Made by a program: the position numbers and the translations under genes
Notes under the pieces: model-generated
Databases searched by the model: none
What the model was told of the DNA's origin: nothing
What the model saw: only the letters and a program-made list of their open reading frames with translations
Origin: an uncultured Candidatus Saccharibacteria bacterium
GTDB lineage: Bacteria > Patescibacteriota > Saccharimonadia > Saccharimonadales > EFPC-124
Length of the DNA: 64,000 nucleotides
Reading direction: 5' to 3'
NCBI GenBank assembly: GCA_965225085.1
Contig: CBDDBE010000001.1
Span: 1,641-65,640, forward strand
Shown: positions 1 through 64,000 of the stretch, piece after piece
Layout of the letters: the number at the start of each line of letters is the position of its first letter
Position numbering within the stretch: position 1 is the stretch's first letter

Positions 1-680
1 AAGGTGATTACGGCCTTCTCGATAGGCTGCGTGCTAATCTTGTTGATGATCTTTACCGGCACCTGACGGCCAGTTGCGACCATACTTAGCTGATACGGAT
101 CCTTGTGATCGGTCAGCGGGACCAGGACATTTGTGGTGAGATCCTGATAATACTTCTTCTTGGCGGTTACCGATTTGTCGCCGACCGCTACGTCCTTCAG
201 CATCACTTTGCCCTGGGCGTCGCTCGAGGCCGACTTGCCTGCTGCGCTGACTGTGACACCGCTAACTGGTTTGTTGGTCTTGCTATCGACGAGGGTAAAT
301 GTCACGTCCTTGTGCACGAAAACGCCCAGAATCGCATAGCGTGTTAGTGGCACGGCAAACAAAACGCCCAAGATCACCACGACAGCCAACGACGAAACGA
401 GCGCGATTTTCTTGCGCGTCCATCCACGCTTGGCGCCAAAGGATTTACTGGGCGCCTTGCTCTCCTTTTCGGCGTCCTGAATCGCTACCTCGAGTGGGGT
501 TGCGGACTCAAGCATGTCCTTGCTAATCGGCTCATCGACTGAGGCGTGGTCCCCGCCTGGAGCCGTATCTTCCTTCGTCGAATCCTTAATCTCGATATTT
601 CCTTCGTGCGTGTCATGCTCACTATCATGCCCCGCACCGTGTTCTGGCGATTTTTTTTCGTCTGGCACAGCTGTATCCAT
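1..680 (-). CDS. hypothetical membrane-anchored protein (N-terminus complete, C-terminus beyond window edge)
   Basis: Manual minus-strand translation from ATG (678-680): MDTAVPDEKKSPEHGAGHDSEHD...KKIALVSSLAVVVILGVLFAV (single TM), then a beta-rich ectodomain. The frame is open to position 1. It is absent from the ORF track because no stop lies in the window. Confidence 0.6.
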   Translation of the reverse strand, partial: MDTAVPDEKKSPEHGAGHDSEHDTHEGNIEIKDSTKEDTAPGGDHASVDEPISKDMLESATPLEVAIQDAEKESKAPSKSFGAKRGWTRKKIALVSSLAVVVILGVLFAVPLTRYAILGVFVHKDVTFTLVDSKTNKPVSGVTVSAAGKSASSDAQGKVMLKDVAVGDKSVTAKKKYYQDLTTNVLVPLTDHKDPYQLSMVATGRQVPVKIINKISTQPIEKAVIT

Positions 681-728
681 CCTTATAGTTACCTTAAGCT
701 TAATGCAGATCTAGCGCTCATACAAGTA

Positions 729-757
729 TTGCTAGAACTATAAAACGATGCTATAAT
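729..757 (+). promoter_or_regulatory. sigma70-like promoter (TTGCTA-17-TATAAT)
   Basis: -35 ttgcta at 729-734, 17-nt spacer, -10 tataat at 752-757, about 40 nt upstream of the ATG at 798. Confidence 0.4.
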
Positions 758-797
758 ATTACTCGTCCCCACCCCACCGTGATCAAAAGGACTCACG

Positions 798-1316
798 ATG
801 ACAAGATCACAGCACACGGCAGTGCACCCAGACATCGCATGGACCTGCGCGCGGCTCCAACGCCGTTCTGAACGTTTGGAGTCAACGATCGGCCTGCTCG
901 TAGTCCTGGAGGCTCTCTACATCGGTGTCCTCTGGTGCGTTCCAGCCCGAGAGGTTCCGCTACCCTTCATCATCCCACTGGTGGTTGGCATAGTAATATT
1001 GGCCCCTCTGGGGTTCGCCAACTGGCTCTGCAAGATGAAGATCAAGTGGCTGAAGCGGTGGCGGAGTGACCGTGAGTACACGTTCGATGGCAAGACGACA
1101 GGTCTCGCGCGGAACATCGAGGCGCTGTTCGACCAGATCACCAACCGCGCCGACCTGGCCCTGGCCACCGTCCACCGAGCGAACGCCATGTATTTCCTCG
1201 GGGCGCGCATGATTCTGAGGCAGGCTACCGACCCTGCGTGGCCTACGTGCAACCAGGGCTATGCCGACGCCCAGAACGCACTCAAGGAGCTAGCAGCCAA
1301 GGCCGCAGCCTCCTGA
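798..1316 (+). CDS. hypothetical membrane protein
   Basis: 172-aa ORF with two hydrophobic segments (IGLLVVLEALYIGVLW, IIPLVVGIVILAPLGF). No family recognised. G/C-rich codons. Confidence 0.55.
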   Translation: MTRSQHTAVHPDIAWTCARLQRRSERLESTIGLLVVLEALYIGVLWCVPAREVPLPFIIPLVVGIVILAPLGFANWLCKMKIKWLKRWRSDREYTFDGKTTGLARNIEALFDQITNRADLALATVHRANAMYFLGARMILRQATDPAWPTCNQGYADAQNALKELAAKAAAS

Positions 1317-1327
1317 CTCGCCGCTTT

Positions 1328-1366
1328 GGCGGGCCATCTGCAGTTCGCATTGCAGATCGGCCCGCC
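1328..1366 (+). terminator. GC-rich hairpin after the 798-1316 ORF
   Basis: ggcgggccatctgcag / tgcagatcggcccgcc inverted repeat, with no clear U tract. Confidence 0.4.
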
Positions 1367-1405
1367 GCGGTACAACAAATTTTGCTCGTAAAACTTAGGT
1401 AGAGG

Positions 1406-1434
1406 TTGATTTTTCTCTGTTACAACGATATTAT
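1406..1434 (+). promoter_or_regulatory. sigma70-like promoter for tRNA-Leu (TTGATT-17-TATTAT)
   Basis: -35 at 1406-1411, -10 at 1429-1434, about 24 nt upstream of the tRNA 5' end. Confidence 0.4.
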
Positions 1435-1457
1435 AAGTTTCGTCCACATATAACTAT

Positions 1458-1543
1458 GCGCGAGTGGCGGAATGGTAGACGCGCTAGCTTCAGGTGCTAG
1501 TGTCCCTCGGGACGTGGAGGTTCAAGTCCTCTCTCGCGTACCA
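1458..1543 (+). tRNA. tRNA-Leu (anticodon CAG), CCA encoded
   Basis: Hand-folded cloverleaf. Acceptor GCGCGAG/CTCGCGT, anticodon stem CTAGC/GCTAG with loop TTCAGGT, long variable arm, T arm GGAGG-TTCAAGT-CCTCT, 3' ACCA. Confidence 0.9.
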
Positions 1544-1552
1544 AGATAAGGA

Positions 1553-1576
1553 ACCAGGTCTTTACCTGGTTTTTTA
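1553..1576 (+). terminator. rho-independent terminator after tRNA-Leu
   Basis: accaggt-cttt-acctggt followed by TTTTTT. Confidence 0.7.
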
Positions 1577-1650
1577 TTGCCCAAAATTGACACAGCCCCA
1601 CAGTATGATATAACATATGTTTATCCTATCCTCGAGACCAGGAGGTCGGC

Positions 1651-2073
1651 ATGAAAGGCTTGAGCGCACGCGAGGCAGGGTTCCGCGGCTTGCGGAGCGA
1701 AGGGTGGACGCTGATCGGGCCTATCGCGACGTTCTTAGGCCTGGTGGTAGGCCTGACGACAAATGTTCGCGCAGGGGTCATCGCCGGAGGTGCAGTGTCG
1801 CTCTTCGGAGTGGCTATCCTGACCCTCGGCTACATGCTTGGCGACATCTTCGGCCACTACTGGATGGTAGCGCAAGCGGTCGCCGCCGCGCCCATCACGG
1901 CTCTGGCCTGGGCTCTAAACATCACCACCTGGCAGTGGACTCTCGCCGGAACGGGTGTCGTGATAGTGCTGACCGGGATCACGGTCGGTATAGCGCGGAC
2001 GAGTTCGACTGAGAATGGACTCTGGGAACTGGTGAAAACCACAATCCGAGGGTTCGCCCCGGGCCACCGTTAG
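1651..2073 (+). CDS. hypothetical multi-pass membrane protein
   Basis: 140-aa ORF. SD aggagg lies 6 nt upstream. About 4 hydrophobic helices. No family recognised. Confidence 0.6.
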   Translation: MKGLSAREAGFRGLRSEGWTLIGPIATFLGLVVGLTTNVRAGVIAGGAVSLFGVAILTLGYMLGDIFGHYWMVAQAVAAAPITALAWALNITTWQWTLAGTGVVIVLTGITVGIARTSSTENGLWELVKTTIRGFAPGHR

Positions 2074-2080
2074 CATTTCA

Positions 2081-2122
2081 GGGCCTTGGCGCGCGTCATA
2101 AGCGATGCGCCAAGGCCCTTTT
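2081..2122. terminator. perfect 12-bp hairpin between convergent genes
   Basis: gggccttggcgc ... gcgccaaggccc followed by TTTT on the plus strand. Confidence 0.6.
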
Positions 2123-2129
2123 ACATGTC

Positions 2130-2372
2130 CTACCTTCTGCGGCGGTGCTCGTTTATAAGCGCCAAGCCGACGATAGCTACCCCGGCCCATACGATATTAA
2201 TCACCACGTGCACATAAGCAGTTTTGGCAAAGCTGTAGACTATCAAGAGTGCTGCCGCAGCGAGATTGCTCAGCTGATATTTAACAGTGTGCGTCTGCCA
2301 GCGCTTGGTTGTCGCCATAAAATACGCCAGCAGTAGTAGTGTCGCGCCAATCGCGCCCAGGATGTCGATCAT
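2130..2372 (-). CDS. small 3-TM membrane protein (SemiSWEET/CBU_0592-like size and topology)
   Basis: 80 aa with three hydrophobic helices. Its start ATG overlaps the upstream gene's stop (ATGA at 2369-2372). Confidence 0.55.
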   Translation of the reverse strand: MIDILGAIGATLLLLAYFMATTKRWQTHTVKYQLSNLAAAALLIVYSFAKTAYVHVVINIVWAGVAIVGLALINEHRRRR

Positions 2373-4009
2373 GTGCGTGGCAAGTGGTCGGCCAGGTGAT
2401 CCATGCTATATTCGTGACGCAGATACGTGGCAACTTCTTCCTTGCTGACATCGATTTTGACACCAGGATTCAGGATGTTATGCGGGTCAAAGATGCGCTT
2501 CACTTCCTGGAACAACTGATACACTTCTGGCCCAAAAACTTTCGGCAGGTACGGCCCACGTGCGCGCCCGTCGTTGTGTTCGCCGGCCGTGCTACCGCCC
2601 AGGCTGAACACCATGTCGTAGTACTCATCCATCAGCTTGAAGACTTTTTGACGATCGCCAAGTTTGCCGAGGTCCATATACGGCTGCAGGTGAAGGTTGG
2701 CGTCGCCGGCGTGTCCCCACAGTGCGACTTCCAGATGATATTTCTCGAACAATGTATAGATGCCCTGCATAAATTCCTGCAAGCGCTCGCGAGGCACGAT
2801 GCCATCCTCGATAATCGGCAGCGCCTTTAGGTTTGCGTCCGAATGAGCAATCAGAATTGCAGCACTGTGGCGAATTGCCCATAGCTTTTGCTGCTCGTCG
2901 TAGTCATCGCTGACCTTGTAGCTGACGCGATAATTCTTCAGGATTTTCTCGGCCCGCTTGGCCTTGCCTGATTGTTTGCGATCGCCATCGTCATCGAATT
3001 CGCATAGTAATACCAGTTCGGGATACGGCGGCTCAATCATTCCCTTCAGCCGACTAGGGCTAATCCTGGCGGTCATTTCGAGTAGGTGCTTGTCGACCAT
3101 CTCGAGCGCACTTGGCGCAAGCTTTAACAGATCGGCAACGGCGCTGTTTGCTTCCTTTAGGTCCTCGAAACACACGACAAGCAGCGTCGTCTTGGGAGTA
3201 TACGGCTCGACCTTCACAATCGCCTCAGTAATAATACCCAGCGTTCCTTGCGAACCAACTAGAAGCGGTGTCAGGTCAAAACTACCGTCCTTGCGCTTTA
3301 CCTGGCTCAGCGCATAACCAGCCGAGTTCTTGCTGAGGTTAGGCAACTGAGCGTGCTGAGCAATGAGCTCCCAGTTGTCGGTAATGAGCCCATCGAGCTG
3401 GCGATAAACTTCACCCTCAAAGTTGGTCAGGCCCTTTTTGCGATTGAGCTCGCGTTTACTAACGCGTGTGGTCTGGATCAATTCGCCATCAGCCAATACA
3501 ACCTCGAGACCCTGGACATATCTACGCGTATCGCCGTACTTGATGGTCTTTTCGCCGGCAGTATTGTTAGCAATGGCGCCACCCAACGTAGCGTAGTCTA
3601 TCGACGACGGATACGGCGGCAGGAAAAGGCCGTGGGTATTTATGGCCTGCTGAAAGGCGAGATAGTTCATCCCCGGCTGGACTCGAGCCAAGCGCTGTTT
3701 GGTATCGAGTTCGAGCAGACGATTCATGTGCGCCGGAAAAACCATGACAATTCCCTTGCCAATCGCCGCTCCGCTTTGGTCGCTGCCCCGACCACGTGCG
3801 GTAATGGGCAAGCTGTGACCTTTCTCGGCCAGCTGCCAACTAAAACGCGCCACTTTACGTACGTCGTTCACGTTCTTGGGGTAGATGACCATACTCGGCA
3901 TTACTTCGAACACGCCACCATCCGTCGAGAAATACTTGCGGACACCAGCGGTGCTAAGTACCTCGCCGACGATATGTTCTTGCAGATAGTTTGCAACTTT
4001 ATTATTCAC
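2369..4009 (-). CDS. FAD-binding oxidoreductase (GlcD / D-lactate dehydrogenase-like FAD-linked oxidase)
   Basis: 546 aa. N-terminal FAD_binding_4-like region (ITARGRGSDQSGAAIGKGIVMVF) and a C-terminal FAD-oxidase domain. GTG start with SD aagaggtgg. Confidence 0.88.
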   Translation of the reverse strand: MNNKVANYLQEHIVGEVLSTAGVRKYFSTDGGVFEVMPSMVIYPKNVNDVRKVARFSWQLAEKGHSLPITARGRGSDQSGAAIGKGIVMVFPAHMNRLLELDTKQRLARVQPGMNYLAFQQAINTHGLFLPPYPSSIDYATLGGAIANNTAGEKTIKYGDTRRYVQGLEVVLADGELIQTTRVSKRELNRKKGLTNFEGEVYRQLDGLITDNWELIAQHAQLPNLSKNSAGYALSQVKRKDGSFDLTPLLVGSQGTLGIITEAIVKVEPYTPKTTLLVVCFEDLKEANSAVADLLKLAPSALEMVDKHLLEMTARISPSRLKGMIEPPYPELVLLCEFDDDGDRKQSGKAKRAEKILKNYRVSYKVSDDYDEQQKLWAIRHSAAILIAHSDANLKALPIIEDGIVPRERLQEFMQGIYTLFEKYHLEVALWGHAGDANLHLQPYMDLGKLGDRQKVFKLMDEYYDMVFSLGGSTAGEHNDGRARGPYLPKVFGPEVYQLFQEVKRIFDPHNILNPGVKIDVSKEEVATYLRHEYSMDHLADHLPRT

Positions 4010-4104
4010 TGGGCCACCTCTTGATCAAACAGCTTATGTTACTCACATAATATCATATGAGGCGCTATAGGACAGTAGGCGTCGGCGGATTTGCTTTGGC
4101 CCTC

Positions 4105-4166
4105 TATAAGAAAACCGCCCCGCACGCAGGGCAGCTTCCTTGTGAAGCCTCCGCTGGTACGGGGCG
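4105..4166 (-). terminator. hairpin plus T-rich tail downstream of the 4189-4575 ORF
   Basis: cgccccg/cggggcg stem with a structured loop. On the minus strand it is followed by GTTTTCTTAT. Confidence 0.45.
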
Positions 4167-4188
4167 CGACTGATACTGATAGAGGAGC

Positions 4189-4575
4189 CTAGCGTCGCAC
4201 AGGCTTCAAAAGTATCCTTACTGCGTATCGGCATCGCTCGCCCGAAGGCGCACGCGACGCAGGCCCAAGATCGAGCTCCTCGTGGATTGCTATCTCCAAC
4301 TCAGCCATGCTGTCGGCCGCAACAAACCGGCCGCCCTCTCGCAAAAAGTCAGCCAGGCTCTTGAAGTCGCTAACTCCAGCATCGGCGCATGGGACTTTGG
4401 TGATACTCGTTCCACGCATCCCGCCAAGCGCGCTGCCACCATGTACGGGCAAAAACCGGTACCAGAACTGCACTTCGCTAGTAGCGCCGAAGGTCACTGT
4501 CACACCGAGAATGGCGGCGCCGCGCTGGTTAAATGCCACCTCAGGAACAACAATCTGCAGGCCTCTGACTGCCAT
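4189..4575 (-). CDS. hypothetical protein
   Basis: 128-aa ORF with SD gaagaggtga 7 nt upstream of the ATG. No family recognised. Confidence 0.5.
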   Translation of the reverse strand: MAVRGLQIVVPEVAFNQRGAAILGVTVTFGATSEVQFWYRFLPVHGGSALGGMRGTSITKVPCADAGVSDFKSLADFLREGGRFVAADSMAELEIAIHEELDLGPASRAPSGERCRYAVRILLKPVRR

Positions 4576-4650
4576 AGGATCACCTCTTCGATCAAATTGC
4601 GAGCCATCACCTTGCGCGATGGCTAGGATGTTGTAATTATATCAGAAAAA

Positions 4651-5700
4651 TTAATAACGACTGATCTTATTAAAGGTATACCCCGCCCGCAGCAGCATAG
4701 CGCCCATCACGGTTACGAGCGCGAAGAGTATGTAGGCGATCACACCTTCCATATACGGGCCGGCAAGCACTCTCAGTACATATAAATATATCGTTACAAC
4801 CACGATTGACCAAATCGCCTGATATAAAGTGTTGATTGGCGTTTTATAAAGATCAGGAACTAATTTGGCAGCCTTGGGGAAAGCCACTAACGACCAGATG
4901 GGCGTAACCATAATCCAGGCCCACATCATACCAGTGATGCGAATGACCATATCGACTCTTTGCTGTAACAAATCAGGAAAAAACCACGTAGCAGCCATAA
5001 GCGGAACCACCATCACAACAAAAGGTACGCTGGACGACCATATACCCTTAACCCCCACCAAACGTGCATATTTCATATCGCCCAAGTGAAACAAAGACGC
5101 TGCAACAAGGACGGGCAACGAGAACAACACGTTGACGAACTCCTGGTTGCGTAAGTCAAAAATCTCTAGAATGGGCTGCTCCAAAAGGCTAAGTCCCAGC
5201 AAGGTCACCCCACTGGCAATCAGTACAAACGCCTGACGAAGCGACGATCGGAACGAACCAAGCGCCGTCAGAAAAAACCACGCCCCACCCATGTGCAGCA
5301 ATGCGAATAACGTTGCGCCACCTATCAGAACCCGCTGTTCGATAGTCGTAACCGGCAGTCCAACCGCCAAGGCAGCGGCCGTTATAATAGCTATGCTCGT
5401 TACGACGTACAGCCGTATCTTGTCGCGCCCGGCACGAGTAGGCCTGAAGTGCTGTTCTAGCTGCAGGTCCAGGGACTCCGCAGTAAAGTAGCGCAGTGTC
5501 TCCTTGGTAGTCAGATACGCCTTAAGGCCCTTCTCTACTTCAGCCAGTATCACCGCGTCGTTGGCACTAAGTGGCATGCTTGGATTGACGCGCGCGGTCA
5601 CTCCGCGGAACGTGTCCAAAAGCGTATCAACCTCAGCCGGACGGGAGGTCAACGACGCTAAATACACAATACGATCAATCGCTGCTGAAGCAGGTTGCAT
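4651..5700 (-). CDS. hypothetical polytopic membrane protein
   Basis: 349 aa. A soluble N-terminal ~95 aa is followed by about 8 hydrophobic helices. Confidence 0.7.
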   Translation of the reverse strand: MQPASAAIDRIVYLASLTSRPAEVDTLLDTFRGVTARVNPSMPLSANDAVILAEVEKGLKAYLTTKETLRYFTAESLDLQLEQHFRPTRAGRDKIRLYVVTSIAIITAAALAVGLPVTTIEQRVLIGGATLFALLHMGGAWFFLTALGSFRSSLRQAFVLIASGVTLLGLSLLEQPILEIFDLRNQEFVNVLFSLPVLVAASLFHLGDMKYARLVGVKGIWSSSVPFVVMVVPLMAATWFFPDLLQQRVDMVIRITGMMWAWIMVTPIWSLVAFPKAAKLVPDLYKTPINTLYQAIWSIVVVTIYLYVLRVLAGPYMEGVIAYILFALVTVMGAMLLRAGYTFNKISRY

Positions 5701-5803
5701 ACTGTCAGTATAGCAAAGACCAGTAACTTTACGAGCTCCTCACAGGACCAGTTGAATGAAAAAGCCCGTGCCGCCAGGTTGGACGACACGGGCTGCAAGG
5801 CGG

Positions 5804-6271
5804 CTACGGCCTGACCTTGAAAACAGCGTCGATCACGACCGCAGCGCCCAAGGGCAACGAGGCTACACCGATCTCGGTGCGTATCGACGGATCGACATCG
5901 ACACCAAGCAGCTGGCTTGCGAAATGACTTGCGCCGTCGGCCACGCTGGAGATGTCCGTGAAATCCGGAGTGCAGTTGACAAACACCCTCAGACGAAGCG
6001 CCTCGTAAATCTCGTGAAGGCCGGCGACCGAAGCCGCAGCGTAAAAGCACTGCACCATGCACAGCTCGGCAGCCTTTACCGCGTCCTCGAGCGAGACTTC
6101 AACGCCGACCTTGCCGACGACTACAGAGCCATCCAGCCTGACGGGGACCTGGCCGGACGTCTCGACGCGCTGCCCGGTCCGCTTGGCGCTGCTGGTGGGG
6201 TACCTCGGGTTCCGGTGAGGCTGAGGCAGCCACTGGTAGCCCAGCTCTTCCAAATGTTGGATGCGATTCAT
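5804..6271 (-). CDS. RidA/YjgF family protein (long-form, Atu1372-like)
   Basis: MNRIQHLEELGY...SGQVPV...AAELCMVQC...LRLRVFVNC...DGASHFASQLLG...IGVASLPLGAAVVIDAVF matches the YjgF/RidA fold pattern. Start moved to the internal ATG at 6271. Confidence 0.8.
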   Translation of the reverse strand: MNRIQHLEELGYQWLPQPHRNPRYPTSSAKRTGQRVETSGQVPVRLDGSVVVGKVGVEVSLEDAVKAAELCMVQCFYAAASVAGLHEIYEALRLRVFVNCTPDFTDISSVADGASHFASQLLGVDVDPSIRTEIGVASLPLGAAVVIDAVFKVRP

Positions 6272-6402
6272 GATCGTGCCCTTCGATAGTTCGAGTGAAT
6301 CATCAGCAACTATAGATCCCATCTCGCCGAGCTGTCAAGACAACGCGCCGCTACGAGTCGCACCTTAAGCCTCCAGAGCCCGAGCCCTTGTATACCTAAC
6401 TC

Positions 6403-7347
6403 TCAATTCTGAAGCGGTGAGACCTGGCGCCAACCGTCAGTCGCATTCTTGTCCTGTTCGAGACGAGTCCAATCCTTGCCCATTGTTTCCTCTATTTTGA
6501 TCGCATCAGCTGGGTTGTATGCATGCTGGACAGCACCCTCCAGTGTTGCCCCTATTGGCAAACCGTTCTCGGATAGTTTTGCCAACTCGCTGGGCGGCAG
6601 GGTCTCAGTAGCGTATGGCTTGGCCAGTGCAGTTGTGTGCACAACCAACGTCAGCCACGAGCCAACTCGTAGCCGCTCCACACCAATCTTCTGGCCCTTT
6701 TCGTAAAAGGTCGCATTCTTGTCCGTAGCAATATGCACATTAGCGTAACTCTGACCGTTCAATCCAAGATCAACGGTTATCCCTTTGCTGTCAACACCCT
6801 TCAGCTGAGCATAAGGCGAAAAATACTGCTCCTGATACGGCTGAAAATCTTGTGTACCTTTCTTAGGGGATGTCCCTGTGAGATCAGGAAACAACTGCGT
6901 AACAAGATCAGCCTCGCAGTAACCAATCAGACCCTGGGTCAGTTGTTCTATACTCGTGTGCGATGTGGCGCTCATTTCATAGTACTCATGTTGCGGACCA
7001 TTCTGTTCTTGCCCTTGACAGCTGCTGTAGTTAATCCAGAACCGTTTGTCCCCATTTGCCAGCGTCGTGATACCTTCGGCCTGGTCCAATCGAATATCAG
7101 GTCGTAGCCATGCAGCAGTCGCGAAAGCTGCGCCGCCGGCTAGCAGCCCAACGACACCGGCCGCAAGGCCTAGGCGTTTTACTAGTGAATAATGTGACAT
7201 CTGTAGTCTCCTGTACATCCCGGCCTTGCCATGCCTCCAGGCCTGTTTGCGCCTGCCTGTTTGCAAACCCATCATTGTTCGATCTGTAAAATCAGTCGTC
7301 AATGATCGACGCGGCTCAATACCTCCGCCCTGCCTATCTTTGCTCAT
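6403..7347 (-). CDS. putative anti-sigma factor / membrane-anchored extracytoplasmic protein
   Basis: Start overlaps the sigma gene stop by 4 nt. It has a cytoplasmic N-terminus, one TM (LGLAAGVVGLLAGGAAFATAAW) and a ~235-aa external domain of no recognised family. Confidence 0.55.
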   Translation of the reverse strand: MSKDRQGGGIEPRRSLTTDFTDRTMMGLQTGRRKQAWRHGKAGMYRRLQMSHYSLVKRLGLAAGVVGLLAGGAAFATAAWLRPDIRLDQAEGITTLANGDKRFWINYSSCQGQEQNGPQHEYYEMSATSHTSIEQLTQGLIGYCEADLVTQLFPDLTGTSPKKGTQDFQPYQEQYFSPYAQLKGVDSKGITVDLGLNGQSYANVHIATDKNATFYEKGQKIGVERLRVGSWLTLVVHTTALAKPYATETLPPSELAKLSENGLPIGATLEGAVQHAYNPADAIKIEETMGKDWTRLEQDKNATDGWRQVSPLQN

Positions 7348-7859
7348 GACAAAGCCTCCTTTAATTGTTGTTTAGCCCGATGAAGCCAGCCACAGACTGA
7401 CCCAATTGGCACATCCATGTACCGAGCGATCTCATCGTATTGATACCCATGCCAGTAATACAGCAGTACTGCCGCTCGATGCTTTGGCCTCAAACGCTGT
7501 ACTGCTTCGTACACTTCTCGGTCGCGAACACGTTGGTCTGGGGCAGCCAAGGTGCTGACTAGTTGCAATTCGTCCTCAAGCGGCACGTCCTTACGTCGTC
7601 GCAGGGACTCGATAGCTAGCCTGGTCGCAATGGTAAATAACCACGTTTTAAAGCTAGCCTTGGCGGGATCATAGCTATCCAGCTTCATAAACGCTCGTAT
7701 GAATGCCTCCTGCGCCACGTCCTCGGCGCTATCTTCATCGTGCACTATATAAAAGCAGTGACGATACAGACCATCTTTGTAGCGGTCGACCAAGAATCGA
7801 TATGACTCGTGATCGCCACTGATTATGTGAGCGATAAGCTCTTTTTCGTCGTTGCCCAT
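7344..7859 (-). CDS. RNA polymerase sigma-70 family ECF sigma factor
   Basis: 171 aa. Region 2 (DVAQEAFIRAF...FKTWLFTIA) and region 4 HTH (YQYDEIARYMDVPIGSVCGWLHRAKQQL). Confidence 0.9.
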   Translation of the reverse strand: MGNDEKELIAHIISGDHESYRFLVDRYKDGLYRHCFYIVHDEDSAEDVAQEAFIRAFMKLDSYDPAKASFKTWLFTIATRLAIESLRRRKDVPLEDELQLVSTLAAPDQRVRDREVYEAVQRLRPKHRAAVLLYYWHGYQYDEIARYMDVPIGSVCGWLHRAKQQLKEALS

Positions 7860-7893
7860 ACTCTTTATACGAAAATCGCCAGCTAATAGTTAC

Positions 7894-7929
7894 AAAAAAA
7901 TGTGGCCCTCTGTGTGCAGGAGGGCCACA
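7894..7929 (-). terminator. rho-independent terminator of the 7938-8504 gene
   Basis: tgtggccctc / gagggccaca 10-bp stem, followed on the minus strand by TTTTTTT. Confidence 0.7.
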
Positions 7930-7937
7930 GCCGCTTG

Positions 7938-8504
7938 CTAGGGCGCTAGCACGGTTGTAGGTTGCGGAAACAACCGAAGAACCCCGCCGTTGCCAAGGAC
8001 ACCCTGCTCGCCCTCGAATTCCTCCGCGTACGAACGGCCCTCCACGACGCGCACGATGGCTCGCCCGATAGTTCCATGCCCCACGACCAGCACGATCTCA
8101 GAGCTCAGCCCTCTTATCCATGCCACCGCCGAAGCAGCTCGCTCTTGCAAAGCCTCGACCGTTTCTGCGCCCGGAACAGTGTCGAACCCATCCGGCCAGC
8201 ACTCCTTGATGTCGGTGTTGAGCATACCCGTTGCCTCGCCCCAGAGCCTCTCATCAAGCAACGTCTGGTGGAGAATACGATCGTCGTAGCCGAACACGTC
8301 GGCCATCGCATTGGCGCTTTGGATCGCCCGTTTCAGCGTCGAGCAAACGATCAACGTCGGCCGAATGCCCCGTCTTATCATCAGACGCGCGGCCTTTTCG
8401 GCCTGAGCCCAGCCTTCCTCCGTCAACTCCGTGTCCGGCCTACTCCTGTGGCCAGTCGACAGATCGACCGTCTGCCCGTGTCGACAGTAATACGCCTCTT
8501 CCAT
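7938..8504 (-). CDS. histidine phosphatase family protein (phosphoglycerate mutase-like)
   Basis: RHGQT catalytic motif near the N-terminus and VVGHGT near the C-terminus. SD agaggtg. Confidence 0.85.
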   Translation of the reverse strand: MEEAYYCRHGQTVDLSTGHRSRPDTELTEEGWAQAEKAARLMIRRGIRPTLIVCSTLKRAIQSANAMADVFGYDDRILHQTLLDERLWGEATGMLNTDIKECWPDGFDTVPGAETVEALQERAASAVAWIRGLSSEIVLVVGHGTIGRAIVRVVEGRSYAEEFEGEQGVLGNGGVLRLFPQPTTVLAP

Positions 8505-8510
8505 GATGCT

Positions 8511-8729
8511 TCACCTCTGTATCTCGTGCGGACAACCCGCCCTATGCAAACATTCGTTATAGTAAGCGCCAATGCTCGCGAAAGCAATACATGAGCGTGC
8601 ATAGCTAAACGAGCATCCAATTTGAACCGGAGCCTGAGACACCGCTTGCGGCTCTGGAGTCGTCGCGTGGGAACCGCACCCCGCGAAAAACGCTCCAAAT
8701 ACCGACAATACGACTGCCAGTCGTTTCAT
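8511..8729 (-). CDS. small putative lipoprotein
   Basis: MKRLAVVLSVFGAFFAGC signal peptide with a lipobox Cys. SD gaggt. Confidence 0.55.
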   Translation of the reverse strand: MKRLAVVLSVFGAFFAGCGSHATTPEPQAVSQAPVQIGCSFSYARSCIAFASIGAYYNECLHRAGCPHEIQR

Positions 8730-8949
8730 AGGCTACCTCGCTATAGGAGTTTCGGATACATCTCACCTTTAGTTCACTCTACCGTTAATAGTGCTAGTCA
8801 GCAACCAAGAGTGTAGCGTGCGACCTATCTTTTCTCAGCCTAAGACTCCAAAACGCATTGAAGGCTTGGGCTGACGGGCTCCTGAAAATGAAAAATTTAC
8901 GATAGTACGTGTCGATCGTGGTTATCAAACACTGAAGCTGAGATTAATT

Positions 8950-9387
8950 CTATCGTGGTGCAGCATAAAGGACGGTTTCGCTAAAGGCCATAAGCTGTTC
9001 GCGTAGTGGGCTTAGTGCCATTTTATCTTTAAGACTTGTAAACAGAGGAGCAGACTCTTGCTCGAAGATAGTCGTAACGCTCTTGACAGTATTTCCACCC
9101 AACATAGTCGGCTTAAGGTGTACGACATGTCGGTTTTGTGAGTCCAATGACTCCTCGACGTAGGCTGCATCTACCAAAATCCTAACAACTCTCCCAATCG
9201 CAACATGCGAACAGCTAAGCTTGCGTGCCAGTTGCGATCTAGTAATTCCGGGAAAGCGATTAATGAGCAGCAAAGCCGTGAATTGCGCGCGGCTTATTCC
9301 GGTATTTGGCGCGATGTGGGCGTCGTAGTAGGCATTGAAGATATTGACTGCTCGGTTTAGCTCGAATATAAATTCAAAGTTTTCCAT
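8950..9387 (-). CDS. MarR family transcriptional regulator
   Basis: 145 aa with a winged-helix region (ISRAQFTALLLINRFPGITRSQLARKLSCSHVAIGRVVRILVDAAYVEE). Confidence 0.85.
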   Translation of the reverse strand: MENFEFIFELNRAVNIFNAYYDAHIAPNTGISRAQFTALLLINRFPGITRSQLARKLSCSHVAIGRVVRILVDAAYVEESLDSQNRHVVHLKPTMLGGNTVKSVTTIFEQESAPLFTSLKDKMALSPLREQLMAFSETVLYAAPR

Positions 9388-9404
9388 CTGATTTCATTGA
9401 TTAT

Positions 9405-9428
9405 TATAATGTAACATGTTACATTATA
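9405..9428. promoter_or_regulatory. perfect 24-bp palindrome, candidate MarR operator in the divergent promoter
   Basis: ttataatgtaacatgttacattataa is perfectly self-complementary. It is centred between the marR start (9387) and the 9455 start, and embeds TATAAT-like hexamers on both strands. Confidence 0.6.
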
Positions 9429-9454
9429 GCATATATTGAAAACAAGGAGAGCAA

Positions 9455-10909
9455 ATGATTAGGCTCAAAGAACAAGGGTGGCTTACAACGATTGGATGTA
9501 CTCTACTGAGTGCTCTGTCCTTCTATCTATCGACGGGACTTGGGTCCATATGGGCTCTCGCGTGGGTAGCCCCTTTGCCCCTCCTCTGGCTTGCCTATGG
9601 CAAGCAGTCTTGGTGGCGCGTAGGACTAGCAACATTTTTGGCTTTTGGCATCGGCAACAGTGAATTTATCCGACCATTTCTGGGCACCGGCGCAGCAGCA
9701 ATAGGCGTTACATTTGGCGTCTTGGGCCTTGCTACTACAGCAGTTGCTGCTGTGCTTCTTTCCAGATGGGTGTATAGGCGTTCACACTGGATAGGGGCAT
9801 TACTATTCTTCCCGGCGCTATGGACAGCAGCTGAATACGCTACTTCACTAGTCTCGCCCAACGGCACAATTGGGTCATTCGCCTACACGCAGGTTGGCGC
9901 CCCCATACTCATACAGAGTGTAGCGCTTTTTGGCATATGGGGTATTACGTTCCTCATTTGTCTTTTTGCCAATAACCTTGCGTTATCTTTGCGCGATCGA
10001 AAACATGCCAAGTCGCTTGTCGTGATAATGGCCGTTGTGTTTCTGAGCAACCTTGGTCTTGGCATCTTCAGACTCAATACAAGCGCAGGCCAGACGTCAG
10101 CAGAGATAGCCGCCATCGCCAAAGATACCTTGACGCTGCGTGCAAGCTCTGGGCAAACGTGGACTGATGTTACAACTCAGTATGCAGCCGAAATTCATAG
10201 GGTCGCAGCGGCGCATCCAGGCCTTAAAGCTGTTGTATTACCCGAGAAACTCGCAATTCTGCAACCTGCCTGGCGAGCTGCGGCCCTCACCCCTCTCGCA
10301 AACGAAGCACGCGCCGATCGTGTGCGTATTGTCGCAGGGTTTGACGATGAGGTGCCTGGCGCCACTGGCCACAACATTGCCATAACCTTTGAGCCGGACG
10401 GCACCAGCCAAACCTATGCAAAACGGCACTTACTTACCGCTGAGTCTAGTAGCGATGAGGGCAGTTTGGCGCCAGGCTCAACCCCGGGCTTGCTCGGCGA
10501 CGGTACTTCTGTGGAGATTTGCAAAGATATGGACTTTCCTGATACGACCCGCAGTGATGTCGCAGGGCATGGTGTCGGGGTTATCTACGTGCCGGCCGAG
10601 GATTTCACGATAGATCATTGGATGCATGCCCGCATTGCTGTTGTGCGGGGCGTCGAGAATGGCTCTTCGGTCATACGATCTGCTCGCAAGGGTGAACAAA
10701 CAATTAGCGATAATCGTGGTCGGGTGATCGCACAGGGCATGAGCTCAACAGCTGCCTTTAGCTCTAGCGTTGCAACCGTACCAGTAGGCAGTGGCAACAC
10801 GCTATATGGCAAGCTTGGTGATATATTCGCCTGGACAAGCACGCTGCTTGCGATCGCCATTCTAGGCCTTAGCGCGCGTCCTTACCCAAAAACTCGCATG
10901 CACAAATAG
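9455..10909 (+). CDS. apolipoprotein N-acyltransferase-like protein (polytopic N-terminus plus CN-hydrolase domain)
   Basis: About 6-7 N-terminal TMs, then a carbon-nitrogen hydrolase region with a candidate E-K-C triad (VVLPEK, AKRHLL, VEICKDMDF), then a C-terminal TM. SD aaggagag. Confidence 0.7.
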   Translation: MIRLKEQGWLTTIGCTLLSALSFYLSTGLGSIWALAWVAPLPLLWLAYGKQSWWRVGLATFLAFGIGNSEFIRPFLGTGAAAIGVTFGVLGLATTAVAAVLLSRWVYRRSHWIGALLFFPALWTAAEYATSLVSPNGTIGSFAYTQVGAPILIQSVALFGIWGITFLICLFANNLALSLRDRKHAKSLVVIMAVVFLSNLGLGIFRLNTSAGQTSAEIAAIAKDTLTLRASSGQTWTDVTTQYAAEIHRVAAAHPGLKAVVLPEKLAILQPAWRAAALTPLANEARADRVRIVAGFDDEVPGATGHNIAITFEPDGTSQTYAKRHLLTAESSSDEGSLAPGSTPGLLGDGTSVEICKDMDFPDTTRSDVAGHGVGVIYVPAEDFTIDHWMHARIAVVRGVENGSSVIRSARKGEQTISDNRGRVIAQGMSSTAAFSSSVATVPVGSGNTLYGKLGDIFAWTSTLLAIAILGLSARPYPKTRMHK

Positions 10910-10952
10910 GGATTAGATCAGTTCGTCCTTTATAGCTTCAAAATAGCCAAAC

Positions 10953-10981
10953 AAAAACTCCTCAATTACAGAGGAGTTTTT
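10953..10981. terminator. bidirectional rho-independent terminator
   Basis: aaaaactcctc-aattaca-gaggagttttt. Confidence 0.65.
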
Positions 10982-11107
10982 GAAATTATTGAATTCGTAC
11001 TCTCTTTCTTAAATTGTCCGAGTGTTGTCATACGTGCCAATTGTACGACAAATAATTGGAAACTCCAATGATTGTATAGACCAATTACTTATGTTAGGCT
11101 ATACAGT

Positions 11108-11560
11108 ATGGAAAAATCATTGCCGCCAAAGCAGTTACCTAGTCGGCTTCAAGCGCATCCCATTTTTATGATGATTATGCTACTCAAGACCGCTCGTCGC
11201 CTGAGTACTGAGCGCTATGGTGAAAAACCTAAAGGCGTACATATGCCGCATTATGCTATTTTAGCAATGCTAGATGAACATGAAACACTGTCACAAAAGC
11301 AGATTAGTCAAATGATAGATACCGACCCTGGTGATATCGTAGGCCTTATCGACAGTCTTGAAGACGCACGTATGGTAGTGCGTAGTCCAGACAAACAAGA
11401 TCGCCGCCGCCATTCCCTGCGTATTACCGACGTTGGCCGAACCGAGCTGGCCAAACTCGACGTTAGGACTGCGGAATTAAATGATATATTGTTTGCGCCG
11501 CTCACACCCGAACAGCGCCGCCAGTTCGAAGAGGCTTTATGCCGTTTACTCGAACGATAG
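11108..11560 (+). CDS. MarR family transcriptional regulator
   Basis: HYAILAMLDEHETLSQKQISQMIDTDPGDIVGLIDSLEDARMVVRSPDKQDRRRHSLRIT is typical MarR wHTH. The start choice (ATG 11108) is uncertain; the ORF is open from 11072. Confidence 0.8.
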   Translation: MEKSLPPKQLPSRLQAHPIFMMIMLLKTARRLSTERYGEKPKGVHMPHYAILAMLDEHETLSQKQISQMIDTDPGDIVGLIDSLEDARMVVRSPDKQDRRRHSLRITDVGRTELAKLDVRTAELNDILFAPLTPEQRRQFEEALCRLLER

Positions 11561-11612
11561 ATAAAATTTTAGCGCCGCTACATCATGGCGGCTATAACAG
11601 AAGGAGTAAGAG

Positions 11613-12320
11613 ATGGGTATGAAAAAGATAGCATTTATTACAGGCGCAAATAAAGGTATCGGCTTCGAGATAGCAAAGCAGCTCGGGCAGCAAGGCATCA
11701 CCGTCCTCGTTGGGGCTCGAGACGCAGTCCGCGGCAAGGCTGCCACGGAGCTGCTTACAAACGAGGGCATCGACGCCCACATGATTATGATTGATGTCAC
11801 CGATGAGGAGTCTATTAAGTTGGCTGCAGAAAGTATAGCCCAACACTACGCCCACCTTGATATTTTGGTTAACAATGCAGGCATCGCGCTCGGGCAAGGC
11901 TTCAAACCAAGCGAAACACCACTTCAGGCAATGCGAGAAACGTATGAGACTAACGTATTCGGCGTTGTAGGTGTGACAAATGCGATGCTACCCTTACTGC
12001 GTAAATCAAAGGCTGGTCGCATCGTCACTGTTTCAAGTAGAATGGGGTCGCTCACTTTCGCAGCAGACCCTACTTCGCCTTCGGCACAATTACATATGCT
12101 AGCCTACAACTCATCAAAGGCAGCACTCAATGCGGTGACCCTCGAGTATGCCAAGGAACTCCGCGGCACATCGATCAAAATTAACGCAGCCGATCCGGGC
12201 TACGTCTTTGGGGATCGAACGTACGCAGACGGAGCAAAAGCTGCAGTGCGTTTAGCTGCACTTTCCGAAGATGGCCCATCTGGCACATTTCAGAATGAAA
12301 CTGGCACTGTCGCTTGGTGA
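11613..12320 (+). CDS. SDR family oxidoreductase (carbonyl-reductase-like)
   Basis: TGANKGIG cofactor motif, NNAG and the YNSSK catalytic motif. SD aaggag 6 nt upstream. Confidence 0.9.
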   Translation: MGMKKIAFITGANKGIGFEIAKQLGQQGITVLVGARDAVRGKAATELLTNEGIDAHMIMIDVTDEESIKLAAESIAQHYAHLDILVNNAGIALGQGFKPSETPLQAMRETYETNVFGVVGVTNAMLPLLRKSKAGRIVTVSSRMGSLTFAADPTSPSAQLHMLAYNSSKAALNAVTLEYAKELRGTSIKINAADPGYVFGDRTYADGAKAAVRLAALSEDGPSGTFQNETGTVAW

Positions 12321-12371
12321 AGCACCCTATATTCCTTTTTTAAACAGCTGCAATCTTCTTAATAAACAAAA

Positions 12372-12414
12372 AATGTTCCACGTTGACGCTCAGTAGTTCG
12401 AGCAGTGGAACATT
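12372..12414. terminator. 10-bp perfect hairpin between the SDR gene and tRNA-Leu
   Basis: aatgttccac ... gtggaacatt. Confidence 0.45.
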
Positions 12415-12434
12415 CTATATCTGTAATTCTATTA

Positions 12435-12521
12435 TGGTGCGGACGAGAGGACTTGAACCTCCACAACCTTACGGCCACTACCACCTCAAGGTAGCGCGTC
12501 TACCAATTCCGCCACGTCCGC
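12435..12521 (-). tRNA. tRNA-Leu (anticodon GAG), CCA encoded
   Basis: The reverse complement folds as acceptor GCGGACG/CGTCCGC, anticodon stem CTACC/GGTAG with loop TTGAGGT, a long variable arm, T arm GGAGG-TTCAAGT-CCTCT and ACCA. A TTGAAC-17-TATCAT promoter lies at about 12536-12564. Confidence 0.9.
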
Positions 12522-12568
12522 ATGATATAACCTTGGTATGATACGATTTTTCTGAGAAAAGTTCAAGA

Positions 12569-14374
12569 TCAAAGCGTCGGTCGTAGCTGCACCTTGCTGG
12601 CGGACCAGTACAAAATGTTGTCGTAGCGGTCAGTCGGATCGGCTAGGTTGCGCGCCGAAAAGCTACTGACCCCTTTGGTTTGAATGTACGTCAGGCTCGG
12701 ACGATATAAGCCAATTGCCGGGGTATCAGCCAACCAGCGCTGGGTAAACGTGCGGTACTTGGCGGCCCGCAGAGCTGGATCGCTGCGCGAACGGGCGCTG
12801 TCCAGCGCGTCGTCGGCCTGGGCCGAGCGATAGTCAGAGAGGTTAAAGCCTCGATCATTTGCCTGCGAGGAATGCCAATAGGCGTACACGTCGGGGTCGG
12901 ACCCAATGGCGAGGTCGTAAACCAACACATCGTAGGCCCGGGGAATGATGATATTCTGCTGGATATCCTCGGGCTTTACCACCTGGGAGTCAAACGTCAC
13001 GCCGACTTTCGACCATTGATCCATGAGTGTCTGTGCGATGGCCGGGAAGTCGCCACTACTGAGCGTTGCCATTTGGAGCTTCAGCTTCTGGCCCAGGGCG
13101 TTCACGCGCTTTCCATCCGGCCCGGCTTTCCATCCGGCTGCATCCAGCAAGCTCTTGGCCTGAGCTACATCAGTGACAGATTGCTTAAGCCCAGGGTCGT
13201 ACCCTAGTTGCCCATTCAGAATCGGCCCAGTGACCGGCTGAACACGATTATGCAACTGCCGCAGGAGCGCATTCTGATCGGTTGCGAGTTCGAGCGCATT
13301 GCGAACCTTCGGATCCTTCAGCATCGGGCTGTCCATCTGGAAAAAGGCGTATACGGCATTGAACAAAGGCGAATCTGAACGCACGATGCCCTTTAGATCG
13401 TTTAGGCTCTCTAGCTGCTCGTTCTCTTGGTCGCTCATAGCTGCGACGTCCTGCGTACGGAATGCTCGCACGAGGGCATCGCTACTGGCATAGGCGTGAA
13501 GCTGAAAATGCGCGAGCTTTGGCGCGCCCAGGAAATAATCCGGGTTGGCGTCGAGACGAATAATCGACTGTGCATCGCTGCCCCCAATGGCGTGAATGTT
13601 CTGGAAAGTAAACGGGCCGCTCGTGACGCTTGGACTGCGGCTAAAGCTGTAGCTACGCAGCTGCGACGAGCGAACTTTGCCAAGTGTATGCTCGGGCAAA
13701 ATCCCAACCGTCAGCGCATTCAGAAACGGCGTATATGGGGCGGGCAGCGTAAAACGCACGGTATACGGATCGAGCTGCTCAACCGTAATATTGCGCCAAC
13801 TACTATACAGCTGGGAATGCGTATCGGCGTCCTTGATAGCGCCAAAGGTAAACACGACGTCTTTCGCCGTCACCGGCAAGCCATCGTTCCAACGGGCATC
13901 TTTGCGCAGCGCCATAGTGTAGGCCTTGCCACTGCCATCGACATTGTAATGATCAACCAACACCGGCTGCGGCGTGCCACGAGTATCCTCGTAGAACAAG
14001 CTGGCAAAAAGCAATCGGGCTGCCGATCGCTCGGCTGGCGTGCTGGCGAAGATAGGGTTGAGGTTGTCTGCCGCGCCGACCACGCCTTCGGTGTATGTCG
14101 TATTATCGGCCGGCACATCAGCGCTATAGAGTCGTGCAAACTGTGCATTCTGCCAAAAGATCGCGGCAATCAACGCAGCAATGACGAGCAGCCACGCACC
14201 AGCCATCCGCCGGACTTCCTGGAGGTTTTTCCAACGGCGAACGATAAATTTATTGGCGTGGCCTAAGGTCGCGCCTTCCAAACGGCGCAGTCGACCACGC
14301 AACTGTTCAGCGGAGGCCGGCGTTTCTTCCAGCCCGTCAAGGCCCGCGTCGTCGCTCACCCGTGCCTTCGCCAT
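12569..14374 (-). CDS. ABC transporter substrate-binding protein, family 5 (peptide/nickel type), N-terminal membrane anchor
   Basis: 601 aa. TM (AGAWLLVIAALIAAIFW) then an SBP_bac_5-like body (WNDGLPVTAKDVVFTF..., NPDYF...). No permease or ATPase gene is adjacent. Confidence 0.8.
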   Translation of the reverse strand: MAKARVSDDAGLDGLEETPASAEQLRGRLRRLEGATLGHANKFIVRRWKNLQEVRRMAGAWLLVIAALIAAIFWQNAQFARLYSADVPADNTTYTEGVVGAADNLNPIFASTPAERSAARLLFASLFYEDTRGTPQPVLVDHYNVDGSGKAYTMALRKDARWNDGLPVTAKDVVFTFGAIKDADTHSQLYSSWRNITVEQLDPYTVRFTLPAPYTPFLNALTVGILPEHTLGKVRSSQLRSYSFSRSPSVTSGPFTFQNIHAIGGSDAQSIIRLDANPDYFLGAPKLAHFQLHAYASSDALVRAFRTQDVAAMSDQENEQLESLNDLKGIVRSDSPLFNAVYAFFQMDSPMLKDPKVRNALELATDQNALLRQLHNRVQPVTGPILNGQLGYDPGLKQSVTDVAQAKSLLDAAGWKAGPDGKRVNALGQKLKLQMATLSSGDFPAIAQTLMDQWSKVGVTFDSQVVKPEDIQQNIIIPRAYDVLVYDLAIGSDPDVYAYWHSSQANDRGFNLSDYRSAQADDALDSARSRSDPALRAAKYRTFTQRWLADTPAIGLYRPSLTYIQTKGVSSFSARNLADPTDRYDNILYWSASKVQLRPTL

Positions 14375-14376
14375 CG

Positions 14377-14601
14377 TTATCCTATCAACAAGCCTGTAAT
14401 CAGCGAGCCGACAAACACAACAGACAATATAATGGTGGCTTCGAATAGGCTCTTGTCGGTACCTCGACGCGTGGTAAACAGTTCGCCCGAGCTACCAAAC
14501 CCCGCGCCTAGACTCGCACCGCGTGCCTGCGTGAGGATGCAGGCGACCATCAGTACGGCAGAGGTAATCGTGACAATACTCAGTATAGTGTGGCTATTCA
14601 T
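14377..14601 (-). CDS. secG: preprotein translocase subunit SecG
   Basis: 74 aa, two TMs flanking the G-rich loop GASLGAGFGSSGELFTTRRG, typical of SecG. Confidence 0.85.
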   Translation of the reverse strand: MNSHTILSIVTITSAVLMVACILTQARGASLGAGFGSSGELFTTRRGTDKSLFEATIILSVVFVGSLITGLLIG

Positions 14602-14984
14602 AATCTTTTTCCTGATTCGTTCAAGTCAAGTAGACTTGTTAGTACATAGTTTATCAAGCTAACAATCATACCAGCAAGTACCGCCGGCCAAAATCCAATC
14701 CGCAGCCCGCCAACCAAGTGCGCGGCGATCCACACCATAAAGCCATTCACAATCAGCGTAAACAACCCTAGCGTCAGCAAAATCGCCGGCAGCGACAGAA
14801 TGACGATGATTGGCTTTAGGATGACGTTTACCAGTGACAGCACCAAACCCGCCCAGAAAAACAGTACATAGCCTTGAGTCGGGTCGTACTCTACCCCATG
14901 CCCCACCAGCAAACGCACAGCCACCCACAGCCCGAGGCTATTGAGTATCCAGCGCAACAGAAAACGAAAAAATTGTCGTTGCAT
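14598..14984 (-). CDS. phage holin family 4 (4-TM, Phage_holin_4_2-like) membrane protein
   Basis: 128 aa and 4 TMs, with the pattern LNSLGLWVA...IKPIIVILSLPAILLTLGLFTLIVNGFMVW...LINYVL. Its stop overlaps the secG start (ATGA). Confidence 0.7.
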   Translation of the reverse strand: MQRQFFRFLLRWILNSLGLWVAVRLLVGHGVEYDPTQGYVLFFWAGLVLSLVNVILKPIIVILSLPAILLTLGLFTLIVNGFMVWIAAHLVGGLRIGFWPAVLAGMIVSLINYVLTSLLDLNESGKRL

Positions 14985-15035
14985 GCATATAATCCTTATA
15001 GCCAGTATACCACGCGGCCATTACAATAAGTCTAC

Positions 15036-17003
15036 ATGACCGACAAATCAACACACGAGCTCGGGTGCGCCGAGCGACTTGACCCGACTATTCGTCCCCA
15101 GGACGACTTCTTTGGCTATACAAATGCTAAGTGGCTGATCGCCCATCCCATCCCCGCCAGCGAGACCAGATGGGGAGCGTTTGATGTGCTGCACGACCAA
15201 GCGCTGAAGGATGTTCGTGCGCTCTGCGAGGAGCTTGTGGGCAATAGCTTAGCAACCGATGAATTGCAACAGCAAATCCGCGACTTTTACCAAAGCGGCC
15301 TGGATTTTGACAAACATCAGGACAACAACCGATCTTTGCTCCAAAAATATTTTGCACGCATCGACGCTACCAAGCCAGGCGAGCTTCCAACCCTACTCGG
15401 CGAACTGCACCAACATGGCCTAGGCAGCCCATGGCGAGTTATGATTGACGCCGATGACCAGGACAGCAGCAAGCATATCCTACACATCTCGCAGCCCAAG
15501 CTAACCCTACCCGATCGCGACTATTACCTCGAGGAAAGCGCCAAAATGCAGACCATTCGCGATGCGTACCGTGCTCACACCAGCGCGATGCACGCCGAGT
15601 TTCCGACGCTGGCCGACACCGACCAAGACCTATGGCGGGTGATTTGGGATTTCGAGCACACCCTTGCCGAGCATATTCGGACCAAAACCGAGCTGCGCGA
15701 CGTCCAGAACAACTACCACAACATGCCGTTTGCCGACATCGTGCGTGATTATCCGCACTGTGGTTGGGCGGAGTACGCCGCAGCGCTGGGATGGACCGAC
15801 ACCAGTAACATCAGCGTCGACCAGCCTGAGGTCCTGACTTTCGTAGACAGCCTGCTCGACAGCAAATCTCTGGACGACTGGAAGATATACCTCAAATGGC
15901 TAATGCTGGTCGAATACGGCGGCAAAATCAGCGAAAGTATCGCGAGGCTGCGCTTCGAGTTCTTTGGCCGCGTGCTCAGCGGCGTCAGCGAACTGCAGCC
16001 ATTGTGGAAGCGAGTCGTTTCGGTTATGGACGGGGCAATTGGCGAAGGAATCGGCAAAATCTACGCCGCCAAGCACTTCCCCGAGCAGTCCAAGCAGCAG
16101 GTCCTGGCACTGGTCGAGGACATCCGCACAGCCTACCGGCAGCGCATCGAAGCGCTGGACTGGATGAGCGAACCAACCAAGAAAATCGCCCTGCAAAAAC
16201 TCGCCAATATCAAGGTACTGATCGGTTATCCCGATACCTGGCGCGACTTTAGCGGGCTAGCCATCACCAGCGATTCCTACCTCGGTAACACGCTGACGGC
16301 GGAAGAGTTCAACACCCGGTACTGGCTGGACAAATTATCGCAGCCAACGTCGCGCGATGATTGGTTTATGCACCCGCAAACGGTCAATGCCTATCACGAC
16401 CCGAACAGGCTGGTCATCTGTTTCCCGGCGGCGATTTTGCAGGCTCCGTTCTTCAGCCCCGATGCGCCATACGCCGCTAACATCGGAGCGATTGGTGCGG
16501 TTATCGGGCACGAATTTACGCACGGTTTTGATGACCAGGGTTGCCAATTCGACGCCGACGGCAACGTCCGCACCTGGCAGACTGAGACCGAACGGGCTGA
16601 GTTTGCCAAACGCGCGGGCATTATCATCCAGCAGGCCAACCAATTCGAAGTTGTCCCCGGCGTGCACCTGAAGGGCGACCTGGTTATCGGCGAAAGTATT
16701 GCCGACCTGGGTGGGCTGGAGCTGGCTCGTTATGCGTTCAGAATGAAAAAATCAGAAGATACGGCCGAGAACGCTGATGGCCTGAGCGACGACGAGTTCT
16801 TCTTTGTCAGCTTTGCAGCAACAGAATGCGGACAAACACGCGAAGAGCGCAAACGGCAACTCGCCCTGATCGACCCGCACCCTGCCGAGACATTCCGCGT
16901 GAACGCCATGCTGGCGCATTGCGATGACTTTTACCAGACATTCGACGTGCAGCCGACCGACAAGCTATACCGTGCGCCGGAAGATCGTGCCAAAATTTGG
17001 TAG
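15036..17003 (+). CDS. pepO: M13 family metallopeptidase (PepO / endothelin-converting-enzyme-like)
   Basis: HEFTHGFD zinc motif, GESIADLGG (ENIADxGG) motif, NAYH; 655 aa. Confidence 0.9.
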   Translation: MTDKSTHELGCAERLDPTIRPQDDFFGYTNAKWLIAHPIPASETRWGAFDVLHDQALKDVRALCEELVGNSLATDELQQQIRDFYQSGLDFDKHQDNNRSLLQKYFARIDATKPGELPTLLGELHQHGLGSPWRVMIDADDQDSSKHILHISQPKLTLPDRDYYLEESAKMQTIRDAYRAHTSAMHAEFPTLADTDQDLWRVIWDFEHTLAEHIRTKTELRDVQNNYHNMPFADIVRDYPHCGWAEYAAALGWTDTSNISVDQPEVLTFVDSLLDSKSLDDWKIYLKWLMLVEYGGKISESIARLRFEFFGRVLSGVSELQPLWKRVVSVMDGAIGEGIGKIYAAKHFPEQSKQQVLALVEDIRTAYRQRIEALDWMSEPTKKIALQKLANIKVLIGYPDTWRDFSGLAITSDSYLGNTLTAEEFNTRYWLDKLSQPTSRDDWFMHPQTVNAYHDPNRLVICFPAAILQAPFFSPDAPYAANIGAIGAVIGHEFTHGFDDQGCQFDADGNVRTWQTETERAEFAKRAGIIIQQANQFEVVPGVHLKGDLVIGESIADLGGLELARYAFRMKKSEDTAENADGLSDDEFFFVSFAATECGQTREERKRQLALIDPHPAETFRVNAMLAHCDDFYQTFDVQPTDKLYRAPEDRAKIW

Positions 17004-17021
17004 ATAATTTCGTAGTTCTAA

Positions 17022-17057
17022 GCCGCTGCCCAGGCGAACAATCTGCCGGGCAGCGGC
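17022..17057. terminator. 10-bp GC hairpin between convergent genes
   Basis: gccgctgccc ... gggcagcggc. Confidence 0.45.
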
Positions 17058-17072
17058 GACCCTGTTGGAACA

Positions 17073-17552
17073 TTAGCCGTTACGGCCACGATCTCGGCCC
17101 TCTTCGATCGTGGCCCTGACCTGGCGGCGCTGAGCCTCCTTAGCCTCCTGCCTCAGCGCAACGTCATCCGCAGCATCGCGCAGGAATACCTGCACAGCTG
17201 GGGTGGCGCCGAGTTCGCGCACAAGCCTAGTGAGCTGGGGTGGAGGCGTGAGCTGGACGGGCTTGCCGTTGCCACGACCAGGGTTTGGCCGATACAGCCC
17301 CATATCTCTGGCCGCCTGGGTCTGACTAACGCCACTCGACAGCAAACGCCCCAAGGCCACGCTGAGATGGCCCTTGACGACATTGCCACGGTCCAGGAAC
17401 TGTCGCGGAACAGCCAACATGATGGCCACGCCCACGAACGCCATCTCCGGTACCGAACGCGTCATCAGCTGGGTGCGAGTCACTTCGCCCGCAAAGACCT
17501 GGCGAGTCAGCTGCAGCCTATCAGCCAAGAGAGATTCTCTCATCTCCATCAC
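17073..17552 (-). CDS. hypothetical protein (possible HTH segment)
   Basis: 159-aa GC-rich ORF. GVSQTQAARDMGL resembles an HTH turn. No family recognised. Confidence 0.45.
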   Translation of the reverse strand: MMEMRESLLADRLQLTRQVFAGEVTRTQLMTRSVPEMAFVGVAIMLAVPRQFLDRGNVVKGHLSVALGRLLSSGVSQTQAARDMGLYRPNPGRGNGKPVQLTPPPQLTRLVRELGATPAVQVFLRDAADDVALRQEAKEAQRRQVRATIEEGRDRGRNG

Positions 17553-17594
17553 TCTCTACTATTCGAAACAGGACAGGCCGACTATACCATAAAT

Positions 17595-19073
17595 CTATTT
17601 TCTTAACCACTTCCAGATGATATCTGCCTTCTTATTACCCAAAACGCCAATAATCTGCTCGTGGCTCGCACCCTTGACCGCACGCAGACTTCCAAAACTC
17701 TGGATAAGTTTGCGTCGAGTAACCGGACCGATGCCCGGGATCTCCTCCAGCTCGCTGGCGGTTTGCTTTTGGCGCTTTAGCACCGTGTGGTAGCTCACTG
17801 CAAAACGGTGCGACTCATCGCGGATACGCTGCAATAGCTTCACGATGTGCGAGTCCTTGGGCAATAGCACCATGTAAAAGTCATCACTCTCGACAATAGA
17901 CGCCTCAGGATAGGCATCCGGGTTGAGCGTCACGCCGCTGCGATCCTTGTGAATGACAATCTCCTCCAGCCGTTTGGCCAGTCCAATCGCCGGAATGTGC
18001 GCACCGCGTTCTTCCAGCCCATCCAAGGCCGCACCGAGCTGCCCTTTGCCGCCATCGATCAGCAGCAGGTCTGGTTTTGGCCAGTCCAGATGTTTGCCGC
18101 TAAAGCGCCGCAGCATGGTCTCGTTCATGTGAGCAAAGTCGTTGTTGCCCGGAATCTGCATTCTGAACTTGCGGTACTCGGCCTTGTCGGCCACCCCATT
18201 GGTCGCCACCACCAGACTCGCAACATTGTTGGTGCCACTCATATGACTGATGTCGTAGCCTTCGATCCGTCGCGGCGGGCCAGGCAAGGTCAGTAGCTGC
18301 TGCAGGCCGGCCAACGCTTGATCCTTGCTGATGTCCATAAATTCGCGGTCACTAAAGACGATCTGCTTTTGCAACTCGCGCAGGTTGTAGATCTGATTGC
18401 GCAGTTTGGCCGCACGCTCGAACTCCTTGTGTGCGGCCGCCGCCTTCATCTCGGTTTCCAGTTGACGGACCAGCATGTGCCGCCCACCCTTCAGATACAT
18501 AATGAGTTTGCGCAGCGACGCCTTGTAGTCAGCACTGCTAATTTTGTGCTCCTCAACCCCGGGACACAGGCCAATATGGTACTGCAAACAGACGCGCGCC
18601 GGCAAGGTCACGTGGGTGGAGTACGGGAATGCCCGGCGCAGATAACGCAGCGCTTTCTTGACCGCCCAGCCATTGTAATATGGACCAAAGTAGTCCGCCC
18701 CATCGTCCTGTGGCTGCCGCGTATAGCTGATATATGGGTACACGTCCTTCATGTTGATACGCACGTAGATTTGCGACTTGTCGTCACGCAGCAGGATATT
18801 GTAGCGCGGTTTGTAGCGCTTTATCATCTCACTTTCTAGGAAGAGTGCGTCGATCTCGCTCTCGACTTCTATCCAATCAGTATCGTGAATCTCGGCCACC
18901 AGCGCATCTGTTTTGGCATCGCGCAGACGTGATTCCTGAAAATACTGCCGCACCCGATTGCGCAGTACTGCCGCCTTGCCAACATAAATAATCTCGCCAG
19001 TTTTCGACTTGTGGAAGTACACTCCTGGTGAGCTTGGCAATGTTTTGAGCTTGGCTGCAAGCTGCTTGTTCAT
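17595..19073 (-). CDS. uvrC: excinuclease ABC subunit C
   Basis: GIY-YIG (GVYFHKSKTGEIIYVGKAAVLRNRV), UVR domain, RNase-H-like endonuclease and C-terminal (HhH)2 (IPGIGPVTRRKLIQSFGSL). Start moved to the ATG at 19073 (MNKQLAAKL). The 51-codon extension in the ORF track looks non-coding. Confidence 0.9.
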   Translation of the reverse strand: MNKQLAAKLKTLPSSPGVYFHKSKTGEIIYVGKAAVLRNRVRQYFQESRLRDAKTDALVAEIHDTDWIEVESEIDALFLESEMIKRYKPRYNILLRDDKSQIYVRINMKDVYPYISYTRQPQDDGADYFGPYYNGWAVKKALRYLRRAFPYSTHVTLPARVCLQYHIGLCPGVEEHKISSADYKASLRKLIMYLKGGRHMLVRQLETEMKAAAAHKEFERAAKLRNQIYNLRELQKQIVFSDREFMDISKDQALAGLQQLLTLPGPPRRIEGYDISHMSGTNNVASLVVATNGVADKAEYRKFRMQIPGNNDFAHMNETMLRRFSGKHLDWPKPDLLLIDGGKGQLGAALDGLEERGAHIPAIGLAKRLEEIVIHKDRSGVTLNPDAYPEASIVESDDFYMVLLPKDSHIVKLLQRIRDESHRFAVSYHTVLKRQKQTASELEEIPGIGPVTRRKLIQSFGSLRAVKGASHEQIIGVLGNKKADIIWKWLRK

Positions 19074-19148
19074 GGCTCTATTATACGGAGTGTCACCCAG
19101 TATACGCAAAGGTCGCCAACATGCAGCCACGTGGTATACCATATAACC

Positions 19149-21149
19149 ATGGATCACATGCACCACGACGACCACCCCGAGCACGACAAACATGCTGGCC
19201 ACAGCCCTAGTATATTCCGGCAAAAATTCTGGCTATGCCTGGTGCTGAGTCTGCCAACACTAGCATTCTCGGACACAATTCAGGAGTGGCTCGGGCTTCA
19301 TGTAACGTTTGCCGGTAGCCAGTACATTCCGCTGATTTGCGGCGTGGTTATCTTTGGCTACGGCGGGCTGGTCTTCCTGAAGGGTGCGTGGGCCGAACTG
19401 CAGAATCGCCAGCCAGGCATGATGACCTTGATATCCATGGCGATCACCGTTGCATTTGGGTATAGTCTGGCGTCCACGCTGCGTCTGGTGGATGGCATGG
19501 ATTTTTGGTGGGAGCTGTCGACGTTGGTTACCATCATGCTGCTCGGGCATTGGTTCGAGATGGCTTCAATAGCGCACGCTGAAGGGGCGCTCACTGAGCT
19601 CGCCAAGTTGCTACCCGACGAAGCGGAGCTCGTAACCGGTGACGACACGCGCATCGTTCCCCTAGGTGAGCTGAAAGTCCACGATACGGTGCTGGTGCGC
19701 CCTGGCGCCAAAATCCCGGCAGACGGCATAGTGACCGAAGGTGAATCCGACGTCAACGAATCGATGCTAACCGGCGAATCTGCGCCCGTGCCCAAACGCA
19801 AAGATACTCCCGTAACGGCCGGTACCGTCAACGGTAGCGGGTCGCTGACCATTGCCGTACATCACATTGGCGATGGCACCGCGCTGGCTGGCATCATGAA
19901 ACTAGTGGCCGATGCCCAGAACAGCAAATCACGCACGCAAATTCTGGCCGACAAGGCTGCGTCGGCCCTCACCTATGTTGCGCTAAGCGCCGCACTGGTC
20001 ACGTGGGTGATATGGGCATTGGCTGGGCAGTCGAGCAGTTTTATTCTGGAACGAGTTGTCACCGTGCTCATTATTGCGTGTCCTCACGCGCTAGGGCTGG
20101 CAATTCCACTGGTCACGTCTATATCGACCACACTTGCCGCCAGGAACGGGCTCCTTATCCGGCAACGACCGGCGCTCGAGACTGCGCGCAATATCGACAT
20201 CGTGCTATTCGACAAAACCGGCACACTGACCAAGGGCGAGCAAGGCGTCGTGGATTGTATCGCGGTTGATGGCAACGCAGACACACTGATTGCGCTGGCC
20301 GCAGCCGTCGAGCATGACTCCGAACACGTCATCGCGCGGGCTATCGTCCGGTCGGCAACCGAACGAGCAGTAACCGTCCCGAAAGCTACCACCTTCGCGG
20401 CGCTTGCCGGGCGCGGCGCCCGAGCAACCGTGAACAAACGTGTCGTGATGGTCGGCAGCCTTCAGCTCGTTCACGACCAGCATGCCACCCTGCCCGATTC
20501 GCTCAGGACAGCTACCGCGTCTGCCGATGCCGAGGGCAAAACCGTCGTCTTTGTCATGCAAGACGCGACAGTTCGCGGCGCAATCATGCTTGCTGATGTC
20601 ATTCGCTCCGAATCCAAACAGGCCGTTGCAGCACTGCAGGCCATGGGCAAACGCGTTGCGATGTTGACCGGAGACAGCCAAGGCGTGGCCGCTTGGGTCG
20701 CGCGCGAGATTGGCATCCACGAATACTTTGCCGAGGTCATGCCCGAGCACAAAGCGCAAACCGTCCAGAAATTGCAGGCTGACGGCAGCCGCGTTGCAAT
20801 GGTCGGCGACGGCGTCAACGACGCTCCCGCATTAGCCACCGCTGACATCGGCGTCGCTATCGGTGCCGGTACAGATGTGGCCATCGAATCAGCCGGCATC
20901 ATCCTGGCCAGCAGCGATCCCCGCGGCGTCGCCAAAGTCTTCCGCCTGTCGCACGCCTCATACCGCAAAATGCTGCAGAACCTCGCCTGGGCCACCGGCT
21001 ACAACCTCGTCGCCATCCCCTTCGCCGCCGGTGTCACCGCTGCATTTGGCTTCGTCCTATCGCCAGCCATCGGCGCTGTGCTGATGTCGCTCTCGACCAT
21101 CATCGTCGCGTTGAATGCGCAGCTTTTGCGACGGCTTAAACTCCAGTAA
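19149..21149 (+). CDS. copB: heavy-metal (copper) translocating P1B-type ATPase, CopB-like (CPH motif, His-rich N-terminus)
   Basis: MDHMHHDDHPEHDKHAGH N-terminus; TGES, CPH in TM6 (IIACPHALGLAIP), DKTGTLT, GDGVNDAPAL. An alternative GTG start lies at 19131. Confidence 0.9.
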   Translation: MDHMHHDDHPEHDKHAGHSPSIFRQKFWLCLVLSLPTLAFSDTIQEWLGLHVTFAGSQYIPLICGVVIFGYGGLVFLKGAWAELQNRQPGMMTLISMAITVAFGYSLASTLRLVDGMDFWWELSTLVTIMLLGHWFEMASIAHAEGALTELAKLLPDEAELVTGDDTRIVPLGELKVHDTVLVRPGAKIPADGIVTEGESDVNESMLTGESAPVPKRKDTPVTAGTVNGSGSLTIAVHHIGDGTALAGIMKLVADAQNSKSRTQILADKAASALTYVALSAALVTWVIWALAGQSSSFILERVVTVLIIACPHALGLAIPLVTSISTTLAARNGLLIRQRPALETARNIDIVLFDKTGTLTKGEQGVVDCIAVDGNADTLIALAAAVEHDSEHVIARAIVRSATERAVTVPKATTFAALAGRGARATVNKRVVMVGSLQLVHDQHATLPDSLRTATASADAEGKTVVFVMQDATVRGAIMLADVIRSESKQAVAALQAMGKRVAMLTGDSQGVAAWVAREIGIHEYFAEVMPEHKAQTVQKLQADGSRVAMVGDGVNDAPALATADIGVAIGAGTDVAIESAGIILASSDPRGVAKVFRLSHASYRKMLQNLAWATGYNLVAIPFAAGVTAAFGFVLSPAIGAVLMSLSTIIVALNAQLLRRLKLQ

Positions 21150-21229
21150 TATAGACAAAATTAAATAAGATGATACTATGCAAAAGTGCACATTAACATC
21201 ACGGCCGTCCAATGAATGGAGGGAGTTCC

Positions 21230-22156
21230 ATGAGACGGTTCCTCGGCGTAGGATGCTGCGCGGTTATTGCCAGCCTTCTCGGCCTGCAAGCCGCAACAGC
21301 GTCCGACGATATCGGTGCTATTGCTGACTCGCTCAAGCGTTCGCCCGTCTACGTCAGCCCTGCTGATGCACCGCTGGCGAATCGCCTGCTAGGCAGTCTG
21401 CAGCATGGCGATACGATCCTGCTAGTCAGCCTGCCGGCGTCGGATGCACCCAGTGCAGATGCGCTCGATTCGTTCGAAGCTCAGCTCGCTACTTCCGTCG
21501 GGCCTTCCCACGTCATTGGAGTCGTGGCTGGCGATAATGTCGCCGCCTCGTCTTCGACGTGGATGCCCGACGAAACAGCGAAGGATCTGATGCTGCGCGC
21601 GCACAACGTCAACTCCAACCCCGGGGACATTCTGACGACGTTCGTCCAGAACGTCCACGGCTGGCAACGGAGCAATCCCGCGCCAAAGGTTGCTTCACCG
21701 CACACAGGAAGTACCAACGGGCCCGTGATCTTCGTGATCATACTGGTTGGTGCTTTGCTGATCGGAGCAGTCTACCTCTTCAGGCGTGTCACCACACCGA
21801 TACCCCGACGGATCGCTGACGCTCTGAAGGAGCTGAAGGCACTGACTGAAAAAGTCAGCGACGACAGCTTCCGCAAAAGGCTAGCACAGTGCTGGGAGCG
21901 AGTGGAGTACTATTTCCTCCACAGTCCCAATACTGACAATGCCGCGGTGTTTGCCATCCAGCTGGGCCAGGTGCGAGAGGTGCTCGAACAGTATCTTCAG
22001 ATACAGAGCGAGCCCCAGTACTTCGCCAAAGCCGATCAGGAGATGGCGAAGGCACGAGCCGCGCTTGACTCATTCGCTTCGCAAGTCATCCAGGCGATCC
22101 GCGAGAACAACGAGGTCACCCTCGTCAGGTTCAACCTCAACGTCAAAAACCTCTAG
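21230..22156 (+). CDS. hypothetical exported / single-pass membrane protein
   Basis: SD ggaggga plus ATG at 21230. Signal peptide MRRFLGVGCCAVIASLLGLQAATA, mid-protein TM (VIFVIILVGALLIGAVYLF) and a helical C-terminal domain. Confidence 0.6.
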   Translation: MRRFLGVGCCAVIASLLGLQAATASDDIGAIADSLKRSPVYVSPADAPLANRLLGSLQHGDTILLVSLPASDAPSADALDSFEAQLATSVGPSHVIGVVAGDNVAASSSTWMPDETAKDLMLRAHNVNSNPGDILTTFVQNVHGWQRSNPAPKVASPHTGSTNGPVIFVIILVGALLIGAVYLFRRVTTPIPRRIADALKELKALTEKVSDDSFRKRLAQCWERVEYYFLHSPNTDNAAVFAIQLGQVREVLEQYLQIQSEPQYFAKADQEMAKARAALDSFASQVIQAIRENNEVTLVRFNLNVKNL

Positions 22157-22201
22157 AACCAGTCGACAATCCGACTGGCCGATCAAACCGAAAGGAACGC
22201 C

Positions 22202-23173
22202 ATGCGCTTCAAGCGCTCCAAGCGCCTGATTGTTGGCGTCGTCGCCAGCTTGTCCCTGCTTCTCGGTTCACCGCTTCTGGCGGCGTGCGATAAGGGGACA
22301 ACGACCGTCGCGAACTGCGGCTACAAGATCGGCGACGGCAGCAAGGACGCCCAGGTTCACCAGGTGGTCTATCCCGGCCAGAGCATCGACATCGGCCAGG
22401 ATCAGAAGATGATGTACGTTCCGTGCAATTCGCGGAACTACATCACCAACGACGGCACTCAGCAGAACGCCAACGGCGAAACCATTGGCGATCGCAAGCC
22501 GCCGACCCTGGCCTTCACCAAGAGCGGCACGCCGATTCGAGTGTGGACCACTGTCGAGTGGACGCTCAACCAGTCCGATAAGGAGATGCGGGAGTTTTAC
22601 GCATTCTGCCTGAAGTACAACTGCGCCAGCGACAAGGACAAGGGCGGCGACGCCAACTCAAGCACACCTGGCTGGAACAGGATGCTGAGCGAGAACCTCG
22701 GTCCTGTAGTCGACGCTGACGCCATGGAGATCGCCCACAACCAGGTCGACGACAGCATCTGGCAGAAGCCAGATCCCGCTGCCTACAAGACCATGGGGGA
22801 CGCCATGACGCTCAAGATCAAGGCGCTTTTGCAGCAGCAGACCGGCGACACGGACGATCTGTTCTGCGGATCTGGCTCCTCTTGGCCGGACCCGACGAAG
22901 CCCGGCAGCGGTACGTTCAACTGTACTGCCCCGCGCGTGACCGTGAACCGTGTCGAACTCGACACCACGATCAAGACGGGGCCCGGCGCAATCGCCGCGA
23001 ACGCCGAGCGGCTGGAAGCAGCCAAGGCGCTCTACGGCGACAGTGCCAGCTTCTGGCTCGGCCTGCAGGACGCCATCAAGGAGTGCAAGGATGACAAAGT
23101 CCCTTGCATGATCAACCTGGGCGGCCCCGGATCACCGTCGCTGCCCTTGCCGACGGGCGTGCCCAGCAAGTAG
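22202..23173 (+). CDS. hypothetical lipoprotein
   Basis: Lipobox LLAAC after the signal peptide; Cys-rich 300-aa mature part; strongly G/C-ending codons. Confidence 0.65.
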   Translation: MRFKRSKRLIVGVVASLSLLLGSPLLAACDKGTTTVANCGYKIGDGSKDAQVHQVVYPGQSIDIGQDQKMMYVPCNSRNYITNDGTQQNANGETIGDRKPPTLAFTKSGTPIRVWTTVEWTLNQSDKEMREFYAFCLKYNCASDKDKGGDANSSTPGWNRMLSENLGPVVDADAMEIAHNQVDDSIWQKPDPAAYKTMGDAMTLKIKALLQQQTGDTDDLFCGSGSSWPDPTKPGSGTFNCTAPRVTVNRVELDTTIKTGPGAIAANAERLEAAKALYGDSASFWLGLQDAIKECKDDKVPCMINLGGPGSPSLPLPTGVPSK

Positions 23174-23186
23174 CACGCACGACGGA

Positions 23187-23223
23187 GGGAGCCACGCGTC
23201 GCCTTATCGCGACCGTGGCTCCC
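23187..23223 (+). terminator. 10-bp GC hairpin after the lipoprotein gene
   Basis: gggagccacg ... cgtggctccc, no U tract. Confidence 0.45.
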
Positions 23224-23241
23224 CAAACAAATGAACTTATT

Positions 23242-24132
23242 TTAGGCTGTCACCGTAATCTTCTGCTCACACGCTTCCGAGCAAACGGTCGCCCTAGCTC
23301 GGCAATCATCACATAGCAGCACGAGGTTGTTGCATTCAGCGTTCGCGCAGTTTTCGAAATTACTCGTGCGCGCGTCACAGCGGATGCAGTGCCCGATATC
23401 GCGGGCTTTATCCGAAAATTGCGTCACCAGCCGGCCATCAAAGACATAGAGCTTACCTTCCCACAGCCCATCGTCCTTATACCGCTCGCCGTATTTCACT
23501 ATGCCGCCGTCTATTTGGTAGACTTCCTTGAAGCCGCGCTTTTTCATCATTGCGCTGATGACTTCGCAGCGTATGCCACCGGTGCAGTAGGTTACGACCG
23601 GCTTGTCCTTGATGTCGTTATATTTATCGCTCTCGAGCTCGCGGATAAAATCTTTGGAAGTGGCCGCCTCGGGCACGACAGCACCCTTGAACCGACCAAC
23701 TTCGGCCTCGTGTTTGTTGCGCCCGTCGAAGAACACGACATCGTCGCCCCGCTGCTCGACCAAAGCGTGGACCTGCTCCGGGCTCAGGTGCTTGCCGCCA
23801 CCAACGACGCCATGCTCATCCACGGCTACTTCGTTCGGTGCGCCAAATCCGACCAGCTCGGCTCGCACCCGAATGCTGAGCTTCGGGAAATTGTCACGCC
23901 CGCCATCACTCCATTTGAATGCCATACCTTTGAAGCCAGCGAATTCCTTGGTCGTTTTGACGTACTTCTTCAGGTCCTCAACATCGCCACCCAGCGTGCC
24001 ATTAATGCCCTGTGCCGAGACAAGAATGCGGCCCTTCAGGTTCAAGGCCTCGCACAAAGCCCGCTGCCACAAGCGCACCGCTTCCGGATCTGTGATTGGC
24101 GTAAATTTGTAGTAGAGAATAATTTTCTGCAT
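23242..24132 (-). CDS. trhO: rhodanese-related sulfurtransferase / tRNA uridine(34) hydroxylase (UPF0176, TrhO/YceA)
   Basis: [10 protein letters not shown]...[17 protein letters not shown]-terminal domain, rhodanese CTGGIRCE loop and a C-terminal Cys cluster. Start moved to the ATG at 24132. Confidence 0.85.
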
Positions 24133-24175
24133 GCGTCTATAGTATACAAAATTACAATCAAAAAGCCAAAAGCTA

Positions 24176-24204
24176 TTGCCAGAGCGCAAGCGGTGTCATA
24201 TACT
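24176..24204 (+). promoter_or_regulatory. sigma70-like promoter (TTGCCA-17-TATACT)
   Basis: The hexamers lie about 200 nt upstream of the ABC exporter ATG (24404). Confidence 0.45.
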
Positions 24205-24403
24205 GGTCGCATTATGGCATCACGCCCGCTAAACCAATTACGACCTTACCCGGTGACACGCCCCGTGTTCGCCAAGGTCCTCTATGGCAACGCATTCTCT
24301 TGTGAACGCTCACTCGCGTACAGCGCTTAAGAAGCATTCACACTCGCCCGCCTCAAAAGCTCGGCAAACATAAAATCAAATCTTACATCATATCAGGAGT
24401 TCT

Positions 24404-26179
24404 ATGTCCATCGTCCAAAAAACCATCCGGCTTTTCGTAAGCCACGCCGCACGATATCCGCGGCTACTCATTCCGCTGCTAATCGTCCTACCACTCAACA
24501 TACTTGTAGCAGACTTTTTGCTGCCGTTCATCACATCGCAGGTGCTGCAAAAGATTTCACAGGGTGCCTACGATCCACACGATTTGTGGGGTAGCTTTGG
24601 CGGACAATTACTGCTGTATGCCGGAGCCACACTGCTGAGCGGCGTGGCCGGTTGGCGATTAGCCGTCTGGCTGATCTGGCATTTGGAGCTGCGCGTAGTG
24701 CGCGACATATCTCAGCGTGTGTTTGATCACCTGCTGAGGATGAGCGCCAACTTCCATGCCAATCGCTTTGGTGGCTCGCTGGTTTCGCAGGCCAACAAGC
24801 TGGTTGGCAGCTACGTGCGGTTTACCGACGCGACCATCTTCAACCTCTATACGTTGGTTGTATCCATCGTAGCTACCATCATCATCCTTTCGCCGCGTGT
24901 ACCGATGTACTCGATAGCTCTGCTGGTCCTGACAACCATCTACATCCTCGGGACGATGTTCTTCAGCCGAGCAGTCCGCGATGCGAACACCAAGGAGTCG
25001 GAGGCGCAGAGCAAACAAACAGGCTTCCTGGCTGACAGCATCAGCAACGTCATGGCTATCAAGAGCTTTGCCGCCAACCGCACCGAAAGTGCCGGCTACT
25101 GGAAGGTTTCAACTGAGGTCAAAAACCTCGGGCAGCAATCCCTCCGCCGGACAACCCAGCGAGAGACATACGCCAGCATTATAACCAGCAGCATCTCCAT
25201 CTCGGCCATCACGCTTGCTATTGTGGGCGTGGGGGTATTCCATGCAAGTGTCGCAACAGTCTTCCTCGTCGTCAGCTACACCGGATCGATCGGCATGCGG
25301 CTTTGGGAATTCCAGAACGTCCTGCGACAATACAACCGCTCTTTCGGTGATGCCAGCGATATGATGAAGATCCTCGAGATTGAGCCCGAGGTCAAAGATC
25401 CCGAAACGCCAGAGCGCTCTCACATCGAAAATGGCGCCATTAGCTTCAACCACGTGCAGTTCACCCACGCCGGGTCTCAGGAGGGTGACACACTGTTCCG
25501 CGACCTGGACCTGCAGATTCAAGCCGGCGAAAAGGTCGGGCTGGTTGGACATTCTGGATCGGGCAAGACGACTCTGACGCGCCTGCTCCTTCGCTTCAGC
25601 GATATCGATGCCGGCGAGATTACCATAGACGACCAAAACATTGCGCACATCGCCCAGGATGATCTGCGTCGCAGCATCAGCTACGTTCCGCAGGAGCCGC
25701 TGCTATTTCACCGCAGCATCCGCGAAAACATCGCCTACGGCAAACCGGACGCAACCGACGCCGAGATCATCGAGGCTGCCCGCAAAGCTCATGCCGACGA
25801 GTTTGTCCAAAAGTTAACCGACAAATACGACACACTGGTCGGGGAACGCGGCGTCAAGCTCAGCGGCGGACAGCGCCAGCGCATCGCTATCGCCCGCGCT
25901 ATCCTAAAGGACGCGCCGATCCTTGTGCTAGACGAAGCAACCAGCGCCCTCGACTCCGAAAGCGAACGCTTGATCCAAAAGGCCCTAACCGAGCTGATGA
26001 AAAACCGCACCGCCATTGTCATTGCTCACCGGCTGAGTACGGTGCAGAAAATGGACCGCATTGTGGTGCTAGAGGAAGGGAATATCATCGAGGAAGGCAG
26101 CCACGGTGAGCTCGTCGAAGCCCAAGGCACATACGCACAACTATGGGCGCACCAGTCTGGCGGATTCATCGAAGAATAG
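24404..26179 (+). CDS. ABC transporter permease/ATP-binding protein (MsbA-like type I exporter)
   Basis: 6-TM domain plus NBD with Walker A GHSGSGKTT, signature LSGGQRQR and Walker B ILVLDEATSALD. Confidence 0.9.
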   Translation: MSIVQKTIRLFVSHAARYPRLLIPLLIVLPLNILVADFLLPFITSQVLQKISQGAYDPHDLWGSFGGQLLLYAGATLLSGVAGWRLAVWLIWHLELRVVRDISQRVFDHLLRMSANFHANRFGGSLVSQANKLVGSYVRFTDATIFNLYTLVVSIVATIIILSPRVPMYSIALLVLTTIYILGTMFFSRAVRDANTKESEAQSKQTGFLADSISNVMAIKSFAANRTESAGYWKVSTEVKNLGQQSLRRTTQRETYASIITSSISISAITLAIVGVGVFHASVATVFLVVSYTGSIGMRLWEFQNVLRQYNRSFGDASDMMKILEIEPEVKDPETPERSHIENGAISFNHVQFTHAGSQEGDTLFRDLDLQIQAGEKVGLVGHSGSGKTTLTRLLLRFSDIDAGEITIDDQNIAHIAQDDLRRSISYVPQEPLLFHRSIRENIAYGKPDATDAEIIEAARKAHADEFVQKLTDKYDTLVGERGVKLSGGQRQRIAIARAILKDAPILVLDEATSALDSESERLIQKALTELMKNRTAIVIAHRLSTVQKMDRIVVLEEGNIIEEGSHGELVEAQGTYAQLWAHQSGGFIEE

Positions 26180-26315
26180 AGCAAAACAGACTATTCAACT
26201 CGATCGCCAAATCGTCCGAACGAGCCTATGCTTGCCTGTTTAACCCATTGGGGGCATAATAATCGACGCGTGCCGACCGAAACTCGCACTTCCCCCGCAG
26301 GCCGATAGGAGGCCC

Positions 26316-26612
26316 ATGAGAACCGCACTCAGCGGATACGATTCGACAACACTCAAGGTTCTAGCATATGTCGCGCGCTATGACGGAAAAGCAGTATCCG
26401 TCATGACAATATGCGCAACCCTGAACCTTGCAGATATCAAGGTCCGCCAGATTCTCTGCCAACTTGAGCAAGGAAACCTTCTCTTCATGCAGAGCGGGAC
26501 GGGTAACTCCTGCTACTGCCACCGCTCAGGCTGGGTGATAAACCACATGGCGCTGTATCATCCCGACGTGCTCCGCTCCGTACCAGAGCGCATCGAGGAG
26601 ATCAACCCTTGA
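26316..26612 (+). CDS. hypothetical protein, possible winged-helix DNA-binding fold
   Basis: 98 aa; SD taggagg. TLKVLAYVARYDGKAVSVMTICATLNLADIKVRQILCQLEQGNLL resembles a wHTH. Confidence 0.5.
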   Translation: MRTALSGYDSTTLKVLAYVARYDGKAVSVMTICATLNLADIKVRQILCQLEQGNLLFMQSGTGNSCYCHRSGWVINHMALYHPDVLRSVPERIEEINP

Positions 26613-26615
26613 GCC

Positions 26616-26654
26616 ATCGCCCTGCCCACTTCAGTAGTGGACAGGGCGATTTTC
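26616..26654 (+). terminator. rho-independent terminator
   Basis: atcgccctg-c-ccact ... agtgg-a-cagggcgat followed by TTT. Confidence 0.6.
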
Positions 26655-26659
26655 AATTA

Positions 26660-27208
26660 CTATACGCCGCCTACTACGCGCGATCCTTCAGCTTTGAACT
26701 TCTGATACTCACGCCACGTAAGCCACACGATAAACCCATCGAACAGTGTCAGCAGCACCATGCCCACCGTTATATGCGTCACTATCAAATACAGCTGATA
26801 GATAATAAATAACCCGAGCGTCACGAACGCAAATGGGTACGCCCAGGCTTTATTTCGGAGCAATCCGCCCACCAAAATAATCTTGATCATACCGTGCCAA
26901 AACAAGAAAAACATCACAAAGCGCTTATCAGCCCCTGCTAGTTCGTGAGCGTATTGCAGAATTCGGCCAGCAATAAAGTCATTTGGATTCTCGGCCAGTT
27001 CGCGCCGCGTCAGAAAATCAGCCAATCGCGTAATGTGCTCTGGCTTCACAAATAGCATCAGGACCGCACCGGCGAGCTCGATAACGCCGTCGAGGCCTTT
27101 CAGCAAAATACCGATCTCGAATGTTCTGTCCAGTAGCGACGTCGGGTGGAACCAACGGCCAGGAGCTACGCTTGGGCTGTCGGTTGTTTTCTTGGCTTGA
27201 TGATCCAT
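26660..27208 (-). CDS. DUF2127-like membrane protein
   Basis: FEIGILLKGLDGVIELAGAVLMLF and 4 TMs. Start set at ATG 27208 (MDHQAKK), because the longer ORF runs through the PAP2 gene. Confidence 0.6.
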   Translation of the reverse strand: MDHQAKKTTDSPSVAPGRWFHPTSLLDRTFEIGILLKGLDGVIELAGAVLMLFVKPEHITRLADFLTRRELAENPNDFIAGRILQYAHELAGADKRFVMFFLFWHGMIKIILVGGLLRNKAWAYPFAFVTLGLFIIYQLYLIVTHITVGMVLLTLFDGFIVWLTWREYQKFKAEGSRVVGGV

Positions 27209-27648
27209 CTTGCTCCATAGTATGCGCCAGCTGATGCAATGGCCGCAACTCCAATACCACCCAAAATATCCTGGAACGAATGCACGCCAGCGCCAATGCG
27301 CCCAAGCCCAACCGCCAAGGCTAGACCAGCCAGTAGCCAGCCCCATTTGCGGGCATACGGCAAGATAACAAACGCGGCTAACATCGTAAAGGTGGTGTGA
27401 TCAGACGGGAAGCCATTATCGCCACTCTGCGCTACCAAGGGCGTAAAGTGACCGGCAACAAACGGCCGTGCATCGTAGTGCAGAGCGCCAGCGATCTTGA
27501 CCAATACCACCGCCAGTACTAGCCCAATGGCGGCGTGCACTACCACTCGCAACCGCAGCTCGCTCGGCAGGCGCCACCATACATACAGCGCCAGTAGCGC
27601 AACGCCTGCAAACAAATACTTCGCCGCAAAAATAATCAGAAAATCCAT
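27166..27648 (-). CDS. PAP2 family phosphatase (BcrC / undecaprenyl-diphosphatase-like)
   Basis: PSDH motif (FPSDHTTF) and the SR...H-type C3 region (GAGVHSFQDILGG); 160 aa, 5 TMs. Confidence 0.8.
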   Translation of the reverse strand: MDFLIIFAAKYLFAGVALLALYVWWRLPSELRLRVVVHAAIGLVLAVVLVKIAGALHYDARPFVAGHFTPLVAQSGDNGFPSDHTTFTMLAAFVILPYARKWGWLLAGLALAVGLGRIGAGVHSFQDILGGIGVAAIASAGAYYGARWIIKPRKQPTAQA

Positions 27649-27663
27649 ACCTAGCCGTCGATC

Positions 27664-28377
27664 CTATGCGCCCTTTGGCTCAAACTGCTTCTTGCCACCA
27701 GGGCGACCTTCCTCGGCCTGGGTCTCCTGAGGCGTATTCGCACCTTCTTCGGCCTCAACGTTGCCTTCATCGCCAGGCTCAGCGTCTCCGCCAGCAGCTT
27801 CGTTGGCAGCCTGCAATGCGCTCGGCTCGTACACGGTCGCAATCACCTGGTCGAGGTCCGTCAAAAGCGTTACCCCTGTCGGCACAACGATATCTGTTGC
27901 GCTCAAGTGATCGCCAATCTCGACCAGCTTCTCGCCCGGGATTTCCAGCTGATCAGGCAGATCGTTTGGCAAAGCTTTAACCTGAACCGATTCAACGGTC
28001 GTGAGCACTACCAGGCCAGCCTTCTCGGCCGGGGTCTCGCCTGCGCCGGTAATGATAACCGGCACTTCTGTTTCGACTTCTTCATTTAGATTTACAACGT
28101 GAAAGGATACGTGGCGCAATTGATGCTTGACTGGGTCAACATCGGTGGTCTTTATCATGGCTAAGCGCTTCGTGCCATCCAACGTTACCTCAACGGGGTG
28201 ATGCTTGCCAGCGCGAGCCACAACCTTGCCCATCGAAACCTCAGGCGCCATGATCGATTGCGCTGGGAAATCATGTCCATACAAAACAGCGGGCACAAAA
28301 CCATCGCGCCGCAAACTTGCGACCTTTTTACCGCTTACTGTTCGTTGTTCTACGGTCAATTCTACTTTTTCACCCAT
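27664..28377 (-). CDS. rplY: 50S ribosomal protein L25 / general stress protein Ctc
   Basis: ELTVEQRTVSGKKVASLRRDGFVPAVLYGHDF N-terminus and an acidic C-terminal tail. TGgTATAAT promoter upstream. Confidence 0.9.
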   Translation of the reverse strand: MGEKVELTVEQRTVSGKKVASLRRDGFVPAVLYGHDFPAQSIMAPEVSMGKVVARAGKHHPVEVTLDGTKRLAMIKTTDVDPVKHQLRHVSFHVVNLNEEVETEVPVIITGAGETPAEKAGLVVLTTVESVQVKALPNDLPDQLEIPGEKLVEIGDHLSATDIVVPTGVTLLTDLDQVIATVYEPSALQAANEAAGGDAEPGDEGNVEAEEGANTPQETQAEEGRPGGKKQFEPKGA

Positions 28378-28450
28378 AACACCTCCTGGAATCTGGAATA
28401 GTACCTCTATTATACCACTGTTGGCTCTTGTTCGCTAAAAGGAGTCTACC

Positions 28451-30256
28451 CTACGTATCTTGGGAAAAGATGAGAACGCCATATGGAGGCACGTTAACCT
28501 CGGCTTGGAAGAGGTTAACGTGCTCGGTTGCCTCGACTGATTCTATTAGCCGATCGGTGAAATCCACATCGTAGCCCTTCCAGTCGGTATTGAAACGCGT
28601 CCACCATGTACCTGCCGCTGGGAAGGTCACGCGGTAGCCAAGGCATGGCTGATTTGTAAAATTGGCTACGACGATGACGTCGTCGGCTTGCCCGCCTTTG
28701 CCCCAACGACGAAATGCGATCACCTTCGCGGAGTCGTCGACCTGGAAAATATCGACATGTGAGCCCAACAAACCGGCCGTGTTCTTATGTTTGTTCGATC
28801 GAAGTGCCAGGAGGTGCTGATACAGCGTCAGAATGCCCTTGTTCTTCTCGGCCTTGGTCCAATCTAGCGGGGCATAGTGCGAAAAGGCGCCTAGCTCGTC
28901 AAACTCCTGCCCCTGAAACAGCATCGGAATACCGGGCGTCGTACACAGTAGCGCGGCCGCCAACGCCGTGCGCCGCCTGGCCTCGAGCGTGCTCGCGTGG
29001 CCCGGCGCAACCGCTTCGTCGAGACGCGTGCCACCATTTGGGCCAGCATCGGTATCGTGCGATTCGGTATATACAACTCGCTCAAGGGGGTTGTCATTTG
29101 TGCGACGACCGATCATCTCGCCGATCTTTGACACATTACGCTGCGGGTCCGGCTGTGGGCCGAGCTCTTCACGCAGGACCGCTCCGAACGCCGGGTCCCA
29201 CTGCGATACAAATCCAGCGCCGCCCCCACCCGTAGGCTTGGTGATCCACTCGTTGCCCTGCATGTCTTCGGCTATAATCAACGCGCCCGGCTTCACATCC
29301 TGCGCCATATCGTTAATCTCTTGCAGCAGCTTCCAACCGTCAGCAAGGTCGTGATCGGGGTCGTTATTGTTACCCTCGACATTCCGAATATTGACCACTG
29401 AATCCACGCGGAGCCCATCCACATGACAATCCTGCAGCCACATGCGCACGTTGTCGGTGATGTAACGCCTGACTTCGGGCCGACCATAGTCGGGCCTGGT
29501 TGGACCCCACGGTGTCTTGGCTCGCCAATCGTTATAGAAATAAATACCGCCAGTGTCTTCGTGCTCGCTCCATCCATCAAACTGCCACAGGTCAAGGCCC
29601 GCATCTTTGTTCAGATGGTTGTACACGACGTCCAGGATCACACCCAACCCCTTCCGATGGGCTGCCTGCACAAACTGCATGAAGGCCAACCGACCACCAT
29701 ACGCCGCATCGACAGCGTATATATTGTCTGGCGTGTAACCCCACCAGCGGTCCATCCACATGGCGTTGCATGGCATCACCTCGATGACATTTATGCCTAG
29801 CTCAACCAGGTAATCAAGCTTGGTTATGACGTCGTGGAACGTCCCCGGCAGCGACGGGTCGTTACGCACGAAGGTACCCACGTGCAGCTCGTATATAATT
29901 GCTTCCTCGGGTGGCGGCAGCTTATAGCTATCATCGCCCCAGTCAAAGTCCGAGGTCACGATGATCGAACTATCTTCTGATGCAGTCAGCTGCAGCGCCC
30001 GTGGATCATTGCGTTCCAGCATCTTACCATTATGGGTCACGAGGTATTTGTACTCCTGCCCCGCCTCGGCGTGTTCGACATCGCCGTACCAGCAACCATC
30101 ACTGCCTTTGCCGAGCGGTAAGCCTCCCTTTGACCAATTGGTAAAGTCGCCCGTGACAGCCACAGTATCGGCAAATGGCGCCCATACACAAAACTTCACA
30201 CCCCCGGCGTATTGGTGCGCGCCGCAATCGTCCAAACCTGGAAGTGAGCCACCCAT
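28451..30256 (-). CDS. GH13 alpha-amylase family enzyme with N-terminal CBM48 (branching enzyme / TreZ-like)
   Basis: CBM48 (GVKFCVWAPFADTVAVTGDFTNW); GH13 regions GVILDVVYNH, GLRVDSV, IIAEDM, YTESHD. Start moved to the ATG at 30256. Confidence 0.85.
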   Translation of the reverse strand: MGGSLPGLDDCGAHQYAGGVKFCVWAPFADTVAVTGDFTNWSKGGLPLGKGSDGCWYGDVEHAEAGQEYKYLVTHNGKMLERNDPRALQLTASEDSSIIVTSDFDWGDDSYKLPPPEEAIIYELHVGTFVRNDPSLPGTFHDVITKLDYLVELGINVIEVMPCNAMWMDRWWGYTPDNIYAVDAAYGGRLAFMQFVQAAHRKGLGVILDVVYNHLNKDAGLDLWQFDGWSEHEDTGGIYFYNDWRAKTPWGPTRPDYGRPEVRRYITDNVRMWLQDCHVDGLRVDSVVNIRNVEGNNNDPDHDLADGWKLLQEINDMAQDVKPGALIIAEDMQGNEWITKPTGGGGAGFVSQWDPAFGAVLREELGPQPDPQRNVSKIGEMIGRRTNDNPLERVVYTESHDTDAGPNGGTRLDEAVAPGHASTLEARRRTALAAALLCTTPGIPMLFQGQEFDELGAFSHYAPLDWTKAEKNKGILTLYQHLLALRSNKHKNTAGLLGSHVDIFQVDDSAKVIAFRRWGKGGQADDVIVVANFTNQPCLGYRVTFPAAGTWWTRFNTDWKGYDVDFTDRLIESVEATEHVNLFQAEVNVPPYGVLIFSQDT

Positions 30257-30373
30257 TTGATAGTTATTATGGCACAAGCGGTATGACGAGCCAAGTATGA
30301 ACCGCACTGTACGCAAAATGAAGACCGCCCCGCCACACTCATGTCGAGTGGGCGGAGCGGGTTTAAGGCGGGG

Positions 30374-30580
30374 TTAGTGGTTAGGGTACTCGTCATCGTA
30401 TCGCGATGCCTGACGAGCTTTCCGCGCCGCACTGTCGGCCTGTTCCTTCAGGATTCGCACCTGCGGAACAATCTGGTCTTCTGCGCAGCCCAATATCGCT
30501 GCGAGGCCTACCACGATCTCTCGATCCGCCACGCTCTGAGAGCGCTCATCGCTAGCCATGTTGGCAACCCTTCGCCTCAT
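30374..30580 (-). CDS. hypothetical small protein
   Basis: 68-aa GC-rich ORF between the GH13 and dedA genes, followed by an imperfect hairpin at 30327-30362. No family recognised. Confidence 0.3.
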   Translation of the reverse strand: MRRRVANMASDERSQSVADREIVVGLAAILGCAEDQIVPQVRILKEQADSAARKARQASRYDDEYPNH

Positions 30581-30693
30581 TACTCACGCCCCCCGTTGAG
30601 AGGCGTGCGCTTCTAAGGCGAAGTCAACACGATGATTACCATATCATTCAAAATGTATACGTCAATGGTCCAATTCTCTCAATGTACTTTGCA

Positions 30694-30702
30694 TGGTAGA
30701 AT
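30694..30702 (+). promoter_or_regulatory. extended -10 (TGgTAGAAT) placed for a leaderless dedA transcript
   Basis: tggtagaat ends 7 nt before the A of the dedA ATG (30709). No SD lies between them. Confidence 0.4.
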
Positions 30703-30708
30703 ACAATC

Positions 30709-31359
30709 ATGTTGCCTGGAATTGATATCATAGAACTCATTCGCGCCGTTGGGGTGTTGGGCGTAATGGGGATTATCTTTGCTGAATCGGGGTTGCTGCT
30801 GGGATTTTTCCTGCCAGGCGATACGCTGCTGTTTAGCGCAGGACTACTCGCGACCAAGGGCGTATTCGGCACAAGCATACATGTACTCGTCCTGTATCTT
30901 ATGATTGCCGCAATCGCTGGCGAGGTAGCTGGCTATTGGTTTGGGCGCAAGATTGGGCATCGTATTTTCCGTCGCAAGAGTTCGCTGATGTTCCAGCCGG
31001 AGAACCTAGAGCGGGCGGAGAAATTCTATGATCGTTACGGCCCTATAACCATTTTGCTGGCGCGATTTGTGCCGGTGGTGCGCACCTTTGTGCCGATTGT
31101 AGCTGGCGCAGCCAAGATGAATCAGCGAGTTTTCAACACCTACAACGCTATCGGCGCATTCCTGTGGGTGGCGCTTGTAACATATATAGGCTATTTTGCT
31201 GGCGGCTACCTCGAGGCACACGGCATCAATATTGACCGGCTCATCCTACCCATCGTTGGCTTGGTCACGCTCATCACACTCAGTTCACCCCTGTACCACA
31301 TTCTGCGAGAGCCAGAAAGCCGCAAGAAACTGCTCCGACGATTACACATCAAAAGCTAA
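30709..31359 (+). CDS. dedA: DedA family membrane protein
   Basis: FAESGLLLGFFLPGDTLLFSAGLLA and RFVPVVRTFVPIVAGAAKM are signature DedA segments. Confidence 0.9.
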   Translation: MLPGIDIIELIRAVGVLGVMGIIFAESGLLLGFFLPGDTLLFSAGLLATKGVFGTSIHVLVLYLMIAAIAGEVAGYWFGRKIGHRIFRRKSSLMFQPENLERAEKFYDRYGPITILLARFVPVVRTFVPIVAGAAKMNQRVFNTYNAIGAFLWVALVTYIGYFAGGYLEAHGINIDRLILPIVGLVTLITLSSPLYHILREPESRKKLLRRLHIKS

Positions 31360-31449
31360 AAGGGCCTTGCACGCGCCGACGCCCTGGAGTATGATAGGTA
31401 CTTAGCCAACGACGTCCGTTGGTTTTTTCATGCCCCGAGGAGGCATTCG

Positions 31450-31746
31450 ATGGGTTTGTTCGGACGACGACACCAACCGTCCAGGCAGCCAGGAGAAGTA
31501 CATAATCTGGTCGCCAGCATCGCCGTGTGGATCGAACTGCATGTCAACCACGAGGGTTGGACGTGGGAGGCTAAATCTATAGACCTTCCAGCCCAAGACT
31601 ACAGCGGCTGCCGGGTGGTATTCGGCAGGATCACTGACGGCAACGGCATGCCTACCTGTGAGGTATACCATGGCGACGAGATCCTCGCCACCATCACTTA
31701 CGAGATGACCGACGGTTACCTCCACAGCCCCAAGATCAAGTACTAA
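31450..31746 (+). CDS. hypothetical small protein
   Basis: SD gaggagg 7 nt upstream of the ATG, followed by a perfect hairpin. Preferred over the antisense ORF 31402-31725. Confidence 0.55.
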   Translation: MGLFGRRHQPSRQPGEVHNLVASIAVWIELHVNHEGWTWEAKSIDLPAQDYSGCRVVFGRITDGNGMPTCEVYHGDEILATITYEMTDGYLHSPKIKY

Positions 31747-31763
31747 GATCTCTGCTCAAAAAC

Positions 31764-31793
31764 GCCCGCGTCCTACAAGTCTAGGACGCGGGC
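31764..31793. terminator. perfect 11-bp GC hairpin between convergent genes
   Basis: gcccgcgtcct-acaagtct-aggacgcgggc. Confidence 0.55.
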
Positions 31794-31822
31794 ATTTACA
31801 ATTTGCGTAGCTATCAATCTAG

Positions 31823-33139
31823 CTAGAACTCATACGCTCCACGGTCATCGTAGACGCGCGGACCAATACCCGTATTGGCTACGTTCAGGTCGTCGCGTCG
31901 TGTGACGCCGAGTATATCTGCAGCCTGTTGACCGCTGACGCCGGAATCAGCCGAATCAATAGCCGGCGAGTGTTCCAAGAGCGACAGGACGAAGCTACCC
32001 GGATTTGCAAACAATGGGTCAGCTTGTAGCCCATGGCTCTCCTGACCGGTGGCTGTTTGCATTGCGCTCAGGCTCGCGTAGTTTACATTTGCCCAGGTAT
32101 ACATTGTGCCGGGTGTCGTCAGCCATACCAAGTTGGAATTAACGATCGTTCCGCTTGGCGCAGAATCGTAGATACCAATGTTGCCCTTGCGGCGACTACA
32201 ACTAATGCCCTGGTAGGCAGGATACACCGCGTTGTCCACGGCGATGTTATTCTCGACCGTGTAATTGCCGCTGGTACCTTCGACGTTGATACCGTCGGTG
32301 CAGTTACGGTACACCGTGTTGCCAATGATACGTCCGCCAGTCACGTTGAGGTTGTCGATACCGTGGTCGCCGTTGTTGTACGTTACGTTATTTGCCACCA
32401 AGGCATTATTGGCGCCAGTATAAATTTGAATGCCAGTGTCTTCGTTGTCGTGTGTGACGTTGCTGAGGATGGAGTTGTTCGGACCGCGTACATCAATGCC
32501 TGGCGCGGCACGCGTGTATTGACGTGCATTACCGTACACGGTGTTCTTGCTCACGACGCTGTTTGAAACCGACGCACCGAGGTATACTCCCGCTTCGCTG
32601 TTGTTGTGCGAAGCGTTACCCGTTACGGTCGAATTGATCGTCGTGCCCGTCAGCTTAATGCCCGCCGTTACCTGACCAGACACAGGAGTTCCCGAGTAGC
32701 TGACGTCGTTATTGGATATTGTTACCGACGTGCCGTTGTTGACGTAGATACCTTCGGTGGTCGTATGATTTACCGTAAAACCATTTACCGTAACCCAGCT
32801 GCGACCGCTCGTATAAAAGCCGTGAGCGGCGCCAGTTACCGTAGCTCCTGCAGGCGCCGTGAACACAATAGGCGCCGATGACGTACCAGAATTCTTGACC
32901 GTTACTTGCTCGGCATACGTGCCCGGGTTGACCTGGACGGTTTGCCCGGCAACGGCAACCTGTGCAGCTGGATTGATGTGGCAATATGGCTGCGCGAGTG
33001 TTCCCGAGCCGGTATCGCTACACGAGGCGTTCGCGATGTCGACATACAGCGTCGAGGCCACCGCCCCAACCGGCAAAACAGCAACGTTAAAAAGTACTAA
33101 AAGCGTGGCACTCGTGGCCGCAAGAACTCTTTTGATCAT
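31823..33139 (-). CDS. secreted right-handed parallel beta-helix repeat protein (NosD/pectate-lyase-like)
   Basis: Signal peptide MIKRVLAATSATLLVLFNVAVLPVGAVA. Many repeats of the N-x-V-x-x-N/G-I type (VSKNTVYGN, ILSNVTHDN, VANNVTYNN, IIGNTVYRN, VENNIAVDN). Confidence 0.8.
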   Translation of the reverse strand: MIKRVLAATSATLLVLFNVAVLPVGAVASTLYVDIANASCSDTGSGTLAQPYCHINPAAQVAVAGQTVQVNPGTYAEQVTVKNSGTSSAPIVFTAPAGATVTGAAHGFYTSGRSWVTVNGFTVNHTTTEGIYVNNGTSVTISNNDVSYSGTPVSGQVTAGIKLTGTTINSTVTGNASHNNSEAGVYLGASVSNSVVSKNTVYGNARQYTRAAPGIDVRGPNNSILSNVTHDNEDTGIQIYTGANNALVANNVTYNNGDHGIDNLNVTGGRIIGNTVYRNCTDGINVEGTSGNYTVENNIAVDNAVYPAYQGISCSRRKGNIGIYDSAPSGTIVNSNLVWLTTPGTMYTWANVNYASLSAMQTATGQESHGLQADPLFANPGSFVLSLLEHSPAIDSADSGVSGQQAADILGVTRRDDLNVANTGIGPRVYDDRGAYEF

Positions 33140-33262
33140 GTAGGTATCCTGTTTATGGTAATCCGATGGTAGCAGACATGGGCCGTAGCGACAATAGAAC
33201 AACTAGATATAGGAACTATTTTATGATATAAGATTATCAGGCACTCTACTCTGGAGGTAATC

Positions 33263-33514
33263 ATGGGCAGGCACCTCACCCGCGCCCAACGGAAAGTCGT
33301 GGACAGGGTCCGACGACACTTCGTAGTCAGGCCTATCGGCTCCTACAACGACGGTGACATGTTTGGCCTGGAGGGCTTGAAGGGCTGCATCATCGGAATC
33401 GTCGACAAGGCAGGTGGAGAATCCGACGTGATGCTGGCTGTAATCAACTTTCCAGACAGGTCCGTCATCACGCTCACCTACAAGGATGGACGCGTCTTGG
33501 CCGACATTAGTTAG
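33263..33514 (+). CDS. hypothetical small protein
   Basis: SD tggaggt, 83 aa, followed by a perfect 12-bp hairpin. Confidence 0.55.
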   Translation: MGRHLTRAQRKVVDRVRRHFVVRPIGSYNDGDMFGLEGLKGCIIGIVDKAGGESDVMLAVINFPDRSVITLTYKDGRVLADIS

Positions 33515-33535
33515 CCCTGGCAGCGAGTCGACCTG

Positions 33536-33567
33536 GCCCGCGCCGCCTGTTACATGGCGGCGCGGGC
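33536..33567. terminator. perfect 12-bp GC hairpin between convergent genes
   Basis: gcccgcgccgcc-tgttacat-ggcggcgcgggc. Confidence 0.55.
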
Positions 33568-33580
33568 ATTACATTTGACC

Positions 33581-34207
33581 TTATACCTTATGCTCGTTCG
33601 TCAACCGAATCTCTTTCTTCAGAACTGTTCCATTTTCGTCAATTTCATACACCAACACCTCGCCGGTCATAATCTCGACAGTGTGTGCGTCATCATCGGC
33701 AACACCTTCGAGGTGTTTAATAAGCGCCCGAAGCGAATTGCCATGAGCGGCAACGATGACGTTTTTGCCTTGTTTCAGATCCTCTAGAATGTGCTGCTCG
33801 TAAAATGGCAAGACACGCTCCGACACATCCTTCAACGTCTCACCTCCAGGAACCGGATGGTCCCAGCTGCGACGCCAGGCTTGGAATTTCTCTTCGCCGT
33901 ACTCGTCGCGGACCTGCCACTTGTTCTTGCCAGTGAGGTCGCCGTAATCACGCTCGTTGAGCTCTGCATGTTCGCTCCGGGCAAGATCGTATCGATCCAA
34001 ATGTGTCATTATCTCGTCCAGCGTATGTTTGGCTCGCTGAAGTGTACTGGTGTAGGCCCGATGCAGGTCGATGTCCTGGAGTGTAGCGGCGGCACGTTGA
34101 GCCTCCTGACGGCCTTCATCGGTCAACGAAACGTCTGTCAGGCCAGTCCACTGCCCCAAAACGTTCCATTCTGATTGCCCGTGGCGGACGAGTACTAGAT
34201 AGGCCAT
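33581..34207 (-). CDS. gpmA: 2,3-bisphosphoglycerate-dependent phosphoglycerate mutase
   Basis: LVLVRHGQSEWN, ...ERDYGDLTGKNK..., VIVAAHGNSLRAL. Confidence 0.92.
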   Translation of the reverse strand: MAYLVLVRHGQSEWNVLGQWTGLTDVSLTDEGRQEAQRAAATLQDIDLHRAYTSTLQRAKHTLDEIMTHLDRYDLARSEHAELNERDYGDLTGKNKWQVRDEYGEEKFQAWRRSWDHPVPGGETLKDVSERVLPFYEQHILEDLKQGKNVIVAAHGNSLRALIKHLEGVADDDAHTVEIMTGEVLVYEIDENGTVLKKEIRLTNEHKV

Positions 34208-34209
34208 CC

Positions 34210-35613
<1,404 letters not shown>

Positions 35614-35650
35614 CTATTCAAGTTCCACTTCCATCCGAGAGGAAAATGAC

Positions 35651-36082
35651 GTGTCAACGAATGACATGGGCTTCCCCATCCAGGTCGTACCCGCCAAGAT
35701 TCAGCTGGACGAGGCACTGCTGTCCCGGCTCTTCGACAGCATGGTCGCCCAAGGGATAGCGGACCGGCAATCGCCGCCCGACGACAGGAGGAACAGCCCT
35801 AGCATCAAGGTCGTGGTCAACGGCGAAACGACAGAATGGCACCTGGAGGAAGCATCCCAGGTCAACAGCACTCGACGGGTTGGGCTTTCCGAGGCTGGGA
35901 ATGGCAGAACCGCCTCCGGGGGCGTCACCCAGCGGTACATGCTGGTTACCGACACCTCAGGAACCTTCGAGGCAGTCCCGTACACCGCTACCATCGCATA
36001 CGACGGCAGTTTCGACTGGTGGTTCCAGATGTACAATATCGCACTCGCCCACCTCCTGAGAAAGCAGGCTGAGGAAATGTAA
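35651..36082 (+). CDS. hypothetical protein
   Basis: GTG start with SD gagagga, 143 aa, followed by a perfect 12-bp hairpin. No family recognised. Confidence 0.5.
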   Translation: MSTNDMGFPIQVVPAKIQLDEALLSRLFDSMVAQGIADRQSPPDDRRNSPSIKVVVNGETTEWHLEEASQVNSTRRVGLSEAGNGRTASGGVTQRYMLVTDTSGTFEAVPYTATIAYDGSFDWWFQMYNIALAHLLRKQAEEM

Positions 36083-36087
36083 CAACC

Positions 36088-36116
36088 GCGGGCGAGAGGA
36101 CACACCTCTCGCCCGC
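36088..36116 (+). terminator. perfect 12-bp GC hairpin
   Basis: gcgggcgagagg-acaca-cctctcgcccgc. Confidence 0.5.
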
Positions 36117-36192
36117 ATTACGTATATAGAACGATGATCTCATAGCAGTAAATGTGGTGGGCTACACGCCGTTCACGTGCAGCCCACTCTGT

Positions 36193-36630
36193 TCAGTCGA
36201 CGCTCAAGCCCTCGATGGCGTTGAGCACGCCGCTCGCTGCCTCACTCGTAGGCTGCGCCTTGGCGATGGCCCTGACTGCGGCCCCGTAGAATTGCAGGCG
36301 GTTAGTCTGGGGCAAGGTACTGACCGCTTTGATCCACCAGCCTTCTGGCAACCTAAGCATTCGAAGTTCCGCCCGCACGTGCACTAGGGGCACGCCGTCC
36401 GGCAACAGCAGCACGGCAGCGGCCCTGCCACCTTTGTAGAACCCTGGGACTACGGTCCAAAGACTTCCCACCAAGGAGCTCTTTGGGTTAGCGTCAACCA
36501 TACGCTCCCATCGCTCGACGAGTGACTCGCAGGGAAAATCGTGCGGATCTGGACGAGTCAAAAACAAGACTCGCCGCCCTGGCAGCCGGCACTCCAGAAG
36601 GCCTATGCCGCGTTCAGGCTTGTCGAACAT
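36193..36630 (-). CDS. hypothetical protein
   Basis: ATG at 36630 preceded by agagga. The ORF is open from GTG 36645. 145 aa; no family recognised. Confidence 0.5.
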   Translation of the reverse strand: MFDKPERGIGLLECRLPGRRVLFLTRPDPHDFPCESLVERWERMVDANPKSSLVGSLWTVVPGFYKGGRAAAVLLLPDGVPLVHVRAELRMLRLPEGWWIKAVSTLPQTNRLQFYGAAVRAIAKAQPTSEAASGVLNAIEGLSVD

Positions 36631-36790
36631 CTCGTATCCTCTCACTTGGTTGGGTCGATGCCAGCATCACTTATATCACAAAAGTCGCAGCCCCCACAAC
36701 CATCAAGCCACTGATTTACCTATGCCAATATTGCACTCAGCACTATAACATTATATGCTATATATTAGGATCTCTACGGAAGGAGCGGCT

Positions 36791-37135
36791 TTGTCTCCTA
36801 GCATTGCCTCCGGCGGCTCGAATAGGTCAGCCGACGTCAAACATCTGTGGATCAGCCGGGTGGAAGACTTTATCGACAGCCAAGGCGGCATCGATAGATG
36901 GCCGGCAGATGGCGAACCCGTCCGGGTTGCTACTCTGAGCGGTGGTGCCTACATGACGATCCACCCCATCGTCGACCAGCACGGTGCAGACACTGGTAGG
37001 CGCGTCGAATTCCTCATGAAGCCCCCGGGCACTGATGATTTCGAGCATATGGCCACGCTCATCTACGGCCCGCCGCGTCAGATGTTCCTTGTCCCGCTGA
37101 GGCGTCGGCTTGTCAGCAGGCAGGACCACGTGTAG
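36791..37135 (+). CDS. hypothetical protein
   Basis: TTG start 5 nt after SD ggaaggag, followed by a perfect 11-bp hairpin. Preferred over the antisense ORF 36827-37189. Confidence 0.45.
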   Translation: MSPSIASGGSNRSADVKHLWISRVEDFIDSQGGIDRWPADGEPVRVATLSGGAYMTIHPIVDQHGADTGRRVEFLMKPPGTDDFEHMATLIYGPPRQMFLVPLRRRLVSRQDHV

Positions 37136-37140
37136 CAAAC

Positions 37141-37168
37141 GCCCCGCCCGATCAACGTCGGGCGGGGC
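37141..37168. terminator. perfect 11-bp GC hairpin between convergent genes
   Basis: gccccgcccga-tcaacg-tcgggcggggc. Confidence 0.5.
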
Positions 37169-37192
37169 ACACAATGAACTTATTTCCAAAAT

Positions 37193-40009
37193 CTACGACG
37201 GCATGCGCTTGAGGTATTGCCCGGTATAGCTAGCCGCCGTCTTGGCAATTTCGCTCGGCGTGCCTTCGGCGATGATTGAACCACCACCTTCGCCACCTTC
37301 CAGGCCCATGTCGATCACATGATCGGCAGATTTCACGACATCGAGATTATGCTCGATAATAACCATGCTGTTGCCGGTATCTACCAAGGCTTGCAAAACA
37401 TGTAATAGCTTCTTCACGTCAGCACTATGCAGGCCGGTTGTTGGCTCATCCAGAATATACAACGTTCGCCCAGTTGATCGCCGGCTGAGTTCACTAGCCA
37501 GCTTCACACGCTGCGCCTCGCCACCGCTCAGCGTTGTCGCTGGTTGGCCAAGCTTGATATAGCCCAGCCCGACTTCGACCAAAGTTTTCATTTTGCTAGC
37601 GATAGACGGAATGTTCTCGAAAAACTCCGCCGCTTGTTCGCAGGTCATTTCTAGTACGTCGCTGATTGTTCGGCCCTTGTAGTGGATCTCGAGCGCTTCG
37701 CGGTTGTAGCGCTTACCTTTACAGACTTCGCAGGTTACAAACACGTCTGGCAGGAAATGCATCTCGATCTTGATCACGCCGTCACCCTGGCAATTTTCGC
37801 ACCGGCCACCCTTGACGTTGAAACTAAATCGGCCAGCCTTGTAGCCGCGAATGTTAGCTTCTGGTGTTCCCGCAAACAGCTCACGAATCGGCGTAAAGAC
37901 ACCCGTGTAGGTGGCGGGGTTGGACCGAGGCGTACGGCCGATCGCCGATTGGTCAATCACGATAACCTTATCGAGAGCGCTCACGCCTTCGATGTCATCG
38001 TGACGGCCGGCAACTTCGTTGGCACGGTGCAGACGATGACTCAGCTCTTTCGCCAGAATGTCATTCACCACTGTCGACTTGCCAGAACCGGACACGCCCG
38101 ATACGACAACAAGTTTGCCCAGCGGGATGGTGACATCGATATTTTTCAGGTTGTGCTCGCGCGCACCACGAATAACCAGCTGCTTGCCATTGCCGGCGCG
38201 GCGCTTCTTGGGCGCAGAAATTGTCTCGGTACCCTTCAGGAATCTGCCAGTGATGCTGTCGGGGTTGTCGGCAACCTCATCAGGGGTGCCCTCGGCCACC
38301 ACATGGCCGCCATGTATACCAGCGCCCGGCCCGATATCTAGCAGATAGTCGGCCGCGCGAATTGTATCTTCATCGTGTTCGACCACGATCACCGTGTTGC
38401 CGAGGTCACGCAAGTGTTTCAGGGTGGCGATCAGCCGATCGTTGTCGCGCTGGTGCAGCCCGATGCTCGGTTCGTCCAGCACATACAATACACCCTGCAG
38501 GCCCGAGCCAATCTGTGTCGCCAGGCGAATGCGCTGCGCTTCACCACCGCTCAGTGTATTGGCAGCACGACTCAGCTCTAGGTAGCTCAGCCCCACATCG
38601 TTCAGGAAGCTCAGTCGCGCGGTAATCTCGCGCAAAATCTGCTTGGCAATAAATAGCTCGTGTTCGGTTAGTTTGAGCGTACGGTCAAATAGTTCGAAAC
38701 TATCAGCCACGCTGAGGTCGCAAATATCCATGATATTGAGGTTATGGACAGTCACTGCCAGTGCCTCGGGCTTCAAGCGAGCCCCACCGCAGGCGTTACA
38801 TTTGCGCTCGCGCATAAACCGTTCGATATCGCGACGCACAAAATCGCTATCGGTCTCTTGGTGTCGTCGCTCGAGGTTTGGAATAATGCCTTCGAAGTCA
38901 GTCTGGAACATACGCCCGCTGCCCAGTTCGACCTCGTATTTCTGCGTGCCCGTGCCGTATAGTAGCACCTTCATTTGCTCGTCCGTTAGTTTACCGGTTG
39001 GCTCATGAAGCGAAAAACCGTGGGCGTTCGCAACTGCGGCCACTTTTTTCATATACCACGTGTCGATGCGCACTCGATTCCACGGGCGAATTGCACCTTC
39101 GCTAATTGTCAAATTGCCATTAGGAATGACCAGCTCGGGGTCGACCTCGAGCCGTGTACCCAGACCGGTACACACCGGGCAAGCACCATGCGGGCTGTTA
39201 AAGCTAAACAGACGCGGCGCCAGCTCGGGAATTTCGACCTCTGGGTGATCGACACAGGCGTAGCGTTCGCTAAGTGTCCGCTCGATTTCGCTATCGACGT
39301 TCATCACGTGCACTACACCTTCGGCCGCTTCGAGCGCTTGCTCGACAGACTGCGCTAGTCGGCCACGATTTTCCTCGCTATTCACGATGCGGTCAACGAC
39401 CAGGGCAATCGTGTGCTTCTTTTTCTTGTCCAGCTCGGGGAATTCGTCCAGTGCGTAGATAACGCTGTCCACGCGCACACGCGCAAAGCCTGCGCGCTGG
39501 TACTGCTCGGGAATGTGGGCAAACTCGCCCTTTTTATCATTAACGATAGGTGCCAGGATCATCAGCCGCGCGCCAGCCGGCATAGCCAAAATGTCGTCCA
39601 CGATCTGTTGAGCGCTTCGCCGTTCGACTTCCTTGCCGTCAATCGGACAGTGCGGCACACCGATGCGCGCATACAGGAGGCGCAGATAGTCGTACATTTC
39701 CGTCACCGTTGCCACGGTCGAGCGTGGATTGCGACTGGTCGACTTCTGGTCGATGCTGATCGCCGGGCTTAGGCCGTCAATCTGATCAACATCGGGCTTT
39801 TCCATCAGCCCCAAGAATTGGCGTGCATAGCTACTCAGGCTCTCGACATAGCGTCGCTGACCTTCGGCGTAAATTGTGTCGAAAGCCAAGCTTGACTTGC
39901 CCGACCCGCTGAGGCCGGTGATAACCACCAGCTTCTCGCGGGGAAGCGTCACGTCAATATTTTTGAGGTTGTGCTCGCGCGCACCTCGTACTTCTATGCT
40001 GCCGCTCAT
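37193..40009 (-). CDS. uvrA: excinuclease ABC subunit A
   Basis: 938 aa. Two ABC modules ([35 protein letters not shown]; [15 protein letters not shown]), zinc-finger Cys pairs and LSGGEAQR twice. Confidence 0.96.
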
Positions 40010-40157
40010 ATCGCGGTCTATTATACACTGTTTGATCTGTTATTTCGAGAGGTGGGCCTGTACTAGTTCGCGGTTACCACGGGCTATGGCTCTCCAACTA
40101 CTATCATGATATAATTGTTGTGCTCATCACAATCCATCCTCTCAATCATAGAAGGGA

Positions 40158-41078
40158 GTGAGGAGCGTGCGCAGAAAAAACACCGCACCCATCACGGTCG
40201 TTGTAACCCATTCAAAGGATCCCGAATTGGGTTCGCTCTTGAGCTTCACGAGCAGGTCATTCATGGGGCACGCTATCGCCTTGTTGAGGTTCGCAAATGC
40301 CGTCAAGTCGGTAGACCCTCATCATCGCATCGATTGCGAGCTAGTTGGGACGACAATAACGATTCGTCGGCTACGGATTTTGCCGGACGCAGTACCGCTG
40401 ACCCTGGATGAAGTGTCCGCCGCGTTGCGCGCAGCAGTCCAGTCCCAAGGACTCAACTGGGAGCTCAAGTTTCGAGAAGTCACTGATCCGATCGCGACCG
40501 AGGATCCACGCGCCCAGGTGCAGCCGACACGCCCCTCCGCGGACAGGCGTCAGGCCAGGCTAAAGCCAGTTCCTACGCCCCAACCCGCAGCTCCACGGCA
40601 GGAACCTGAACGACCGCGACGCGAGCAGCCGGCTCGACAGCGACCGGAAGCGGTCCAACGTCCAGCACCATCACCGGCTCAACCGCAACAACCTGAGCGG
40701 CGGCTTCACGCGGTTCCGTCACCTCAGCCCGCGACTCCACCACGGCAGCCAAGCCAAGGTTCCGGCTGGAAGGTGCCTCGCAGGAGCCACGGGGTCAGGG
40801 TCTCCTTGGCGTACAGTCGCCTGCCGAGCGCCAGAAACGACATAGCATATCCCGCCATCGGCCTCAACGGCCCTAGGAGCGAAGACGGAATCGAACTCCG
40901 CAGGCTCTGTGCCGCCGCCGACTACGAGGTGACCTCGTCCGGCTATGGCGCCACGGTCATTGTCATGAAGCAATTGGCCGTAGGTGACTCCGCGAAGCGA
41001 GAGGCGCATCGAGTCCTCATGGCGTTTGTTGAGGAGCTTGCACTCCACTTCAACTGGAGGCTGAGCCTCGAGCGCTGA
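40158..41078 (+). CDS. hypothetical protein with a central Pro/Gln/Arg-rich linker
   Basis: SD gggagtgaggag. Two ~95-aa globular ends flank about 100 aa of PxxP-rich low complexity. An alternative GTG start lies at 40167. Confidence 0.55.
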   Translation: MRSVRRKNTAPITVVVTHSKDPELGSLLSFTSRSFMGHAIALLRFANAVKSVDPHHRIDCELVGTTITIRRLRILPDAVPLTLDEVSAALRAAVQSQGLNWELKFREVTDPIATEDPRAQVQPTRPSADRRQARLKPVPTPQPAAPRQEPERPRREQPARQRPEAVQRPAPSPAQPQQPERRLHAVPSPQPATPPRQPSQGSGWKVPRRSHGVRVSLAYSRLPSARNDIAYPAIGLNGPRSEDGIELRRLCAAADYEVTSSGYGATVIVMKQLAVGDSAKREAHRVLMAFVEELALHFNWRLSLER

Positions 41079-41083
41079 GCAAC

Positions 41084-41147
41084 GCCGGCTGAAGCCGCCA
41101 GAGACGGGCCATTCCAGGCTCCTCTGGCGGCACAGTCCGGCCTTTTT
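41084..41147 (+). terminator. rho-independent terminator (compound hairpin plus TTTTT)
   Basis: ccgccagag/ctctggcgg inner stem, gccgg/ccggc outer stem, then ttttt. Confidence 0.6.
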
Positions 41148-41216
41148 AAACTCTACGAACTCATACTCGGAATTATCTCTCAGCGTTATCTCACGCTTGT
41201 TGTTATACTAGACGGC

Positions 41217-41468
41217 ATGGAAGCCTGGAAACAACACTGGCGCAGAACACCCCGTCCGGCCCGGCGCGTGATTGTGCTGGCGGTTGGCATTATCTGTATT
41301 ATAGCCGGAGCTATCATGCTCGTCCTGCCCGGACCCGGCTGGGCAACCATCTTCCTGGGGCTCGCCATCCTGGCAACAGAGTTCGAACGTGCCGAACGAT
41401 TTCGCTCACGTCTTCTTAAACGACTCCAGCGCGCCATCAAGGGTTTTACTCCTCGCAGGAAGCATTAG
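41217..41468 (+). CDS. PGPGW domain-containing small membrane protein
   Basis: IIAGAIMLVLPGPGWATIFLGLAILATEFERAE contains the PGPGW motif. Confidence 0.75.
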   Translation: MEAWKQHWRRTPRPARRVIVLAVGIICIIAGAIMLVLPGPGWATIFLGLAILATEFERAERFRSRLLKRLQRAIKGFTPRRKH

Positions 41469-41550
41469 CATATTCATATCATTGCGGCTTATGCAACTTC
41501 GTGATAATATACAGTCAAATCTTTAGTACATAACGAGGTGGTCTACATAC

Positions 41551-42183
41551 ATGCGATACGTCATTGGGTTCAGCTTTGCTGCGCTGGCTATTTGGGTGGT
41601 TCAAACAACCGGCATTCTGACGGCTTTGCTTGTATTTGTCGCAGTCGGCTCAGTACCGGGCACCGCCATCACCGTATCACCCCATGTAATGCTAATCTCG
41701 CTTGCCATAATGACGGTAGCAGTTGGGTTCTGGATCAAACGCATACAGTTCTCTCACCGCATGCAAAACATTGAGCAAAAGCAAACTCGCCAAGCAAATG
41801 AGAGCTCCAAGCCTGCAATATTTGCCGCGGTCTATGCCCGAGCATTCGCTACCGCACGCCAGGTGGCCAGCATAAGCAAAGGTCGTGCCGCTGCAGGGCT
41901 CCGACGCTTATCCGACACAAGCAACAAGGCGTTAGCTACTATCACTGCCGCGCTCCGAGCAGCAGCCAAAAGAATTTTCGACTGGGCGCGCCCTCGTCTA
42001 AATCAGTTGGCGCGGCAGGTCATCTACTCAGCAAAAGGCACAATACTCTCAGCCCACAAATGGAGCTCGCTCAGCAAAAAAGCCTGGGCGTCAGTCGCCC
42101 CTTTGCTGAGCCGCTGTAGTTCGCTGCTGAAACGTGGCAGGTCATTTGCGATGCGCGATGCACGCAAGTCTTCCCAAGCTTGA
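41551..42183 (+). CDS. hypothetical membrane protein (3' 160 nt overlaps the convergent sbcB)
   Basis: SD gaggtgg. Two N-terminal TMs, then a basic Ala/Ser/Arg-rich tail. Confidence 0.5.
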   Translation: MRYVIGFSFAALAIWVVQTTGILTALLVFVAVGSVPGTAITVSPHVMLISLAIMTVAVGFWIKRIQFSHRMQNIEQKQTRQANESSKPAIFAAVYARAFATARQVASISKGRAAAGLRRLSDTSNKALATITAALRAAAKRIFDWARPRLNQLARQVIYSAKGTILSAHKWSSLSKKAWASVAPLLSRCSSLLKRGRSFAMRDARKSSQA

Positions 42184-43445
42184 CGCTCATCTTGACTCAA
42201 ACTCTGGGGATAATTGCGCGCCTTGTACCTGAGCAATAACGCTGCAAGTCGTTCGTCGCCAAATTCAGGGCGGAAATCCTTCAGCCCACCCGAATCGGCG
42301 GCTCGTACGGCGCTCATCTTGATCTTATCGCCGTCGCCTACAAACCCGTTGTACAGCGCGGCATCGACGTCCTTGGCTTTGGGAAATGCCGCACCACGCG
42401 CAAATACATCGCGAAACCTATCCATCAAGGCAGAATTACGCACCAGCGCCGAAAGGTGCTTCTCGACTGTAGCAATAGTTAGCCCTATGCGCGCCTGCGC
42501 CGCCTCGTCCAATACGCCTATCGGCGCGACAGCCGGGCACTTGTTGGGGCTCAACTCCTTGACCGGTAGCGGCATAAAACCATCAATCTGTCGGTCTTCC
42601 CACTTGGCAAAACGAATCTTTTTCAAATCATCGAGCGATTTGTCGGTCCAATTCGACGGGTCTGCCGACAAATCATACACCAGCACCGACCCGGGCTTGC
42701 TGCCAGGCCCAATTGGCAAGGCTACTGTCGTGTGCAGTCGATTCTTGGGGTATCGGCCCGAGCTATAGACAAACGGCTTAGGATCATCGAGGTTAACAAG
42801 TTTAGCAACCTCTTTTTTATCCCGCATCTTGCACAGGTAGTCGAACAGTTGTGGCTGCTTGATCTTGATCAGCTTCGCCACGCCAATTAGGGCCACCACG
42901 TCGCTGAGCGCGTCGTGCGCTTGCTCGTGGTCAAGGCCATTAACGGCAGATAATTTCTCTAACCGGTTCATCGGTTGCCCGTTCTCATCAAATGGCCACT
43001 CAATGCCGTCCGGCCGAAGCGCACGCGTCATCCGTACCACATCCAGCATGTCCCAACGCGAGCGATCGTCTCGCCAGCTCCACTCATACGGATCGTGGAA
43101 GTTCCGGTACAGCGTATACCGCATAAATTCATCGTCGAACCGAACGCTATTGAAGCCCAGGATAGTCGTACCCGGCGTAAAGACTTGCTCGAATAGCAGT
43201 CGGCTAAAATCTGCCTCACTGTAGCCTTCGTCCCGAGTCTTCTGAGGCGTAATGCCGGTCAGCACTATCGCGGCTGGATCAGGCAGAACCTCGTCAGTCA
43301 GGGCAACCAGCACGTTGATAGGATCACCTATCGGATTCATATCCATATCAGTACGCTGACCGGCAAATTGCATAATGCGCTGCGATTTGGGATCAAACCC
43401 GGACGTTTCGAGGTCGTAAAAAAAGAATGTAGGTTGGCTATTCAC
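42024..43445 (-). CDS. sbcB: exodeoxyribonuclease I
   Basis: FFFYDLETSGFDPKSQRIMQFAGQR (DEDDh Exo I motif), HDALSDV; 473 aa; GTG start. Confidence 0.9.
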   Translation of the reverse strand: MNSQPTFFFYDLETSGFDPKSQRIMQFAGQRTDMDMNPIGDPINVLVALTDEVLPDPAAIVLTGITPQKTRDEGYSEADFSRLLFEQVFTPGTTILGFNSVRFDDEFMRYTLYRNFHDPYEWSWRDDRSRWDMLDVVRMTRALRPDGIEWPFDENGQPMNRLEKLSAVNGLDHEQAHDALSDVVALIGVAKLIKIKQPQLFDYLCKMRDKKEVAKLVNLDDPKPFVYSSGRYPKNRLHTTVALPIGPGSKPGSVLVYDLSADPSNWTDKSLDDLKKIRFAKWEDRQIDGFMPLPVKELSPNKCPAVAPIGVLDEAAQARIGLTIATVEKHLSALVRNSALMDRFRDVFARGAAFPKAKDVDAALYNGFVGDGDKIKMSAVRAADSGGLKDFRPEFGDERLAALLLRYKARNYPQSLSQDERQAWEDLRASRIANDLPRFSSELQRLSKGATDAQAFLLSELHLWAESIVPFAE

Positions 43446-43509
43446 TCCACCAGTGTAGCGTACTCTGGGCGGAAATTAAAAAATGCCCCATACAGGACAA
43501 CATGATTCT

Positions 43510-43820
43510 TGAAAAGTTGAATGCCCGGCAGCTCACCTCAGATGAGGAGGCTGCCGGGCTTAAGTGGTGAAGGTCTACGCCCATGCGTCTCGTCAGACGT
43601 TATCGGGTCGAAGTCTCGTCACCGGCATTAGGAACACGCATGCAGTACTGCAACAGGAAGGGGCATTTTGCCCCAGAACCAACCGATGCGGCATGAAGCC
43701 GCCGATCCCTGAAGCCATCATGAACGGTTTATAGCCGCCCTTAGGCTTATTAAAGCGAACCCTTGCTAGCAACCTACGTTGCTACCGTGCAGCACGCAGA
43801 CCCGAAGGTGCTAACGTGAC
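43510..43820 (-). ncRNA. candidate structured ncRNA A (~310 nt), class unassigned
   Basis: Minus-strand promoter TTGACT(43855-43850)-17-TATTAT(43832-43827). No ORF of 60 aa or more. Many local hairpins (GGGGCAAAAUGCCCC, GCAGUACUGC, UAGCAAC/GUUGCUA, GCGGC/GCCGC, CGUCU/AGACG). An 8-bp pairing, GGUCUGCG/CGUAGACC, links the 5' and 3' ends. A terminator hairpin lies at 43523-43559 followed by CTTTTC. Confidence 0.4.
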
Positions 43821-43909
43821 TTTTGTATAATAATGCATTTATGAAATAAAGTCAAGTATTTTTGTATATTTTCGCACATATTCCTCCCAAATCAGGGGTC
43901 AGCTTACTT

Positions 43910-44136
43910 CACAAAAGTAAAAGGGCCCGGCAAATCTCATAAAAATGAGAGATGCCGGGCCGTAACGGGCAGGTGTCGCAGGCGATCAGCCTCGTCAGGC
44001 GTATGCCCATTTGCGAACACGCAACCCGTCTCCCCCAGGGAGGCCCGTCCCACCAGCGGGCGTGTGGTTTGCTTGTAGCGACAGCCATGAGGCCGTCTGA
44101 ATCGACAAGGACCCGCCCGAGCACGATCGCGCTCGG
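43910..44136 (-). ncRNA. candidate structured ncRNA B (~230 nt), rod-like fold (6S-like?), class unassigned
   Basis: Minus-strand TTGACT(44189-44184)-17-TAGTAT(44166-44161) and an extended -10 TGGTATAAT (44151-44143). Long-range pairings CGGGCGGG/CCUGCCCG, UGUCG/CGACA, ACACGC/GCGUGU and CUCCC/GGGAG form an irregular rod. Terminator at 43924-43961 followed by CTTTTACTTTTG. Confidence 0.4.
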
Positions 44137-44223
44137 TGCGTTATTATACCACTAGAATAGATACTATAACGCAAATTTGATAAAGTCAAGACTTTCTAAT
44201 ACATTTCGAAGAATATACAACTA

Positions 44224-45579
<1,356 letters not shown>

Positions 45580-45620
45580 TCAAGTTTCAGAAACGCACGA
45601 CGATCCAAGGAGAGTTAAAC

Positions 45621-46100
45621 GTGCCCGACACAGATGTCACGATCGAGGTCTTCGCGGCGAACGCGCACCTAAGCCCGGAGTTCATAAGGGCACTTGGTGC
45701 TACCACGGACGACCAGTCAAAACTCGTCTACAAGGGAACGATGTTTCACATCGTGCGCGAAGGCGGACAGATCAGCGCCGCCAAGGTGATCCTCGCCGGC
45801 GCCAACGCCGCTCTGCCTCCCGTCTTCGAGGACGAGCTGAGGGTGAACTTCGTGGTTCTGCGCAGTACTGTTCCGGCGGATATCCAAGCCGCAACTGGCT
45901 GGTACGTTGGAGCGAACTTTGGGCTCCCGGGCGCCGCTTGCTGCATTGACCCGAAGGGCGAAAGGAACCAGGGCGTGCCCCAGATCTACGCCAATGGCGA
46001 TGATTTCGCCTCCGTCGTTACACTGTTCCTGAGCGTCATGGAAGGTCGCATGACACCCGGCGACGAGAACGACAGATGGAGTGGAACCGTCCGACGCTGA
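45621..46100 (+). CDS. hypothetical protein
   Basis: GTG start 6 nt after SD aaggagag, 159 aa. No family recognised; followed by two hairpins. Confidence 0.5.
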   Translation: MPDTDVTIEVFAANAHLSPEFIRALGATTDDQSKLVYKGTMFHIVREGGQISAAKVILAGANAALPPVFEDELRVNFVVLRSTVPADIQAATGWYVGANFGLPGAACCIDPKGERNQGVPQIYANGDDFASVVTLFLSVMEGRMTPGDENDRWSGTVRR

Positions 46101-46106
46101 ACGACT

Positions 46107-46153
46107 GGCTCATGCCGCCGCCTAGCCCAACCAGGCGGGCGACGGCATGAGCC
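46107..46153 (+). terminator. GC hairpin (11-bp outer stem)
   Basis: ggctcatgccg ... cggcatgagcc with an inner ccgcc/ggcgg stem. Confidence 0.45.
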
Positions 46154-46174
46154 TGCACGAATGAGCTTATACCC

Positions 46175-46215
46175 CAATACAGTCTGCGAAATTCACTGCA
46201 GGCTGTATTGTTTTT
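46175..46215. terminator. rho-independent terminator between convergent genes
   Basis: caatacag-t-ctgc ... gcag-g-ctgtattg followed by TTTTT. Confidence 0.6.
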
Positions 46216-46232
46216 CAGCAGGCACGAAGGTC

Positions 46233-47255
46233 CTAATGAATGTAGTTATAGCTACCCGCCGACGAAGCTGAAACATCACGGGTCGAGATGATGTTCCATC
46301 CTACCCAGTTCATATCCGTAACCGACAAACTGCCGTCGCCATTGACCCGCTCTACAATGCCTACGTGGCCATAGCCACCCCAGCCCCCGCCGTTCTGGAT
46401 GACGGCGCCAACCTCGGGCGTATGGTCTACGCGGAAGCCAGCAGCACGCGCCATGACAGCCCAACTCACGGCATTGCCCCAGTTACCGCCGATCGGACGA
46501 CCAATCTCGGCGCGACGGTTGTAGGCATAGTACGTACAGTAGCCGTAAGCGTATCCGTTACCGGAAACAAGCGGAATAGACAGCGACGTTGCAACCGCAT
46601 TTGCAGAGCTAGCCGCGTAGGTACGTGGTGCAACGTATCCAGGACGTTCGCTCTCGGGCAAGATGCCATCAGGAATAATGATCTGCTGACCAGTCTTTAA
46701 GCCTGTTAGTTCTGCGTCGTTAAAGGTGATAATACGATCTTTATCGGCCTGATATTTGCTGGCAAGCGAATCGGCGTTATCGCCATTCTTGACCGTGTAG
46801 AGCACACCTGTAACGCTTGGGATCTGCAAGGTTGCGCCAGGGGTAAGCGAATCCGAAGTAAGCTTGTTGGCCCATCGAATGGTATCTTCGGAGATGCCAA
46901 GCGCAGCGGCAACTGACTTGACATTGTCGCCAGATTTAACGGTATAGGTAGACACGCCTTTACGGCCGGTGGTCTGGCTGACAATTTGAGGTTTGCTGAT
47001 GAAGGTATTGTCGGCCTGCGCCAGGTCAGTCTTGCTGTTGAGTGAAATTGCAAGGCTTGCAACGTTGGCGCTTACCAGCATGTCGGTGTTTTGCGCCGCA
47101 GACACTGCGACATCGGCCGCTGCGATCTGGTCAACACTGGGAGAAGCCTGCTCCAAAATGGACGAACTACTGGATTGGCTAGCCTCGACAGGCGCTCGGT
47201 AGCCAATCGCGACAATCGCGACAATAAACGCCACAACAACAATCTGCGACGTCAC
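46233..47255 (-). CDS. LysM (x2) plus CHAP domain peptidoglycan hydrolase
   Basis: Two LysM repeats (YTVKSGDNVKSVAAALGISEDTIRWANKL; YTVKNGDNADSLASKYQADKDRIITFND). C-terminal CHAP (YGYCTYYAYNRRA...GHVGIVERV). The GTG start at 47255 is the first canonical start, but the frame stays open to 47426. Confidence 0.85.
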   Translation of the reverse strand: MTSQIVVVAFIVAIVAIGYRAPVEASQSSSSSILEQASPSVDQIAAADVAVSAAQNTDMLVSANVASLAISLNSKTDLAQADNTFISKPQIVSQTTGRKGVSTYTVKSGDNVKSVAAALGISEDTIRWANKLTSDSLTPGATLQIPSVTGVLYTVKNGDNADSLASKYQADKDRIITFNDAELTGLKTGQQIIIPDGILPESERPGYVAPRTYAASSANAVATSLSIPLVSGNGYAYGYCTYYAYNRRAEIGRPIGGNWGNAVSWAVMARAAGFRVDHTPEVGAVIQNGGGWGGYGHVGIVERVNGDGSLSVTDMNWVGWNIISTRDVSASSAGSYNYIH

Positions 47256-47405
47256 GAGGGCAAAATTAAGTTTCTTGGTGCGACCACGAAGTCGCTCCGC
47301 ATTCGATGATGCGTACTTAGTAGCAATCTCTTTGAGTTTCTGGCTATCAGGTGGGGTTAGAGTGGCACGTTGTTGTGCCTGGCCCAGAGCAATATTGTTA
47401 CTAAT

Positions 47406-47642
47406 ATGTGTCTCCGTTGCTGCACGTCACCATGCAGCTATTTAGCTTCCGTTCGTGTCTTGCTTCCAGATGTAATGGAACAGAGATGCGTCGACCATAA
47501 GTGCTATTACTTGAAAAATCTTTTGTAGCATCTCGTACGACACGACTTGGGAAGAACACTAGTGTACGGTGAAATCGCTTATGGCTATTCACCCACCCAA
47601 GCGTACAAAAACCATTGTACGTCCTGTTGACAAGGGTGTCAA
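47406..47642 (-). promoter_or_regulatory. strong promoter (TTGACA-17-TACAAT) plus ~200-nt structured 5' leader of the LysM/CHAP gene
   Basis: -35 at 47642-47637 and -10 at 47619-47614. Leader helices: GUACG-CUUGGG/CCCAAG...CGUAC, GGUGAA/UUCACC, GAGAUGC/GCAUCUC, UUCCA/UGGAA, GCUGCA/UGCAGC. Partial resemblance to ydaO-type blocks (GGGUGAAUAG, CGAACGGAAGCUAA). Confidence 0.4.
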
Positions 47643-47663
47643 TATATTCCAAAGGATGTTTCG

Positions 47664-48848
47664 TTACTGAGAACATAGCTGCGTGCAGTACTGTTTTACG
47701 TTTGCTTCGTGCTCTTGCTCGGTCCGGGCGAAATGCGTCACGCCATCGTCGCCTGCCACGAAATAGAGATAATCGCCAGAGGCTGGATCGGCCACGGCGT
47801 CCAGAGCATCAATGGTAAAGTTAGCGATCGCGCCGGGCGGCAGGCCTGCATTTTTGCGGGTATTGTATGGCGAGTCAAGATTTGGCGTAGCCGGCTGGCC
47901 AGTTAACTTAGCAGCGTACATGTAGGTCACATCCGATCCCAACGGCATACCTTGCGTCAAACGGCTCTCGAAGACCTGGGCGACCTGTCGGCGGTCGGTC
48001 GCGCGTGACACTTCCTTCTCGACAATTGACGCCAGCGTCACAGCCTGGTGCAAGCTCAGGCCACGCGCAGTTAGCTTGGACTGCAGACCTTCGGCTTGTA
48101 TCTTGGCGTAGAACTCATCGAATGTACGCCCAAGCAACTGCTCGACAGTCGTTTCAGAGGTGATCTGGTAGGTGTCAGGAAAGATGTAGCCCTCTAGATT
48201 GACGCTGGATGGCTTGGAGGCCAAAAGTGGATGATTGTAGGCCTTTGTATACGCCGCGTCTATATCAGCCGCAGCAAAGCCGTCCCGGACGAGTCTGTCT
48301 TTTGTCTGGACAAGTGTCTGGCCGGGCAGAATCGTAACATTAAAGGTGTCTACCTTACCGGCAATCAGCCAATCCAGCACTTCGTGTGCCGACAGGGTTG
48401 GCGATAGCAAATACGTACCAGCCTGGAGCTTGTTACGGTCACCGGACTGTTTGACCAGCCATTCAAAAGCGAAGCTACTTTTTATGACGCCACTCTTCTG
48501 TAACTGCTCGGCAATCTGGTTTGGCGTCGAGCCGGGGTCGATAACGACTCGAATACGCTCAGCGCTTGATGACTTGGGCTGGAGCGCATCGCTGTACCAT
48601 AGAAGTCCAGCCGCTACCGACCCTGCGATTACCAGAATAAGGGCGAGAATTACCCCCACAATCCACCATTTTTTGCGAGGTCGCTGCGCGCTTGGTGGAA
48701 GCAACGGCATCTTTTTGCCAGGCAATAGCAGTTCCTCGGGCACCGTAAGCGGCGTGATGTCCTCTTTTTCACTGGACGACGGCAGGTTTTTGGGTTCGTT
48801 TGTGGGCTTTGGGCGCCGCCTCAGCGGCCTCATGGGTCTAATGTCCAT
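47664..48848 (-). CDS. mltG: endolytic murein transglycosylase MltG (YceG-like)
   Basis: N-terminal TM (WWIVGVILALILVIAGSVAAGLLW), YceG domain (GTYLLSPTLSAHEVLD..., LASIVEKE, YNTRKNAGLPPGAIAN). Start uncertain: 48902, 48848 or 48833. Confidence 0.85.
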   Translation of the reverse strand: MDIRPMRPLRRRPKPTNEPKNLPSSSEKEDITPLTVPEELLLPGKKMPLLPPSAQRPRKKWWIVGVILALILVIAGSVAAGLLWYSDALQPKSSSAERIRVVIDPGSTPNQIAEQLQKSGVIKSSFAFEWLVKQSGDRNKLQAGTYLLSPTLSAHEVLDWLIAGKVDTFNVTILPGQTLVQTKDRLVRDGFAAADIDAAYTKAYNHPLLASKPSSVNLEGYIFPDTYQITSETTVEQLLGRTFDEFYAKIQAEGLQSKLTARGLSLHQAVTLASIVEKEVSRATDRRQVAQVFESRLTQGMPLGSDVTYMYAAKLTGQPATPNLDSPYNTRKNAGLPPGAIANFTIDALDAVADPASGDYLYFVAGDDGVTHFARTEQEHEANVKQYCTQLCSQ

Positions 48849-49257
48849 AGGTGGTCTCCATATAGTCCTGTAGGATAAACGTCGCAGCCAGGGCATCGAC
48901 ATCGGCTTTGACGTAGGGCTTTCCGCGCTGCTTCAGCTCGGCTTCAGCCTGAACGGAGGTCAGTGATTCGTCCTGAAAATGCACGGGCAGACGAAACCCG
49001 TTCAACCGCTGCACCACAAAATTCTTCACTACCTCTGTTTGCTCGGTAAGATCGCCCGACATATTGCGCGGCAAGCCCACGACGAACTGCGTCGCATCGT
49101 GCTCGAACATCAGCCGCTGAAGCCGTACAATCTCGGTTCCATCCACATCTAGCGTGGTCAGCGGGGCGGCCAATCTGCCAATGTCATCGGCCAGGGCCAC
49201 GCCTATGCGTCGCTCGCCGACATCCAATGCCAGTAGAACTTGCTTAGTTGCCACCAT
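48838..49257 (-). CDS. ruvX: Holliday junction resolvase RuvX (YqgF)
   Basis: LALDVGERRIGVALAD, VVGLPRNMSG, DESLTSV. Confidence 0.9.
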   Translation of the reverse strand: MVATKQVLLALDVGERRIGVALADDIGRLAAPLTTLDVDGTEIVRLQRLMFEHDATQFVVGLPRNMSGDLTEQTEVVKNFVVQRLNGFRLPVHFQDESLTSVQAEAELKQRGKPYVKADVDALAATFILQDYMETTYGH

Positions 49258-50914
49258 TGGTGATGCTAAACTTTATATCTATCTTCTTAGGATCTTTGGG
49301 CGCTCTGGTCACCCAAAACGGCGAGAGTTTTACATCGACGCTATTCACATTTGGGATCTGATTGACCAACGCCTGTATCTCGCCAAACCGCTTGCCCTCG
49401 ACCTGTTTGGTGAGGTCGTCTGCGTTGATCTTTGGCCCAATATAGCCCGTGGCGTCTAGCCGCGCCGAGAATGTGCCATTATCGAATTTCTGGAAGTTGC
49501 TGAACTGGAGCGAATTGTCACCGTTGCTGTAAATGCTCTGGTTGGCCTTGGCGTCAATTGCAGACAAGAGCGCAGCGTTCAGGAGCGAATCGACGTCCGT
49601 GCGCGCCACAGCCAGCATGCTGTAAGTTGTTTCAATGGTAAGCTTGCCTTGTTTGGCCTGTTCGCCGACGGCCGGACTGACCGTTGGGTTGCCTTGGCTG
49701 GAGAGGAAGCTTTCATTCATCACGACCAGGTCGTTCGAGAACTGCTGCTTGAGCTCGCTGGTCACGGCCTTAACATCCTGCTGTGCTAGCTGCGACTGCG
49801 CTTTATCGACATCAGCCTGGACAATAACAGTCACGGTTTGCTTGTCGCCACCGGCCATTGCGCTACCTGACCCGGTCAAGGAATCGTAGCCACTAATAGA
49901 ATACGCCTGCGCAGCAATGTTGTAGTCTGGGCCAATGTCGATCGCCTCGAGCTGCCCCTGAGCCGTACCAGCGATAATATGTCCACCAGAAACACCTGCT
50001 CCCGGCACTGTTATGACACTTTTACTCACAAACTTCTGGCCACTGGCTGCAACAAAAACCGTACCAGCCGGGATGGCCGTACTATCACTATCAAACGAAT
50101 TCGTCACCGTTACGCTACCGCTCGCCTTGGTGCCAACGTCCTTTGTTCCAGTCGCCGTAAAGTCTGCCGAAACCGACTTTTTGATCTGCTTGGACGTGGC
50201 TTTGAACTTAAGATCAGACGTTTTGCTCTGCGCGAGCGTCGGGTCTAGCGTCAAGGTTTGATCAATGGCAATCCCCGTCGTCTTAGCAGTAATAGTCACC
50301 GTCGCATGCGGCGCAATAGCCAGTGCCCAAATCAAAAAGGCGATCAGCACCACCCCTCCCCCCGCAATCAGCAAAAACTTCTTGCGAAAGATGTTGAAAT
50401 TTGGAACCTTGGGTATCTTTTTCTTGTCCTTGGCGGCGGGACCTTTTGCGCCTGGCGCATCGCTCGGTTTGGAAGACTGCAAATCAATCTGTGAGCTAAT
50501 GTCATCTGCAGCCGAGGCCGCAACCCCAGCTGTCGTTGCGGCCTCTGGCATTTCCTGACCTGCGGCCAGGGCAATCTCACCAACTGGCAGCTCCTCGCCA
50601 TTGATCACCTCTTCTTCGGCAACTTCAGGAGCTTCGAGTTCGGGAACCTCAGGGCGGGACTGCAAATTCTTAGCAACGGGCAACTTCAACCCGGCGGCCA
50701 GCGCAGTCAATGAATGGTCATTCGTAATCAACACGATTCGTTTGTCGGCAGAAGTGGCGCTTTTCTGCAGGAGTTTCAGATTGACGGCGCTTTGCAGCAC
50801 GCCAATTCGCTTTGGCGGCACCAGCGCCACGATCTTGGCCTTGGCGTCCTTGACCTTGCCTACAATTGCCGTGATGTCGTCTTCAATGTCGATGTATATA
50901 ACATCTTTTTTCAT
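49244..50914 (-). CDS. hypothetical bitopic membrane protein in the ftsA-ruvX-mltG operon
   Basis: 556 aa. An ~85-aa cytoplasmic domain, an acidic linker, a TM (FLLIAGGGVVLIAFLIWALAIAP) and a ~360-aa Thr/Ser/Val-rich beta-type ectodomain. It starts 2 nt after the ftsA stop and overlaps ruvX by 14 nt. Confidence 0.65.
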   Translation of the reverse strand: MKKDVIYIDIEDDITAIVGKVKDAKAKIVALVPPKRIGVLQSAVNLKLLQKSATSADKRIVLITNDHSLTALAAGLKLPVAKNLQSRPEVPELEAPEVAEEEVINGEELPVGEIALAAGQEMPEAATTAGVAASAADDISSQIDLQSSKPSDAPGAKGPAAKDKKKIPKVPNFNIFRKKFLLIAGGGVVLIAFLIWALAIAPHATVTITAKTTGIAIDQTLTLDPTLAQSKTSDLKFKATSKQIKKSVSADFTATGTKDVGTKASGSVTVTNSFDSDSTAIPAGTVFVAASGQKFVSKSVITVPGAGVSGGHIIAGTAQGQLEAIDIGPDYNIAAQAYSISGYDSLTGSGSAMAGGDKQTVTVIVQADVDKAQSQLAQQDVKAVTSELKQQFSNDLVVMNESFLSSQGNPTVSPAVGEQAKQGKLTIETTYSMLAVARTDVDSLLNAALLSAIDAKANQSIYSNGDNSLQFSNFQKFDNGTFSARLDATGYIGPKINADDLTKQVEGKRFGEIQALVNQIPNVNSVDVKLSPFWVTRAPKDPKKIDIKFSITNGGN

Positions 50915-50915
50915 A

Positions 50916-52184
50916 CTACATGCTCAAGATTCGGTTAAATTTTTCTTTGAGGCCGTCACCGCCTGCGCTGCCTACAATCGTATCATATCCAACACGCAGA
51001 AGTCCCATTGGCGTGATAAATGTGTGGTCGATAACCTTGCCTGTTGCGTCAGTAATCCCGGCGACCTGGCTGGGATGAATACGCTGAATGGTTGGCTTCT
51101 TGGTGAACGGCAGCTCCTTCCACCATTCGCGGTCCTCAAGCGCATCGATTAGCTTGGCGAGCCCGGCGCCACCGCCGCACAGCAGTATCCGATTGGGCAG
51201 ATGATCTATAGCGTCAAATTCGCCCAGCGCCAGCTCGACACCGTTCAACCAGACTTCCAGCGTTTTGTCGACAGCTTTGTCCAGGCCTTTCTTGATGTCG
51301 GGTTTGAGGTTTGGCTCATCGATAGCTAGCTTCAACTTCTCGGCATCATCAAACGACACATCGAGCTCCGAGGCAATCGTCTTAGTAAAACTGCGACCCC
51401 CGATGCCGAACATCTTGGTGCCCTCAACCCCACCGTCATTCACTACTGCAATATCCGTCGTACCACCACCAATATCCGCGAGTATAGCCGTAAAATTGCT
51501 GCTGGCATCCACGCCCAGCACCGAACGGCTGACAGCAAATGGCTCGGCCGCTACCGCGAGCAAATCAAGGTCAAGCTCGCTAGCCGTGCGTTCAAGCGCA
51601 CCAATATGAACCATTGGCGCAAACGCGGTATAGATCTGAATCGCCACATCTTTACCCTGAAAACCAATCGGGTTGCTAACCTTATAGCCATCGATGTGAA
51701 TGCTGACAATAGCGCTGTTTACCAGCTTGATCTCGACGTCAGCGTTACCCGTTTCCCACGCGATTTCCTTGTGGGCACGAGTTTGGGCCCGCTCTTGCAC
51801 CTTCTCGATGATAAATTCCATCTCGCCCATATCCAGCGGCTTGTCGGGCTGCGGCCGTTTGTAGCGAATGGTCTGGGTAATGCCCTTGACCAGCTCGCCA
51901 GCAATGCCGATAACCACGCGTTTGGCCTGCAAACCCGCCTGATCTTCAGCCTCGCTGAGAGCCAGCTCGCAATTACGCACCACGCCCGCGATGTCGGCAA
52001 TTGCGCCAGAATGCATATCGCTCAGCTCTTGGTGTGCGCGGCCAACGCCAATAATCTTCAGCTCATCACCCTCTATACGAGCGACCAGAGCCTTGACATA
52101 TTCAGTTCCAATATCGAGCGCTACCAGATGTTGGTCTTCGGTATGCGGACCGGGTAGTGCAGCCTTGAGTTTGTCGAGAATCAT
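50916..52184 (-). CDS. ftsA: cell division protein FtsA (actin-like ATPase)
   Basis: LVALDIGTEYVKALV phosphate-1 motif, ILADIGGGTTDIAV phosphate-2, LCGGGAGL adenosine motif, and a C-terminal amphipathic tail GLKEKFNRILSM. Confidence 0.8.
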   Translation of the reverse strand: MILDKLKAALPGPHTEDQHLVALDIGTEYVKALVARIEGDELKIIGVGRAHQELSDMHSGAIADIAGVVRNCELALSEAEDQAGLQAKRVVIGIAGELVKGITQTIRYKRPQPDKPLDMGEMEFIIEKVQERAQTRAHKEIAWETGNADVEIKLVNSAIVSIHIDGYKVSNPIGFQGKDVAIQIYTAFAPMVHIGALERTASELDLDLLAVAAEPFAVSRSVLGVDASSNFTAILADIGGGTTDIAVVNDGGVEGTKMFGIGGRSFTKTIASELDVSFDDAEKLKLAIDEPNLKPDIKKGLDKAVDKTLEVWLNGVELALGEFDAIDHLPNRILLCGGGAGLAKLIDALEDREWWKELPFTKKPTIQRIHPSQVAGITDATGKVIDHTFITPMGLLRVGYDTIVGSAGGDGLKEKFNRILSM

Positions 52185-52346
52185 CTTGCTTAAGTATACA
52201 ACATGGCTCCCGGTTCATATAGAGCAAAAATTGACTATTTAATCATAAAATGGTAAATATAGATAGTCCCTCCTGCGGAGCCATCGATGCAATGCCGACC
52301 CGGCATTGTCTACCATAAGGCCCGCATAGCCAACAAAGGAGCTCCC

Positions 52347-52550
52347 GTGCGCAAGCGACCGCGAGCAAGCAGGCCCGACGAGCTGCCCGAAGGCGTCCGG
52401 ATCGTATCCGGCACCGGCGACCTCAACCTTGAGGGCGCGAGGATCAGTGGCGGGAAAGCCGGCGTCCGGATCAATGCCGGGGGCTCTGTCAGCCTCGAAG
52501 GCGCAACGATCTGCGGCGGAGATTTCGTCGAAGAGACCGAAGTCGATTAG
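52347..52550 (+). CDS. hypothetical small Gly-rich repeat protein
   Basis: GTG start 5 nt after SD aaaggag; 67 aa with periodic G-x-(V/I/L)-x-(L/I)-x-G segments. Followed by a U-tract terminator. Preferred over the antisense ORF 52239-52562. Confidence 0.45.
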   Translation: MRKRPRASRPDELPEGVRIVSGTGDLNLEGARISGGKAGVRINAGGSVSLEGATICGGDFVEETEVD

Positions 52551-52564
52551 CCAACCCAGCATGA

Positions 52565-52607
52565 CCCCGCCCGCCCATCCGCCAAAGGATGTGGCTGGCG
52601 GGGTTTT
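52565..52607 (+). terminator. rho-independent terminator
   Basis: ccccgcc ... ggcgggg followed by TTTT. Confidence 0.6.
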
Positions 52608-52643
52608 AGAACCTTCCCATTTCGAACCACGTCTGGAGTTCCT

Positions 52644-52973
52644 ATGGTCACCCCAAAGAAACCGAAACGCACAGCCGCCACGAGAGGGATGCTCCTGAAG
52701 AGCTACGCCGCAACCCTTCTAGCGGGTACCTGCGCACTCGCGGCATTCATCGCCGCAGGCGTCAGCCTGCTCCACACGAACAGCGCGATGCCTCACGTTG
52801 GCGGGGCGGCTCTGTTCTGGCGCATCCCTTGCTGCATGCTTTGGGTGGCGCTCAGCTGCTATGTCAGTAGACTGATCAGCAGCTACTGGGATGACGACCC
52901 GGAGCAGACCATGCGCAGCAAGCTCAAACAAGACGCTCTGAGCATCGCTGCGCTCTTCGGAGTTGGGGAATAG
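52644..52973 (+). CDS. hypothetical membrane protein
   Basis: 109 aa, basic N-terminus, two TMs. Confidence 0.5.
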   Translation: MVTPKKPKRTAATRGMLLKSYAATLLAGTCALAAFIAAGVSLLHTNSAMPHVGGAALFWRIPCCMLWVALSCYVSRLISSYWDDDPEQTMRSKLKQDALSIAALFGVGE

Positions 52974-52990
52974 CTAGGGCAAACATCAAG

Positions 52991-53036
52991 CCGGACCGCG
53001 GCTAGCGGCGCACTCTGCGCCCTGTCGCGGTCCTGG
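52991..53036 (+). terminator. compound GC hairpin
   Basis: ggaccgcg/cgcggtcc outer stem, ggcgca/tgcgcc inner stem. Confidence 0.45.
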
Positions 53037-53095
53037 TTCTCTACTTTTTATGAAATTATGTTTTAGAAAAAGCGAGTAAATAGTATAATAAACAG

Positions 53096-53554
53096 ATGAT
53101 CCCGGCAACTCCGCCGGGGCACGTACGAGGGGAGATCCTCATGGTTGGTGCGCTGGTCGTGTTCGCCTTTGCCCTGGCGGGGGTGTTCTACGGCGGGTCT
53201 GGCAAGAATGTCGGTCTGGCCGCTATTTCGGCGGTTGTCGGCTCCATCGCCCTACTCATCGCCTTCCCAAGCGTCCTCTCCGTCGGTGGGGTCCTGCCAA
53301 GCATTGGGCTGGTGGTTGTCCTGCTAGCGGGCGCCCTCTGCTTTGTGCTTGGGCTCTACAAGAAGAGCCTGCCTACGGCCATCATGTTGATACTGGGAGC
53401 AGTAGCCATGGCGTGGGCCACTTTCCGCCTGCTGCCCTCAGGGCCAGTCGCCTTCCAGCATCTGGCGACACATCTGAGTACTGCCGGCAAAGAGGCCTGG
53501 AACGGCGTGATCGGGTTCTTCGCAGACTTGACCGCCGGCAACAAGAAGAAGTGA
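53096..53554 (+). CDS. hypothetical polytopic membrane protein
   Basis: 4-5 TMs. A TAGTATAAT -10 box lies at 53081-53089. An alternative start ATG at 53141 is preceded by gaggggag. Confidence 0.55.
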   Translation: MIPATPPGHVRGEILMVGALVVFAFALAGVFYGGSGKNVGLAAISAVVGSIALLIAFPSVLSVGGVLPSIGLVVVLLAGALCFVLGLYKKSLPTAIMLILGAVAMAWATFRLLPSGPVAFQHLATHLSTAGKEAWNGVIGFFADLTAGNKKK

Positions 53555-53559
53555 GCGTT

Positions 53560-53595
53560 GGGCTGCGTCGTCGTCTTTCGGGACTGGCGCAGCCC
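53560..53595. terminator. 8-bp GC hairpin between convergent genes
   Basis: gggctgcg ... cgcagccc. Confidence 0.4.
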
Positions 53596-53623
53596 GCCTC
53601 ACGGCAAACTCTTTTGAACTTAT

Positions 53624-55516
53624 CTAAACCAGTGCAGCCTTTATACGGCGCACGCCAGCCGAGCTAGCTTCTTCTTTCAAGATCTTGAACTTTTTGCCAT
53701 CCTCGGCAAGCTGCATGGTATGGTCGACGTGCGGTCCACCGCAAATCTCGAAGCTAAACGGCTTGTCGGCGCCGTCCGCAATCATCTTGTAAACTTTCAC
53801 TGTGTCGCCGTAGCGATCGCCAAACTGGCCCAGGGCGCCCTTTTCCTCGATAGCCACCTTGGTCGGATACTCTTCCCAGCTGACCTTGAGGTCGTTTTGG
53901 ATTTGCTGATTCACAATGTCTTCAACGTGTTGGAGCTGATCTGGCGTTACCTTCTCTGGATGGGAAAAGTCAAACCGCAGACGTTCCTCGGTAATGTTGC
54001 TGCCGCGCTGCACCACATGGTCGCCGAGCACTTCGCGCAAGGCTTGATACATTAGATGGGTCGCTGTGTGGTACTTCTTATGCTGAAGAGTTTGGCCGCC
54101 GAGGCCGCCCTTGAAGGTGCCCTTGGCCGCGGTCTGAGAGCGTGAACGCTGCTCGGCCATAGCCTGGTCGAATGCTGCTCGCCAATTTTGCTGGACGGGC
54201 TTACTCCAGTGAAAGGCTTCCTCGACGCTCAGCTCCACCGGAAATCCATAGGTGTCGTACAGCCGGAATAGATCTTCGCCGGTGATTTCGGCCTGCTCTT
54301 CGGCAATCTTGTTAAATTCCTTGATTCCCTTGCGAATGGTGGTACGAAACGCCTTCTCCTCGCGCACCAGTACATCGATCACCTCTTGGCGCCGCTCGGC
54401 TACCTCTGGAAAATCATCTGCATACAGATCGGCAATAACAGGCACGACTTCTTCCAGGAAATTCTGCTCGATACCCAGCTCGAACGCAAAGCGAATCGCC
54501 CGGCGTAGCAGGCGACGCATGACATACCCTTGCTCTTTGTTGCTGGGGCGAATGCCGTCCACGGCCAGGAAAGTGGCTCCGCGCAGGTGGTCCGAGATAA
54601 CACGCATAGCAGTTGTATGGCTGTCGTACTTTTTCTCGCTCAGCTGTTCTAGCTTTTCGACAATTGGCCATAGCAGGCTGATCTTGAAGACATCCGGTGT
54701 GTCCATGGCTGCGGCGGCAATGCGCTCCAGGCCGCCACCGTAGTCGACGTTGCGCTTTGGCAGCGGCTTTACGCCATCGTCAGTCTTGACGTAGGCCATA
54801 AACACGCTGTTTCCCAGCTCGATATAGCGTCCACAGTCGCAGTTAACATGACATTTCTCGCCATATTCTAGATTGTGCTCGACGCTCGGGAATAGATAGA
54901 ACATCTCGGTGGTTGGGCCGCCTGGTTCGCCGATGGTCATGTCTTTTGCACCGCCTGGGCCACGCCACCACCAATTCTTGTCGCTGTAGAAGAAAATCCG
55001 TCCCTCCTGGGTGCCGACCTTGGCGCCGTTCTCTTCGGTATCGATGTCGACGCGCTTGGCATCAACGCCGGCCTCTTCAAATAATGTCGCCCAGATGTCC
55101 GCAGCCTCGATATCGCGAGGCACATCTGCCGCTTCGTCACCGATAAAACACGTGACAAAGATGCGGTTCGGGTCAAGCCCGATTTCCTTGGTCAAGAATT
55201 CCCAGAACCACGGGATCTGCTCTTTCTTAAAGTAATCACCAAGGCTCCAGTTACCCAGCATCTCGAAGAATGTCGTGTGGCGATTGTCGCCCACTTCCTC
55301 GATATCTTGCACACGAATGCACGTCTGGCTGTCGACCAGCCTGGTGCCGCTCGGGTGCTCCTCGCCTAGCAAATACGGCACCAGTGGCTGCATGCCGCTG
55401 CCTGTAAATAGCGTCGTTGGGTCATTTTGCGGCACCAACAGCGCCCGTGGGATAATGGCATGGTCACGAGCTTTGAAAAATGCGAGGTATTTGGAGCGGA
55501 TTTCTTGAGCGTTCAT
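53624..55516 (-). CDS. alaS: alanine--tRNA ligase, short form lacking the C-Ala domain
   Basis: Class II core (FTGSGMQP, GDNRHTTFFEMLGNWS). Editing-domain metal ligands (HTATHLM, ICGGPHV). The protein ends about 35 aa after CGGPH, at 630 aa. Confidence 0.92.
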   Translation of the reverse strand: MNAQEIRSKYLAFFKARDHAIIPRALLVPQNDPTTLFTGSGMQPLVPYLLGEEHPSGTRLVDSQTCIRVQDIEEVGDNRHTTFFEMLGNWSLGDYFKKEQIPWFWEFLTKEIGLDPNRIFVTCFIGDEAADVPRDIEAADIWATLFEEAGVDAKRVDIDTEENGAKVGTQEGRIFFYSDKNWWWRGPGGAKDMTIGEPGGPTTEMFYLFPSVEHNLEYGEKCHVNCDCGRYIELGNSVFMAYVKTDDGVKPLPKRNVDYGGGLERIAAAAMDTPDVFKISLLWPIVEKLEQLSEKKYDSHTTAMRVISDHLRGATFLAVDGIRPSNKEQGYVMRRLLRRAIRFAFELGIEQNFLEEVVPVIADLYADDFPEVAERRQEVIDVLVREEKAFRTTIRKGIKEFNKIAEEQAEITGEDLFRLYDTYGFPVELSVEEAFHWSKPVQQNWRAAFDQAMAEQRSRSQTAAKGTFKGGLGGQTLQHKKYHTATHLMYQALREVLGDHVVQRGSNITEERLRFDFSHPEKVTPDQLQHVEDIVNQQIQNDLKVSWEEYPTKVAIEEKGALGQFGDRYGDTVKVYKMIADGADKPFSFEICGGPHVDHTMQLAEDGKKFKILKEEASSAGVRRIKAALV

Positions 55517-55613
55517 ATCTGGATATTATAACAAACAGAGGCCAAAGAGTGAACGGGTATGAAGAACCCCGCCGATTGCGGGGCTCTTCACGAGCGTCCA
55601 CGCCACAGCGGGG

Positions 55614-56258
55614 TTACAGTTCGTCGTCTTCCTGGGCGATCTCCTGCCTCAGCAGCTGGACCTTCTCATCGTCGGGCACACTGTCGACGAAGGTCACAGC
55701 AGGCTGCCAAGTACCAGCGCGAAGAAGCGCATAGGCCCTCTCGGCCCTATCGAGCGTCGGCGCCGTCAAGGTCAGTGACCAGGTGCGCCACCGGCCCATC
55801 GGAAGATCTAGCCGGATGCCCGTGACGTAGTCGTCATACCGCACCGCCCGCACGACTCGCTCGATGATCTCCTCGGTCATCGGAAACTCACGATCGATCG
55901 CGTGCGTAACCGTGGCCGTTGCACCGGTGATACCCTGCGCGCGCAGAGTCCGCCAGTCGTAGAGGCCCGCGAGAGGGAAGTGATCCGAACCGCCCATCTT
56001 GATCCTGGCGAAGGCAACCGGCATCCCCTTCAGGGCACACCGCAAGTCCCCTCCATCTACTCTGCCCTGACGGATCTGAACAGTCATACCCCCAGACGGG
56101 TAGGCCTGAAGGCCTGACACCTTCAAGCTATAGGTGTGGGGGTCGGCTTGCAACGCCGCAAGCAGTTCGTCGTGAAGACGTATAGCTCTGTCTCCGCGGG
56201 GCTTGCCGCCCAAATCGACGGTCACCTCGAGTTCGTAGCCGTACATGATGCCTCGCAT
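55614..56258 (-). CDS. hypothetical protein
   Basis: 214-aa GC-rich ORF with its own upstream promoter-like region and an acidic C-terminus. No family recognised. Confidence 0.5.
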   Translation of the reverse strand: MRGIMYGYELEVTVDLGGKPRGDRAIRLHDELLAALQADPHTYSLKVSGLQAYPSGGMTVQIRQGRVDGGDLRCALKGMPVAFARIKMGGSDHFPLAGLYDWRTLRAQGITGATATVTHAIDREFPMTEEIIERVVRAVRYDDYVTGIRLDLPMGRWRTWSLTLTAPTLDRAERAYALLRAGTWQPAVTFVDSVPDDEKVQLLRQEIAQEDDEL

Positions 56259-56381
56259 CCGTAGTTTGAACTGACTGTATTATAAAATCACCTCTTTGAT
56301 TAATTGTCAATATTAAAGAGGCTCTCAAAGGAGCCTCTCTTTAAAATGAGCAAACCGGCTGGTGCCGGCTTTACAAACTCT

Positions 56382-56606
56382 TTACCACTTTGCCCCGTCG
56401 CCCTTGTCACCTTCGTCGGGTGCAGGTGCTGCTGGCATGTCACCGCCCTCTGGAGCAGCAGGTGCTTCAGGTGCGTCGCCTTCAGCTGGCATTTGTGGAG
56501 CTTCTGGCATTGGAGCGCCCTGATCGCCTGAGCCGTTCATAGGAGCCTGTGGCATGTCGCTTGCGCCAGTATTTTGTGGTTCGTTTTGTGCGTCGTCTGG
56601 ATTCAT
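56382..56606 (-). CDS. small acidic Pro/Ala/Gly-rich protein
   Basis: 74 aa of low complexity with repeated (M)P(x)AP units. Followed on the minus strand by two stem-loops (56370-56353; 56342-56321 plus T-rich). Confidence 0.45.
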   Translation of the reverse strand: MNPDDAQNEPQNTGASDMPQAPMNGSGDQGAPMPEAPQMPAEGDAPEAPAAPEGGDMPAAPAPDEGDKGDGAKW

Positions 56607-56657
56607 AGACCCTCCGTTTTTAGTGCTTGTGCTTTGTATTATAGAGAGAAATATAGA

Positions 56658-57752
56658 TTATACAACAATACCACCGCCGACCACCCGATCGCCGTCATAC
56701 AAAACAGCCGATTGCCCCGGTGTGAGCGCCCGTTCAGGCTCATCGAGCACTAGCTTTATCTCATCTCCAGTCGGCACGATTCGGCAACCGATCAGCGGCG
56801 CACGGTGACGCGTGCGGACTTGGTATTTCCTGCTTGCGTCCGGCGCATCGTTTATCCAATGTAACTGCCCCAGCGTCAACTCATGCCGCCACAACTGTTC
56901 GTCGTTGAGATCGGTGGTAACGTATACAATATTCTTCGCCATATCCTTGCCCGCCACATAAAACGGCAGCCCACCTCCCACATGTAAGCCTTGCCGCTGG
57001 CCGATAGTATAGAAAATCGCGCCGTCATGCTGGCCGATAGTCTCGCCTGTCTTCTTATCCACGATATCGCCCGGCCGAGCATCGACATAATTTTGTAAAA
57101 ACTCCTTGATGCCAATCTTCCCCACAAAGCAAATTCCCTGTGAATCCCTCTTTTCGGCCGTCACTAACCCGAGCTTGCGCGCTTCGTCGCGGACCTGCGG
57201 CTTGGTTAGATCGCCGATTGGCAATAGCGTTTTGCTAAGCGCTTCGTGAGTGACACGATACAGAAAATATGACTGGTCCTTGTTGGTATCGAGCCCTGCC
57301 AGCAATGTAGCATCGGCCGGGAGTGGCTCGCCGCCACTCGCAGGGTCATTCGATCGAACAATTCGAGCATAATGCCCCGTCGCAATCATATCCGCCCCAT
57401 CGGCCAGCGATGCCTTCAGGAACAGATCAAACTTAATCTCTTGATTGCACATAATATCAGGGTTCGGCGTTCGACCGGCCTGATACTCGGCAATCATGTA
57501 GTCCACGACTTGCTGCTTGTATTCCTTCTGAAAATCAAACACCTTGAACGGAATACCCAGCTGCACCGCGACTCGCTTAGCATCAGCCAAATCATCGGCC
57601 CACGGGCACACAAAGCCAGGCAAATCCGTCGCCCAGTTCTTCATGTACACCCCTGTTACTTGGTATCCTTCGCGCTTCAAAAGCGCCGCGGTCACCGAGC
57701 TATCCACACCGCCACTCATGCCGACATATACGTGTATAGCGCTCTTATCCAT
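56658..57752 (-). CDS. mnmA: tRNA 2-thiouridine(34) synthase MnmA
   Basis: PP-loop VGMSGGVDSSV, CNQEIKF, ATGHYAR, DQSYFL. Confidence 0.93.
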   Translation of the reverse strand: MDKSAIHVYVGMSGGVDSSVTAALLKREGYQVTGVYMKNWATDLPGFVCPWADDLADAKRVAVQLGIPFKVFDFQKEYKQQVVDYMIAEYQAGRTPNPDIMCNQEIKFDLFLKASLADGADMIATGHYARIVRSNDPASGGEPLPADATLLAGLDTNKDQSYFLYRVTHEALSKTLLPIGDLTKPQVRDEARKLGLVTAEKRDSQGICFVGKIGIKEFLQNYVDARPGDIVDKKTGETIGQHDGAIFYTIGQRQGLHVGGGLPFYVAGKDMAKNIVYVTTDLNDEQLWRHELTLGQLHWINDAPDASRKYQVRTRHRAPLIGCRIVPTGDEIKLVLDEPERALTPGQSAVLYDGDRVVGGGIVV

Positions 57753-58371
57753 GGCTCATACTCACGACAATTACCTTTACCAGCTCGCTGGCACCCAGCC
57801 ATAGCCCACGCGGCGTCAGCCACCAGGTTGCAGCCGGCCAGTCGCGATCACTGGAGGTCGGATGGTTCACGATGCTCGCGACGTCGCCCAACCGTCGATT
57901 GAACTCTATACTCGCTCGGCGCTGATGATACGGCGACGTCACCAATATGAGCCGTCGAAAGCCGTGCTGCAACACAATCGGCCGCACCTGCGATGCATTG
58001 TCGGCGGTATTGACCGACTGTTCGTCCAGCAGGATAGCATCCGCCGGCATACCAGCGCCGAGAGCCATTGTCTTCATGGCGGCAGCGTTACTCGCACCCT
58101 CTTTGTCTTCGGCTGCGCCCGAGAAGATGATCGTCTGCGCCCACCCCTGTTTATACAGTCCAATTGCCTCGCGTGCTCGTGCGTCAGTGTCGCCGCCACT
58201 AATTGCCACAATGGCATCGGCTGGGCGGCATGCAGCGTCAACCTGCTGCGGACCATGGCAGCCACTTAGGTCATCAACGCTCAAAATTCTAGGCACGAGC
58301 AAAACAAAACCTACGATCAGAAGTATCGGAGCGAAGACGGTCAACAGTAATTTAATCAAAAGCGATATCAT
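57745..58371 (-). CDS. YdcF/DUF218 family protein (SanA/ElyC-like)
   Basis: N-terminal TM, DAIVAISGG, LILVTSPYHQRRA. Confidence 0.8.
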   Translation of the reverse strand: MISLLIKLLLTVFAPILLIVGFVLLVPRILSVDDLSGCHGPQQVDAACRPADAIVAISGGDTDARAREAIGLYKQGWAQTIIFSGAAEDKEGASNAAAMKTMALGAGMPADAILLDEQSVNTADNASQVRPIVLQHGFRRLILVTSPYHQRRASIEFNRRLGDVASIVNHPTSSDRDWPAATWWLTPRGLWLGASELVKVIVVSMSHG

Positions 58372-58388
58372 ATGTTCTAGTATCGCGA

Positions 58389-59537
58389 TTATGCCAATGA
58401 TTGTACACAGTTGATGATAATATCAGCGGCTTTGGCAATGTCGCCAGGCGTTGTCGGCGCGCCAATGGACAGCCGCAGGCTACCTTGCAAAAGCTCATCA
58501 GCTAGGCCGCAGGCCAGCAGGACATGTGAAGCCGTTTGCTTGTTGGCTGCGCAGGCTGACCCAGTGGCCGCCATGACGCCGCGTTCATCCAGCAGCATTA
58601 CCAATCGCTCACCATCGATGCCGGGCCAGGACAGATGCAAAATACTCGGCAAATGCCGCTTTGGATTGCCATTTACCACCGTCTGGGGCAGAGCATCCAC
58701 GATACGGCGCAGCAGCTCGTCGCGCAGTGCTGCGTATTTGGATGCAGCTTCATGCTTGTCCTCCTGGACCAGATCGAGCGCTGTCGCAAAACCGATAATA
58801 CCCGCAACGTTCTCAGTACCTGATCGCACGCCGTTTTCCTGGCCCCCACCATGCAGCAGTGAATGCAGGCGCGTGCCGGCCTTGATATACAAAATACCCG
58901 TTTGCTTGGGCCCGTATATCTTGCCGCCGTTCAAGGTCATGAGGTCCACCCCCAGCCGCGAGGTGTGTAGGTCCAAATACCCAGCAGCTTGCGAGGCATC
59001 AGTATGCAGATACAGCGGCAGCTCGTTTCCAGCCTTGCGGCGCTGCTCGCGAATGGCGCGAACCATTTGGCCAATCTGTGGCAATGGTTGGATCGTGCCA
59101 ATTTCGTTGTTGGCGATAGCAATGCTCAGCAGGACTGTCGTGTCGTCGATGAGCTGCCCCAAGGCGTCCATATCAATGCTACCATTTTGAGCAACAGGGG
59201 CAATGCGATGAGTATATGCAGCAGCCGAATTCAACACCGCATCATGCTCGGTGCCGAGCACAACCAGCGACGCATCTGGAAACTCATGCATAACGCCGTG
59301 AATCGCGATATTGATCGATTCGGTTGCACCAGCGGTAAACACAACCTCGCTGCTACGCGCGCCTAGCCAAAACGCCACTCGCGAGCGAGCGTCCTCGATA
59401 TCACGCTTGATGTGCCTGGCGGCCATATACGGACTTGAGGGGTTGTAAAACTCCTCTGTCAGATACGGCTCCATACCCAGGCGAACGCGCGGATCGCACG
59501 GCGTTGCCGCCGCGTAGTCCAAATAAATACTATCCAT
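58389..59537 (-). CDS. cysteine desulfurase (class V aminotransferase, NifS/IscS family)
   Basis: IYLDYAAATP, HTDASQA, SGTENV, ATGSACAA active-site Cys. Confidence 0.9.
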   Translation of the reverse strand: MDSIYLDYAAATPCDPRVRLGMEPYLTEEFYNPSSPYMAARHIKRDIEDARSRVAFWLGARSSEVVFTAGATESINIAIHGVMHEFPDASLVVLGTEHDAVLNSAAAYTHRIAPVAQNGSIDMDALGQLIDDTTVLLSIAIANNEIGTIQPLPQIGQMVRAIREQRRKAGNELPLYLHTDASQAAGYLDLHTSRLGVDLMTLNGGKIYGPKQTGILYIKAGTRLHSLLHGGGQENGVRSGTENVAGIIGFATALDLVQEDKHEAASKYAALRDELLRRIVDALPQTVVNGNPKRHLPSILHLSWPGIDGERLVMLLDERGVMAATGSACAANKQTASHVLLACGLADELLQGSLRLSIGAPTTPGDIAKAADIIINCVQSLA

Positions 59538-59543
59538 CTTACT

Positions 59544-59978
59544 CTATATTGTAGCAGCTGCGGCTGAAAGTTTGTGCCCTGTTGCAGGGTCTAGGCGGTA
59601 AACGTTCTGCATGACTTGCTGGCGGTACATGCGAGTGGCAATTGCCAAGTTACGCAGCTCCTCACCCTCGACAACCGTGTATGGCTGGCCGTCTTGCACT
59701 TTCAGGATGCCGTGTGGGTGCACTTCATAGCGCGTGGTCATTTGGCGAGGCTTACCAGATGCTTCGTCGATCCATTCCTCGTACCATATCCAGGTGTGAT
59801 CATCCAGGCAAAAGAACTCGCGGCGATGCTTCGCGGGTATTGGACCGAACACTTGTGAGCCCACTTTGGATTCCATACGAATAAGATCACGACTTGTGAG
59901 TTTACGCAGCCTGGACTTGAGCCGTGGATGCGGCTCTGTTCCGGTGATAAGTTTGACTGTTTTGCTCCAGATAGACAT
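59544..59978 (-). CDS. hypothetical protein
   Basis: 144-aa ORF starting 6 nt after... it lies immediately upstream of the desulfurase gene. No family recognised. Confidence 0.55.
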   Translation of the reverse strand: MSIWSKTVKLITGTEPHPRLKSRLRKLTSRDLIRMESKVGSQVFGPIPAKHRREFFCLDDHTWIWYEEWIDEASGKPRQMTTRYEVHPHGILKVQDGQPYTVVEGEELRNLAIATRMYRQQVMQNVYRLDPATGHKLSAAAATI

Positions 59979-59986
59979 AACGTTTC

Positions 59987-60316
59987 CTATGCCGCTAGGC
60001 TAACATCCTGCCGGGTTAGCCTAGCCTTGCGGACGTCCGATATTGCGATGCCATCGTCCAAAATCCCACGCAGCAACTCCCGCTCAGTCTCGAGCGCCTC
60101 AGCCTTCTGCGCTGCGGCCTCGACACCCTCCTGCCTTTGCTGGTCAAGCAGTTCATGCACCATACGAGTCTCGGCCTCGGCGCTAAGGGCTAGTTCCTCG
60201 GGGTCAGGCCTGCGCAGCTCGAACTCGGGATTGGCATGCAAAACATGCCGATCAGATGAAGTCTCGGGTGTAATGGCAGGGTCGTAGTTGGGTTGGGATT
60301 GGGATAGAAAATCCAT
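59987..60316 (-). CDS. hypothetical acidic coiled-coil-like protein
   Basis: 109-aa Glu/Leu-rich ORF, 8 nt upstream of the next gene. Confidence 0.5.
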   Translation of the reverse strand: MDFLSQSQPNYDPAITPETSSDRHVLHANPEFELRRPDPEELALSAEAETRMVHELLDQQRQEGVEAAAQKAEALETERELLRGILDDGIAISDVRKARLTRQDVSLAA

Positions 60317-60369
60317 AATGTGTAAATCTCTCGCTTTATCTGTCGTATCTGCAATTAGAAATTTGGATT

Positions 60370-61398
60370 TTATAGAGAAAAGAGGCGTCGCGCGTTCAAT
60401 ACTGTGTGGTGTGCTAGCTCATCAATGGGTTCCTGGCGAAGATCGCTCAAAAACTCAGCAACGAGCAACACTCGCGCAGGCTCGTTCACTTTACCACGGA
60501 GTGGCCTCGGTGTCAAGAAGGGTGCATCTGTTTCTAGCAGCAATCGGTCGAGCGGTATACGGCGCGCGACCTCGAGTTGCCAGTCGTTACCAGTGAAGGT
60601 CATGATGCCGTTCACTCCTATGAACAGCCCTCGCGTAAGCGCCTTGTCCAGGTTCTGCGTGGTGTCGGTAAAACTATGCAGCTCGCCCCTAACCCCTGTA
60701 TAGCTATCAAATATTGGCCAAAAGTCGTCAAATGCGTCACGGACATGGAAAATCATCGGCAAATCATACTCTAATGCCAGCTCTATCTGGTATCTCAGCG
60801 CTCGTTCTTGATCTTCCTTCGACGAATGACCATAAAAGTAATCAAGCCCGCATTCGCCGATGGCGACGATTTTGCCTTGGCGAGCAGTAACTTCCGAGCG
60901 CCAGCCGGGAGTGGCTCGCCGCGGGGCAGCGCCCGCTTCGCCCGCAGCTAGCGAGGACGAAGAAGGGGCGGACGGCGAGACGAGGCTCGCGGTGTCCTTG
61001 AGGAGCGAGGTTGGCAACGCTGGCTTGCGCAAGTCTTCGGCCGCGGGTCCTGCCTCCTCGTCCGCCCCTTCTTTTTCGATGAGTACATCAAAAAAGCGGG
61101 CGCTGCCCCGCGAGGAGTCACCCGTTTCCAATCGCGTGCTGCTCTCAGCTTCGACCAAACCACGAATCGCCTTGAGTGGTTCGGTTCCGTATTTGGCTTC
61201 ATGTGGATGCTGGCCCACGCTCGCCCAGCTATTCGGACGATTCATGACGAATTCAACCGCTCGACGGCTGTCATCCGCATCCGTCCCAACGCAAATCATC
61301 TGAGTAACGCCTGCCTCGCGACAATGCTGGTCTACCTCTGCTATATCCAGCGGATAATCAGCCGAATGAATATGGCAGTGCGTATCGATAAGCTGCAT
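60370..61398 (-). CDS. tatD: TatD family metal-dependent hydrolase with an ~88-aa internal insertion
   Basis: MQLIDTHCHI, GQHPHEA, AIGECGLDY, MIFHVRDA, HSFT and LLETDAPFL are TatD motifs. 342 aa against a typical ~255. The start overlaps the metG stop (TGATG). Confidence 0.85.
   Translation of the reverse strand: MQLIDTHCHIHSADYPLDIAEVDQHCREAGVTQMICVGTDADDSRRAVEFVMNRPNSWASVGQHPHEAKYGTEPLKAIRGLVEAESSTRLETGDSSRGSARFFDVLIEKEGADEEAGPAAEDLRKPALPTSLLKDTASLVSPSAPSSSSLAAGEAGAAPRRATPGWRSEVTARQGKIVAIGECGLDYFYGHSSKEDQERALRYQIELALEYDLPMIFHVRDAFDDFWPIFDSYTGVRGELHSFTDTTQNLDKALTRGLFIGVNGIMTFTGNDWQLEVARRIPLDRLLLETDAPFLTPRPLRGKVNEPARVLLVAEFLSDLRQEPIDELAHHTVLNARRLFSL
60912..61121. repeat. ~210-bp imperfect palindrome embedded in frame in tatD
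   Basis: Perfect arm segments 60923-60938 ggggcagcgcccgctt / 61094-61109 aagcgggcgctgcccc (16 bp) and 60960-60974 aagaaggggcggacg / 61059-61073 cgtccgccccttctt (15 bp). Both pairs share a symmetry centre near 61016. The flanks pair imperfectly. Confidence 0.65.
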
Positions 61399-62912
61399 CA
61401 GGCGCTGGCGGATGGATTCGGAACTTGCGGTGCAGCAGTAGCTGGTGGTTTGGGCTGGGCTGGGTCAGGCGTATGATTGTAGATCTTTGGGAACAAGACG
61501 CCTTTGTACGACGAAATATTGCCCTCGCCAAAGATCTTAGTAATAGCCTCGCTGGTGGTTGGCAGGAACGGCCACAGTAGTTGCGCAATTTGCAACAAAC
61601 CGCTCGCGGCTGTCGCCAAAATCTCCTGCAGATGCTGATCGTCGCCCTTCTTGGCAACTTCCCAAGGCTTGACCTCCTCCAGGTACACATTCAGCTCGCG
61701 AATCTTCATCCACAGGTGATCAAGCGAGCGGTCAAATCGCATTGACTTTAGTTCACCGTAAAATATCTGACTATCGTGTTTGGGCTTGGGCAGCTCACCG
61801 ATAACGCCGTTTTGGTAGCGGGTAATCATGCTGGCGACCCGCTGCACCAGATTGCCCAGCTCGTTGCCCAGCTCGTTGTTGTAGGCTAGCTCGAACTTCT
61901 CCCACGTAAAGTCGCCGTCCTCGATGGTCGGGATGTGGCGCAGGAAGAAGTATCGAAAGGCGTCCACCCCGTAAGCGTCGATCACCTGGATCGGGTCGAT
62001 CACATTACCAATGCTCTTGCTCATCTTGGCGCCACCGGTCAGAACGTGACCGTGCACCAGCAAAACCTTCTCGAGCGGCAAGTCAAGTGCAATAAGCATA
62101 GCTGGCCAGATTGCAGCATGAAAGCGCAGAATGTCCTTGCCAATGACATGGACATCGGCTGGCCAAAACTTCTGGAAGTTCTCACCGTCAGGATAGCCGA
62201 GTACGCTCACGTAATTGATGAGCGCCTCGAACCACACATACATGACGTGCTCAGAGTCGCCAGGCACGGGAATGCCCCAGCTGAGATGTTTGCGAGGCCG
62301 TGAGATGCTGATATCCTCGAGGCCTTTTTCGATCAGCTGCAGGATTTCGTGCTTGCGAAATTCCGGCACAATCTTTAGCTCGCCAGCGGTCAGCGCGTCC
62401 TTTATCTGGTCCCCAAAGGCGCTGAGCTTGAAGAAATAATTCTCTTCGCTGAGCTTTTGGTAGGGGCGTTTGTGAACGGGGCACTCGCCATTAGTCTCGG
62501 TCGCCTCGCGGGCAGTCACGAATGCTTCCTCGCCCGAGCAGTACCAGCCCTCGTACGTTGACTTGTAAATATACTTTTCTTGCAGCTGCGTCCAGATGAG
62601 CTGCGCAGCCTTTTCGTGGTGCTCGTCGGTCGTGCGAATGAAATCAGTGTAGCTAATGCCCAGCCGCTTCAAAAACTCGTGCCATGCCGGCACCACAGAA
62701 TCAGCATATTCTTTAGGTGATTTACCGGCTTCTTCGGCCTTGGCGGCGATCTTGGTGCCATGCTCGTCAGTGCCTACCTCGAAGAATACATCGTCGCCCA
62801 TCTGTCGATGATACCGCGCCAGGACGTCGCTAAGCATGTAGTCCATAGCGTGGCCGATGTGTGGTTTATCGTTGACGTATGGGATCGCCGTGGCGACATA
62901 AAATTTCTTCAT
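61398..62912 (-). CDS. metG: methionine--tRNA ligase
   Basis: HIGH (PHIGHA) and KMSKS motifs. 504 aa with a Pro/Ala-rich C-terminal tail. Confidence 0.94.
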   Translation of the reverse strand: MKKFYVATAIPYVNDKPHIGHAMDYMLSDVLARYHRQMGDDVFFEVGTDEHGTKIAAKAEEAGKSPKEYADSVVPAWHEFLKRLGISYTDFIRTTDEHHEKAAQLIWTQLQEKYIYKSTYEGWYCSGEEAFVTAREATETNGECPVHKRPYQKLSEENYFFKLSAFGDQIKDALTAGELKIVPEFRKHEILQLIEKGLEDISISRPRKHLSWGIPVPGDSEHVMYVWFEALINYVSVLGYPDGENFQKFWPADVHVIGKDILRFHAAIWPAMLIALDLPLEKVLLVHGHVLTGGAKMSKSIGNVIDPIQVIDAYGVDAFRYFFLRHIPTIEDGDFTWEKFELAYNNELGNELGNLVQRVASMITRYQNGVIGELPKPKHDSQIFYGELKSMRFDRSLDHLWMKIRELNVYLEEVKPWEVAKKGDDQHLQEILATAASGLLQIAQLLWPFLPTTSEAITKIFGEGNISSYKGVLFPKIYNHTPDPAQPKPPATAAPQVPNPSASA

Positions 62913-63033
62913 TTGAGGTAGCTCCCTCGAGCTTTGGTTAGTAATAACAGTTTACATTGTAGCAGAATATTGCCAAGATAAAGTGGCGATCGTATCGTAT
63001 CGCGCGAGTCCACGCAGCACAAATGGAGAAAAC

Positions 63034-63216
63034 ATGGACGAAAGCATGCCCCCAAGACTTCTCAAGCCATCGGAGGCCGCAAAGGTGTTGGATGTCGATA
63101 CCGACACTCTACGACGCTGGGCGGATGCAGGCAAACTGTGGTACACCACAACTTTGGGCGGACTTCGGCGCTATAGCAGGGACGAGATCTACGCGATCCG
63201 TGACAACAAGCAGTAG
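63034..63216 (+). CDS. helix-turn-helix DNA-binding protein (excisionase/MerR-type HTH_17)
   Basis: LLKPSEAAKVLDVDTDTLRRWADAGKLWYTTTLGGLRRYSRDEI. SD ggagaa plus ATG 63034; the ORF is open from 62983. Confidence 0.7.
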   Translation: MDESMPPRLLKPSEAAKVLDVDTDTLRRWADAGKLWYTTTLGGLRRYSRDEIYAIRDNKQ

Positions 63217-63293
63217 AAGCCCCCGGTTTCACCTCGAGGCGATACAGGCAACATGTGGCGCAGCAAGCACGCTCAAGCAAACCAGGAGGCACT

Positions 63294-63752
63294 ATGAGCG
63301 CCCCACAACGCCCGCAATTCATTGCGGCAAGGGAAGCGCAAAGTAAACTCGGGCTCGGCGAACGCCAGTTCGAAGCCCTAAACGACTGTCTGCCGTACGT
63401 CGAACTACCTGGCGCCGTCCGAGTATACCCGATCAGCTGTCTCAGCGAGCTCATCGAGAAACGAATCGCATCCAAGCGCGATGAGGTTCGAAAGCTTTTC
63501 GAGAGCGCAGTCGGTAGAAAGATGATTGGCTCCGCCCAACGAGGCCTCGAACGAAAACTGCGCTATCACGCCGGTACGTCGGGAAAGCTCGACGCTAGGC
63601 AGATTGCAAATAGCTTCGGCGTTCTGCACCTAGTCGTCGAGAGATGGCAGGCCAACAGCCTACTCCTGCCGCTCAGCGGCGATCCAAGCCAGCCGTTCAT
63701 GCTAGGGGTCGTCCTGAAATGCTACGTCTGGCACAATGTTCCAGACCATTAG
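63294..63752 (+). CDS. hypothetical protein with an N-terminal excisionase-like HTH
   Basis: SD aggagg plus ATG 63294. FIAAREAQSKLGLGERQFEALNDCLPYVELPGAVRVYPISCLSELIE. Confidence 0.55.
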   Translation: MSAPQRPQFIAAREAQSKLGLGERQFEALNDCLPYVELPGAVRVYPISCLSELIEKRIASKRDEVRKLFESAVGRKMIGSAQRGLERKLRYHAGTSGKLDARQIANSFGVLHLVVERWQANSLLLPLSGDPSQPFMLGVVLKCYVWHNVPDH

Positions 63753-63757
63753 CCTTC

Positions 63758-63797
63758 GGTCGCAGCCAGCCCATCAAACAGGTGGGCGGCTGCGACC
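63758..63797. terminator. perfect 10-bp GC hairpin between convergent genes
   Basis: ggtcgcagcc ... ggctgcgacc. Confidence 0.45.
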
Positions 63798-63806
63798 CAG
63801 CAAAAA

Positions 63807-64000
63807 CTATCCTTTCAACCGTGCAAAAAGCGCAAAACGCCCTTCGGGCTCACCAGTTCGGACCGATCGATAGTGCGAGAAATACTCATCCGACGCGGCG
63901 GTGTTGACTGGACAGACTTCGATATGCTCCGGCAGCACGCCAGCCTCGATAAACCGCTGACGATTATACCCCGGCAAATCCACGCCCATGCCCTTATCAT
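63807..64000 (-). CDS. pgeF: peptidoglycan editing factor PgeF / YfiH (DUF152) C-terminal fragment; N-terminus beyond the window
   Basis: ...RQRFIEAGVLPEHIEVCPVNTAASDEYFSHYRSVRTGEPEGRFALFARL matches the YfiH C-terminal pattern (L..aGv....I...T....fFSyRR....GR). Confidence 0.65.
   Translation of the reverse strand, partial: DKGMGVDLPGYNRQRFIEAGVLPEHIEVCPVNTAASDEYFSHYRSVRTGEPEGRFALFARLKG

Follow-up and report, generated by a model that had tools for sequence, protein, structure and literature searches.

Several large or medium-sized structured RNAs of bacteria, namely OLE, GOLLD, ROOL, raiA-motif RNA and HEARO, were found from sequence ahead of their function. They are intergenic, stand-alone, unusually long, hairpin-dense and lineage-restricted, and they possess conserved cores with extensive covariation. 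The protein sponges CsrB/CsrC and RsmX/Y/Z are encoded by paralogous sRNA genes, sometimes in tandem, and these RNAs are recognised by the many GGA motifs present in their hairpin loops. The type I toxin-antitoxin loci (hok/sok, aapA/isoA, ibs/sib) occur as tandem units of variable copy number at a fixed intergenic site and give rise to highly structured mRNAs, which show long-distance pairing between the 5' and 3' ends and contain short ORFs preceded by a Shine-Dalgarno sequence. Members of the Patescibacteria (CPR) carry tiny genomes and rely on bacterial hosts. To our knowledge, their regulatory RNAs are very poorly known; some Saccharibacteria can now be cultured and genetically manipulated.

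The DNA studied here, a window of 64 kb (the whole stretch that was analysed), comes from a parasitic member of the Saccharibacteria, a Saccharimonadales (TM7) bacterium. In this window, the genes obg (Pfam GTP1_OBG) and sbcB (RNase_T and Exonuc_X-T_C) border a gap of 778 bp (43446-44223) which is, as originally stated, the longest internal interval without an ORF of at least 90 aa; the runner-up measures 472 bp. For such a compact window, 778 gene-free bp are exceptional, and gene calling on the identical Logan contig placed no gene between obg and sbcB. The original prediction treated only one unit in this gap, A. We observed that A is in fact one of two tandem paralogous units, A and B, located between obg and sbcB and on the same strand (minus) as both genes. 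The explanation that we favour, with about an even chance of being right, is that A is a stand-alone structured ncRNA gene of ~340 nt and one of two tandem paralogs filling the obg-sbcB gap. Judging from their sequences, A and B are a probable orphan RNA gene pair. Their features and those of the flanks, in the order of the minus strand, are as follows.

44189-43905, minus strand: unit B, about 250 nt, with its own promoter and hairpin terminator
44161-44189, minus strand: promoter of B, TTGACT-17-TAGTAT (9/12 in the promoter scan)
43962-44154, minus strand: body of B, about 61% GC, from the fold
43911-43961, minus strand: hairpin terminator of B, GGCCCGGCA...UGCCGGGCC then CUUUUACUUUUG (inverted repeat I2)
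43811-43888, minus strand: AT-rich spacer, 29% GC, from the sORF scan and sequence reading
43827-43855, minus strand: promoter of A, TTGACT-17-TATTAT (10/12 in the promoter scan)
43560-43822, minus strand: body of A, from the fold, hairpin and paralog-alignment analyses
43523-43559, minus strand: GC-rich hairpin, GCCCGGCAGC...GCUGCCGGGC (inverted repeat I9; ΔG -30.0 kcal/mol)
43476-43499, minus strand: intrinsic terminator closing the island, UGUCCUGUAUGGGGCA + UUUUUUAA (terminator scan; hairpin 43499-43484)
43445-43460, minus strand: CGCUACACU block, conserved in the window and in the related loci L083, L164 and L166
43445, minus strand: GTG start of sbcB, from the ORF list

The near-consensus promoter of A is present where it had been placed, at 43855-43827 on the minus strand, with 10 of the 12 consensus positions. 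The promoter scan of 1.7 kb returned four promoter-like sites versus 1.5 ± 1.4 in shuffled sequences, and a lone 10/12 match per 1.7 kb is not significant alone. Its weight comes from its context, since it lies in an AT-rich island (29% GC) before a body of 55-57% GC and since its -35 context is duplicated: a block of 16 nt (repeat D3, 88%) surrounds the -35 element in both A and B. Besides GCGUGUUC and several internal hairpins, the body of A contains a bulged 5'-proximal hairpin (43821-43791, ΔG -11.2) and two CUGACGAG/GUGACGAG motifs, the latter also found in B. The RNA 43822-43505 folds at -126.4 kcal/mol versus -106.8 ± 4.5 kcal/mol for 100 dinucleotide shuffles (z = -4.4), none of which was as good. 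The announced ~310 nt of hairpin-dense sequence thus surpass their shuffled versions, but the true length is probably greater.

Indeed, the GC stem described at 43523-43559 exists, and is a perfect 10-bp stem instead of the 9-bp stem claimed; its role as a terminator with a T-rich tail is doubtful, since the tail AUUCAACUUUUC has only 3 U in its first 8 nt and the terminator scan did not call this hairpin. The scan picked a better terminator (43499-43484), 25 nt beyond the GC hairpin, and A therefore more likely ends near 43476 and measures ~340 nt. An 8-bp pairing had also been proposed to close the molecule. The two strands, GGUCUGCG (43802-43795) and CGUAGACC (43579-43572), are present and complementary, but the folding model rejects their helix, with a base-pair probability of 0.0005 in the thermodynamic ensemble and a cost of 5.1 kcal/mol when it is forced; the model favours the pairing of UCGGGUC (43805-43799) with GACCCGA (43609-43603), p about 0.72. 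The closing helix and the terminator were thus, according to these models, probably misassigned in detail.

The promoter of B begins 34 nt beyond the obg stop codon and aligns with the promoters of the elements that directly follow obg in relatives; an extended -10-like sequence, TGGTATAAT, is located just downstream (44151-44143). The body of B opens with a very stable 5'-proximal hairpin, CGC-A-CCGAGCGC/GUGCUCGG-GCG (ΔG -20.3, z -4.3), and the fold of 43905-44155 reaches -122.1 kcal/mol versus -91.1 ± 4.8 kcal/mol for shuffled sequences (z -6.5). Its terminator hairpin, whose arms of 17 nt are 88% complementary (ΔG -28.4), is paralogous to the GC hairpin of A. In the spacer, a Shine-Dalgarno-like GGGAGG (43888-43883) is followed, three nucleotides later, by the AUG of a candidate 22-codon ORF, MCENIQKYLTLFHKCIIIQKSR (AUG 43879 to UAG 43811), which crosses the promoter of A and whose predicted product is charged.

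Local alignment of A with B gave a score of 50 versus 22.5 ± 3.5 for shuffles (0/300 as high). Both units have kept near-consensus -35 and -10 hexamers at 17-nt spacing, the 16-nt -35 block and the hairpin stems, and the remainder of the alignment is about 55-60% identical, as estimated by eye. Since the promoter of A shares the 16-nt block with that of B, the whole unit appears to have been duplicated, promoter included. A gene-like anatomy is found twice in tandem, with an AT-rich promoter island (26-29% GC), a structured body of 55-62% GC and a strong hairpin. A single 10/12 promoter match or a fold z-score of -4 would each be compatible with a non-functional sequence; the pattern of conservation between the two sequences suggests selection for transcription, not neutral decay. 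RNAalifold on A and B was not used as evidence, as it had only two sequences and an unreliable alignment that differs from the significant pairwise one.

A and B match no known RNA family. A comparison with Rfam had been suggested along with the original prediction, and no known family was found in the gap, even at a permissive E <= 10. With cmscan, the whole window and all 4227 Rfam 15 families at gathering scores gave two tRNAs only, the gap being empty; the region 43350-44350, at E <= 10 with permissive filters, gave only three chance-level matches, all on the B hairpin (mir-753, a CRISPR repeat and SorX). The covariance models of RNase P RNA (RF00010/RF00011), SRP RNA (RF00169 and related) and 6S RNA (RF00013) did not match the window, nor the region 43350-44350 at E <= 10. 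No Rfam match was obtained for tmRNA (RF00023 and the permuted families), and ARAGORN detected two tRNA-Leu genes and no tmRNA in the whole window. OLE, GOLLD, ROOL, raiA, HEARO and Ms1 gave no match on either strand of 43350-44350 at E <= 10.

The search for homologs that had also been suggested was carried out with nhmmer and blastn, and it brought nothing beyond self-hits for A or B. Indeed, nhmmer with A, B, the whole gap or an A+B profile returned only self-hits among 166 related loci, 5 more close relatives (171 obg loci), the full window and 120 viral loci. In blastn ('distant' mode), neither the gap nor the GC-rich element of L083 matched any of 50,697 phage and 72,556 plasmid records. 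An origin from a mobile element or from the host was set aside on these empty phage and plasmid searches. Matches of the motif GCGTGTTC-N8-20-TGACGAG in viral_contigs, at least 120 loci, were attributed to chance according to nhmmer.

When compared with the described systems, A and B resemble OLE, GOLLD, ROOL, raiA-motif RNA and HEARO in being intergenic, stand-alone, unusually long, hairpin-dense, lineage-restricted and found from sequence before any function; in contrast to these RNAs, they have no detectable homologs and the models of the known classes do not match them. With CsrB/CsrC and RsmX/Y/Z they share diverged copies, an own promoter and Rho-independent terminator for each copy, a size of 100-350 nt and multiple hairpins. 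However, we counted by eye about one GGA in A and about two in B, fewer than the 5 or so that chance would give in 320 nt. The tandem arrangement at a fixed intergenic site recalls the type I toxin-antitoxin loci, but A and B lack a conserved hydrophobic toxin ORF, and the sole ORF with a Shine-Dalgarno sequence near A encodes the charged 22-mer, which is not membrane-like. Those loci also carry an overlapping antisense RNA gene, whereas the promoter-like sites antisense to A and B reach 9/12 only, in AT-rich DNA. Finally, the motif CUGACGAG (CUGACGA) in A and B is similar to the CUGANGA of the hammerhead ribozyme. This candidate was rejected: downstream of stem II, A reads AGAC and B reads UGCGAC where a hammerhead has GAAA, and no hammerhead model scores at E <= 10.

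The same arrangement of obg and sbcB was found in 101 related loci. The gap is shorter than 100 nt in 32 of them and spans 300-1500 nt in 56. Judging from these sequences, the obg-sbcB gap is a recurrent and conserved island of predicted RNA genes in Saccharimonadales, with one to three tandem units. In these longer gaps, the units commonly start at a sigma-70-type promoter that directly follows obg and end at a terminator; between the two lie a bulged 5' hairpin and a closing helix with a variable interior. Conservation is confined to the 5' hairpin and the closing helix, around a hypervariable interior. The closing helix, of 12-16 bp, pairs AAGYURGRUA (5') with UAYCYARCUU (3', just upstream of the terminator). 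All of its 16 pairs covary, and 88% of the cells are paired versus 65% in shuffled controls (0/500 shuffles). A motif-pair scan for this helix found 19 elements, which represent 17 distinct loci (two are duplicate contigs). Three loci (L014, L015 and L016) carry tandem arrays of two or three units, each with promoter and terminator. In the closest relatives, whose Obg is 74-78% identical, a single element of 603-981 nt is present, with equivalent promoter and terminator positions.

Modules made of a Shine-Dalgarno sequence and a short ORF are common inside the relatives' elements; small ORFs of about 57 aa (L014 unit 2, by eye) and about 43 aa (L015 unit 1) were noted. In one branch, some units contain a conserved micro-ORF of 7-10 codons ending in SGFT, and this C-terminal Ser-Gly-Phe-Thr-stop is kept despite synonymous codon changes. 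The island RNA family is absent from Rfam 15 and was not found in the literature searched. That such a class of island RNAs exists in the relatives is, in our opinion, very likely. It is also the larger result: a fixed site between two housekeeping genes that holds a structured RNA family absent from Rfam 15 and whose covarying closing helix, hypervariable interiors and copy-number variation offer a testable entry into the RNA biology of Saccharibacteria.

A and B resemble this family by their genomic slot, orientation and tandem units, by a terminal GC hairpin and by a terminator just before sbcB. The GC hairpin 43559-43523 occupies the place of the terminal GC hairpin of the relatives' elements, and the terminator 43476-43499 aligns in the flank alignment with the one that closes the elements of L166, L162, L164 and L083. 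A sigma-70-type promoter also follows obg, and its -35 context TTGACTTTAT is found in L098, L102, L106 and L127. In contrast to the family, A and B lack the SGFT micro-ORF, the closing helix and, as modelled, the UU-bulged 5' hairpin.

For the 5' leader hairpin of the family, P0 (a UU bulge on the 5' side, then G-C and A-U pairs), the covariance model R1 was run over 43446-44223 with filters off and gave nothing at E <= 10; its seeds were six 5' hairpins of the same length, since MAFFT did not align short hairpins structurally. A descriptor scan for P0 gave only a chance-level match, at the obg stop codon. The 5'-proximal hairpins of A (-11.2) and B (-20.3) have a bulge on the 5' side, and on the basis of these models they represent a possible, very diverged equivalent of P0. 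The canonical closing helix is absent from the gap according to the motif-pair scan, and the long-range helix scan found only an 8-bp helix of another type, GGCTGTCG/CGGCAGCC. In addition, the 3' tail of A, AUUCAACUUUUC, resembles the 3' closing strand of relatives, and a duplex search gave no convincing 5' partner for it.

A and B also show no significant sequence similarity to members of the family. The nhmmer profile built from L162, L164 and L166 gave no hit in the window, and the A+B profile matched no locus. In local alignments of the 3' end of A with the relatives' elements, 60 to 186 of 300 shuffles scored as high, and MAFFT aligned the gap with the elements of the closest relatives only at the promoter and terminator flanks. 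UGACGAG is the only k-mer common to A/B and the family interiors; it was present in 6 of 24 sequences at inconsistent positions and was judged insufficient. That A and B are extreme, fast-evolved members of an undescribed, Saccharimonadales-restricted class of modular RNA cassettes between obg and sbcB is a tentative proposal, to which we give clearly less than an even chance.

Such cassettes, in arrays of one to three, would each start with a strong promoter and a bulged 5' hairpin, enclose a hypervariable and often GC-enriched payload within a covarying 5'-3' closing stem and end at a terminator, with a micro-ORF translated in some of them. A frame that stays constant while its payload changes rapidly would suggest diversifying selection. 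A link between this selection and epibiotic life on actinobacterial hosts is conceivable but pure speculation.

That A and B have both lost the closing helix and the bulged 5' hairpin of the family, that no relative sampled has a homolog and that island RNA interiors evolve very fast would also be explained if the gap held a decaying, non-functional remnant of an ancestral island RNA, duplicated once, whose motifs are relics or chance. In addition, 32 of 101 genomes are without any element, which is thus dispensable. However, patescibacterial genomes are compact, yet no other interval of the 64 kb is gene-free over such a length. Moreover, although A and B have heavily diverged, both retain near-consensus promoter hexamers spaced by 17 nt, stable hairpins (-28 to -30 kcal/mol) and folds with z of -4.4 and -6.5, and promoter, hairpin and fold features are those that neutral decay is expected to erode first. 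We consider a remnant unlikely.

B and A could also be one RNA of about 670 nt, running from the promoter 44189-44161 to the terminator 43499-43484, with the B terminator as an internal hairpin and the promoter of A as incidental AT-rich sequence inside a translated 22-codon ORF (43888-43811) that has a strong Shine-Dalgarno sequence. The single element of the closest relatives, with its matching promoter and terminator positions, has a total length (603-981 nt) similar to that found in the window between the two sites. The GGGAGG-N3-AUG start of the ORF over the A promoter is consistent with this, as are the frequent Shine-Dalgarno and short-ORF modules within relatives' elements. Against a single RNA, the B hairpin (ΔG -28.4) is followed by CUUUUACUUUUG, a plausible U-tract, and the promoter of A, with 10/12 positions, a 17-nt spacing and the same 16-nt -35 block as B, points to duplication of a whole unit. 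Tandem units with their own promoter and terminator are indeed seen in L014, L015 and L016, and manual inspection found no long-range helix between the 5' end of B and the 3' end of A, the best candidate having 6 bp. A single transcript seems to us a little less probable still than a remnant.

Coding in A or B is unlikely. Minus-strand short ORFs exist, and some units of relatives have plausible small ORFs, so that A could encode a small protein (a 59-aa TTG-start ORF at 43593-43772, or its 41-aa AUG-start sub-ORF) with its structure being incidental. However, the sORF scan found no Shine-Dalgarno sequence before the ORFs of A or B, no gene was called on the identical contig, and neither ORF has a Pfam match. 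Despite the paralogous DNA, the largest ORFs on the strand of the units, 59 aa in A and 71 aa in B, are also dissimilar (BLASTP E 3.4), and we hold a protein-coding role for A to be very improbable.

Of the two options initially offered for A, a divergent housekeeping RNA or an undescribed one, the second survives, on weaker evidence than implied, while the first is not supported in view of the empty Rfam and ARAGORN searches and the tandem paralog. A highly divergent RNase P RNA, tmRNA, SRP RNA or 6S RNA would agree with the size of A, with its high content of structure and with the presence of its own promoter and terminator, and none is annotated in the 64-kb window. However, the true genes may lie elsewhere in the genome, of which the source contig covers 376 kb, and the site holds quite different sequences in relatives. 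A single-copy universal RNA is also not expected to have a tandem paralog or to be without a counterpart at this locus in the closest relatives that were sampled. We hold this to be the most improbable of all the readings.

Our preferred reading, a pair of stand-alone RNA genes, builds on the promoter, hairpin and terminator motifs, the excess of predicted folding stability, the paralogy of A and B, the lack of a match to known RNA families, the lack of any conserved ORF and a position equivalent to that of the units in relatives. According to this proposal, A would be transcribed on the minus strand from 43855-43827 and would end at the terminator 43499-43484. Both transcripts would be stable, and the stable hairpin close to each predicted start may shield the 5' end. 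A and B may have descended from the ancestral island RNA or may have replaced it, and they would act as RNAs, as trans-acting regulators or as protein-binding RNAs. If they are expressed, they are lineage-specific RNA genes kept despite a strong genome-shrinking pressure.

On the plus strand, promoter-like sites at 43841-43870 and 44177-44205 reach 9/12 only and lie in AT-rich DNA. An 11-nt segment of A (43780-43770) is complementary to the beginning of the sbcB coding sequence (43436-43426; I7); it was considered as an sRNA-target pairing and rejected as chance level, about 0.16 such matches being expected in the search space by our estimate. We likewise discarded the possibility that A forms a long attenuating leader for sbcB, since B shares its architecture but, from its place, can be no leader; in addition, a promoter-like TACACT appears to serve sbcB itself. 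This hexamer (43457-43452) ends ~7 nt ahead of the GTG start of sbcB (43445) and, from its position, may act as the promoter of a leaderless sbcB mRNA. Many relatives have an extended -10 sequence, TGTTATGCT, that ends 7 nt ahead of the ATG.

As had been claimed from the sequence, no other internal stretch of the window that is free of ORFs of 90 aa or more is as long as the interval between obg and sbcB (43446-44223, 778 bp); the runner-up measures 472 bp. The GC content of the window is about 55%. Since the nearest homologs of its Obg are at most 78% identical, the window stems from a rather isolated lineage of the patescibacterial order Saccharimonadales. Two units share the interval, A nearer sbcB and B nearer obg; the original prediction had treated A alone.

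44224-45561, minus strand: obg (Pfam GTP1_OBG, MMR_HSR1, DUF1967)
44189-44161, minus strand: promoter of B, TTGACT-17-TAGTAT (promoter scan)
43961-43924, minus strand: hairpin of B with 17-bp arms (dG -28.4), then CUUUUACUUUUG
43855-43827, minus strand: promoter of A, TTGACT-17-TATTAT (promoter scan)
43559-43523, minus strand: perfect 10-bp GC stem of A (inverted-repeat search; hairpin dG -30 kcal/mol)
42024-43445, minus strand: sbcB/exonuclease I (RNase_T, Exonuc_X-T_C)

The near-consensus promoter proposed for A is present, with 10 of 12 positions matching, and its body, described as hairpin-dense, indeed folds better than shuffled sequences (-126.4 vs -106.8 ± 4.5 kcal/mol; z -4.4). The GC stem put forward as its terminator was also found, but the terminator role did not hold: the U-tract that follows is poor (AUUCAACUUUUC) and the terminator scan picks instead 43499-43484 on the minus strand (UGUCCUGUAUGGGGCA then UUUUUUAA). 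Both strands of the suggested 8-bp end-to-end closure, GGUCUGCG (43802-43795) and CGUAGACC (43579-43572), occur in the sequence, but in the folding model they pair with a probability of 0.0005 and enforcing them costs 5.1 kcal/mol; the model favours UCGGGUC (43805-43799) paired to GACCCGA (43609-43603), with p ~0.72.

B sits upstream of A on the same strand and its body folds with a z of -6.5. The two units can be aligned across almost their entire length, with a local score of 50 vs 22.5 ± 3.5 for shuffles, none of 300 reaching 50. Both contain GCGUGUUC, CUGACGAG and a 16-nt block around the -35 hexamer, and their hairpins have GCCCGGCA stems in common. Because of this score and these shared parts, A and B are diverged tandem duplicates of one whole unit, promoter and hairpin included. 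GC makes up 55-62% of the bodies and 26-29% of the promoter and spacer stretches. As part of a hammerhead, CUGACGAG was rejected, stem II having no GAAA after it and no model matching.

We propose that A and B are genes for structured non-coding RNAs, each transcribed independently, and that they form a lineage-specific orphan pair in a slot which Saccharimonadales would use repeatedly for such genes; we give even chances to a real RNA gene or genes. The strongest case for function is that, although the genome is compact and the copies have diverged heavily, both retain near-consensus promoter hexamers spaced by 17 nt, hairpins of very high stability and more fold stability than expected. The RNA would probably act in trans as a regulator or bind protein, and the hairpin near each predicted start may shield the 5' end.

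The same retention speaks against a non-functional relic, which we hold to be unlikely, if a serious alternative. The loci compared came from 80 species-representative genomes chosen by Obg similarity, 80 metagenome loci, contigs from seven relatives among those closest by Obg, and 120 viral loci (motif scan). When nhmmer was run over all four sets, the queries being A, B, the complete gap and a profile of A+B, the homolog search suggested with the original prediction, only the window and its duplicate contig, L001, were recovered, and blastn against phage and plasmid collections gave no match to the gap. A single read-through RNA of some 670 nt that carries a small ORF is rather improbable; the AT-rich DNA separating B from A holds GGGAGG-N3-AUG, the opening of a candidate 22-codon ORF, MCENIQKYLTLFHKCIIIQKSR (43879-43811, minus strand; feature 43811-43888), which spans the A promoter. 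A small protein gene is very improbable: the longest ORF of A encodes nothing similar to that of B, neither has a Pfam match or a Shine-Dalgarno sequence ahead of it, and gene calls on an identical Logan contig place none inside the gap. A divergent housekeeping RNA is hardly credible: with Rfam gathering scores, cmscan returned two tRNAs only from the whole window, and at E <= 10 just three chance-level matches from 43350-44350, all on the B hairpin, and ARAGORN found no tmRNA, so that A and B are not a known RNA, in line with the earlier failure to see convincing RNase P, tmRNA or SRP motifs in A.

We then compared this site in relatives. Synteny of obg and sbcB was observed in 101 loci, the gap being shorter than 100 nt in 32 and 300-1500 nt long in 56. 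Many long gaps are without a credible ORF and have a common architecture, not a common sequence, with the following elements:

1: sigma-70-type promoter immediately 3' of the obg stop codon
2: 5' hairpin whose bulge is two nucleotides, usually UU, then G-C and A-U pairs
3: short CAUUNA-like stretch
4: 5' strand of a long closing helix, consensus ~AAGYURGRUA, with a long hairpin directly after
5: interior, variable and 250-1000 nt long, with raised GC in many members
6-7: strong GC hairpin, then the closing helix's 3' strand
8: intrinsic terminator, after about 20 nt, just 5' of the sbcB start

Such units, 265-980 nt long with a closing helix of 12-16 bp, lie for example in the gaps of the related obg loci L096 (1577-2246), L114 (2692-3306), L020 (5306-5954), L022 (5300-5908), L166 (1891-2661), L164 (4455-5306) and L083 (4297-5436). 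In 23 elements whose strands are 262-981 nt apart, 88% of closing-helix cells are paired vs 65% when shuffled, a percentage that is partly circular since the 3' strands were found by complementarity. Compensatory changes occur at 16/16 pairs (95 cells), for a covariation score of 0.665 vs 0.227, with 0/500 shuffles as high, and the slid controls all drop to 28-39% paired. Exact Watson-Crick copies of the motif pair are found in the gap only, in one constant orientation and adjoining the terminator. The 5' hairpin keeps its bulge amid many differing stem sequences, and the minimal unit of L289 (4975-5085, about 80 nt), which has only promoter, UU-bulged hairpin (AUCAG-UU-GAGC..GCUC-CUGAU) and terminator, suggests that this hairpin is the conserved core. 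The relatives' units have no match in Rfam 15 and no description in the literature searched.

Units are single or in arrays of two (L014, 5288-6614; L015, 5300-6500) or three (L016, 5297-6728), each with its own promoter and terminator; these arrays mirror the B-A pair. Elements of the closest relatives reach 62-65% GC inside loci of 53-57% GC (L162 4890-5499, L164 4565-5230, L166 1995-2597, L083 4384-5364), with no match in phage or plasmid collections; that of L083 contains repeated GGCGGCUUCGGCCGC hairpins.

One branch carries a 7-10-codon ORF ending in Ser-Gly-Phe-Thr-stop, with a Shine-Dalgarno sequence ahead (L014 5639 and 5730, L015 6048, L017 5708, L049 6618, L121 4551). Its codons differ only synonymously (UCA/UCU/AGC, GGC/GGU/GGG, UUU/UUC, ACU/ACC), all three stops occur, and a pattern search on both strands of 166 loci confined it to the gap and to the gene strand. 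This pattern is a coding signature, and at least some of the relatives' RNAs are probably translated here; nothing comparable was found in A and B. In L109, about 110 nt inside an island unit are duplicated in tandem (4390-4600). Each copy bears AGGAGAACA-AUG-AAU-UCC-GUU-UAA, in which a perfect Shine-Dalgarno sequence precedes an ORF of four codons.

A and B resemble these units in slot, strand, tandem layout, promoter position and type (TTGACTTTAT is also in L098, L102, L106 and L127) and terminal GC hairpin, and the window's final terminator aligns with theirs. However, even with filters off and a cut-off of E <= 10, R1, the covariance model of the bulged hairpin, had no match in the gap, the canonical closing helix is absent from the gap, and sequence similarity is not above chance; we therefore class A and B as analogs by position, and possibly as descendants, rather than as established members. 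Since each opens with a stable hairpin bearing a 5'-side bulge, they may possibly be extremely diverged members. Within the window, the top R1 match (6800-6836, plus strand, UUCAGCUGAGCA..UGCUCCUGAU, 17.7 bits, rough E 0.014) is antisense within a 314-aa ORF (6403-7347) and is probably due to chance.

On its own, A is an unvalidated orphan sRNA candidate, and such candidates are common in bacterial genomes. Its interest comes from the context, an undescribed RNA family, supported by covariation, in which the frame is fixed, the interior hypervariable and the copy number variable, and which has a conserved micro-ORF. The RNA biology of the Patescibacteria is almost unexplored.

Downstream, TACACT ends about 7 nt ahead of the sbcB GTG start (43445-43460, minus strand), as in the window's closest relatives, and many relatives have an extended -10-like TGTTATGCT that ends 7 nt 5' of the sbcB ATG (e.g. 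L102 ~4710-4725, L020 ~5940-5955); the sbcB mRNA seems to lack a leader. Its 3' end overlaps convergently, over 160 nt (42024-42183), a plus-strand 210-aa ORF without Pfam match (41551-42183), an overlap also called on L001 and in relatives. Elsewhere in the window, 47412-47555 (minus strand), upstream of a LysM-CHAP gene (46233-47255), gave a sub-threshold match to the lysM-TM7 RNA (RF03005; 54 bits vs a gathering score of 61.5, E 3.8e-9), and the equivalent site is above threshold in 13 relatives.

Follow-up and report, generated by a model that had tools for sequence, protein, structure and literature searches.

The question raised by this locus is what lies between the gene for the GTPase ObgE (obg) and an exonuclease I gene (sbcB-like, 42024-43445) of an uncultured Candidatus Saccharibacteria bacterium. 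The gap between the two genes (43446-44223, 778 nt) is the largest internal non-coding stretch of the 64,000-nt piece of DNA that we analysed (the window), in which long non-coding gaps are rare. An earlier interpretation made from the letters alone (the sequence-only reading) had placed directly behind obg a separate non-coding RNA of ~230 nt with an end-to-end rod fold of the 6S or Ms1 type, and had counted it as one of two such units in tandem. The gap does hold two tandem units on the same strand, B (43905-44190) followed by A (~43505-43860), and A too has a putative promoter and terminator of its own. We therefore ask below what B is, and whether it may be a 6S-type RNA.

Results

Genomic setting

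The source genome belongs to the Saccharimonadales (Saccharibacteria/TM7), and all close Obg relatives come from metagenome-assembled genomes (MAGs) of the same order. Read along the minus strand, a LysM/CHAP protein gene (46233-47255) is followed by obg and then, past the 778-nt gap, by the exonuclease I gene; Table 1 lists the features of the locus. A small terminator-like hairpin together with the sbcB promoter and the GTG start (43443..43499) forms the downstream edge of what is a variable slot. The sbcB gene is apparently leaderless, with a conserved -10 (TACACT) 6 nt ahead of the GTG start in the window (43443-43457, minus strand) and at the same site in relatives, and several accessory ORFs in relatives start 8-9 nt past a -10.

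Other elements were observed around the gap. The plus strand, opposite to these genes, carries a GC-rich orphan ORF of 159 aa (45621-46100) in the space that separates obg from lysM. The ORF is equipped with a Shine-Dalgarno motif (aaggag), its terminator is at 46175-46210, and Pfam has no family for it; its identity is only 37-48% in relatives that reach 74-78% in Obg. A candidate lysM-TM7 RNA (RF03005; 47412-47555, minus strand) stands upstream of the LysM/CHAP gene and follows an 11/12 promoter at 47642-47614; a related locus has a copy that reaches full score (L005:2736-2842). Between the B terminator and the start of A, overlapping the A promoter, there is a 22-codon ORF (MCENIQKYLTLFHKCIIIQKSR; 43811-43892, minus strand) with a strong Shine-Dalgarno motif (GGGAGGA) 4 nt ahead of its ATG and a poor codon score (-0.53). 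This is probably a chance ORF, which any read-through of the B terminator would translate.

Table 1. Features of the obg-sbcB region of the window, and positions of the large slot RNA in related loci (L numbers)
Feature	Position	Strand	Description and basis
obg (GTPase ObgE)	44224..45561	-	without terminator between its stop codon and B
Putative promoter P1 of B	44161..44189	-	-35 TTGACT (44189-44184), 17-nt spacer, -10 TAGTAT (44166-44161); 9/12 match
Putative promoter P2 of B	44143..44151	-	extended -10 TGGTATAAT; predicted start near 44137
5' clamp hairpin of B	44114..44140	-	CCGAGCGC-GAUC-GUGCUCGG, extended; MFE and centroid; starts within a few nt of the predicted 5' end
Hairpin 2 of B	44066..44113	-	GGU.CUUGU...ACGGCCU-CAUG-GGCUGU...ACAAG...ACC; MFE and centroid folding
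Hairpin 3 of B	44043..44061	-	GCCCGCU-GGUG-GG.ACGGGC; MFE and centroid folding
Hairpin 4 of B	44030..44042	-	CUCCC-UGG-GGGAG; pair probabilities 0.98-1.0
Hairpin 5 of B	43966..44029	-	long, irregular; apex GCCU-GACG-AGGC inside ACGCCUGACGAG (43991-44002); folding; blocks TGCGTGTTC and CTGACGAG common to A
Intrinsic terminator of B	43912..43962	-	9 bp + 6 bp hairpin (43962-43924), then CUUUUACUUUUG; inverted repeat; first terminator after obg
Tandem unit A	43505..43860	-	promoter TTGACT-17-TATTAT (43855-43827, 10/12), ~300-nt body, terminator hairpin 43559-43523
Small terminator-like hairpin	43499-43484	-	upstream of sbcB promoter
sbcB promoter	43457-43452	-	-10 TACACT; kept in relatives; GTG start at 43445
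Large slot RNA	L201:4848-5506		
Large slot RNA	L203:1956-2604		
Large slot RNA	L002:5881-6599		
Large slot RNA	L035:4884-5609		
Large slot RNA	L205:4937-5647		
Large slot RNA	L206:4395-5073		
Large slot RNA	L029:4379-5451		
Large slot RNA	L034:2864-3481		
Large slot RNA	L032:4370-5059		
Large slot RNA	L001:5849-6703		

Promoters and terminator of B

As seen in Table 1, two putative promoters precede B. The -35/-10 pair that the sequence-only reading had reported (P1) was recovered; it begins 35 nt past the obg stop codon, and a promoter-like -35/-10 pair is found ~30-60 nt past the obg stop in every related insert-bearing locus examined. The extended -10 that it had placed closer to B (P2) was likewise recovered, and its signature TGNTATAAT occurs 7 times in the 64-kb window as compared to 0.94 ± 0.95 times in shuffles (~7-fold enriched). 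According to the ORF map of the window, each of the remaining six copies has an ORF on its own strand 9-61 nt downstream, and 9 of the 12 -35/-10 sites that match at 10/12 or better fall within the non-coding 15% of the window. Since the signature is enriched, its copies stand upstream of ORFs and the -35/-10 matches are mostly non-coding, the organism is seen from its sequence to use sigma-70-type signals, and B carries a predicted promoter typical of it. Transcription of B would start at the extended -10 promoter, near 44137, and probably also at the upstream -35/-10 pair, near 44154.

The terminator described earlier at the other end of B was confirmed as well: its arms (43924-43940 and 43945-43961) are 17 nt long, 88% complementary and followed by CTTTTACTTTTG, giving a GC-rich hairpin of 15 bp plus a U-tract. 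With a predicted 3' end near 43915 at this strong intrinsic terminator, B would be an RNA of ~226-240 nt. Because there is no terminator from the obg stop codon to that of B, obg transcripts must, as predicted from these signals, pass through B, and the B terminator would also end them. B would thus serve as the 3' UTR of obg and at the same time be a unit in its own right. MicL and DapZ of enterobacteria are examples of sRNAs embedded in a 3' UTR, with their own promoter and with the terminator of the mRNA shared. Like them, B lies directly behind a same-strand coding gene, has its own putative promoter and holds the sole terminator available to the upstream mRNA; unlike them, its promoters come after the stop codon and not within the CDS, and it is not conserved in the loci searched.

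This arrangement also brings in a competing explanation, namely that B is not a separate gene but only the 3' UTR and terminator of obg, or a functionless relic left by an accessory cassette since replaced, with promoter-like sites that are idle or that give a transcript without function. The sequence-only reading had itself considered that the region might simply be the obg 3' UTR; the first half of this stands, as obg has no terminator of its own, and the word "simply" probably does not, as B has its own putative promoter. We consider this explanation unlikely. The missing obg terminator speaks for it, whereas the fact that TGNTATAAT is used elsewhere in the window only as a real promoter, and the rarity of long non-coding gaps in the window, speak against it. 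Further evidence on both sides is given below.

Coding potential and composition

Five ORFs of 38-71 aa were found in B and A. For codon usage they score between -0.07 and -0.21; the reference, 60-codon pieces of real genes that had been held out, scores 0.32 ± 0.16, and its lowest value is -0.14. A Pfam search gave no match. The sole long ORF in B is a 71-aa frame, so that B might be the mRNA of a small Cys-containing protein, encoded by a 59-71-aa frame from 44124 or 44089 to 43909. Several relatives do encode a small protein directly after obg, in a gene that has a 5' hairpin, but the codon score of the frame in B (-0.20) is below that of every 60-codon piece of a real gene, the frame has no Shine-Dalgarno motif, and the predicted 5' end is without a start codon. 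The frame also crosses the terminator hairpin and reaches its stop only past the U-tract, so terminated transcripts would be without a stop codon. A search of the 71-aa frame against 5.8 billion proteins (also meant to catch spurious ORF calls over homologous DNA) returned no match, and with no homologue in Pfam or in this database we regard a small-protein mRNA as highly improbable.

Two related readings were tried and rejected. Leaderless starts are frequent in the clade, and B was considered as a leaderless mRNA, but neither of its predicted 5' ends has a start codon. B was also considered as a pseudogene of the small protein that relatives encode after obg (unit 1, see below); the HMM of this protein found no remnant in the six frames of the gap, which counts against the relic explanation too.

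ARAGORN and TRF detected no tRNA, tmRNA or tandem repeats. The GC content of the B body is 0.659 as compared to 0.55 in the window, with AT-rich signals on both sides. High GC within a long intergenic region commonly signals a structured RNA. The GC-rich body (0.66), the AT-rich signals that bracket it and the clamp hairpin at its 5' end look organised rather than decayed, contrary to what a relic would suggest.

Predicted fold of B and the 6S/Ms1 reading

The MFE and centroid structures of B are alike: both consist of five local hairpins followed by the terminator (-115.6 kcal/mol), the hairpins being a 5' clamp, three short GC-rich ones and a long irregular one (Table 1), and neither is an end-to-end rod. 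The whole unit has a folding z-score of -6.67, the 176-nt body without the terminator one of -2.9, and the core from which the 5' hairpin is removed too one of -2.0; much of the whole-unit value is owed to the clamp hairpin and the terminator, and the core value of only -2.0 fits the 3'-UTR or relic explanation. In the predicted fold almost all bases of B are in hairpins, and the longest accessible stretch is ~8 nt. We also looked at CUGACGAG as a possible hammerhead ribozyme (CUGANGA ... GAAA core, three helices and a match to an Rfam model); there is no GAAA after the stem that follows CUGACGA, the core is incomplete, and Rfam gives no match at E<=10, so this reading was rejected.

Could B instead be an RNA of the 6S/Ms1 type, i.e. 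a long irregular rod with a central bubble that mimics an open promoter and sequesters the RNA polymerase holoenzyme? B resembles 6S RNA (RF00013) and Ms1 in size (~180-230 nt; ~185 nt ahead of the terminator in B), in its strong putative promoter of the housekeeping type, in its high GC and structure, and in having complementary segments that nest from end to end. The six pairs of complementary strings listed by the sequence-only reading are all present and can nest, leaving a central loop of 23 x 23 nt. Our literature search found no 6S RNA in Saccharibacteria, so the niche may be open.

The rod itself fares worse. With the six helices enforced, the best structure has -65.9 kcal/mol as compared to -85.8 kcal/mol for the MFE structure, and the ensemble probability is <=0.002 for all of the six helices except the apical CUCCC/GGGAG (hairpin 4), which is the sole one with ensemble support. 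The closing helix of the rod competes directly with the very stable 5' hairpin. We then forced a single-branch fold on the B body and on its dinucleotide shuffles: the best pure rod of the 176-nt body (-65.3 kcal/mol) is as stable as those of shuffles (-62.9 ± 5.4 kcal/mol, z = -0.43), and its distance from the MFE is larger than in shuffles (20.5 vs 10.9 ± 5.5). Only for the 156-nt core without the 5' hairpin is there a mild excess of rod stability (z = -2.2, reached in 3/100 shuffles), and even this rod is 6.9 kcal/mol above the MFE of the core. The end-to-end fold claimed earlier is thus ~20 kcal/mol worse than the five-hairpin structure and no better than expected from shuffles.

Covariance models agree. 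At gathering score, Rfam reports two tRNAs only for the whole window, and at E<=10 it reports only three junk matches, all on the terminator, for the 1.1-kb region; the 6S (RF00013) and Ms1 models, which the sequence-only reading had proposed to run, match in neither mode. The permissive mode did recover the sub-threshold lysM-TM7 copy nearby (54 bits against a gathering score of 61.5 bits, E = 3.6e-9 in a local Rfam search), so divergent Saccharibacteria RNAs are detectable in this way. Known 6S RNAs are conserved housekeeping genes, and in more than 30 related loci neither the syntenic slot nor the flanking sequence that was fetched contains B; that B is not kept in relatives counts against a core RNA such as 6S, which would be expected to be conserved. 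Without a covariance-model match, a favoured rod or conservation, and placed in an accessory hotspot (see below), B differs from these RNAs, and it is predicted not to act as an open-promoter mimic for RNA polymerase. We judge a 6S/Ms1 identity to be very improbable, and the 6S-like claim, being unsupported, can be set aside.

Conservation of B

The only other copies of B are in two Logan contigs of the same population; they are 100% identical to the window and thus carry no SNP information. The next-closest Obg is 78% identical. Using nhmmer with B or A as the query, we found nothing in 78 Obg-anchored loci from genomes and metagenomes, nor in six extra loci of the closest relatives (from Logan, JGI, ENA and NCBI). 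A blastn search of B and A against phages and plasmids gave only chance matches of 29-32 nt, and among the pattern scans of viral contigs, one pattern gave 120 chance matches without extended similarity and three stricter patterns gave zero. B is therefore an orphan as far as sequence searches go, confined to one lineage among the loci searched. Since no homologue turned up in these loci and collections, neither fold has covariation support and there is no evidence of selection on the RNA.

The tandem unit A and its relation to B

Unit A is presumably the first of the two RNA candidates of the sequence-only reading. Its body folds with z = -4.0, and A has no Rfam match, no homologue in the searched loci and no credible ORF. 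A and B share a series of collinear elements, CTTGACTTTAT, TGCGTGTTC, CTGACGAG and GCCCGGCA/TGCCGGGC. The first of these is an 11-mer that spans the -35 in both units; CTGACGAG lies inside ACGYCUGACGAG, where a GYCU-GACG-AGRC hairpin shows a compensatory U-A/C-G difference between A and B; and the terminator stems of both units are built on GCCCGGCA. The chain of collinear exact matches between B and A sums to 44 nt as compared to 19.7 ± 7.4 nt in shuffles, a value reached in 4/1000 shuffles (16/1000 if the promoter is left out; the two terminator arms are not independent). These similarities are suggestive of paralogy, i.e. of A and B as diverged tandem duplicates. We also tried pairing between B and A; the best intermolecular duplex (-25.9 kcal/mol) is like that of shuffles (-26.2 ± 1.8), and this candidate was rejected.

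PrrF1/PrrF2 and OmrA/OmrB are tandem paralogous sRNA genes that can be aligned along most of their length. As in these pairs, B and A are adjacent same-strand units, each with its own putative promoter and terminator; a promoter motif and some short internal blocks are common to both, and their terminator stems are similar. Unlike in these pairs, the similarity is weak (the 4/1000 level given above) and the lengths differ (~226 vs ~320 nt).

The obg-sbcB slot in relatives

The lysM-obg-sbcB synteny is conserved across the order, and the obg-sbcB gap varies from 9 to ~2000 nt: it is 9-85 nt in many Saccharimonadales and 500-2000 nt in others (loci L001-L048 and L201-L207). The inserts are diverse, each with its own promoter and terminator, and include unrelated small ORFs in distant relatives. 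The slot is an accessory hotspot, and the confinement of B to one lineage within such a hotspot speaks for an accessory role, perhaps even for none, and not for a core function like that of 6S RNA. A sequence unique to one genome in a hyper-variable slot is also what the 3'-UTR or relic explanation would lead one to expect.

Within the clade at 74-78% Obg identity, two kinds of insert occur in the slot, singly or together: a conserved orphan ORF that encodes 112-120 aa (unit 1) and a large RNA rich in GC (unit 2). The unit-1 ORF follows directly after obg (L001:5398-5733, L002:5422-5760, L031, L034, L035 and L205:4453-4803); its gene comes with a Shine-Dalgarno motif, a hairpin at the 5' end and a terminator of its own, and its protein carries the motifs ..LGVV.., VTDL(V/I)CW and FGP, matches no Pfam family and is missing from the window.

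The large slot RNA is ~620-700 nt long (more than 1 kb in L029) and was found in at least 11 distinct loci of sister Saccharimonadales (Table 1 gives positions). Its profile HMM finds loci outside the training set, at the same Obg distances, with E = 1e-54 to 1e-64. Indels of 1, 2 and 4 nt and substitutions without 3-nt periodicity show that it is non-coding; its folding z-score is -6.9, and 26 of 102 predicted pairs are compensatory in an alignment of six sequences, five of them within a closing helix of 13 bp (AAGCUAGGUAGA/UCUACCUAGCUU). The layout consists of a promoter, a small hairpin with U6-7 just past the start, the closing helix, a long P2 hairpin and a terminator. It belongs to no Rfam family and our literature search found no description of it; that it is a structured non-coding RNA is well supported. 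Only a few of the sampled members of the clade (the window genome, L031 and L204) are without the large RNA in the slot, and B and A occupy the slot only in the window genome.

Given the shared position, B together with A might be a strongly diverged or split counterpart of the large RNA, or its functional replacement. B and the large RNA have in common the slot, the strand, the promoter-plus-terminator layout and a GC-rich, hairpin-dense body; the signals are alike (one promoter right behind obg and another of the A-tract/TTG kind, with a terminator and the conserved sbcB promoter closing the series), and the two closest loci with the same neighbour genes (L201 and L203) hold only the large RNA in the slot. 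Accessory sequence nearby also evolves fast, as judged from the 159-aa ORF against Obg. Against this, no sequence similarity was detected: the profile HMM of the large RNA, which recognises members of its family at the same Obg distances, matches only the sbcB promoter in the gap, collinear k-mer chains are not above those of shuffles, and the window has none of the conserved blocks, no covarying 13-bp closing helix and no P2 hairpin. The window also has two units where these relatives have one. B and A as a diverged copy of the large RNA were accordingly rejected on the profile HMM and the k-mer chaining, and the broader counterpart explanation seems rather improbable to us. The same holds for a more far-reaching proposal, at present quite doubtful, in which the slot would serve soil Saccharimonadales as a locus reserved for large structured RNAs of an undescribed class, remodelled here into B and A, with B as a domain-level derivative or functional stand-in.

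Discussion

We lean, with some reserve, towards B as a lineage-specific orphan gene for a small non-coding RNA with its own promoter and terminator. The earlier proposal of a separate ~230-nt non-coding RNA behind obg thus holds in part: a putatively non-coding unit, separately promoted and bounded by a terminator, is retained, and the 6S/Ms1 rod is not. B and A, probably diverged duplicates, would together fill the obg-sbcB slot of this genome.

As to function, B may be a stable, abundant accessory RNA that acts in trans. If it is functional, the predicted fold, which leaves few bases unpaired and no accessible stretch longer than ~8 nt, gives a slight lean to a structure-based action such as protein binding or titration, which we find marginally the easier to believe; the step from pairing to function is a weak one, and seed-type antisense pairing has a chance a little short of even. 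A literature search found no RNA-level regulation described for the phylum.

Taken alone, B is one more orphan candidate sRNA, in an uncultured episymbiont, and it changes no concept. Its synteny led to the obg-sbcB hotspot, where the unannotated large RNA of the sister clade is a more valuable lead than B itself.

Follow-up and report, generated by a model that had tools for sequence, protein, structure and literature searches.

The tatD gene in the DNA analysed here (the window, 64,000 nucleotides of a Ca. Saccharibacteria contig) contains an insert that we interpret, with a probability of about 0.75, as a convergent doublet of an undescribed, non-autonomous family of REPIN/RPE-like mobile hairpins, translated and tolerated within the host protein. 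As far as sampled, the family appears confined to a Ca. Saccharibacteria clade (Saccharimonadales, CPR). The insert is made of two convergent copies (A → ← A′) of a structured unit of ~81 nt, which belong to different subfamilies. The features concerned are:

60370–61398, minus strand: tatD, TatD-family metal-dependent hydrolase (342-aa ORF), host gene
61398–62912, minus strand: metG, upstream neighbour of tatD; the metG stop overlaps the tatD start
60874–61143, minus strand: entire insert as measured against orthologues with an empty site (~270 nt, ~90 aa, approximate boundaries)
61044–61124, minus strand: unit A, subfamily 1, sense to tatD (covariance model, motif matches, aligned copies)
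60908–60989, plus strand: unit A′, subfamily 2, antisense to tatD (covariance model, aligned copies)
60990–61043, unstranded: spacer between the facing right ends of A and A′ (model coordinates)
60860–61303, plus strand: antisense ORF of 147 aa (ORF list)
56658–57752, minus strand: mnmA, host of a remnant
57282–57349, minus strand: collapsed subfamily-2 remnant inside mnmA (BLAST and covariance model)

The insert in tatD and its two units

The TatD protein matched Pfam TatD_DNase (PF01026) with E=5e-67 in two stretches, with a break at profile position ~80. The residues H7, H9, E182, H218, H241 and D291 were invariant in the alignment of homologues, the catalytic and metal-binding residues being kept. 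Comparison with the insert-free orthologues L032 and L033 (...LVGADRRH/KIVAIGE, the slash marking the insertion point), together with segment lengths in 120 homologues, placed the insertion at residues ~86–175. The extra ~88 aa pointed out in the sequence-only reading amounted to about 88–90 aa when measured against insert-free orthologues. The insert was missing in 80 of the 120 closest TatD homologues, and empty sites occurred in close orthologues (~75–80% identical), so the insertion is lineage-specific, as had been supposed. In the AF2 model, the barrel showed pLDDT >90 and the insert mapped to the loop between helix 73–91 and strand 177–186 of the TIM barrel, where it is predicted to be disordered; the proposed check for a surface-loop position came out in favour. 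Conservation of the reading frame suggests that the insert is translated. According to gene tables of relatives, the order metG-tatD-hyp-hyp-aminotransferase-DUF218-mnmA is syntenic across the clade.

Concerning the symmetry of the insert, it had been described as a ~210-bp imperfect palindrome containing perfect arm pairs of 16 and 15 bp with a common centre near 61016. Both arm pairs were verified (60923–60938 with 61094–61109, and 60960–60974 with 61059–61073), and the two nested inverted repeats, an outer one of 28 nt and 89% (60911–60938/61094–61121) and an inner one of 33 nt and 79% (60960–60992/61041–61073), were indeed both centred at ~61016. What did not stand is the notion of a single element, since units of two subfamilies face each other in a convergent doublet. 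The ungapped complementarity of its two halves was only 39%; the symmetry is one of matched blocks, without uniform palindromy. Folded as RNA, the insert region gave −144.5 kcal/mol (z=−6.3), and 0 of 200 shuffles folded as well; as DNA, z was −5.4. The GC content was 68–75% over 60850–61049 versus 55% for the window. The insert was the strongest GC-corrected folding outlier in the 64 kb, level with one folding window at 24626.

The antisense ORF 60860–61303 is present in the ORF list, as reported earlier. It is a by-product of a stop-poor symmetric element, and nothing marks it as a gene. A designed all-frame ORF was ruled out: element copies had on average 4.4 of their 6 frames open versus ~3.2 expected from shuffles, a modest enrichment.

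An alignment of 29 unique copies showed one common architecture. Each unit is a rod-like imperfect hairpin with three stems and the invariant asymmetric blocks GGGGCAGCRCCCGC...GAAGGGGCGGAC; its parts are an outer stem P1, a 7-bp P2, the blocks, and a T-run/variable hairpin/A-run (P3). It measures ~81 nt from P1 to P1′, or ~100–125 nt with flanks, and its inverted termini are CGGGTGRC ... GRCAGGACCCG (P1 region). In unit A, P1 is CGGGT/ACCCG and P2 is CTCCTCG/CGAGGAG, the blocks are GGGGCAGCGCCCGC (61096–61109) and GAAGGGGCGGAC (61060–61071), and the T-run/hairpin/A-run is central; the covariance model, R1, matched it at 61036–61133 (minus strand) with 90.3 bits and E~1e-18. In unit A′, P1 is GGAGT/GCTCG, P2 is CTCGCCG/CGGCGAG and the blocks are at 60923–60936 and 60962–60973; R1 matched it at 60899–60997 (plus strand) with 71.3 bits and E~1e-14. 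Doublets were frequent, and all those found (in the window and at loci L022, L030, L021, L014 and L003/L005) were convergent. Their spacers measured 12–38 nt between model matches (five doublets), and the sequence of the tatD spacer was not conserved in doublets at other loci.

The stems covaried strongly. The five central pairs of P2 vary freely so long as they remain paired, each with 3–5 Watson-Crick types, and copies from one genome or sample have a P2 version in common. Stem cells were paired in 96% of cases (25 copies) versus 37–55% in slid controls, double changes occurred in 11 stem pairs of the unit, and RNAalifold independently recovered the same stems. The invariance of the core blocks is in part an ascertainment effect, as the copies were found by pattern search. 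A 'module B' was also observed, with the same termini and a different interior; since it keeps the ends and changes the interior, it is the termini that define the superfamily.

Distribution of the unit and conservation at its sites

The count of copies elsewhere, proposed as a check of the selfish-DNA idea, gave the 29 unique core copies at dispersed loci, all of them in Ca. Saccharibacteria genomes or metagenome contigs. An exact-core scan of 185,579 GTDB species genomes returned 7 matches, all in Ca. Saccharibacteria and in only 5 species representatives; exact-core copies numbered 1–3 per MAG, with one MAG carrying three on three contigs. A metagenome scan added 18 further loci, with at least 10 copies in one soil sample, and the covariance model gave 30 strong matches plus additional diverged partner copies. 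The 64-kb window itself had two copies and one remnant. No match to the unit was found in viral contigs, phage genomes or plasmids. This distribution suggests that the family is mobile.

Coding sequences hold about half of the 29 copies. At least seven unrelated housekeeping genes, as well as intergenic DNA, carry the unit, in both orientations. The intragenic hosts were Dus (two copies), RecJ (two), MnmA (two), TatD (four), a double-ABC ATPase, an RNase HII-UPF0102 linker and a LigD linker. Intragenic copies sit in loops or inter-domain linkers; in every one of them the host reading frame is kept without stops, and the host domains are intact on either side. Some of the intergenic copies lie just 3′ of genes, the copy at L020 being 57 nt past a helicase stop. 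At this same locus two inverted copies bracket 1.4 kb in a REPtron-like arrangement, which was discarded as such because the enclosed gene codes for a DEAD-box helicase and not for a transposase.

Within the window, neither BLAST nor the covariance model with filters off revealed a second full copy, only the tatD units and a weak remnant in mnmA. The latter was the third-best covariance-model match (15.3 bits, E 0.17) and contains 19 nt (57316–57334; BLAST 19/19, E=3e-4) identical to the left end of A′ together with its P2 arm. It forms the mini-palindrome GAGTGGC-TCGCC-GCCACTC and encodes ...ASGGEPLPAD... Full elements occupy the same mnmA site at L014, L018 and L034. Other GC-rich or structured outliers of the window (~17.1, 22.9, 24.6, 40.5 and 52.3–52.9 kb) gave no element matches, and Pfam was uninformative for them. 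Rfam returned just two tRNA-Leu genes for the whole window.

Four tatD orthologues carry the unit at the same site and in the same orientation, with a reading frame that differs between them. When the 91-aa insert was compared by phmmer with 1.84 billion representatives, the only matches were the insert itself and, weakly, a repetitive protein of 4488 aa, so that a protein-domain identity was rejected. As the frame varies between orthologues and the insert peptide matches only itself, conservation seems to operate at the DNA level rather than at the protein level. Between orthologues, the element blocks were 97–100% identical, versus 33–53% at four-fold sites of the flanking tatD; the unit is thus not a relic, since its blocks are kept where neutral tatD sites are saturated. 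Other palindromic families occupy the same tatD loop in close orthologues, and also the same mnmA loop.

Comparison with known repeats and alternative explanations

The sequence-only reading suggested RPE-like selfish DNA. RPEs (Ogata et al. 2000/2002, as summarised in PMC10969869) are hairpin-forming repeats of ~100–150 bp that lie between and inside genes; they are fused in frame, unusually often and compatibly with the fold, to unrelated housekeeping genes, and each of their families is reported to encode a conserved peptide (PMC10969869). The Saccharibacteria unit resembles them in its length (~81 nt, or ~100–125 nt with flanks) and stable hairpin, in its in-frame insertion into unrelated genes with intact domains, and in its host, a small-genome, host-dependent bacterium. 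In contrast, its core was present only in Ca. Saccharibacteria among the 185,579 species genomes, and the core pattern and RPE descriptions set the two apart. It further differs from RPEs in its invariant asymmetric loops, strongly covarying stems and convergent hetero-doublets, in a peptide frame that is not conserved and a peptide without relatives, and in the re-use of tatD, mnmA, dus and recJ loops across genomes by different families. RPEs and REPINs reach hundreds of copies, and the apparent copy number of the Saccharibacteria unit is far lower. So, the suggestion holds for the behaviour, a palindromic repeat tolerated in frame (there are copies elsewhere, the insertion is lineage-specific and the loop is disordered), and fails for membership of the RPE family, as both the sequence and the phylum are different. 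No account of such a repeat in Ca. Saccharibacteria was found in the literature, in line with what the earlier reading had stated for genomes of this kind.

In BIMEs, Y and Z REPs pair up, and the two unit subtypes pair in the same manner. As in REPINs, imperfect palindromic units form an inverted doublet that, with a short spacer, gives a longer hairpin; there is no target-site duplication (TSD), and a genome-specific sequence 'population' apparently persists in the long term within the clade. REPs are extragenic sequences of 20–40 nt that bear GTAG or CGTC as a tag on one of their ends (REP/REPIN/RAYT: PMC3116915, PMC3337134, PMC3733652), whereas the Saccharibacteria unit of ~81 nt (~100–125 nt with flanks) is about half intragenic and has no family-wide GTAG/CGTC at a fixed terminal position, GACG occurring only in the right loop of subfamily 2. 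Compared to REPINs, its apparent copy number is also much lower, and no RAYT gene has been linked to it in the stretches of 8–20 kb around copies. IS200/IS605 elements and HUH enzymes recognise hairpins of folded single-stranded DNA whose bulges are imperfect and sequence-specific, and leave no TSD (PMC6006769). The Saccharibacteria unit, however, has neither a transposase gene nor a defined cleavage tetranucleotide, and its left and right ends are not arranged asymmetrically around a cargo, so the resemblance may be taken as a mechanistic analogy only.

The sharing of site and orientation by four tatD orthologues, together with the near-perfect blocks, could reflect functional constraint in situ instead of mobility. 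The unit would then be a structured motif under host selection (a site bound by a factor of the nucleoid, of repair or of RNA processing, a terminator or an mRNA-stability hairpin), with its spread being secondary. The very strong covariation, the invariant asymmetric loops and blocks conserved at 97–100% while neutral sites are saturated would fit such a motif, as would the position of some intergenic copies just past genes (L020 among them) and the likeness of GCGGG-GCAGCA-CCCGC, followed by a T-run, to a weak intrinsic terminator. This explanation is nevertheless unlikely: the units occur in both orientations relative to host genes, hence no consistent RNA-level role in mRNA; termination within essential coding sequences would do harm; close relatives lack the unit at the same site; unrelated palindromic families replace it at the same loops; and no Rfam family matches it, the region giving only sub-threshold generic miRNA-hairpin matches. 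Classical MITEs (Correia/NEMIS, ERIC, RUP, BOX) are small, non-autonomous and sometimes intragenic with open frames (PMC10969869, PMC2229807), and a deletion derivative of a DDE-type IS, moved by cut-and-paste through terminal inverted repeats in the P1 region, would account for a small, non-coding, dispersed unit with conserved inverted termini and for a module B with shared termini and a different interior. It is still less probable, as typical MITEs have terminal inverted repeats, TSDs and a cognate IS, while here the covariation extends beyond the ends along the entire rod, a parent IS did not turn up in the 236 kb of loci covered, and no TSD of 3–9 bp was detected at any offset up to 30 nt, the counts equalling those of permuted flanks (short TSDs could have been missed, the true unit boundaries being uncertain).

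Removal of the insert as an intervening sequence (an intron-like RNA or a mini-intein), so that TatD would be made without the extra 90 residues, seems very improbable. The hairpin is very stable and a possible RNase III substrate, and intervening sequences are a known feature of the rRNA genes of CPR bacteria. Yet every intragenic copy keeps the frame free of stops, which would be needless if it were spliced out; cleavage of the mRNA without re-ligation would destroy the message; Rfam gave no intron or ribozyme for the insert even at E<=10; and the insert, of ~90 aa and predicted to be disordered, lacks intein blocks, besides being too small and variable in frame. Assembly chimeras can yield palindromes and disordered loops expand in some lineages, but the chance that the insert is a contig-specific artefact or a protein-level loop expansion with incidental palindromy is negligible. 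The same units recur in independent NCBI, JGI, ENA and Logan assemblies, at several loci and in unrelated genes, and the P0022 gene is on 11 contigs, so the artefact that the earlier reading had named as fatal to its proposal is effectively refuted. Against loop expansion, identity at the nucleotide level crosses reading frames and unrelated genes.

Concerning how a mobile hairpin family might spread, the units would multiply within the genome via a single-stranded, folded intermediate, recognised by a structure-specific enzyme acting in trans. Since TSDs are lacking and the asymmetric loops are conserved, the most likely kind of enzyme would be a transposase of the HUH/Y1 class, such as those of RAYTs or of IS200/IS605 elements. 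Neither the window nor the gene tables of the 8–20 kb stretches around copies showed a transposase or any other mobilising gene. Insertions would survive only at permissive surface loops and only when in frame and free of stops, and the host would simply translate them. Long doublets would be unstable and collapse, as the mnmA remnant of the window may illustrate. The element would be selfish, with an effect on TatD between neutral and slightly deleterious. The low apparent copy number speaks against this mobile-element interpretation, as does the fact that no mobilising gene was seen.

Consequences for Saccharibacteria

A broader proposal, to which we give somewhat less than even odds, is that Saccharibacteria harbour an unrecognised superfamily of structured hairpin replicators, with conserved termini, asymmetric loops and lineage-specific compensatory stems, which would form REPIN-like intragenomic populations largely inside essential coding sequences, as RPEs do. 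The same permissive loops (tatD, mnmA, dus, recJ) would be repeatedly re-occupied, either through a putative structure-specific, site-preferring single-stranded DNA enzyme or through an acquired host function that keeps 58 non-stem nucleotides 97–100% identical at the saturation of neutral sites.

To our knowledge, there is essentially one textbook example of in-frame palindromic selfish DNA in essential genes, that of Rickettsia. An unrelated family in a second tiny-genome, host-dependent lineage suggests a general consequence of this lifestyle, beyond a rickettsial curiosity, the likely cause being weak selection together with few non-coding landing sites. The covarying stems, the empty and filled sites in close relatives and the hot-spot loops re-used by different families constitute a natural experiment, and the family could be used to study movement, site targeting and the tolerance of proteins to 30–130 disordered residues. 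Inserts of this kind inflate and fragment domain matches, distort CPR marker-gene alignments and phylogenies, and give rise to spurious antisense ORFs. Covariance models, R1 being one, can be used to flag these inserts.

Symmetry, folding and anatomy of the tatD insert

The palindromic stretch that the sequence-only reading had placed inside tatD is real: inverted repeats with a single centre are found there, the perfect 16-bp and 15-bp arm pairs it described were both exact on checking, and the region folds far better than its shuffles (z = −6.3 as RNA, −5.4 as DNA). In a window of 55% GC, positions 60850-61049 reach 68–75%, and the insert is the top GC-corrected structural outlier in 64 kb, on a par with one segment at 24626. 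The Pfam TatD match is split into two stretches, with the break at profile position ~80. Ungapped complementarity between the two halves of the insert is only 39%, so the symmetry sits in blocks.

Features of the metG-tatD region
61398-62912, minus strand: metG, preceding tatD
60370-61398, minus strand: TatD-family hydrolase of 342 aa (open reading frame and Pfam)
60911-60938/61094-61121 and 60960-60992/61041-61073: nested inverted repeats, common centre ~61016
61044-61124: unit A, sense to tatD, outer stem CGGGT/ACCCG
60908-60989: unit A′, antisense to tatD, outer stem GGAGT/GCTCG
Between A and A′: spacer of 54 nt

The DNA of insert-bearing orthologues (loci L001, L003 and L005; L numbers denote fetched loci of relatives or metagenomes) has a common core, GGGGCAGCRCCCGC-T run-variable hairpin-A run-GAAGGGGCGGAC, which the window insert holds twice in opposite orientations. 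Trained on 25 copies, a covariance model matched 61036-61133 on the minus strand (90 bits) and 60899-60997 on the plus strand (71 bits). So, what had been taken for a single ~210-bp palindrome is instead a hetero-doublet of two smaller convergent units with a spacer; the whole insertion of ~270 nt comprises this doublet and ~10–25 nt of flank per side. The mirror antisense open reading frame at 60860-61303 is present as proposed, and is explained by the moderately stop-poor character of the units (4.4 of 6 frames open per unit versus 3.2 expected).

Three stems are supported by the 25-copy alignment. In the outer stem P1, G-C switches to A-U in nine copies; in the 7-bp stem P2, each of the five central pairs shows 3–5 Watson-Crick types, with 98% of cells paired; and the base of P3, which comprises the T run, variable hairpin and A run, covaries too. 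Overall, 96% of cells are paired versus 37–55% with partners slid 1–3 columns, and the observed covariation score was reached by no shuffle. RNAalifold independently yielded the same stems and one further covarying P1 pair. The internal loops between stems are invariant and asymmetric; the covariation evidence concerns the stems and cannot bear on pairing inside invariant blocks.

Several other observations were made in the window. The element model matches none of the other local outliers: the stable fold at 24626-24825 (z about −3.8), which lies inside an ABC-transporter gene, and the GC-rich islands (67–68%) at 40451-40800 and 22851-23225, which lie in open reading frames without Pfam hits. 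Directly downstream of tatD, two small minus-strand open reading frames without Pfam hits (59544-59978, 144 aa; 59987-60316, 109 aa) have counterparts of like size and position in every syntenic relative (metG-tatD-hyp-hyp-aminotransferase-DUF218-mnmA), and thus seem to encode conserved proteins, specific to the clade and of unknown function. The metG stop and tatD start overlap by one base, 61398; in relatives the overlap is 1–14 nt, or a small antisense open reading frame lies between the genes, which suggests translational coupling in some lineages.

The tatD loop in relatives and in the protein

The closest 120 TatD homologues belong, wherever named, to Saccharimonadales/Ca. Saccharibacteria (CPR), and have 0 to ~130 additional residues separating the helix that follows GQHPHEA from the strand KIVAIGECGLD (at least ~10 in 40 of the 120). 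The insertion is lineage-specific, as sites are empty in orthologues ~75–80% identical (e.g., ...LVGADRRH/KIV in L032 and L033). Motifs of some homologues' inserts match other reading frames of the window insert, as with the insert 'GAAPAFLDVPIQKRRG' of protein P0022, which resembles the alternative frame 'GAAPAFLMYSSKKKG'; this was the first hint of homology at the DNA level.

The AlphaFold2 model of TatD is a TIM barrel (pLDDT >90 for 234 residues) in which residues 100-172 have pLDDT <50 and no secondary structure. The insert falls between helix 73-91 and strand 177-186. In the established TIM-barrel topology, helix-to-strand loops sit across the barrel from the catalytic C-terminal ends of the strands, and the insert would be on that side. 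Metal-binding and catalytic residues are invariant. The insert peptide had no detectable relatives in an exhaustive protein search; its sole non-TatD match (8 weak stretches, E = 1e-5) was to residues ~1957-1990 of P0121, a 4488-aa protein that is probably a low-complexity repeat protein.

Dispersal, doublets and possible renewal

A two-part exact pattern, scanned against single genomes of 185,579 species, had seven matches, all in Ca. Saccharibacteria and three of them on three contigs of one MAG. A relaxed pattern run on JGI metagenomes added 18 loci. Unique copies number 29 in all. Hosts were assigned from open reading frames and confirmed with Pfam. No intragenic copy disrupts the host frame, and the domains of the host are intact to either side.

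Locations of the copies
TatD: four genomes
tRNA-dihydrouridine synthase: two genomes, identical site, sense
RecJ: two genomes, identical site, antisense
MnmA: two genomes, identical site, one sense and one antisense
Double-ABC ATPase
RNase HII-UPF0102 fusion: in the linker
LigD: ligase/Prim-Pol linker
Unknown protein
Intergenic or gene-end: about a dozen, among them positions upstream of recF and flanking a DEAD-box helicase gene on both sides

Inverted pairs are found repeatedly, every one of them convergent (window, L022, L030, L021, L014), with 12–38 nt between model matches; subfamily 1 faces subfamily 2 in the window, L022 and L030. In the tatD of L003 and L005 the doublet partner is module B, which has the termini of the main element (CGGGTGG...GRCAGGACCCG), a different interior and a long complementary 9-bp stem, GTCCAAAAG/CTTTTGGAC, and is the inverted partner in several doublets. 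Same termini with another interior suggest a superfamily defined by its ends. Module C, a right extension of ~55 nt (GACCTACGTG-variable hairpin-ACGACGGGAGCGG) in a subset of copies in unrelated genes, follows the design of the main element, a variable hairpin enclosed by conserved flanks. A second palindromic family, unrelated and here called family 2 (motifs GACGCCGCTCGC...CCCCGACTGT...GGGGGCGAGCGGCGTCAG; peptides RRSLPS..APTVLGG and SPKTVEIEEGGERRQ), occupies the tatD loop of L034 and of L035 (z about −5 in the latter) and adjoins copies of the main family, family 1, in L007 and L008.

Related modules and family 2
Module B: L003 ~10440-10525; L005 ~10400-10480; L014 588-672; L021 4267-4347; L018 3841-3867
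Module C: right flanks of copies in L011, L013, L017 (e.g., 3028-3074), L019, L026 and L009
Family 2: L035 324-427; L034 tatD (10001-10930); L034 mnmA (13533-14663); L007 113-188; L008 ~4812-4834

Besides the tatD loop, mnmA has a hot spot of its own, the loop that follows GHYAR.

Occupants of the mnmA loop
L014: module-B and family-1 doublet
L018: subfamily-2 unit
L034: family-2 half
Window, 57282-57349 inside mnmA (56658-57752, minus strand): collapsed subfamily-2 remnant adding ~10 residues (ASGGEPLPAD)

In the remnant, 57316-57334 reproduces exactly 19 nt of A′, its left end and P2 arm, and folds back on itself as GAGTGGC-TCGCC-GCCACTC, the form expected to remain after a deletion inside a doublet. 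In the ligD linker of L023 (~4881-5010), the unit is followed, 13 nt past its right end, by its own left terminus and P2 arm in perfect reverse complement (CCAACTGCCACCCCGT); this looks like a truncated inverted partner, midway between a full doublet and an mnmA-type remnant.

Four tatD orthologues were picked by protein similarity, so their selection was unbiased by element sequence. Their flanking four-fold degenerate sites are just 33–53% identical, whereas the 58 non-variable nt of unit A are 97–100% identical among subfamily-1 copies (84–86% to the subfamily-2 copy); the element in tatD is not a passive relic. The conserved blocks reflect either strong nucleotide-level constraint in situ or repeated renewal of the copies from a master specific to the genome, through re-insertion or gene conversion. 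Renewal is favoured because P2 versions match among copies of one MAG or sample (GGTCGG in L003, L014, L022a and L025; CCGGCG in L021, L022b, L029 and L030b; AGTCGG-like in L007, L008 and L010; a and b are copies within one locus). Both copies in the window have the same rare core-block G.

Nature of the element

The element belongs to a family of structured DNA repeats, dispersed irrespective of orientation and tolerated in frame within loops and linkers, with genome-specific versions, convergent doublets and no target-site duplication (no enrichment at any offset for 3–9 bp). Among known systems, Rickettsia palindromic elements (RPEs), which represent the extreme of in-frame insertion known so far (PMC10969869), come nearest in behaviour. 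The earlier proposal of RPE-like selfish DNA holds for the in-frame, dispersed behaviour, but the element, different in sequence and phylum, is not an RPE; the evidence supports the earlier interpretation, with the anatomy amended from one palindrome to smaller structured units paired as a hetero-doublet. REPINs and BIMEs are nearest in architecture, yet the element differs from REPs in size, terminal tag and extragenic location and is not a member. Rfam holds no family for it, and viral contigs, phage genomes and plasmids yielded no match. The sequence-only reading knew of no description in this kind of genome; the full-text literature, partially covered, yielded no paper on palindromic elements, MITEs or REPs in Saccharibacteria, Patescibacteria or CPR, CRISPR mentions only.

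The strong conservation would suit a motif with a host function, but copies lie in both orientations, close relatives do without the element and other palindromic families substitute for it. A DDE-type MITE fits poorly with the lack of target-site duplication and, in the loci covered, of a parent IS, as does a removed intervening sequence with the preserved reading frame, while presence in independent assemblies excludes an assembly artefact.

We infer that the element is non-autonomous mobile DNA. It may propagate via a folded single-stranded intermediate, which would be recognised in trans by a structure-specific enzyme, the best analogy being an HUH/Y1 transposase of the RAYT or IS200/IS605 kind (PMC3116915, PMC3337134, PMC6006769). 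Selection would then filter the insertions, leaving in-frame events at permissive sites, and the in-frame insertions so retained are predicted to be translated.
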